DNA from: a virus
Taxonomy: Duplodnaviria; Caudoviricetes
Direction: 5' to 3' (one strand)
Length of the DNA: 27,461 bases
Virus record (IMG/VR): IMGVR_UViG_3300008255_000397
Coordinates: 1-27,461 of that record
In this document: in pieces, positions 1 to 27,461 of the stretch
Layout: each line of letters opens with the position of its first letter
How positions within the stretch are numbered: the first letter of the stretch is position 1
Program-made: the position numbers and the translations under genes
The notes under the pieces: model-generated
The model's input: only the letters and a program-made list of their open reading frames with translations
What the model was told of the DNA's origin: nothing
Database searches by the model: none

Positions 1-3000
1 CAATTTCATACAACCCTTTAGGAACATTGACCAAAAATCCTATAGGTGAGTATTCTGCTTCAATCTTAGCAATATTTATAGGCGTTTGAGTGAATGGAAT
101 AATTGCATCCAAAGCTAACGCTCCACCTTTATTATTACGCTTAAATTGATTTAATAAATTAGCAAACTTAGATGCTTGTTGAAATACCATTTTCTTTGAT
201 TCCATATCAGCAAAGATACGAGCTTCTGCAAGTTGTTTTGTTGTAATACTTTCAGCTGTCCATCCCTTAGTCATCATATACTGTGATAGGGAAGCAACAT
301 AAGCTGAGCGTCTGAAGATAATATCTTCTTTTTCTAACGCCCAAAAGTTGAATTTAGATGCTTTATTTAAAATATCACTCTTAAAGATGTTTCTCTTTCG
401 TTCAATCTTAGTTCTTTCATCATACTTACTTCCTGATGTCATTTCTTCAACGATTGAATCAAAATCAGCTTTTGCATAAGCTTTTAGTTTTTTATTAAAT
501 AAGTATCTTATATCTTTTGTTTTTTCTACTTGTGGGAACGCCATTTGTAACATTGTTACGCCTGTGTCTTTAACTAATCGAGTAGGCATCATGGCTGTAT
601 TCCCTAAGATATTACGGATATGTGTTGCAAAGTTCCCAAGCATCGATAAATATCTCCAAGCATTAAGTTTATCCATCAGAGTTCTAGGAACTTGATTTGC
701 TAAATCTTGAGATATTTCATCAACAACTTTTTGAATATCAGCTTTATCTGTTTGCTGTAAAAGCTTAACCTTTAAAGATTCATCAATGTATAATTGTAAA
801 ATTTCTCCATTATATTTTTTCTTTTTTTCTGTATATTCGCTATTTATTCTCTTCGTCATTCTTTCTAGTATCATTAACTGTCCACTAGCAGAAAGTTTTT
901 TAACCAAACTTAAAGCCTGAACAGCTTGACCTAGAAGCGTTCCTACGGAAGACAAAATCCCTATCATATCAACAGCTTTTTCTACTTGTTTAGAATTAGA
1001 ATATTTAACAATAATAGCTTCAGCTGTAGCAATATCAGCTTTAGTGAAAATCTTACCTTCTTCATAGTTATTGATTAAAGTTATTCTTTGGTTTTCTAAG
1101 TCTTCATCTGTTTGTATTCTGTTTTGTGCATCGATGACAGCTTGTTTATCTGATACTTGATTATAATCTAGTTCGCCCCTAGAAATCATATCTTCGACTT
1201 CTCCAGCAACAGCGTCAGAAACATTTCCACTAGCTATAATTGTTCGTGGATGCTTCCTTGTTCTTAAAGCTCCATCTCCTTGAATAACAGGCTTAGTAAT
1301 AACATCTTTCACATAAACTTGTGTATAAAAGTCGTTCATATCATCAAGCGATGGTATGTACTGGTCTTCCATTTCAGGTGGAATATTTGCTTCGTCAAAA
1401 TCAGGATAGAACTCTGAATCTTCTTCATAATTCTCTATAGCAGGTTTAACAGCTTCAACTTCAGCTACAGGTTGAACTATTTCTTGATTAACAGGCGTTT
1501 TTAGCTCTGTAGGCGATAGTTTAGCAACTGTTTCAGCACTTATCTCTACCCCAGCATTTGCTCCTTTAAGGATTTCATTTACCCAGTCATTAACCTTGAA
1601 AGAAATATACTTCTTGCCTTGACGGTTAAGCATATTCTTTTGGTTTGGTGCTAATCTAAACCATGAATAAAGAGCTTGTTGTAATAAATCAAGTTGACTT
1701 GTGGGCTTGTACTCCATCCCAAAGGTTCGAGCGATGTACTTCCATTGGTCTACCGTTCTTCGTTGAGATTTAGCATACCCTTTGACTGCATCTAAATACC
1801 CATTAAAAAGTGGATTTAAAGGTTGTTCACTATATTTCTTCTTAGCTTTTGTATATTCCTTTTTAATCCCTTCCCATGTTTCAAATTGTTTTAAATCTCC
1901 GAAAAGAACTTTTCTCTTGTTCTTCTCTCTTAAATCATCCAGCTCTTTTACTTCAGCAGATGTCAACCCAACTCTTCCATCTTCAATCAACCATTCAAGC
2001 GTTCTCAAGCGTTCTTGCTCTTTCAAACTCAAAGCTGAACCATAAATAGAATCCGTTAGTTGATGTTGAATCGATGCACTTTCATTCGCTCCAAAGTATT
2101 TACTCTTAGGATTGCTTGATGGATTCTTATTTTCGATTGACTTGCCCAATCCATCCTTCATGGTTAGATAAATATCAGAACCATTTTCTTGAAGTAGAAT
2201 TGCATCATAATCATAACCATTTTTAATTAAGAACTCTTTTAGAGCTGACCCTTCTAATCTTGAAGGAACTCCAGCTTCTGAAAGCTCATCAGCTACTGAA
2301 CTATATCTAGGAAGGAACTCTTCGTTATAAATAACTTTGTCAGCTTCGTTTCGTGTATCGAAAATCTTTCTTCCATCTAAGTACATAGCAGAAGTTATCT
2401 TTTTCATTCCTATTGATTGAAGGTACTCACTTGACTCAAGGCTTCCATCATACTTACTTGCCATAGATTCATCTGTATAAAGGAAAGTTCCAGCTCTGAG
2501 AATTGCTCCTTGCTCTAAAGTTCTACTTCCATAAAGGACTTGTAAGTTTTTGTTTGAATCTCTTACAGAACTCTCTTTGAATCTATTTTTTTGTCCGATA
2601 GAAAGCGTGTTACCTTTGGAATCTGAATCTTCTGAGTCAGCAATATTATATGCAAGTGAAGGTCTGATATAACCAAAATCTCTGATGTCGATAGCAATAT
2701 CAGGTTTATCAAAGTTTTCACTCATTCTGTCATGGTCTGAGATTCTCATTGTGAATGTTTTTGATTCAGGCATAAAAGGCGATATTTCAACGATGGATTT
2801 ATCTCCATACTTGCTGATTATATCTGCATAATTTTCAATCCCTATTTCAAGATAGATTGATGATGATGAACCTGAAGTTGTGATGTTTCTGAAAGGGATT
2901 CCTTTAAGAATCTTGTTAGCAAAGTCAAGCTTGTTCATCTCTTCTGCAAGTAATCCACTATCTCTTTGATATTCAATAGCATTTGTTCTTACTGTATCTT

Positions 3001-6000
3001 TTTGATTCTTGTACTCATTCAGTAAAGTATCTTTAATCTCTTTGAATGAAACGGGTCTATCTAAAGATTTTATGAACTCGTTAAACTCATAATGCTTGTT
3101 CATATTCCCTAGATTCAAGGCTTGTCTTCTTTGATAAATATCATAATCATCTTTTTTAACATTTATCTTTTCTTTTAGCCCATCAATATAACTTGTTGAC
3201 TTGATAGTTTGGAATTGTATGTCTTTTCCATCATTGATAGGAACTATTTGGTTACTATTAAAAACAGTATACTCAGGTTCTCCGTCAACAGTACCTTCCC
3301 CTGTATAAATAACTCCATCATAACCATTTTTGTATGCGTTTTTAGCTAGTTCTTTATCACTTGTTTCTAAGATATTTTCAGCGTTTAAATAAACTTCTTT
3401 AATATTTTTTCGTGGTGTTGTGAAGCCATACTTATTCATCAAATCAATAACATCACCAGGAACACTCATAAAGCTTGTAGGATTCAAAAATCCAAATACA
3501 TCATCTATGCTTAAATCTGTATCTCTTTCGATATACGCACCATCAACATATTTAGTTATATAAGATAATTCATTTAGGTCTATTCCTGCTTCTTTTTCAA
3601 CATCTTGAAACATTTCATAAGAATATTTATTAAAGAAATTATCCCATGCTTTTGAATATCCAACATTTACTAAATCATTAGCAAAGTCGCTTATCTTAGG
3701 ATATTTAGTTTCTACTTCTCCTAAAAATGTTTCCTTATCTATATTTTGGTTTCTATTAGCGTAGGCATACTTATCAGCAACTTCTTTTGAAGCTGTAAAG
3801 AAAATACCATCTCCTTGAAATTCATTATTTAAAACTGTTCTATTTTTACCCATATCAAAAATATCAAAATCCCTAGTAGTGCCATGATACATCCGTATTA
3901 AATTGCCATTTTCATCTCTAAATTTTGAATTATAAAGTTTAACTTCTTCTTCAGGTGATAATTGAAATTGAGAATCGCCATCCATCAGTGAATTAGACAC
4001 TTGTGGATTCCTATTATTAATGTCTTTGAATTGTGAAGGAAGGAACCCTATTTCAGCAACATCAGTGATGATTCCATCAAATCCTGTAGCATCGATGAAA
4101 GCTTGTTGATAATCTAAAATGACTGAGTTGAAAATATCAGGGTCTATATTATCTTCAAATAAATCATACACAGCAGATTCGGCTGTTTTCTTAACATTAA
4201 TAAGTTTGAACTTATCCTTGTAAGTGTAATCCCATGCGTGTAAATCGTTTATTAAATTATCAAGTTTCCCTGTGATGTTTCCATACTTAGCGTTTACTTC
4301 TTTCATCTTGTTAATGTAATCAAGCACAACTTCTCTAGTGGCAAATTGAGTTGAGTACTTTTCCATCCCATAAATTCCACTTGTGTAAATAGGATTCCTT
4401 ATGTCAGCATAAAGCTCTTTGACAATTTGGTCGGTAGAGTGTATGTATCTGAAAATTGCTGTTAATCCTGATGATGTATAAATTCCAAAACCATCTATAC
4501 CCCCCCTTCGAGAAGCGTTTCTAAAATCAAATGAATCAAAGTCTTCAAAAGTAGTGTGATATAAAGTTTGAATCAATCCACTCTCGTCTTTTGTAGCTGA
4601 TTTAGAAAAGAAATCTTCTTGAGTTGTTGAAATTACATTCCCAGCTGAATCGTGTCTAAGCGTTGAATCAAATTCTTTTATAAACTTCTCAGCCCATTCA
4701 ACATACCCTTTAGTGTTATGGTCTTTATATTTAGTCTTAGCTTCTTTGATAAAATCGATTAAGTAGTTGACATCATCCATTTCAATATAATTTTTTATGG
4801 TTTTTGTGCTTAACATATCTAAAACATCTATATCAACTTTTGTAATGTCATCAATTTTGTTCATTACATCTCTGTATTGAAATTGAATATCACTCTTGAA
4901 GGATGGATTCATATCGTTTACATCTTTGAACTGGTTGTTCGATAAATAAACATAATCTTCAACACCGTTATTATCAAAAATAACGCCATCATTTTGATAA
5001 CCGTTTAAATTTAGATACCCTAAAAGTTTAGAAGCATCTTCTTCATTCAAAAGCCCATCTTCATTAAGCTCGATGAAGTCAAAATTCTCACTGTTATACG
5101 CATTTAGAATGTCTTGGTTCAGTCTATCTCGTGTATCAAAAGGATTTTTAATAAGTAAATACCCTGATTTCCCACCTTTTCTAACCGTTTTAAGAGAGTT
5201 TTCATCGTCAAGAACTTTAGTACCCATAAAGTAAGTTTGTTGCTCTAGGCTTAGTTCTACCCCATTAGAATCGATTTTAGGTGCTGTAATCAACTGAAAT
5301 TGCCAATCTTTATTCGATTCAATGATAGGTTGTCTACCGTTAGCAATTCTTTCGTCATTATTATATTCATATTCAGAGAATGGAATATTTCTTAAAGCTA
5401 GTTCATTTCTAACATCTTCGGATGCGTTGTTTGGAACTAGAACATGAGATATTTCAGGAAATTCAATAATTGTTTTAGGTTTAGACTCAAAGTAAGTAAC
5501 CGTTAAATCTTTTACCATCTTCAAGGAATTATAAAGCCCTTCAGCATAGGTTAGCCCTTCTGAATCTTGAATCCCATCATCTTCAGTAATTTGTTCGTTA
5601 ATATTAAAGTAACCATAAGATTCAAATGCTTTAATGATATTTTCTACAGAAAGCTCTGTGCGTTTAGTAATAAATTCATCTAAAATCATCCCAGCTGATT
5701 CAGCTAACTTTGTATGTGAATCCATTCTATCTTCATATTTTGCATAAAGTTCACTGTATTCATCAGATAAATCAGGAACATCTTGGTCGAGAGCAACTCT
5801 GATTGATGACATATCATTTTCTGCCCAGTTAATTATTCTATCAAAATCATCGTTCTTCTCAAGCATATTTCTATTATTGATAACTTCATCCACACTCTTT
5901 AAAGTAGGTGTAAGAAATCCTTTATATTCTTTAACAGAACTAAAAGAACCAAATTCAGCTCCAATCATTTCTTTGGTAGCTTTCATCTTCTTATAAACAT

Positions 6001-9000
6001 TTTCAAGCGTTACAGGGATAAGAAGTTGAGAAGGCTTTCTGCGACCGTTATTCGTGTATAAATCAAGGTCGTTTCTCATATACTCTCCACCAAATTTAGA
6101 GATGTATTGAGTTATTATCCGTCTTATTTCTACAAGCTTATTTTGTTGTTCTTCTCTAAGAGCATAGTATTCATCTTGTGTAATCTCTTTTTTATCATAT
6201 CTTTCTCTTATTTTAGTTCTCTCAGCATCAAAATCTATGTCAAAATTGCCCCCTGTCATATCGTTGTAAATGGCCATCCCAGCTTTTGTACTTGAAAGTT
6301 TATTTGCTACATTATTATAATAGTCAAATTCACTGTTTCTTGTTTGATTAATGAAATATTCTATCTCTCTAAACCCATCTAAATCCTTGTACTTTTTTAC
6401 ATCTTCTTCAAAGTTTTTCAATGATTTAGAATCTGCAATAGCAAGGAAGGTTTTAGGGAATCTAGCTGTGTAAGCGTCAGCTTGATATGTAGGCGTTCCA
6501 TTAAGAACTTCTTTATTAAAAACAACAGTTATTTCCCCAAAATTTTCATGAGCTATCCCAGCCTTCGTAACAGCTAAAGAAGGCATAACAAACCCACCTA
6601 GACCCAAAGTTGCAAGGAACTTTTCTTCAGTCGTGTTATGAAGTACAACTAAATCTTTATCTAATCCTTCAGATATTCCGATGATGTTCGCACCATTTTT
6701 AACGATTTCGCTTAATGCTAAGTATTTCTTATAAAGAGCTATCTCATCAGGGTTTTTTGAATCTGCAAAGTTTCTAACATCCACTTCTTCAGTTACGGAT
6801 ATTTTTTCTCCGTAAACGGATTCATACATATTGATTTCAATTTGGTTCGTTAAATAGCGGTATGTATTTCTAACAAAGTTCAAAAGCTCCCCTAGTTGAT
6901 AAGTAGAAAGTTTTGAAGTGTTATTTTTTCTTTCTGTAAGCTTGTTGTTCAAAGCATTATTTATGATACCCAAAATATCATTGCTGTTTACTGTTCTGTC
7001 ATCAAAATTAGAGATGGTTGTGTACATTATTTCCATATCTTCATTAGTTAGATTAAAAGTTTTTTGAATATCATTCTTTGCCTTATTAATAGATTGACCG
7101 ATAACAAAGTTATCATAGTGCATCTTATTCATCTCTTCATTATCAGTTTTCTTATAAGCTCCTATTGAAATGTTATTTATGCGTTCAGTAAGTGGAAATT
7201 GTATTTGTTGAAATTGAGTATCAATACCTTGAGCTTGGTTAAGTACATTCCCTTTATTCGTTTTATATTCTTCTACAGCAAGTTTGAATATACCGTTTAA
7301 GTTTTCCAAATAATTCATGTTAGCAAGATATATTTGTGCGTTTGCTTCATCTTTCATAAGTTTAGCTGACTTAGCGTTCATATTCTTCACAACGCCATCA
7401 AAAACATCAGAAAGTTTTTCCATTACTGATGGATTCATACCAGCTAGTTTTTTAATATAAGATACCCTAAGACCAGCGTTTGAACCAAAAATAATCCTTT
7501 GGACAATCTCTTCTGCAATAAATTCAGATTGACCTACATTAACTCCACTAGCATAAGTTGCTGTAGCTGTAGTGTTGTATGTTTCAGGATTTGTAGCAAT
7601 AGCTTCTGCTTCTTTATAAAAAGCATCTCCCATTGTGGACTGAACTAAAGCAGTAAGTTTTTTATACTCTCCTGTTCGCTCCATAATATGAGTAACTTCA
7701 TGTCCAAATGACCGAGCTAGTATATTTCTTCCATCTCGCTCAATGACATACATTTTTTTATTTTTATTATCTACAAAAGCATTTGATTTTTTAAGCTTTT
7801 CTACAGGTTCGTTAGATTCTCTTGAAAGCTTAGCAATAGCTTCATCAGTATTTTCGATAGAAACATACTCATATCCATATACATCTTTGGATATTTTTTT
7901 AGCAATTTCAGTTGCTACTTCAGGGTCTAAATTATGAATAGTTGAACTATTTGCGATGCTCTCCATCGTTTTCATCGTTACAGCTTGAGTAACATTCATA
8001 GATACAGCTGTTAAAGCTCCCATAATGAACGATTCTAAAACATCTGAACCGAGTTCTTTGCCAGTTCTATCTTCAATGTCATATAACTTTCTAACGCCAT
8101 ACCCAGCTATTTCAGAAACAATTTCTTCAAAACCTTCTTCAACTCCATCTGCAATTAGTTTCACAGCTTTTATAGCAAGAGCTTTTTTAGCTACATTCGC
8201 AAAAGCATCTGTTATTCTTTTATCTCTACCTGCTTGAAATGCTTTAGCCCATTTACTAGAACCAACCATTCCTATACCAGCAAACATCATTTCAGAAGCA
8301 ACTTCAATTCCACCCATTAAAGCACCATAAACACCTGCTTGGTCTCCTGTTAATCCAGCATTTAACCCATCTCCAATAGCTCTTGAAGATGAAATCGCAT
8401 ACATAACAACTAATCCACCACCACCCAAAACAGCATTAGTTGCTATCATGGTGCTCATGTCTATCATTCCTGAAGTGATTAAATTGCCCCACTTCACAAT
8501 GTTATTTATATCTTTACTTGCATATTCTTTATCAAAATCCAACTTAACTTTGTTTAAGTATGCACTGTCTTTTCGAAGCATTTCTCTTCCGTTATCTTGA
8601 ATGAAATTAAATACAGAATCTATATTTTCCTTCATCTCAGGAAGCATTATTAAAGAATCAATATAATCTCCACCAAACTTCTGAGCATAGTTTCTGAGTT
8701 GAGCCACTTGCGATGTAACCCCAAAATAAGCTTGTTTAGGCTGATGAGCGACTCTTTCAAATGTATTTATAAGGTTATCCTTCGTAAAGGAAATATTATC
8801 AGCTACAGTTTGAAATTCTTTAGCATAATACTCAGCACCTTTATCATAATTTTCAGGGTTGTAAGGGTCGAAAGTTTCAGGCTTTGCAGTCGTGTACAAA
8901 TCAGTATAAAGATTCCCTGACTTTTCAAGGAAGCTCTTGTTAAGAGAGTCTAAAGAACTGTTCTTATTTAGATATGAAAAAGTATTTTGTTGTATAACCT

Positions 9001-9163
9001 TAGTCGTATCAACGCTTTTAACAGATGAAAAGATACTGTTCTGATTGCTTTTTAAAGTCGGTTTATGAACAGTTTTATTAATTGCTAATTCGTCTGTTTT
9101 ACCTAAGGCTGTCTGAATCGTACTCTTATACTTATTCTCTAAATCGAGTTCGTTCTTTATCAT
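1..9163 (-). CDS. Giant polyvalent internal virion/DNA-ejection protein (>=3054 aa, 3' end outside window): MPTase plus multiple ADP-ribosyltransferase-like domains
   Basis: ATG at 9163 is preceded by AGGAG, which overlaps the upstream stop. The N-terminus reads MIKNELDLENKYKSTIQ. The same frame is open at the left edge (DAIIPFTQTPINIAKIEAEYSPIGF) and in every segment I translated. The ORF track lists no stop-terminated minus ORF in 1-9163, consistent with one uninterrupted frame. Motifs: GVEEGFEE (~8125-8148), HEVTH (7688-7702), LHNTTEEK..MPSLAVTK (~6565-6645), YHTT (~4550-4561), YHGT (~3878-3889), RISDH (2732-2746), WRYLSMLGNFATHIRNILG (602-658). Confidence 0.9.
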   Translation of the reverse strand, partial: MIKNELDLENKYKSTIQTALGKTDELAINKTVHKPTLKSNQNSIFSSVKSVDTTKVIQQNTFSYLNKNSSLDSLNKSFLEKSGNLYTDLYTTAKPETFDPYNPENYDKGAEYYAKEFQTVADNISFTKDNLINTFERVAHQPKQAYFGVTSQVAQLRNYAQKFGGDYIDSLIMLPEMKENIDSVFNFIQDNGREMLRKDSAYLNKVKLDFDKEYASKDINNIVKWGNLITSGMIDMSTMIATNAVLGGGGLVVMYAISSSRAIGDGLNAGLTGDQAGVYGALMGGIEVASEMMFAGIGMVGSSKWAKAFQAGRDKRITDAFANVAKKALAIKAVKLIADGVEEGFEEIVSEIAGYGVRKLYDIEDRTGKELGSDVLESFIMGALTAVSMNVTQAVTMKTMESIANSSTIHNLDPEVATEIAKKISKDVYGYEYVSIENTDEAIAKLSRESNEPVEKLKKSNAFVDNKNKKMYVIERDGRNILARSFGHEVTHIMERTGEYKKLTALVQSTMGDAFYKEAEAIATNPETYNTTATATYASGVNVGQSEFIAEEIVQRIIFGSNAGLRVSYIKKLAGMNPSVMEKLSDVFDGVVKNMNAKSAKLMKDEANAQIYLANMNYLENLNGIFKLAVEEYKTNKGNVLNQAQGIDTQFQQIQFPLTERINNISIGAYKKTDNEEMNKMHYDNFVIGQSINKAKNDIQKTFNLTNEDMEIMYTTISNFDDRTVNSNDILGIINNALNNKLTERKNNTSKLSTYQLGELLNFVRNTYRYLTNQIEINMYESVYGEKISVTEEVDVRNFADSKNPDEIALYKKYLALSEIVKNGANIIGISEGLDKDLVVLHNTTEEKFLATLGLGGFVMPSLAVTKAGIAHENFGEITVVFNKEVLNGTPTYQADAYTARFPKTFLAIADSKSLKNFEEDVKKYKDLDGFREIEYFINQTRNSEFDYYNNVANKLSSTKAGMAIYNDMTGGNFDIDFDAERTKIRERYDKKEITQDEYYALREEQQNKLVEIRRIITQYISKFGGEYMRNDLDLYTNNGRRKPSQLLIPVTLENVYKKMKATKEMIGAEFGSFSSVKEYKGFLTPTLKSVDEVINNRNMLEKNDDFDRIINWAENDMSSIRVALDQDVPDLSDEYSELYAKYEDRMDSHTKLAESAGMILDEFITKRTELSVENIIKAFESYGYFNINEQITEDDGIQDSEGLTYAEGLYNSLKMVKDLTVTYFESKPKTIIEFPEISHVLVPNNASEDVRNELALRNIPFSEYEYNNDERIANGRQPIIESNKDWQFQLITAPKIDSNGVELSLEQQTYFMGTKVLDDENSLKTVRKGGKSGYLLIKNPFDTRDRLNQDILNAYNSENFDFIELNEDGLLNEEDASKLLGYLNLNGYQNDGVIFDNNGVEDYVYLSNNQFKDVNDMNPSFKSDIQFQYRDVMNKIDDITKVDIDVLDMLSTKTIKNYIEMDDVNYLIDFIKEAKTKYKDHNTKGYVEWAEKFIKEFDSTLRHDSAGNVISTTQEDFFSKSATKDESGLIQTLYHTTFEDFDSFDFRNASRRGGIDGFGIYTSSGLTAIFRYIHSTDQIVKELYADIRNPIYTSGIYGMEKYSTQFATREVVLDYINKMKEVNAKYGNITGKLDNLINDLHAWDYTYKDKFKLINVKKTAESAVYDLFEDNIDPDIFNSVILDYQQAFIDATGFDGIITDVAEIGFLPSQFKDINNRNPQVSNSLMDGDSQFQLSPEEEVKLYNSKFRDENGNLIRMYHGTTRDFDIFDMGKNRTVLNNEFQGDGIFFTASKEVADKYAYANRNQNIDKETFLGEVETKYPKISDFANDLVNVGYSKAWDNFFNKYSYEMFQDVEKEAGIDLNELSYITKYVDGAYIERDTDLSIDDVFGFLNPTSFMSVPGDVIDLMNKYGFTTPRKNIKEVYLNAENILETSDKELAKNAYKNGYDGVIYTGEGTVDGEPEYTVFNSNQIVPINDGKDIQFQTIKSTSYIDGLKEKINVKKDDYDIYQRRQALNLGNMNKHYEFNEFIKSLDRPVSFKEIKDTLLNEYKNQKDTVRTNAIEYQRDSGLLAEEMNKLDFANKILKGIPFRNITTSGSSSSIYLEIGIENYADIISKYGDKSIVEISPFMPESKTFTMRISDHDRMSENFDKPDIAIDIRDFGYIRPSLAYNIADSEDSDSKGNTLSIGQKNRFKESSVRDSNKNLQVLYGSRTLEQGAILRAGTFLYTDESMASKYDGSLESSEYLQSIGMKKITSAMYLDGRKIFDTRNEADKVIYNEEFLPRYSSVADELSEAGVPSRLEGSALKEFLIKNGYDYDAILLQENGSDIYLTMKDGLGKSIENKNPSSNPKSKYFGANESASIQHQLTDSIYGSALSLKEQERLRTLEWLIEDGRVGLTSAEVKELDDLREKNKRKVLFGDLKQFETWEGIKKEYTKAKKKYSEQPLNPLFNGYLDAVKGYAKSQRRTVDQWKYIARTFGMEYKPTSQLDLLQQALYSWFRLAPNQKNMLNRQGKKYISFKVNDWVNEILKGANAGVEISAETVAKLSPTELKTPVNQEIVQPVAEVEAVKPAIENYEEDSEFYPDFDEANIPPEMEDQYIPSLDDMNDFYTQVYVKDVITKPVIQGDGALRTRKHPRTIIASGNVSDAVAGEVEDMISRGELDYNQVSDKQAVIDAQNRIQTDEDLENQRITLINNYEEGKIFTKADIATAEAIIVKYSNSKQVEKAVDMIGILSSVGTLLGQAVQALSLVKKLSASGQLMILERMTKRINSEYTEKKKKYNGEILQLYIDESLKVKLLQQTDKADIQKVVDEISQDLANQVPRTLMDKLNAWRYLSMLGNFATHIRNILGNTAMMPTRLVKDTGVTMLQMAFPQVEKTKDIRYLFNKKLKAYAKADFDSIVEEMTSGSKYDERTKIERKRNIFKSDILNKASKFNFWALEKEDIIFRRSAYVASLSQYMMTKGWTAESITTKQLAEARIFADMESKKMVFQQASKFANLLNQFKRNNKGGALALDAIIPFTQTPINIAKIEAEYSPIGFLVNVPKGLYEI

Positions 9164-9174
9164 TCTTTATGCTC

Positions 9175-10365
9175 CTATCTTCCACTACGATTTTTTAAAT
9201 AGTCATAAGCATATCTATAAATATCATCTGCCGACTGTTTTGATATATATTCATTATCTAAAGCTGATTGAACAGCAGTTTTAACAGAGCCTATCTTTGT
9301 TCCTGATGTTATAGCTTGTGTAACATCGTTAAAAAGTGTAACTCTATTAGTTGTTTCGTTTTTTGCTTGTTCAGCTATACTAGCATTTTGAGATTGAATA
9401 GCTTTAGCTTTATCTATCGCTAGATTTTGCATATTTTGTTTATAAGATAAGTCATATTTAGACTTATCCATCCCAACATTTTGTAAATTTTGCTTAAAAG
9501 AAAGGTCATACTGAGCTTTATTTAAACCAACATTCTCTACATTTTGTCCATAGGCTAGACTTTGAGCTTCTCTAGCTCTTTGAATTGCACTCATGGCTGT
9601 AGCATAATTAGCCTTGATAAGCTTTTGATTCCCTTTATAAGTGTTCTCAACCTTTGCATCATAAAGGTTCTCATACCCAGTGTTAGCTAATCCAGCTTGT
9701 GAAAGTACATTTTTAGCAACTCTTTGTGATTGCATTTTAGCAACATACGCAGATTGAGCTTCCGTTGTATTAGCTTCATCATGCTCAGCTTGTTGCTCGT
9801 TTATTTGCTTAGTAGCTAAATCAAAATCTTGTTGAAGTTGCTTGAGTTGAAGAGTGTATTGTTGACTCCCTAAACCATAAGATTCTTCAAGCTGTTTTCG
9901 TTGTACTTCAAACTGATTCATCATTAACTGATACTCTTCACTTAATTGATTAGTAATAGCTTGATATTCAGCATTTATTTGAGATGAATTATTGCTATTA
10001 GTTGTTTGTGTGCTTCCACTTGGGCTACCTTTATCTCCAGTATCTTCATCAGGTTTAGCATCCAGTTTTCGTGTTGTTGCGTTCATACTGGAAACAGAAA
10101 GACTTGGTATTGATGATAACCCTTTAGTTGTTTTATTCATACTCGAAACAGAAAGCGTAGGAATAGGTGCTGACGGTGCGACTTTTACAGGTGCTAAATA
10201 TGGCGTAGGCGTTACCTTTGTTGTCGTTACATTACTTCTGATAGGGATGGCCGGTGTCGTTTTCGTCTTAACCATCGCTGAAATAGCATTTTGTAATGTT
10301 GTGGTGTTTGTATTTGTCTTTTTAAGATAATCAGTATTATTTGAACCTAAAGTCATTGTTGCCAT
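9175..10365 (-). CDS. Putative DNA ejection/pilot (internal virion) protein, coiled coil
   Basis: 396 aa with RBS AGGAG. T/P/S-rich N-terminus, Q/A-rich coiled coil and an LSQAGLANTGY motif. Lies between the tail genes and the giant protein, the usual position of podovirus ejection proteins. Confidence 0.6.
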   Translation of the reverse strand: MATMTLGSNNTDYLKKTNTNTTTLQNAISAMVKTKTTPAIPIRSNVTTTKVTPTPYLAPVKVAPSAPIPTLSVSSMNKTTKGLSSIPSLSVSSMNATTRKLDAKPDEDTGDKGSPSGSTQTTNSNNSSQINAEYQAITNQLSEEYQLMMNQFEVQRKQLEESYGLGSQQYTLQLKQLQQDFDLATKQINEQQAEHDEANTTEAQSAYVAKMQSQRVAKNVLSQAGLANTGYENLYDAKVENTYKGNQKLIKANYATAMSAIQRAREAQSLAYGQNVENVGLNKAQYDLSFKQNLQNVGMDKSKYDLSYKQNMQNLAIDKAKAIQSQNASIAEQAKNETTNRVTLFNDVTQAITSGTKIGSVKTAVQSALDNEYISKQSADDIYRYAYDYLKNRSGR

Positions 10366-10535
10366 GTTTAATCTCCTAGTTTAATTTTAATTCATTTACA
10401 AATAAACACAATTAAATCGTTGCGCTAATACAACGGTATTTACAATGGTACGCATATTGTTGCTAATTCAAGTATCTTAGGGAACATGAACACATAATAA
10501 TTACTTAGTAGTTCCCTAATGTATACTTCTATGCA

Positions 10536-10871
10536 CTAATTGCATTTAACCCAATCTTTTTGTTCTTCATTCCATACATAATTATTTTCATCATCTGGAT
10601 AGGGTATAGGACTTTCCCATTGACAAGTCAGTTCGTTTAATATCCAACTGTCAAAAGGTTTAGGTGGAATGAAAGCATCACGCTCATCATCATATGTGTA
10701 TCCAATCCCTGCATAGTTTTTTCTTAATGGTATACCACCTAATACATGTACCCCACCTGTTGTATTATATGATGTTTGTACCCATTTACCGTCTAATGAA
10801 CCAATAAATTCTTTTTCTGCAACAATTACTTGCGTAACGATATTATTTTCTATTTTTGCGTAATGTGCCAT
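10536..10871 (-). CDS. Conserved phage tail-fibre-associated protein (MAHYAK...WVQTSYN...RKNYAGIGYTYD family)
   Basis: 111 aa with RBS AGGAG. Carries the recognisable motif set WVQTSYNT, LRKNYAGIGYTYD, RDAFIPPKP, WESPIPYP, typically found next to Gly-rich fibre genes. Confidence 0.7.
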   Translation of the reverse strand: MAHYAKIENNIVTQVIVAEKEFIGSLDGKWVQTSYNTTGGVHVLGGIPLRKNYAGIGYTYDDERDAFIPPKPFDSWILNELTCQWESPIPYPDDENNYVWNEEQKDWVKCN

Positions 10872-10879
10872 GTTATCTC

Positions 10880-11815
10880 CTAACTTAATTTAACGATTGG
10901 ATATCTAATAATAACAATACCTGAACCACCATTTTTGCCTGTTCCCAAACCTGATGAAACACCACCTGACCCACCACCTGTATTATTTGAACCATTTGTA
11001 CCCTCCGCAAATATTCCCCTATTATTATCTATTGAACCATTACCACCTCCACCTAAACCACCAACACCCATGTTTGATGATGTCATGTTAATTTCATAAA
11101 CCATACACTGACCACCACCACCACCTGCATAATAATTTCCGTCTAACCATTGGTAACCATTTCCGCCATTGCCACCTTTTGTAGATGTAGCGGAAGAACC
11201 TGCAGAAGATTTCCCACCACCGCCACCATTTCCATTTGTTGTTGACGATTGACGAAAACCACTTCCGCCATTAGAACCTTGCCCTGTAGTACCTGCCCCA
11301 CCACTTCCTGCACCACTTGTATTATTTGAGCCACCACTGCCTGAGCCGCCTGTTCTTCCATATGCTTCGGAATATCCTGTGCTTCCTGCACCTCCTGAAC
11401 ATGAAATTCCTAATCCGCTCGAATTTCCACCCTCCCCACCTGCGGTTGTGTTTGTTCCAGCTCCACCAGCGCCTACAATTATTGAATATGTATTTTGAAT
11501 AATTGTTCCTGAACTATAAATTGTTCCACCTGCACCACCCCCAGAACTTCCCCTATATGCACCACCGCCACCACCAGCTACAACTATATAATCAACGCTT
11601 CCATCGGTTGTTCCTAAACTACTAACGACTAAATTAGCACTTGAATTGAAATAATGATACCTGTAATTACCACTGTCTACGATTGTCCCACCAGTAGCAA
11701 TAATAGGGCTCCAATTTTCCCAAACTAAGTTTGAACCTAAATATAATTTATCAACTTGATTTGAACCTATTTTTATATTATCCGTTAAATTTGAACCTAT
11801 TTTTAAATTGCTCAT
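10880..11815 (-). CDS. Glycine-rich tail fibre/receptor-binding protein
   Basis: 311 aa. N-terminal KIGSN repeats end in KLYLGSNLVW, followed by ATGG..YRYHYF..YIVVAGGGGG, YYAGGGGG and C-terminal GGSGIVIIRY, typical of the phage Gly-rich domain. Confidence 0.75.
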   Translation of the reverse strand: MSNLKIGSNLTDNIKIGSNQVDKLYLGSNLVWENWSPIIATGGTIVDSGNYRYHYFNSSANLVVSSLGTTDGSVDYIVVAGGGGGAYRGSSGGGAGGTIYSSGTIIQNTYSIIVGAGGAGTNTTAGGEGGNSSGLGISCSGGAGSTGYSEAYGRTGGSGSGGSNNTSGAGSGGAGTTGQGSNGGSGFRQSSTTNGNGGGGGKSSAGSSATSTKGGNGGNGYQWLDGNYYAGGGGGQCMVYEINMTSSNMGVGGLGGGGNGSIDNNRGIFAEGTNGSNNTGGGSGGVSSGLGTGKNGGSGIVIIRYPIVKLS

Positions 11816-11817
11816 AA

Positions 11818-13629
11818 TTATCCTACTATGAAATAAGCAGTGTTTGCATTTGGTGTGAGTGCGTCATATTCTACTTGCGTTATGTTTCTAATTTTATAAA
11901 TAGGATTCGTATCATCTTCTTCGTTGAGAATGAGTTTATCGCCATTTGAAGTAGGCTGATTTCCTGTAAATGCAGGACTTGATAGAGGTGCTTTTAAATC
12001 TAGCAGATTATCTGTTTCTGTTTCGGTGTAATATCTACCATCGTGAGTATGCCCATCATTTACTACACTAATAGGTGTAGTTACAGTACCATCTCCAGTT
12101 AAAGTAGCATCTGTAGAAACAACGCTTAATCCACTTGAAACAGGTATAGCAACTTTAGAAATCTTAGTTCCTTCTAGTTTCTCGATTGAATAGATAACCC
12201 AATCTGAAACACTTGCTTTGATGATGATTTTCCCAATAAATACATACTCTTGGAAAACAGCACTTTCTGTTCCTAGATTTAAACTACTAGGCGATAATGC
12301 TTGAATTATTGCTAAATTCGTTGATACTTGTTGTGGTTGAATGAATTGATACCTGAAAGATTGACTTCCTATATCACTTGTAACTGGCACAGCAATAACA
12401 AATACAGCACCGTAATCGTTGTTCCCAAAAGGTTGTTGCGACCATGTCCCAGCTGTATTTAGATTGTAATTCGCTTGTGCTGTTGTTTGTGGAACAATTT
12501 GCGTCTGAGCTAATGCTCGTGTTGAAACGACACTACCACTTAGATACATTTGTGTATAAGAAGCTGTTCCTAAAGCTAACAATCGTGTTATTAAATCTTC
12601 ATCTTTGATATAAGTATCTGAAATGAATGGTTGTTTTAGTGTTGTACTGTTGAGCGTAACATTGCTAAAATCGCCACCTGAATTTTTATAAGTTCCAATG
12701 GTGTCATGTAATTCTTGATGAACACTGTTAGGCATAAATCCATGAGTTTCTCTAATAGCAAACTTGTGTGTAGCCCCATATGCAATAGAAGCAATCATCA
12801 ACATGTCAAAAGTCCATGCAGTAGTATCAAATACAAATGAAGTACCATTGTAGTAAAGGTAGTATGCTCCAACTACATCAGCGTGTGCTGGACTTTCCCA
12901 TCCTGTAACTAATTCAGGTATAAGTACACCGTTGAAATAAGCTTCAAAAGTACCTGTAAGCGTAACTTTACGAGTAGTTGAATCGTAGGATACATCTATA
13001 TTTTCGTTATTAGTGAATCCTGTAGGTTCTTTTGTTGTTACTTTAAGTGTGTTAATAAATGCTTCGTGAGCTTCTAACGATAAACCAACTTCTTGTAAAG
13101 CACCTTCTACTTCAAGCGATGTATAGTAATTTCCTAAATCCGTAATAAGTGTTTGTACAGCTGTAGAAGCAAGTTCTCCTGTAGCACTCAAAGATACCTT
13201 CTTAGTCAGAGAATCAACGATGAGCGTGATGTTTAGCCCTGCTACAAGCTCAAATGTGTCTGTTTTTGTAGAAGCACTTATGGTAGTTGCTCCTACCTTT
13301 ACATTTGAGAACGCATTTTGATTGACTTCAGCACCGACTTCGATTCCATCAAGTTTGGTATTATCGTCAGCTGTGAATAGCTTGTTTGTAGTTCCATCTT
13401 CAATGTTATCGATATTATGGCTATGCCCATCAGTAACTCCACCAGCAAAAAGATTAGTTTCAATGAAGTCAATTAAATCATTGTAGTTAGGTATAACTTC
13501 TTTGCCAAGCTGGTCAAAACGAGCTTTTAACTGAGAAGCTGTTACACCATCTTCGTTAGGTCTATCTGAAAGTGAAGCAATATCCCTTCCTGAGTAAATT
13601 TCTGATACTTTGTAATCTGTAATTGCCAT
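11818..13629 (-). CDS. Tail fibre protein
   Basis: 603 aa. N-terminal LSDRPN..QLKARFD anchor, fibre motifs HSH, KLDGIE, VEGALQE, HTHDGRYYTETE and KAPLSSPAFTG, and C-terminal EYDAL..TAYFI. Confidence 0.75.
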   Translation of the reverse strand: MAITDYKVSEIYSGRDIASLSDRPNEDGVTASQLKARFDQLGKEVIPNYNDLIDFIETNLFAGGVTDGHSHNIDNIEDGTTNKLFTADDNTKLDGIEVGAEVNQNAFSNVKVGATTISASTKTDTFELVAGLNITLIVDSLTKKVSLSATGELASTAVQTLITDLGNYYTSLEVEGALQEVGLSLEAHEAFINTLKVTTKEPTGFTNNENIDVSYDSTTRKVTLTGTFEAYFNGVLIPELVTGWESPAHADVVGAYYLYYNGTSFVFDTTAWTFDMLMIASIAYGATHKFAIRETHGFMPNSVHQELHDTIGTYKNSGGDFSNVTLNSTTLKQPFISDTYIKDEDLITRLLALGTASYTQMYLSGSVVSTRALAQTQIVPQTTAQANYNLNTAGTWSQQPFGNNDYGAVFVIAVPVTSDIGSQSFRYQFIQPQQVSTNLAIIQALSPSSLNLGTESAVFQEYVFIGKIIIKASVSDWVIYSIEKLEGTKISKVAIPVSSGLSVVSTDATLTGDGTVTTPISVVNDGHTHDGRYYTETETDNLLDLKAPLSSPAFTGNQPTSNGDKLILNEEDDTNPIYKIRNITQVEYDALTPNANTAYFIVG

Positions 13630-13637
13630 GTGTTTAC

Positions 13638-16046
13638 CTACCCTTTATAAGTACTGTTTTGAGTGTACTTACCTGTTATTTCAAGCAATCCCATAGGATA
13701 GCCTTCTCTTGATTCGATTTTAAACTGGATGCTCATAAACTTCCTATCCTGACGGTTTGTTACAACGACCATAGGGTCTGTATCTGTCGAAAATGTGAAG
13801 CGAGAGAAATCTATTGTTGAGAAATCAAATATCCCATCATAACGCTCTTTTACAATACCTTGTGTGTTGTAGTATATCCTGATGCTTGTCATGGAATACT
13901 TTGCAAGGCGTACCCATAAATTTTTCAGTGTTTTCTTAATCGTTATGTCATTCATACTCATGACAGGCGTTGTCCAGTAAGCAAGTACTGGAACATAGAA
14001 TTTACCTGTTCCTGCAATAACTTCGTTCCATAAATAACTATCTGTTAAATCATGGAATCCTGTTTCGCTTGTATGTGCTTTTAAGCACACATAGTAAGTA
14101 GGTATCCCAGCTCCATCTGAAACAATAGCTTTTTTAGCATAAGCTGTTGCGTCTGCCCATGTAGTAGCTACCGTTGTAACTTCGTCATAATAAGGGTATG
14201 GGTCAGCATCATTCTTATAGCTCATCAATCTTCCATCTGCTGTTCCATAATAAAGCGTACCATCTGAAACGAGATGGGATGTAATTTCTAATCCTTCCCA
14301 GTAATACCAGTCATATTGAAATGATTCACTTACTGCCAAAGGTTCTGCATATTTGTTTCTTGGGTCTGCGATATAAATATTTTCGCCTACACAAAGAAAG
14401 TATTTGTTATCAAATATAAAGGAATATGCACTATCAATATAGACTTCACTCAATAAGCTTTTATTGATGTAAAAACTTCTATCTTGGATAGCTTGTGTTC
14501 CTGTTATATCGTTTGTAACCAAAGCGCTTACTCCATACTCACTGAGCCATAATTTATCATCTCTTAAAGAAGCAAAACTTGTTCCACTTAAAGCTCCTAC
14601 TCCTGTAACTCCTACTCGGATAGGGAATATAACTTCTCCATCGTTATCAAGTGAAGCACTTCTGATAAATATAGTAGGGTTATCTGCTATTTTCTTAGTA
14701 ACCGTTACAAGTTCGTTTCCACTCCTGAAGTAACCGATAATGGCTGAATCACTATTTCCTAGTTCAGAGAATCCATTCTCATCCATATAAACTTCAGTTA
14801 AATCATCATCTAGTGTGATTCTATAATCCTTGTTTACTTTGCCAAAATCTCCATCCCAACCATAAGCAACAAAAGCATAGTTGAAAGCTCCGTTATATCC
14901 AAAGTATTCAAACTGAGTCAGTCTTGAAAGCAATCTAACAGCTCCCCAATCGCTATCAAATCTGTAATCAGGAAAAGATGTGGGATATGTTATTTCAACA
15001 TTGTCTTCCCCAGCTACTGTAGGAACTGCTGGTGCTGTTGAAAGAGTAACTTGATTAACAGCTGATAGTGTATATGTTCCAGTATAAGCAACCCATTCTC
15101 CACTAGAGTTTTTGATTCTAATTCTGATACAAGCATCTGTTGTTTCGTTGTAAAAAGGAAGAGTGAATCCCCTTTGGTCTGTTCCTACGCTTCTTGTAAC
15201 GGTTGAATCTGCTAGTTTATAAATAGTTGAAGTTCCATCAGAAATGAATTTTTCACTCACAAATGCTGTAAGTAAGCTCTTTGATTCAAATGCTGTTTTT
15301 GATGTCCCATCTGGGCTTTTAGCAATATATGTTACAGGCATTTTAAGCTTAGATTGTGCCATAGGAATGTATCTAATATCCAGCATATACGACCAAAATG
15401 TAGGTGTTGATTCTACATCGCTAGTTCCACCACTATACGCATCTCCAAATGCGTTTGAATCTGTCATGTCTGCTTCTAATCCAAAACTTCCGATTGCACT
15501 TGTTTTATTGCTACCACGAACAAAATCAATAATGACTGATATTCCTGTTCCAGTAAGCATATAAGTGTACTGATTGATTCTCATAAGCTTAGAAGGGTAA
15601 TCCCCTGCATTGAAAGGCATTGAATTTCCTGTTGCTGTGGTTAGTTTTCTAATCAGCTCAATGTGTTGATAATCCCCATTTGCATCAATTTCGCCTAAGT
15701 TTAATTCAGTTCCGTTATGAACGACTATAAACTCTTTAGCAACATCGTAATATCTTTCTTGTAGATTATAAGACTCTGTAGATTCGTTATACCAGTAATA
15801 ATCTTCAAATCTTCTATAAGCATAGCTAATCTTGCTGATAGAATTTATTTTACCTGTGTATATCTTCTCTATTTTAGTCCCATATCGCTTATCTATAGAC
15901 CCTTGATAACCAGTAACAAGATTGATTGAATCAGGGCTTCTTTGGGCTGAAACTTCTGATTCATGAGTTGTAAAATCAACACCTAAAAAGTCTTTAAGTG
16001 TGAACTGTCTTGCGTTGTTTACTGAAGGGAACTCATGCTTCTTCAT
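13638..16046 (-). CDS. Tail nozzle/DNA stabilization protein (P22 gp10/T7 gp12-like) with CBM5/12-like insert
   Basis: 802 aa and beta-rich. N-terminal FLGVDFT..RSPDSIN..IDKRYG, WYYW..LYYGTADGRL and C-terminal QFKIES. Lies after the adaptor. Insert WADATAY..YYVCLKAHTS..LW. Confidence 0.7.
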   Translation of the reverse strand: MKKHEFPSVNNARQFTLKDFLGVDFTTHESEVSAQRSPDSINLVTGYQGSIDKRYGTKIEKIYTGKINSISKISYAYRRFEDYYWYNESTESYNLQERYYDVAKEFIVVHNGTELNLGEIDANGDYQHIELIRKLTTATGNSMPFNAGDYPSKLMRINQYTYMLTGTGISVIIDFVRGSNKTSAIGSFGLEADMTDSNAFGDAYSGGTSDVESTPTFWSYMLDIRYIPMAQSKLKMPVTYIAKSPDGTSKTAFESKSLLTAFVSEKFISDGTSTIYKLADSTVTRSVGTDQRGFTLPFYNETTDACIRIRIKNSSGEWVAYTGTYTLSAVNQVTLSTAPAVPTVAGEDNVEITYPTSFPDYRFDSDWGAVRLLSRLTQFEYFGYNGAFNYAFVAYGWDGDFGKVNKDYRITLDDDLTEVYMDENGFSELGNSDSAIIGYFRSGNELVTVTKKIADNPTIFIRSASLDNDGEVIFPIRVGVTGVGALSGTSFASLRDDKLWLSEYGVSALVTNDITGTQAIQDRSFYINKSLLSEVYIDSAYSFIFDNKYFLCVGENIYIADPRNKYAEPLAVSESFQYDWYYWEGLEITSHLVSDGTLYYGTADGRLMSYKNDADPYPYYDEVTTVATTWADATAYAKKAIVSDGAGIPTYYVCLKAHTSETGFHDLTDSYLWNEVIAGTGKFYVPVLAYWTTPVMSMNDITIKKTLKNLWVRLAKYSMTSIRIYYNTQGIVKERYDGIFDFSTIDFSRFTFSTDTDPMVVVTNRQDRKFMSIQFKIESREGYPMGLLEITGKYTQNSTYKG

Positions 16047-16435
16047 TCATCGCTCTCCAAAGAGAAGTAATCTGTAATATCGCTTGAAATATACTTCGAT
16101 TCTGATTGTTGATAACTTGCAAATCTATCTTCAAAGAATCCAGCTCTAAGCGTATCATCATCAGATAAAGCAAAAAGACCAGCAACACCCCATACAACGA
16201 CTTTTCTTAGGATATTATCTTGGTATGTTAATGTATCACTCAATGCTGTTACAGTAGGAATCTCTGTCAGAAGAGTAAGTCCTAAAGCTGTCCGATTGTT
16301 ATTTTCTAAGTTAAATGTTTGAGATAAAATGGTATTTAATTGTGGGATGTATGTGTCAACATAAGACCCAGCATTTGCTGATGTTATCCCCATGTTTCCT
16401 ACAACTAAAGTAAATAATTCCTGTGCTGTCATCAT
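16043..16435 (-). CDS. Putative head-to-tail adaptor protein
   Basis: 130 aa, helical, starting MTAQELF, with a GGGG-type RBS. Lies between capsid and nozzle and overlaps the nozzle start (ATGA). Confidence 0.55.
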   Translation of the reverse strand: MMTAQELFTLVVGNMGITSANAGSYVDTYIPQLNTILSQTFNLENNNRTALGLTLLTEIPTVTALSDTLTYQDNILRKVVVWGVAGLFALSDDDTLRAGFFEDRFASYQQSESKYISSDITDYFSLESDE

Positions 16436-16452
16436 GCACCCCTTTCAATGTT

Positions 16453-16575
16453 CTAACGAGCTTTTTTAGATGGTTTCTTTACTGTTGATGCTTTTCTTTT
16501 TACACCAAAACTAATATTTTTCTTAGGTGTAGCTTTAAGCTTCATGCTCCGACTGCCTTCAATATTCTTTTTCAT
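16453..16575 (-). CDS. Small highly basic peptide (40 aa), not in ORF track
   Basis: GAAAGGT RBS, ATG at 16575, TAG at 16453-16455. Sequence MKKNIEGSRSMKLKATPKKNISFGVKRKASTVKKPSKKAR. Fills the gap between the capsid terminator and the adaptor RBS. Confidence 0.7.
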   Translation of the reverse strand: MKKNIEGSRSMKLKATPKKNISFGVKRKASTVKKPSKKAR

Positions 16576-16590
16576 GGTTTACCTTTCATA

Positions 16591-16622
16591 AATAAGAAGG
16601 GTATGGCATAACACCATACCCT
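16591..16622 (-). terminator. Intrinsic terminator after major capsid gene
   Basis: Perfect 9-bp stem AGGGTATGG/CCATACCCT (16598-16606/16614-16622) followed by TCTTATTT on the minus strand. Confidence 0.75.
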
Positions 16623-16640
16623 ATTAAATTAGTGATAAAT

Positions 16641-17696
16641 CTATGCTGTATAAGTAGCTGAAACTACATCTGAATCGCACTTAGCATCTGTTCTTCCAAA
16701 CACTTTGATGGTAACACCATCGGTTAGAGTTACAGCGCCTGAGTAAATCGTTTTACTCATTGAATAGCGTGGGTCTGTCCCATCTGTAGTGTAATAGAAT
16801 GTTACTCCTGAAACTGCACCGACTGCATAAGAATCACCAGTAGGTGTGATAACAGGGTCAGCTGTTTTATTAGCTGTAAGAACACCAGCATAAACTGAAC
16901 CTTCTTTAGCGCCTAAAACGAAAGCGTCAAATTTTGAACGACCTTCAAGCACATTACCATCGATTCCAGCAACTTCATTAAGAATACGAAGTGTGCTGAT
17001 TTTCATAGGATAAAGAACGCCTTCAGGATTCCAAATTAAGAATTGTACGCCAGTAGGCATATAGGATGAAGGTACACGAACAATCTTAGCCATCATGAAT
17101 GTTCCAACAACCCCTTTAGGAAGGATTTGACTCGAAAGTGGGTCAGATGCTAGATATTCGCTTGATAAGCGTAGTTTGCTGTATTCATCTACAGGTAAAG
17201 CGATATAACGATTTTCACTTGGAACATTATGTTCATCAAGTTCTGCTAAACCAGCTTCAAGGAAACCTACGATTGTAGATTTTGAAGGTTCAGCAACAAC
17301 AACTGATTTGTGAGCTTTCCACGCCCATTGTTTAAGAGCATATTTATCTTCATAAGGAACGAGTTGTTCTTTGATTTGAAGATTCATCATATCCCCAGCA
17401 CCTTTGATATTCATTTGGTCTGTGGTATTCCCTTTATCAATGGTAATCGCAAAACTCTTATCTTGCGATAATGTAAGTTCTTGTACAGAATCTCCCATTT
17501 CAACAGGCGTACCGAAACGACTTGAACCTGACTTAGTATAATCACTAAGAGCTACCGTTTGTGGTGTGTAAACTCTGATGGTAGAAACACCTATGAAATC
17601 ATATTTCGTTGATGCTTTACCAGCTAGAAAAGATTCTTGATTCCATTTAGTAAGAATTTGTGGTTCATACTTTAATGCTAAATTGATACTTGCCAT
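16641..17696 (-). CDS. Major capsid protein (HK97 fold) with C-terminal Ig-like (Fn3-associated/CHB_HEX_C-like) domain
   Basis: 351 aa downstream of the scaffold, strong RBS AAGGAG. Motifs SDYTKSGSSRFG, ELTLSQDKSFAITID and EGRSKFDAFVL. C-terminal PVITP..FYYTTDGTDPR..IKVFG. Confidence 0.85.
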   Translation of the reverse strand: MASINLALKYEPQILTKWNQESFLAGKASTKYDFIGVSTIRVYTPQTVALSDYTKSGSSRFGTPVEMGDSVQELTLSQDKSFAITIDKGNTTDQMNIKGAGDMMNLQIKEQLVPYEDKYALKQWAWKAHKSVVVAEPSKSTIVGFLEAGLAELDEHNVPSENRYIALPVDEYSKLRLSSEYLASDPLSSQILPKGVVGTFMMAKIVRVPSSYMPTGVQFLIWNPEGVLYPMKISTLRILNEVAGIDGNVLEGRSKFDAFVLGAKEGSVYAGVLTANKTADPVITPTGDSYAVGAVSGVTFYYTTDGTDPRYSMSKTIYSGAVTLTDGVTIKVFGRTDAKCDSDVVSATYTA

Positions 17697-17716
17697 GATT
17701 TAATCTCCTTGTGTGG

Positions 17717-18511
17717 CTATTTGCCAAATAAACCTGATAGGAACGAGTCTTCTTTTTCTTCCTTAGTTTGACCTTTGAATGAACCTGTATCACGACTTTG
17801 AGCTTTTTTGTTCTGCTCTTCTACTCGTTTAGATTCATCTGCTAGATTCTTGAGATGCTTGGTATACGCAACTAATGGCGTTGACCCTTCACTCATGAAT
17901 TTTTGCATCTCTTCAGGAAAGTTTTCGACTTTTCCCCATTCTTTTGTTTCAGGGAAGGCATCAAACAGCTCTTTGAATTGGTTAGCTACATCTTCAACTT
18001 CTTTGACTTCAGGTGCAACTGCTTGTGCTTCTGTTGTCTTTTCAGTCTTAGCTTCTAACTCAGCCATTCTTCGTGCGTGTTCAGGTGTCATTCCTTCTGC
18101 TTCATATTGTCTTTGTTTATCTTCAATACGAGCATTTGCAAGATTAGTTTCAAGGGTCTTCACAAGGTCGTTTACATCTTTAAGCCCAGCTTCTTTAGCC
18201 ATTCTTTCGAGCGACTTCATTTGTTCTGAGTTCTTTATTGAATCTCTTTCTTGGACAACATGGTCATAGTTGCGACCTTTTTGCGCAAGGGTAGTCAATT
18301 CATCGATGCTGTACTCTTCTTCTTTACCGTTGTACTTAATCTTAAACTTCTCTGATGCTTTCGCATCTCCAGCTTCTGTTGATGTATCAGTTTCTTTAGA
18401 CCCTTCATCAGTAGTGGTGTTTGCACTCGTTTCATCTGCTGTAAAATCAGATGGACTAAATGCTAAATCGGTATTCGTTGATGCTTCTGCTTGATTGGTA
18501 TTTTCAGGCAT
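17717..18511 (-). CDS. Capsid scaffolding protein
   Basis: 264 aa. Acidic disordered N-terminus, IKYNGKEEE..LAQKGRNYD motif, coiled coils and C-terminal DSFLSGLFG. Lies between portal and capsid. Confidence 0.8.
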   Translation of the reverse strand: MPENTNQAEASTNTDLAFSPSDFTADETSANTTTDEGSKETDTSTEAGDAKASEKFKIKYNGKEEEYSIDELTTLAQKGRNYDHVVQERDSIKNSEQMKSLERMAKEAGLKDVNDLVKTLETNLANARIEDKQRQYEAEGMTPEHARRMAELEAKTEKTTEAQAVAPEVKEVEDVANQFKELFDAFPETKEWGKVENFPEEMQKFMSEGSTPLVAYTKHLKNLADESKRVEEQNKKAQSRDTGSFKGQTKEEKEDSFLSGLFGK

Positions 18512-18549
18512 GATTCAATCTCCTTCGACTATGGTTTGTCGTCATAATA

Positions 18550-18614
18550 ATAGTAACAATATCTAGGAATAAGTCAAAAATATGAACGCTATTCCTGTAC
18601 TACAGGCTTGTCAA
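18550..18614 (-). promoter_or_regulatory. Tandem sigma-A-like promoters for scaffold-capsid
   Basis: TTGACT(18577-18572)-16-TACTAT(18555-18550) with TGn extension, and TTGACA(18614-18609)-17-TAGCGT(18591-18586). Confidence 0.5.
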
Positions 18615-18641
18615 TTTCAGCCTGTTTTACATCCTCTTTCT

Positions 18642-20264
18642 TCAGACATTTTCAACTCCTTGTGTAGCTCTGATAGGAATCCCACTCATCTCATTTGTTG
18701 GTTGCGAGAGCTGTGAAGTCATCCCTTGCTGAGCTTGTTGTTGTTCCATCATCCCATCCTGAATCCTTCTAATCGCATCAATGATTTCTGAACGGTTCTT
18801 AACGACTCCAGCTGGTAGCTGTTCTAGGTAAGTGATTGCATCAGGGATGATACCGTTTCGATACATATTATCGAGTGTTTGGATTTGTGTAACTTCACTC
18901 CAGTAAGAAGACGCCCCTACTTCTACATTCAACCCAAAGTCATTAAACTTAACATCTGCATAATCAAACATCATTGTTGAGCTTTCTTCATCTGTACTCT
19001 TAATTGGAACTTCTCGCTTCCCATAGAATGAACGCATTAATTCAACAATGATACGAACTGAATCTTCTACGACTTGATAGTACGCAAGTCTTTGAAGTTC
19101 TAAAGGTTGTGAAGCAAGTTGTTGAACAGCAACGATTGCTGATGTATTCTCTGGCTTGATGTTGCCTAATGCTCCATCATAGACGCCTAGCGTTTCCTTT
19201 GTCATCTGAATCAAGTACTGGATAAACTGAATAATTTGTTGGTCGATTGATGCAGTAGGTGAACTAACAGCAACCACTTCATTTGGATTCCCATTCACTC
19301 CTAGAGCTTCAACCTTGTTCGACCATGCTCCCAGTTTCGTCAAATCAAATAGAATCTTTGGAAAACTCATCTTCTTAACAAACTCGTTAAGCATCATAAA
19401 GAACTTGTTTATCATGATTTGGTTCTGAATGACTTCAGTGATAGGACTTGTGCCATGATAGGATTCTTTGTTATCAACCCAGTTCATCTTTGAGATTGGA
19501 TAGATGGCTATCTCTAAGTCTATCGGTTTAGTTATGATAAGGTTCTTAGTCGACTTCGTGAACCACACTGAATCATTCTCTTTGTAAAGCTTGATGATGA
19601 GTGTAGTGTACTGATTGTTAGAAGACGCATTGTTATCTGTGTAAACACTTCCATATTCATCATCAGGAACGATGGAAGACTTGTCTGCATCATTAACCAT
19701 ATCTCTTACTTCTTCCGTAAGCTTCTTATAAACAACTAAGATGAATGGCTGATTCTCAACGACTGGTTCAATAGGATTCCCAAACATAACATTCACGCTA
19801 TCAATTATCTCTAAGTCAATAGCTCCTATATACTTCCCACCTTTGTCTTTTTCTGTGTTATACCACCAGTGGAAATAAGCATCTCCATTAAGAGCTGTAT
19901 CTTTCATGAACGCTCTTGTGTGTGTTCTGAATTTTGTGCGCTCAAAGACTGCTTCAATCTCATTGGTCGTGATGTACTCCATTGCATCCTTGACATCCTT
20001 ATCCATTCCTTCAGGAAGCTCACAGTTCACTGATATATCATCTGATACAAGCATGGAAGTGTAGTAGTTCACAGAAGGCTTAATGATATTAATAATAGGC
20101 TTCTCAATGTTTGGTGCATTTACACCTTCCCACTGTTTGCCATTATAGAAGTTCTGATTTGTTTCGACGATGTCATATAGCTCCAGCTTGTCATTAAACT
20201 GTCTGCCTGTTTGATACTCTTTCCAAATCGCTTCTGGTGTTTTGTTAATCTTCATTTGGTTCAT
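18642..20264 (-). CDS. Portal protein (P22-like)
   Basis: 540 aa. Motifs NQNFYNGKQW, INIIKP, SYHGTSPI..IQNQ and NTSAIVAVQQ, with a Q-rich C-terminal tail. Follows terL. Confidence 0.85.
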   Translation of the reverse strand: MNQMKINKTPEAIWKEYQTGRQFNDKLELYDIVETNQNFYNGKQWEGVNAPNIEKPIINIIKPSVNYYTSMLVSDDISVNCELPEGMDKDVKDAMEYITTNEIEAVFERTKFRTHTRAFMKDTALNGDAYFHWWYNTEKDKGGKYIGAIDLEIIDSVNVMFGNPIEPVVENQPFILVVYKKLTEEVRDMVNDADKSSIVPDDEYGSVYTDNNASSNNQYTTLIIKLYKENDSVWFTKSTKNLIITKPIDLEIAIYPISKMNWVDNKESYHGTSPITEVIQNQIMINKFFMMLNEFVKKMSFPKILFDLTKLGAWSNKVEALGVNGNPNEVVAVSSPTASIDQQIIQFIQYLIQMTKETLGVYDGALGNIKPENTSAIVAVQQLASQPLELQRLAYYQVVEDSVRIIVELMRSFYGKREVPIKSTDEESSTMMFDYADVKFNDFGLNVEVGASSYWSEVTQIQTLDNMYRNGIIPDAITYLEQLPAGVVKNRSEIIDAIRRIQDGMMEQQQAQQGMTSQLSQPTNEMSGIPIRATQGVENV

Positions 20265-20502
20265 CCTGCTCTACGAAGAGCTTCTTTCTCCTGTCTTTGC
20301 CTGTCCAGTTCATCAGGTTAGTCATCTCTTCTTCAAGAGTCAACCCCTTCTCCTTCAGGATAGCATCTGTAACGATGTTTCTGCTTGGTTCAGGTTGCTC
20401 AATGTGCTTCTTATCCATCTTCACAATCTTGAATGGTTGTCTGATGAACGCTCCTAGAAGGAAAGCTCCCATCATACCTACAACAATCAATGCTTCATTC
20501 AT
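20245..20502 (-). CDS. Small membrane-anchored protein between terL and portal
   Basis: 85 aa with RBS AAGGAG and an N-terminal hydrophobic helix LIVVGMMGAFLLGAFI. Confidence 0.65.
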   Translation of the reverse strand: MNEALIVVGMMGAFLLGAFIRQPFKIVKMDKKHIEQPEPSRNIVTDAILKEKGLTLEEEMTNLMNWTGKDRRKKLFVEQDEPNED

Positions 20503-20520
20503 AGTTCAATCTCCTTTTGG

Positions 20521-21987
20521 TTAAACTCCATACCCTAGTATGTTCTCGACTTCGTCATCATAATCCAGTATGTCAGGGTCTTTGATGAATCGGTCATTAG
20601 CAACTACATTCCTGAGTCTATCTAATGCTTGAGTCATCGCATCCACTTCATCATCGTGGTCTGAGTTTGGGAAGTCAACTGCTTCATCAATAACACTGTA
20701 ATGCTCTTCCTTCAGATGCACATTCCCAGCTTCAATCAAAGGGGATACAGCTGATGCTCTTGCTTCCTTTGAACCATATGGAACGATAGGAACAACAGCT
20801 CTAAACTTTCTCTTCAGTACATCAATGATTGCTGAACCGTTTGCCTTGTCTTCGACCCCTAGCTCATTGTAATTCGAGTATTTGTTCGCTATCTCTGTGA
20901 TAGCTCTAACCGTATCTATGAATCCCATTCTTCGTTTTACCTTCTCGATAAGGTAGTAATCCTGATTCCTTTTACCCCATACCTGAATAGCTACGAAATC
21001 TGACTTTGATGTGTCCTTGAAGGTGGCATCCACTTCTATAACTGTATAATTTACTTTGACTGTTCCTTGATACATATTGTCAGTGAACCATTTACGCTCG
21101 AAGATTCCACCTTCATCATTGGATGGCCTTCCATAATAGAGAGAGTTTAGAGAGCGTGAACCTTCTTTAGTTAGATACGACTGCTTGAAGCTATCCCACC
21201 ACTTCCTGTCCTTCTTAATCTCAGGAAAGAGCGTTTCTCCTTTGAATCTTCCTAGTTCATCCGTTTCATCTTCGCACTCGATGGGGAAATTGATGTATAT
21301 TGCTGTAGGTTCTGTTTCAACGATTCTTCCTATTAAGTCTTCTTTGTGCCATCGAGTCTGAATGATGATTACCTTTGCTCCCACTCCTAGTCTTGATTTA
21401 ATAGAACCAAACCATTCCTGAAATATCATGTTTCGTGTAGCTTCTGATTCAGCTTCCTGACGATTCTTGATAGGGTCATCTATTATAAAGAAGTCAGCTG
21501 GATAGCCTGTGATTCCACCTGTGATACCAGCAGATTTAATTGACCCTTGATGGTCTTTGATTGTCATCTCTTCAGCATTGTTTATATCGCCCACTTCAAC
21601 TCCAAACACATCTTTTCCATACAGCTCAACCTTATCCCTGTTTCTTCTGAGAAAGCGTTTAGCTAGGTCAAGGTTGTATGCGATTAGGAATATCCTTGCA
21701 TCAGGATTCATTCCTAGTATCCAGCTGGGAAGCGTTTCTGTTATCGTTGTAGACTTTGAGTGTTGTGGTGGTACGCTCAGACAAAGGATGTCATAAGCGT
21801 TCCCTGTATCTTTCTCAACGAACTCCTGAACTGTCTGCGATATATATCGTGTAAACTTTCCATGTATATATCTATTGTTAATGTTGCCATCCAAATCTTG
21901 CATCTGATGAGCATACTCAACATACTCTGCATAATCAATTTTCGAGAGCTGTTCCATAACTGATTTATAGGATGGAATCTCAGTCAT
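20521..21987 (-). CDS. terL: Terminase large subunit
   Basis: Walker A SVPPQHSKS, Walker B FIIDDPIK, coupling motif IQTRWH, and nuclease motifs VDATFKD..SDFVA and HDDEVDA. Confidence 0.93.
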   Translation of the reverse strand: MTEIPSYKSVMEQLSKIDYAEYVEYAHQMQDLDGNINNRYIHGKFTRYISQTVQEFVEKDTGNAYDILCLSVPPQHSKSTTITETLPSWILGMNPDARIFLIAYNLDLAKRFLRRNRDKVELYGKDVFGVEVGDINNAEEMTIKDHQGSIKSAGITGGITGYPADFFIIDDPIKNRQEAESEATRNMIFQEWFGSIKSRLGVGAKVIIIQTRWHKEDLIGRIVETEPTAIYINFPIECEDETDELGRFKGETLFPEIKKDRKWWDSFKQSYLTKEGSRSLNSLYYGRPSNDEGGIFERKWFTDNMYQGTVKVNYTVIEVDATFKDTSKSDFVAIQVWGKRNQDYYLIEKVKRRMGFIDTVRAITEIANKYSNYNELGVEDKANGSAIIDVLKRKFRAVVPIVPYGSKEARASAVSPLIEAGNVHLKEEHYSVIDEAVDFPNSDHDDEVDAMTQALDRLRNVVANDRFIKDPDILDYDDEVENILGYGV

Positions 21988-22390
21988 CTGAACCCTTAAC
22001 TTCTAGCTTCTTAGTGATAGCCTTCAGAGCAAGTAGTTCATCCTTATCTAAAGCTTCCATGTTTCTGATTCTGATAGGCTCAGGTGTAACGATTGATTGT
22101 TCTATTTTATCTGTATACCCAAACTTATTTTTCATATAAAACATTCTGAAAGCATCTCCATTTGAATGATTATTCAGCACTTCAGACTCAAGCATTACAT
22201 TTATTTTATCAAAAGATTCCGAGTAATAGGCTCGTTGTTCATAAAATGTGCTGTAAGTAATATCGCAAAAAACGCAGAATCCAGCAATAGATGGCATCTT
22301 TTCTTCGTGTCTGCATTCAGACAAAAATCTCTTCATATCATTGACGAGTTCATCGCCATTCAAAAATCTTCTAGGGTTACCTTTATTCAT
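21980..22390 (-). CDS. terS: Terminase small subunit (136 aa, start revised to ATG 22390)
   Basis: MNKGNPRRF start, HTH PSIAGFCVFCDITYSTFYE and FYMKNKFGYTDKIE. Overlaps the terL start. The longer ORF-track start runs through the promoter region. Confidence 0.75.
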   Translation of the reverse strand: MNKGNPRRFLNGDELVNDMKRFLSECRHEEKMPSIAGFCVFCDITYSTFYEQRAYYSESFDKINVMLESEVLNNHSNGDAFRMFYMKNKFGYTDKIEQSIVTPEPIRIRNMEALDKDELLALKAITKKLEVKGSDD

Positions 22391-22396
22391 ACTTTC

Positions 22397-22424
22397 ATTA
22401 TAGAGTTTTTTAAACATTTGACAA
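22397..22424 (-). promoter_or_regulatory. Sigma-A-like promoter of packaging operon
   Basis: TTGTCA(22424-22419)-16-TATAAT(22402-22397), 6 nt upstream of the terS ATG. Confidence 0.6.
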
Positions 22425-22485
22425 TTTCTTTTAGCTCTGAATCCCTTTAATCTATTGATGAATCTCACATTCATGCAAATTTTGT

Positions 22486-22536
22486 TTAACTTTTGTTTAA
22501 CTTTCGCTTGACATATGTTTAACACTTTGGTATTGT
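22486..22536 (+). promoter_or_regulatory. Strong sigma-A promoter with 11-bp-phased direct repeats
   Basis: TTGACA(22508-22513)-17-TATTGT(22531-22536) with TGn extension. TTRAC(A/T) hexamers at 22486, 22497, 22508 and 22519. RBS AAGGGG at 22561. Confidence 0.75.
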
Positions 22537-22574
22537 AGAGATGCAAGAGATGAACATCTCAAGGGGAATCAGTT

Positions 22575-22802
22575 ATGAAACAAACATTTAGAGTAGTAGG
22601 AACGCTTATCACTAGAACATCAGAAACTCATGAGTATGGATTTGCTGTTGTAGGTCTTAATCAAAAAGATGGTAGAGCATGGGCTTTCAGTAAAACTTAT
22701 GAAGGTGCTGTGAGTGCTAGAAGAACTTTACTTAATCATAAAAGCATCCATTTGAATCCTGAATTAGTTGTAATCAAAGAAGTTGAGAAGGTTTCAAAAT
22801 GA
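22575..22802 (+). CDS. Hypothetical early protein (75 aa)
   Basis: RBS AAGGGG. First gene after the promoter, with ATGA coupling to the next gene. Confidence 0.7.
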   Translation: MKQTFRVVGTLITRTSETHEYGFAVVGLNQKDGRAWAFSKTYEGAVSARRTLLNHKSIHLNPELVVIKEVEKVSK

Positions 22803-23053
22803 AGTACATACTTACTCAAGTTGATACTGATGAGATTACTGAATTTGAATCCAAAGAATCTTGCTTTAAATCATTAAAGAATCAAATCAAACAATTCTAT
22901 GACCGAGAAGTTTATGAAGATGAAACATGGGATGAAGAGCATCCTGTATCATTCACAAAATGGTTAGCAAATATTACACGAGAAAAGATTGCTGAGCTAG
23001 AATCCGATTACACTGAAGTTAGTACGATGTTCTATAGCAAAGTGAAAGCCTAA
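22799..23053 (+). CDS. Hypothetical acidic early protein (84 aa)
   Basis: Coupled ATGA overlap, D/E-rich. Confidence 0.7.
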   Translation: MKYILTQVDTDEITEFESKESCFKSLKNQIKQFYDREVYEDETWDEEHPVSFTKWLANITREKIAELESDYTEVSTMFYSKVKA

Positions 23054-23070
23054 GGGCTGGGAGAAAAATA

Positions 23071-23355
23071 ATGTTTAAAAAATTAAACGCAATAGAAGTT
23101 GATGATATTACATTCCTATTTGAAGTTGAATATAATAAGCACACAGTTAATGGGATTAAAGATGTTAAGTTTACAATCAAACACTTTTATAACCTAGCGT
23201 CAGGCTCAGATGTCAAAATCAAAGTCTTATCAGCTGTTACTATCCTTGATGCAATCTGCTACTTCAATAACCTTTGCCTACAATTTGATTTAAGTGGAAT
23301 GGGATTATCTGCCTTGATTGACTATACTTATGAATTATATGAAGCGAAAGCCTAA
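23071..23355 (+). CDS. Hypothetical protein (94 aa)
   Basis: RBS GGAG, in-operon spacing. Confidence 0.65.
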   Translation: MFKKLNAIEVDDITFLFEVEYNKHTVNGIKDVKFTIKHFYNLASGSDVKIKVLSAVTILDAICYFNNLCLQFDLSGMGLSALIDYTYELYEAKA

Positions 23356-23366
23356 AGGATAGGATA

Positions 23367-23663
23367 ATGAAACTAATGACAAACATCGAAGTAATCCAAT
23401 CATATCTTAATCAAAAAAACGCTCGTAACCTAAGCTTGAAAAGCAAGAACGGAAAGCTCTTCTCATATGATACTTGTGTATCTCAATATGATTATGGAAA
23501 GATTATTGTAAACACAACTAAATACACGAAGACAACAGCGCATCAAGTAAACACTCTTATTGAAGAGCTTGGAAGAATCCCTGAGCAAAAGATTGAGTTT
23601 GTGGAAGGTATCCAAAGAGATACTGAATCTCTATGCTCAGATGTAACAGGAGAGTGGAAATAA
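23367..23663 (+). CDS. Conserved phage early protein (LFSYDT..KYTKTT motif family)
   Basis: RBS AAGGA/AGGA. The motif resembles the widespread uncharacterised phage family SY.T..YS.TT..H/Q. Confidence 0.65.
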   Translation: MKLMTNIEVIQSYLNQKNARNLSLKSKNGKLFSYDTCVSQYDYGKIIVNTTKYTKTTAHQVNTLIEELGRIPEQKIEFVEGIQRDTESLCSDVTGEWK

Positions 23664-23914
23664 TGAACATCCAAAAAGAACGCTTAGAATCCTTGCTTGA
23701 AACATCCCTAGAGATGCAACTGAATCTAAACGCAACTATAGCTAAAGGAGAATTGAATCCAAAGCAAATCGAGAAGGCTATCCATCTTCATCATGAATAC
23801 ACCCACGCTATCATTGCTTATGTAGGGAACTCAGATGCTGACAAACTTAACACCAAAATTTATGATTTGATTGTTCGCTTTAACGCCATCGTGCTTAACT
23901 GGAATCAAGACTAA
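23663..23914 (+). CDS. Hypothetical protein (likely start MNIQKE, 83 aa)
   Basis: TAATG stop-start overlap at 23661-23665 with upstream GGAG. The ORF track uses the longer start at 23633. Confidence 0.6.
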   Translation: MNIQKERLESLLETSLEMQLNLNATIAKGELNPKQIEKAIHLHHEYTHAIIAYVGNSDADKLNTKIYDLIVRFNAIVLNWNQD

Positions 23915-23992
23915 TTTGAATCAAGGGTTGTAGGTCATCCCATATCCCCACCATATAAAAACCTTCATTCAATTTAAACAAAGGAACTCACA

Positions 23993-24562
23993 ATGAAACT
24001 AAAGAACGAAGCTAAACAATGGCTTGTCTGCCTAGCATTTGCTTTGATTTGGCTAATGATTTATATCTTCCTTAACTTACCATCATCTTCATCAGTTCAC
24101 GCTGTGCAAGAGCAACCTGAAGGGCTGATAGGACTTCAGTACTCAGAACCATGTTCGAATTCAAGTGTTAAAACATACATGGATTATCGAACAATCACAT
24201 CCCCTACGAGTAAGCAATATCAAATCATTCAGGAACGGTTGACAATTAGCAATGGGTTTCTGATATATGATGGTTTACGGATTGGCGTTGCTCTAGGTTC
24301 AGCTTTCGGAGAAGTCGGTTCAAAGTGGGATTTCATTCTAAGTTCAGGTCTTCAACTAAATGTCATTAAAATTGAAGAAAAGGCTGATGAACACACTCTG
24401 AACGGATGTCAACATGAAACTGATGGCTCAGTGATTGAGTTTGTGATTGATACAACTTATGAAGGATTTGATACTTATGAGAATGGCTACTTATACGGTG
24501 GGAATTTCAATAAATTAGATATGTTCTCAGGAACAATCGAGAAAGCGAGAAAAGTAGAATGA
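23993..24562 (+). CDS. Membrane-anchored exported protein, possible DPBB/3D-like cell-wall-acting domain
   Basis: RBS AAGGA, N-terminal TM helix WLVCLAFALIWLMIYIFLNL, and motifs KTYMDYRTIT..SKQY, VALGS, KADEHT, GSVIEFVID. Confidence 0.55.
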   Translation: MKLKNEAKQWLVCLAFALIWLMIYIFLNLPSSSSVHAVQEQPEGLIGLQYSEPCSNSSVKTYMDYRTITSPTSKQYQIIQERLTISNGFLIYDGLRIGVALGSAFGEVGSKWDFILSSGLQLNVIKIEEKADEHTLNGCQHETDGSVIEFVIDTTYEGFDTYENGYLYGGNFNKLDMFSGTIEKARKVE

Positions 24563-24888
24563 CAGCAAAAATAGAGAAGTGTATGTATTGTGGTAGAGAG
24601 CTTGATAATAGCCGATATATCGTTCATGAATCTGATAATAATATCGTCTACAAGTATTGTTCAAAGCCTTGTTGCGAAATGGGTCATCAGGCTCATGTGG
24701 ATGAGCGCAAACAAGTTCTGATTCAGGATGCGTGGTCTGATGTATACGATGCTCTACATGATTTGCTAAGCGAGTTAGAAGGTGGCGATATTGATTTCAC
24801 ATATGATGACTTTATAGGGAATTATCCTAATCTACTGAATCATTCATACTTCTTAAACAAGCTTATCAAAAAGGGAGAACTGAAATGA
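24559..24888 (+). CDS. Zinc-finger (TRASH/treble-clef-like) protein
   Basis: CMYC..YCSKPC followed by an acidic helical C-terminus. Confidence 0.6.
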   Translation: MTAKIEKCMYCGRELDNSRYIVHESDNNIVYKYCSKPCCEMGHQAHVDERKQVLIQDAWSDVYDALHDLLSELEGGDIDFTYDDFIGNYPNLLNHSYFLNKLIKKGELK

Positions 24889-25199
24889 ATAACTTAATGA
24901 AAATGTTAATTGAACTAATTACTGGGAATCAATTTACTAATGAGTTTACACAAAACGACCCTGAATATGCTAAATGGGAAATATCAAGATGCTACCTTAA
25001 CTCAACCTATTATGTAGAGCTATTTGAATATGCTACAATATCCAAATTTGAGCTGAATAAGATTAAGGTTCATAGTGGATTTGAACTAGCAACTTTAGTA
25101 GAATCATTTTGGACAGAAGATGAGAACATAGAAGATAATGAATCAAAAGCTTATTTAGATTTCATGAAGAAACTATTAAAAGAATCAATAGGTAGCTAA
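24885..25199 (+). CDS. Hypothetical acidic protein (104 aa)
   Basis: RBS GGGAG, ATGA overlap. Confidence 0.65.
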   Translation: MNNLMKMLIELITGNQFTNEFTQNDPEYAKWEISRCYLNSTYYVELFEYATISKFELNKIKVHSGFELATLVESFWTEDENIEDNESKAYLDFMKKLLKESIGS

Positions 25200-25200
25200 C

Positions 25201-25431
25201 ATGAAGCGTAAACTCAAGAAGATTTGTGATGACTTATCTGAGCATCATTTCATCGTTAAAAAGTATAATGATATGAGAATCGATTTAATCAAGAATAATC
25301 TTTGCATCATTATTGAGCATGACATCATCGATGAATCCTACTCGTTCAATGTATTTAGCGATTATAAAGCTGTGTATCGTAAGGATTTCATCAACGAAAC
25401 CGATTTAGATTTCCTTTACAAGCTTATTTAA
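25201..25431 (+). CDS. Hypothetical protein (76 aa)
   Basis: RBS AGGT. Last gene before the terminator. Confidence 0.6.
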   Translation: MKRKLKKICDDLSEHHFIVKKYNDMRIDLIKNNLCIIIEHDIIDESYSFNVFSDYKAVYRKDFINETDLDFLYKLI

Positions 25432-25432
25432 T

Positions 25433-25464
25433 AAAAAAAGATGGAATTACCCATCTTTTATTTT
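25433..25464. terminator. Bidirectional intrinsic terminator
   Basis: Stem AAAAGATGG/CCATCTTTT (25436-25444/25451-25459) with A and T tracts on either side, between convergent operons. Confidence 0.8.
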
Positions 25465-25841
25465 CGTCTTGCCTTGACCTTAGAAACAATGATTCCTTCC
25501 ATTGAGTTGCTTGACATCATGACTCCGAGATACATGGATTCAAGAATCAAATCACATACTTCATCATAGCCTACTTTGAAAGTCGCTTTTTCTGCAAGTC
25601 TGTTTACAATGTTTTGTTGCTCATCAATTATCTCTTGTGTTTCCATAGGTCTGCTTATGGCTTTTCTAATTGCTAGAACTGTGTCGATATTTTTCTTCTC
25701 AAATTTAGTCATTTCAACTCCATCTTCAATTTCTTTAAACCGAGCTGAGTTGACATCAATAGCTATGGAAATTTTCTTGTCAGTCATTCCATATCTTTTT
25801 TTAAGTTGTTTAATTTTTTCTACATAGTTATCACATTTCAT
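25458..25841 (-). CDS. Putative XRE/Cro-like HTH DNA-binding protein
   Basis: KIKQLKKRYGMTDKKISIAIDVNSARFKEIEDG fits the XRE HTH pattern. Confidence 0.55.
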   Translation of the reverse strand: MKCDNYVEKIKQLKKRYGMTDKKISIAIDVNSARFKEIEDGVEMTKFEKKNIDTVLAIRKAISRPMETQEIIDEQQNIVNRLAEKATFKVGYDEVCDLILESMYLGVMMSSNSMEGIIVSKVKARRK

Positions 25842-25852
25842 GGTTTATCATT

Positions 25853-26287
25853 TCAGAACGGAAGGTTATCTGTGTTTATATCTGTAAGCTCTCCAGTCTC
25901 AAAATCATCATCACTCTTTGCAACAATCTTTTGACTAGGCTCAGATTCATCATCAATATCTTCCAAATCCCTTTTGACTGTTCTATCCTTGAAGTCAATT
26001 ATCTCACAATGATTAACCACAATTTCGGTTGTGTTTATTTTAATTCCATCTTTGAGATAGCTCCCTGTTTCAATTCTTCCGATGATTGCAATTCTTGACC
26101 CTTTTTGAGAATACTGCTCAAGATACTCTGCTGTCTTCTTCCAATCTACGCATCTCAGGAAAGTTGCTTCTTTATCCTGATAGTTGTTTACAGCGATAGA
26201 GAAGGTAGCTACGCTATCTCCAACTTGTGTCTTATGAATCCTTACATCGTCTGTTAATCTTCCTAAGTGCATTGTTAGATTTATCAT
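25853..26287 (-). CDS. ssb: Single-stranded DNA-binding protein
   Basis: LGRLTDD, ATFSIAVN, WKKTAE, KGSRIAIIGRIETGSY, and an acidic tail ending DNLPF. Confidence 0.93.
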   Translation of the reverse strand: MINLTMHLGRLTDDVRIHKTQVGDSVATFSIAVNNYQDKEATFLRCVDWKKTAEYLEQYSQKGSRIAIIGRIETGSYLKDGIKINTTEIVVNHCEIIDFKDRTVKRDLEDIDDESEPSQKIVAKSDDDFETGELTDINTDNLPF

Positions 26288-26290
26288 TTT

Positions 26291-26833
26291 TTAATCTCCG
26301 TTTTCGTTTAATTCGATTGATTTTACTGATGTCCCAATAGACTTCAAATTGTCTGGCAACATTTCATATCTTTTGTGTTGCTCACTTCTAACTCTAAATG
26401 AACGCATAATATTACTAGATACAACAGTGTTTACTTGACTACTATCCATTTGAGAATATTCTCTCAATAATTCAGGTGTAACAAGCTGTTTTAATAGACT
26501 AGGCAAATTATTCCATTCTTCAACTGAATTATAACCACTATTACATATCGCTTTATGAAGAACATTCCATGCTTCTTGTTCTGTGAGTTCTACTTTATGC
26601 GTCAATTCATAAATTTTTTGTTTAATAACTGCTATATTTGGTGGGAATGGATTTGGGTCTGTTTGGATTATGGCTTTGACTATGTTTGCAACTAAATCAG
26701 CATTGTCGTTTTGAAATGATTCATACCATAAATTTACCATAACTTTTAATTTTTCATCATCTAGTTTTGTTACCCAATTAGGATATGCAATTTCTAATAT
26801 AGCCATTATTTTTTTAACTTCGTTTTTTTCCAT
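26291..26833 (-). CDS. Replicative helicase loader/inhibitor (SPP1 G39P-like)
   Basis: EVKKIMAILEIAYPN, LWYE, FPPNIAVIK and EAW motifs. Directly follows the initiator. Confidence 0.75.
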   Translation of the reverse strand: MEKNEVKKIMAILEIAYPNWVTKLDDEKLKVMVNLWYESFQNDNADLVANIVKAIIQTDPNPFPPNIAVIKQKIYELTHKVELTEQEAWNVLHKAICNSGYNSVEEWNNLPSLLKQLVTPELLREYSQMDSSQVNTVVSSNIMRSFRVRSEQHKRYEMLPDNLKSIGTSVKSIELNENGD

Positions 26834-26837
26834 TTTA

Positions 26838-27461
26838 TTACTCCATTTCTTCTTCTATTAAATCTAAGAATCTACTACCTGTTTTATTTTTCTTTTTAAT
26901 CGTATTCAAGTAACTTTCAAACTTGTTACCAAATAATGTTTGTGGTCTAATGTAGTCAATCATCTTTTCATCACTAAGCCACTTTTCACATTGATTGTCT
27001 ATAACTCTGTAAAAATCATCTATAAGAAAGCTTTCATTTAATCGTGCATCAATTAATTTTTTAGTTTGTATTGATAACCTGAATTTTTTCCCACTTTTTT
27101 CATTAAGATAATTTACTACATCTTTATATTTACTATCTTTAATACTTAATGAAGAAGATAAAGAATTAAGATTATTAGATATAGATATTATATCTGTACC
27201 TTGACAGTCAATGACTTGTCCTTGACTATGTCCTTGACATATTTCTAATGCTAGTAGTTTTTGTCTTTTTCTTTGCTCTCGTTTCTTTTCGTTATTATAT
27301 TCTCGTATACTTTCAATCTTGTTTGCACTTTGGTATTTCTCCCAATTACTTATTAAAATAAAATCATTTACAATTTCTAACATACCAAACTTAATAAATG
27401 TATTTAATGCTAATCGTATTATACCGATATTCCTATCAAATTCTATTGCTAACATTTCATC
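26838..27461 (-). CDS. Phage replisome organizer/replication initiator (5' end outside window)
   Basis: EMLAIEF..IRLALNTF..GMLEI..ISNWEKYQ matches the end of the Phage_rep_org_N-type domain. YLNEKSGKKF..ARLNE..RPQTLFGNKFESYLN matches the conserved phage C-terminal domain. The frame is open to the right edge. Confidence 0.85.
   Translation of the reverse strand, partial: DEMLAIEFDRNIGIIRLALNTFIKFGMLEIVNDFILISNWEKYQSANKIESIREYNNEKKREQRKRQKLLALEICQGHSQGQVIDCQGTDIISISNNLNSLSSSLSIKDSKYKDVVNYLNEKSGKKFRLSIQTKKLIDARLNESFLIDDFYRVIDNQCEKWLSDEKMIDYIRPQTLFGNKFESYLNTIKKKNKTGSRFLDLIEEEME
27195..27239. repeat. Iteron-like repeats, putative replication origin
   Basis: TGTACCTTGAC (27195), GTCAATGAC (27207), TGTCCTTGAC (27217, 27229) next to an AT-rich stretch in the interdomain linker of the initiator gene. 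Confidence 0.6.

Follow-up and report, generated by a model that had tools for sequence, protein, structure and literature searches.

A family-wide junction motif in giant phage polyvalent proteins: candidate self-cleavage site and point of module exchange

RNA-virus polyproteins yield several proteins from one gene by means of a protease-specific junction motif, and MARTX toxins use a built-in protease to free a variable set of effectors at short linker sites. The latter are secreted bacterial toxins with eukaryotic targets, and their protease is a cysteine protease that needs a host cofactor. Among phages, the polyvalent proteins (Iyer et al. 2017, PMC5512222) carry a zincin-like MPTase and, in the passages of that paper considered here, autoproteolysis is predicted for them from P1 DdrB. 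The same passages record that the N4 virion RNA polymerase, with its HExxH domain, is packaged uncut. Neither a cut-site motif nor a letter specific to a lineage, nor exchange at such a site, is described in the abstract, section 9 or these passages, and our literature search found no description of the motif reported below as a cut site.

The window analysed here, a 27,461-nucleotide stretch of a Caudoviricetes virus (IMG/VR record IMGVR_UViG_3300008255_000397), carries a giant gene preceded on the same strand by genes with matches to terminase, P22-like portal, scaffold-like, capsid/major head, tail and tail fibre proteins. It thus lies among virion morphogenesis genes; its product combines several unrelated enzyme domains in one polypeptide (an HExxH peptidase, PBECR5 and four ART-PolyVal-like units), and module content differs between relatives. 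In the passages cited, the proteins of PMC5512222 are likewise giant, multidomain and encoded near virion genes, with HExxH peptidase, ART-PolyVal and PBECR5 domains, although the window's peptidase, unlike the polyvalent MPTase, matches no Pfam family. Because of the gene order and this precedent, the giant protein is likely, by analogy, to be packed in the head and injected. Other comparable proteins are the F116/H66- and N4-type IVP-D-like ejection proteins (PMC4819975, PMC13434306), which are large and head-packaged with cytoplasmic enzyme domains and HExxH, and phi24B gp47 (10.64898/2026.04.10.717836), also large, head-packaged and HExxH-bearing, whose authors assign the peptidase to peptidoglycan. 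The likeness to IVP-D-like proteins drawn here is one of size, enzyme domains and HExxH; the window's C-terminal region had no match among annotated phages. An earlier note on this DNA drew an analogy with MARTX autoprocessing. Its idea of release by a built-in protease leads our account, but the analogy is loose: Pfam and NCBIfam gave no MARTX-repeat or cysteine protease domain match in the 3054 aa, no shared domains were seen, and polyvalent proteins (PMC5512222) are the better frame. In contrast to RNA-virus polyproteins, the window has a predicted dsDNA phage metallopeptidase, and its junctions double as cassette exchange points. The parts of the gene are:

2..9163, minus strand: giant phage polyvalent protein gene, at least 3054 aa, 3′ end cut off by the window edge
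7964..9163, minus strand: N-terminal region, aa 1–400, conserved among relatives; Gly-rich and hydrophobic at aa 239–258; no motif
7244..7912, minus strand: predicted zincin/gluzincin-like metallopeptidase, aa ~418–640, of putative activity
7208..7222, minus strand: motif 1, DTQFQ, aa 648–652, after the peptidase
5294..7207, minus strand: module 2, aa 653–1290, helical domain and PBECR5 predicted RNase
5294..5308, minus strand: motif 2, DWQFQ, aa 1286–1290, end of the PBECR5 module
4877..5293, minus strand: module 3, aa 1291–1429, degenerate ART-PolyVal-like unit without the YHG strand
4877..4891, minus strand: motif 3, DIQFQ, aa 1425–1429
3962..4876, minus strand: module 4, aa 1430–1734, small domain and ART-PolyVal-like domain
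3962..3976, minus strand: motif 4, DSQFQ, aa 1730–1734
3209..3961, minus strand: module 5, aa 1735–1985, ART-PolyVal domain (Pfam E 3.5e-16), a swapped module
3209..3223, minus strand: motif 5, DIQFQ, aa 1981–1985
2060..3208, minus strand: module 6, aa 1986–2368, one domain and a second degenerate ART-like unit
2060..2074, minus strand: motif 6, SIQHQ, aa 2364–2368, start of the conserved C-terminal region
2..2059, minus strand: conserved C-terminal region from aa 2369, free of the motif and with no Pfam match

The earlier note had read five D-x-Q-F-Q motifs and one SIQHQ variant as candidate self-cleavage sites. All six are in place and in frame, with the motif Gln at aa 650, 1288, 1427, 1732 and 1983 (DxQFQ) and 2366 (SIQHQ). 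The five DxQFQ copies compare with 0.014 expected, two or more arose in none of 20 000 shuffles, and the best gapped four-letter pattern reached p 5e-12 against a minimum of 1.4e-7 over 200 shuffles. A looser pattern, [DE]x[QKR][FYLMH]Q, had no matches in the window's 23 other ORFs (5696 aa). The repeated motif in the giant ORF is therefore confirmed as real and far above chance. Its placement at module ends, with the first copy after the metallopeptidase and the last before the C-terminal region, also stands: Pfam ART-PolyVal matches end a few residues before motifs 3, 4 and 5, and BLAST segments against relatives stop at the motif-marked ends. Counterparts of motif 6 in relatives read SIQHS, AVQHQ, DIRFQ or NIRFQ. 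Three internal domain boundaries (approx. aa 830, 1510 and 2190) have no motif, so some modules contain two domains.

The description of the modules as effectors holds in part. Enzyme-type modules are present, with PBECR5 in module 2 (Pfam PF18814, E 6e-21 to 4e-20) and ART-PolyVal matched in three stretches of the giant protein (E 7e-19). The ART-PolyVal H-Y-D triad, with His in strand 1, Tyr in strand 2 and Asp in strand 5, reads YHTT/GIYT/DG in module 4 and YHGT/GIFFT/DG, with Phe for Tyr, in module 5. However, two of the four ART-like units, those of modules 3 and 6, have no catalytic His strand, and some of the pieces are therefore probably not active effectors. The ESM Atlas held nothing for aa 1986–2190, and PF18760 was present in only 3 of 401 sampled genomes.

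Across the family the junctions share a motif that usually reads D-I-R-[YF]-S, and D-x-Q-F-Q is its form in this protein; the last letter (S, Q, K, A, M or L) is protein-specific. In 44 representative loci, the giant ORFs (121 108 aa) contain 75 copies of [DNE][IVTM][RK][FY]S and the neighbouring frames (105 084 aa) four. Among 98 representatives, 161 sites follow the first peptidase and five precede it, while an S-type site lies 85–200 aa past HExxH in only 34 (random windows, 23). The last letters at 395 ART-anchored junctions, drawn from 278 pooled, redundant proteins, were S 277, K 30, Q 23, A 21, M 12, E 12, L 11, D 7 and other 2. Letters agreed within proteins in 136 of 157 pairs (shuffle mean 107, maximum 124 in 5000 shuffles), and among the 40 pairs that include a non-S letter 19 agreed, against 0.9 expected; a few wrong regex labels (for example P0002 ‘IGTYSK’, WINDOW_1519, L044, L066 and a doubled P0040 row) were left in the letter and tree counts.

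Q-type proteins form one peptidase clade (SH-aLRT 100 in a quick tree, 96 in another; trees are quick and FastTree trees) in which nearly all junctions end in Q. By alignment, with no pattern used, Gln follows the peptidase in seven of seven relatives and PBECR5 in seven of seven, and it stays while the aromatic position varies (F, Y, L, M, H, A, Q). The own letter of K, A and M proteins recurs at unrelated junctions. The expectation that homologues would have a boundary motif of their own, varying with the peptidase, is thus borne out, although the Q switch counts as a single evolutionary event, isolated Qs appear outside the clade, and several proteins mix letters (S/D, S/Q, M/A, S/A). On a tree of 118 ART modules built with the motif removed, the last letters were scattered: the Q clade required six changes for seven modules (shuffle 6.9), A eight for nine and M five for five. 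Modules paired in one protein share their letter at 33–45% identity, with S-ending modules elsewhere up to 61–68% identical. The last letter tracks the host protein, not module ancestry.

That the motif is simply the last structural strand of each domain is consequently hard to credit, since the last letter ignores ART ancestry and the motif ends unrelated domains (peptidase, PBECR5 and others). Motif 1 also lies inside a stretch modelled at pLDDT <50, and Dickeya phage JA11 gp190, a stand-alone ART gene and a single example, ends where the motif would be and is without aromatic-Ser. The strand reading does draw on D-I-R being nearly fixed at ART ends (142, 136 and 141 of 148) and mixed at other junctions, and on Pfam PBECR5 matches starting at the motif in S-type proteins; the D-I-R part may belong to the ART fold. 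The family's R-Y columns form a two-residue β bridge in the ART model, which says little on the motif because the window's copy is aligned five columns off the family's. In F116 p60 and USP_25 gp31, [LR]FSR stands beside an ART domain.

The domain ahead of motif 1 is predicted, from sequence and model, to be a zincin/gluzincin-like metallopeptidase. Its HEVTH helix carries H488, E489 and H492 (7688–7702) and a second helix a candidate third ligand, E547 (7523–7525), all invariant in nine clade members. Across 40 peptidases approx. 15–24% identical to the window's, H, E, H and an E further downstream never vary, the window's Glu aligned there being E552. The predicted structure (pTM 0.43) has three strands preceding the HExxH helix, and the downstream Glu helix. 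The best profile matches in the PDB are mostly zincins (MJ1213, E 0.0017; ColG, E 0.0047), with non-zincins mixed in. The domain had no significant Pfam match, Foldseek with the model (pTM only 0.43) no match at E 0.001, and the ESM Atlas only unnamed clusters; a protein search with aa 150–700 returned no matches and single-protein scans of viral contigs no loci. No peptidase residue was found that cleanly predicts the last letter. The position after ExxA is mostly D/N in S-type proteins and E/Q in the Q clade, with exceptions, a lead only, as the regex search for specificity residues missed many rows.

All 66 complete locus ORFs that have a junction also have a peptidase domain, though this set came from homology searching and is not a random sample. 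This speaks against the motif being cut by a host protease, or by a phage protease encoded elsewhere, with the letter tracking host lineage, as does the window, where no other head-module ORF bears the motif or matches a protease, although the phage genome is incomplete and a trans protease may lie beyond the window. The few cases with an altered or absent in-cis peptidase favour such an outside protease: P0017 and P0026 have HEVLG, the second His missing, and retain three RYS sites, and in Dolichospermum phage Dfl-JY45 an ORF of 2387 aa carries four motif-like sites but lacks HExxH, which was found no nearer than a gene approx. 10 kb upstream. We regard this reading as very improbable.

Exchange of whole modules at the motif between relatives is directly seen. 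Among near-identical relatives, 38 of 67 module-exchange breakpoints fall within 8 aa of it (10% expected). Module 5 is 54–58% identical to modules of P0001 and P0002, and the closest relatives (P0035, P0036 and P0003) have other modules between its flanking motifs. Shuffling had been offered as an alternative to self-cleavage; the exchange is real, but it stands beside that reading rather than replacing it.

Could the motif be a recombination joint only, where short shared DNA permits in-frame swaps, conversion keeps one letter per gene and the protein sequence is a by-product? Beyond the breakpoints, TCC encodes the junction Ser in 18 of 28 cases in the near-identical breakpoint clade versus 11% gene-wide (cases not independent), synonymous positions agree within genes at 104 of 162 against 87 expected (z 2.8), and four window sites form a 17-nt DNA repeat family (82% identity). 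Yet 58 of the 162 positions differ, and the excess, 1.19-fold, equals that of the YHGT control (56 versus 47.5; three other controls gave little or none). Family-wide, the junction Ser is encoded by every TCN codon as well as by AGT (TCT 25, TCA 19, TCC 18, TCG 5, AGT 4), in contrast to the fixed DNA site per joint of a recombination cassette, and the Q clade varies the aromatic but keeps Gln, as for a protein signal. No recombinase match was found among the window ORFs scanned. We consider this explanation quite unlikely. The codon argument is weak in the window itself, where synonymous variation had been taken as a sign of protein-level constraint, and we reject it for the window alone because the motif codons (CAG in 1/10 Gln, TTC in 1/5 Phe, GAC in 1/5 Asp) match gene-wide use (CAA 101/113, TTT 98/139, GAT 185/229) and four sites belong to the repeat family.

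Protein-level constraint and host-specific letters would be explained equally well if the motif served as a signal for docking or threading: the ejection channel, the C-terminal region or the peptidase-like domain would bind it, leave it uncut, and so pack or pass modules singly. Such a signal fits the relatives with an altered zinc motif or no in-cis peptidase, and the uncut N4 enzyme. However, the catalytic Glu and zinc ligands invariant in the 40 peptidases suggest active hydrolysis of some substrate and the literature search found no precedent, so we think it unlikely.

We favour, at a probability of roughly 0.6, the view that the predicted HEVTH zinc peptidase within the protein recognizes the motif and cuts there, at the joints of exchangeable modules. 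It is likely that a protein reads the motif, that this reader is the peptidase and cuts, and that the protein is virion-borne. Self-cleavage is favoured by the motif's excess and confinement to the giant ORF, the letter shared within a protein independently of ART ancestry, the ubiquity of the peptidase in the locus ORFs with its invariant residues, the JA11 gene, the varied Ser codons and the autoprocessing predicted in the cited passages of PMC5512222. Counting against it are the HEVLG and Dfl-JY45 cases that keep the motif, mixed letters, single Qs and the one-event Q switch, the want of a clean specificity residue or of a Pfam or fold match for the peptidase, the 34 of 98 representatives with a suitably placed S-type site, and the uncut N4 polymerase. 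Cutting by the resident peptidase, be it in the head or in the host cell, would separate five payload modules from the peptidase end and the C-terminal region, giving pieces of approx. 72, 74, 16, 35, 29, 44 and >78 kDa if cuts fall after each motif. A module acquired from a phage that uses a different letter would not be released until its junction matched the resident peptidase, which would explain re-coding of incoming modules.

The chances are about even that polyvalent proteins are genuine polyproteins whose cut site, [RKQ]-[FY]-S/Q/K/A/M/L, is common to the whole family with a letter set by lineage, and that payload cassettes are also exchanged there between phages and re-coded to the resident peptidase. 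Autoprocessing of polyvalent proteins has been predicted since 2017 with no known site; the motif makes that prediction testable, and the cultured phages F116 and USP_25 carry its S form. It also gives a rule for dividing giant unannotated phage proteins into real units, and shows how phages trade anti-host enzymes, probably injected ones, in cassette form. If the letters reflect specificity, the family would point to a natural set of short-motif proteases.

The window is a phage contig of 27.5 kb. On its minus strand, terminase, a P22-like portal, a scaffold-like gene, the major head protein and tail genes are followed by a 3054-aa ORF, the giant gene, in which Pfam matched PBECR5 and ART-PolyVal (ART) domains and HEVTH lies at aa 488. 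This make-up is that of the polyvalent proteins of PMC5512222. The features concerned are:

9163 to under 2, minus strand: giant ORF, at least 3054 aa, open at the window edge
6674-7207, minus strand: domain inside a module, kept in close relatives, no significant Pfam match
4634-4876, minus strand: domain of the same description
2594-3208, minus strand: domain of the same description, also with no Atlas match
4877-5293, minus strand: ART-like unit lacking the catalytic His strand
2060-2611, minus strand: second ART-like unit lacking the catalytic His strand
9175-10365, minus strand: 396-aa ORF, Thr/Ser- and Gln-rich, directly upstream of the giant gene
16641-17696, minus strand: major head protein with a C-terminal Fn3-associated/CHB_HEX_C-like domain (aa 297-349)
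22500-25400, plus strand: block of short ORFs, skews reversed, between packaging and replication genes
23993-24562, within this block: ORF with a hydrophobic N-terminus, no Pfam match

No convincing family match was found for the 396-aa ORF; its position beside the giant gene suggests a second ejection protein. The two ART-like units are yet retained in the three closest relatives (50-53% and 36-42% identity, respectively) and may be binding or decoy domains.

An earlier note had described five DxQFQ pentapeptides (QFQ at 7208-7216, 5294-5302, 4877-4885, 3962-3970 and 3209-3217) and a SIQHQ variant (2060-2068) at module ends, and all six are present there, although no motif marks the domain boundaries at about aa 830, 1510 and 2190. 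Its argument from codon variation for constraint on the protein is weak within the window alone, because the motif codons are the gene's majority codons. DxQFQ has a chance expectation of 0.014 against the five copies present; two were reached in 0 of 20000 shuffles, a look-elsewhere control was cleared by four orders of magnitude and a looser pattern had no match among the 23 other window ORFs. The junction motif is a real feature.

Relatives were gathered in sets of 34, 10 and the best 120 of 260, together with loci L001-L117. A search for enriched words, run blind, ranked D.RYS, IRYS, DIR.S or close variants among its best for several proteins of the first set of 34. A census using ART-anchored patterns with the last letter free found at least one junction in 235 of 278 pooled proteins, a redundant set with a few false matches left in; the letters at 395 junctions were S 277, K 30, Q 23, A 21, M 12, E 12, L 11 and D 7. 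The giant ORF contains the S form (usually D-I-R-[YF]-S) at about 16 times the density of neighbouring frames, as measured over 44 representative loci. Among 98 representatives with less than 75% peptidase identity, 67 of them with two or more junctions, 161 sites lie after the first peptidase and five before it, and in the 37 loci whose 3′ end is closed the last site falls at least 695 aa before the protein end. The Pfam PBECR5 model begins at the motif itself, at profile position 2 (L007:9266-17026 and the relative P0040); a public profile therefore seems to contain the motif without this having been noticed. A full-text literature search, with most subscription papers outside its coverage, found no description of the motif, including the string DIRYS.

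The last letter follows the protein in which the junction lies. It is shared in 136 of 157 within-protein junction pairs, where shuffles gave 107 and never more than 124; of the 40 pairs with a non-S letter, 19 agree versus 0.9 expected. By peptidase, the window and its closest relatives fall into a single clade, the Q clade. In the whole-protein alignment, the columns at the motif following the peptidase and at DWQFQ, which ends the PBECR5 module, are Gln-ending in 7/7 relatives reaching them, and the domains preceding these two motifs are unrelated to each other. The remaining Q-clade junctions, from pattern-picked lists, also end in Gln, with SIQHS as the last site in two relatives. Likewise, YK-L recurs at four unlike junctions in the P0021 group, the junctions of P0008 and locus L101 are mostly [YF]A, and those of P0009 mostly [FY]M. 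The Q clade represents a single origin, and proteins with mixed letters exist. Module duplication does not account for the shared letter: a tree of 118 ART modules, built after removal of the motif (FastTree support only), intersperses Q-clade, A, M and L modules with S modules, and two ART modules of one protein are 33-45% identical, against up to 61-68% for each of them compared with S-ending modules from other phages.

The motif is also where module exchange occurs. Across eleven related phage genes, the majority of them 93-99% identical at their ends, the modules between x[FYHL]S motifs differ (MuF-C, PBECR3, PBECR5, a methyltransferase-like domain and ART), and module 5 of the window protein (aa 1735-1985, ART) is a swapped module. 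Homology breakpoints fall within 8 aa of the motif in 38/67 cases versus 10% expected, the 67 not being independent and the pattern having been widened after a first pass (51/127 versus 5.5%). The motif could be a purely recombinational joint, which we consider distinctly unlikely, since five codons are used for the junction Ser and the DNA at joints is only mildly homogenised (104/162 synonymous positions agreeing within genes versus 87 expected, a ratio equal to one of four controls). One clade favours TCC at the junction, so microhomology may help exchange. In two loci (L009 and L020, protein aa about 1080-1125) the module between two motifs is just some 15 aa long and may be the remnant of a lost cassette. 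In L006-L027 the C-terminal region, which comes in two types, switches at a second exchange point roughly 15 aa beyond the last motif.

It is highly doubtful that the motif is simply a structural strand. In an ART model the family's R-Y columns form a short beta bridge, with the window's motif misaligned by five columns. At ART ends D-I-R hardly varies, whereas other junctions are mixed in these positions, and D-I-R may thus form part of the ART fold. In Dickeya phage JA11, a stand-alone ART gene (gp190) terminates in ENILE-stop where the motif would otherwise lie and lacks the aromatic-Ser; this one example would fit a product end at that position.

Most likely, the junction is read by a resident protein, for which the invariant predicted peptidase is the best candidate; recognition by another protease is very improbable. 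The peptidase is found by profile in 65/66 complete locus ORFs with a junction, and the remaining ORF has HEITH upstream of the chosen Met. Across 40 predicted peptidases the two His and the Glu of HExxH, and a Glu further on, do not vary. The profile's best PDB matches are mostly zincins, but weak; the model (three strands and two helices, pTM 0.43) gave no fold match, and no specificity residue predicting the letter could be pinned down. Two relatives, P0017 and P0026, keep RYS junctions and have HEVLGE in place of HExxH, the second His missing, so that their domain is either inactive or has an altered zinc site; in a Dolichospermum phage, one ORF carries motif-like sites while HExxH is absent in cis. 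These cases count against the peptidase as reader of the junction and would fit a docking signal that is not cut, a reading that seems unlikely. If the peptidase does cut at the motifs, seven pieces would be set free, either in the head or following injection; according to PMC5512222, P1 DdrB is cut before packaging and N4 vRNAP is packaged whole. The cultured Pseudomonas phages F116 and USP_25 (L118:8953-13902 and L119:1-13917) have two HExxH domains, with [LR]FSR sites adjoining the ART domain, and are usable test systems.
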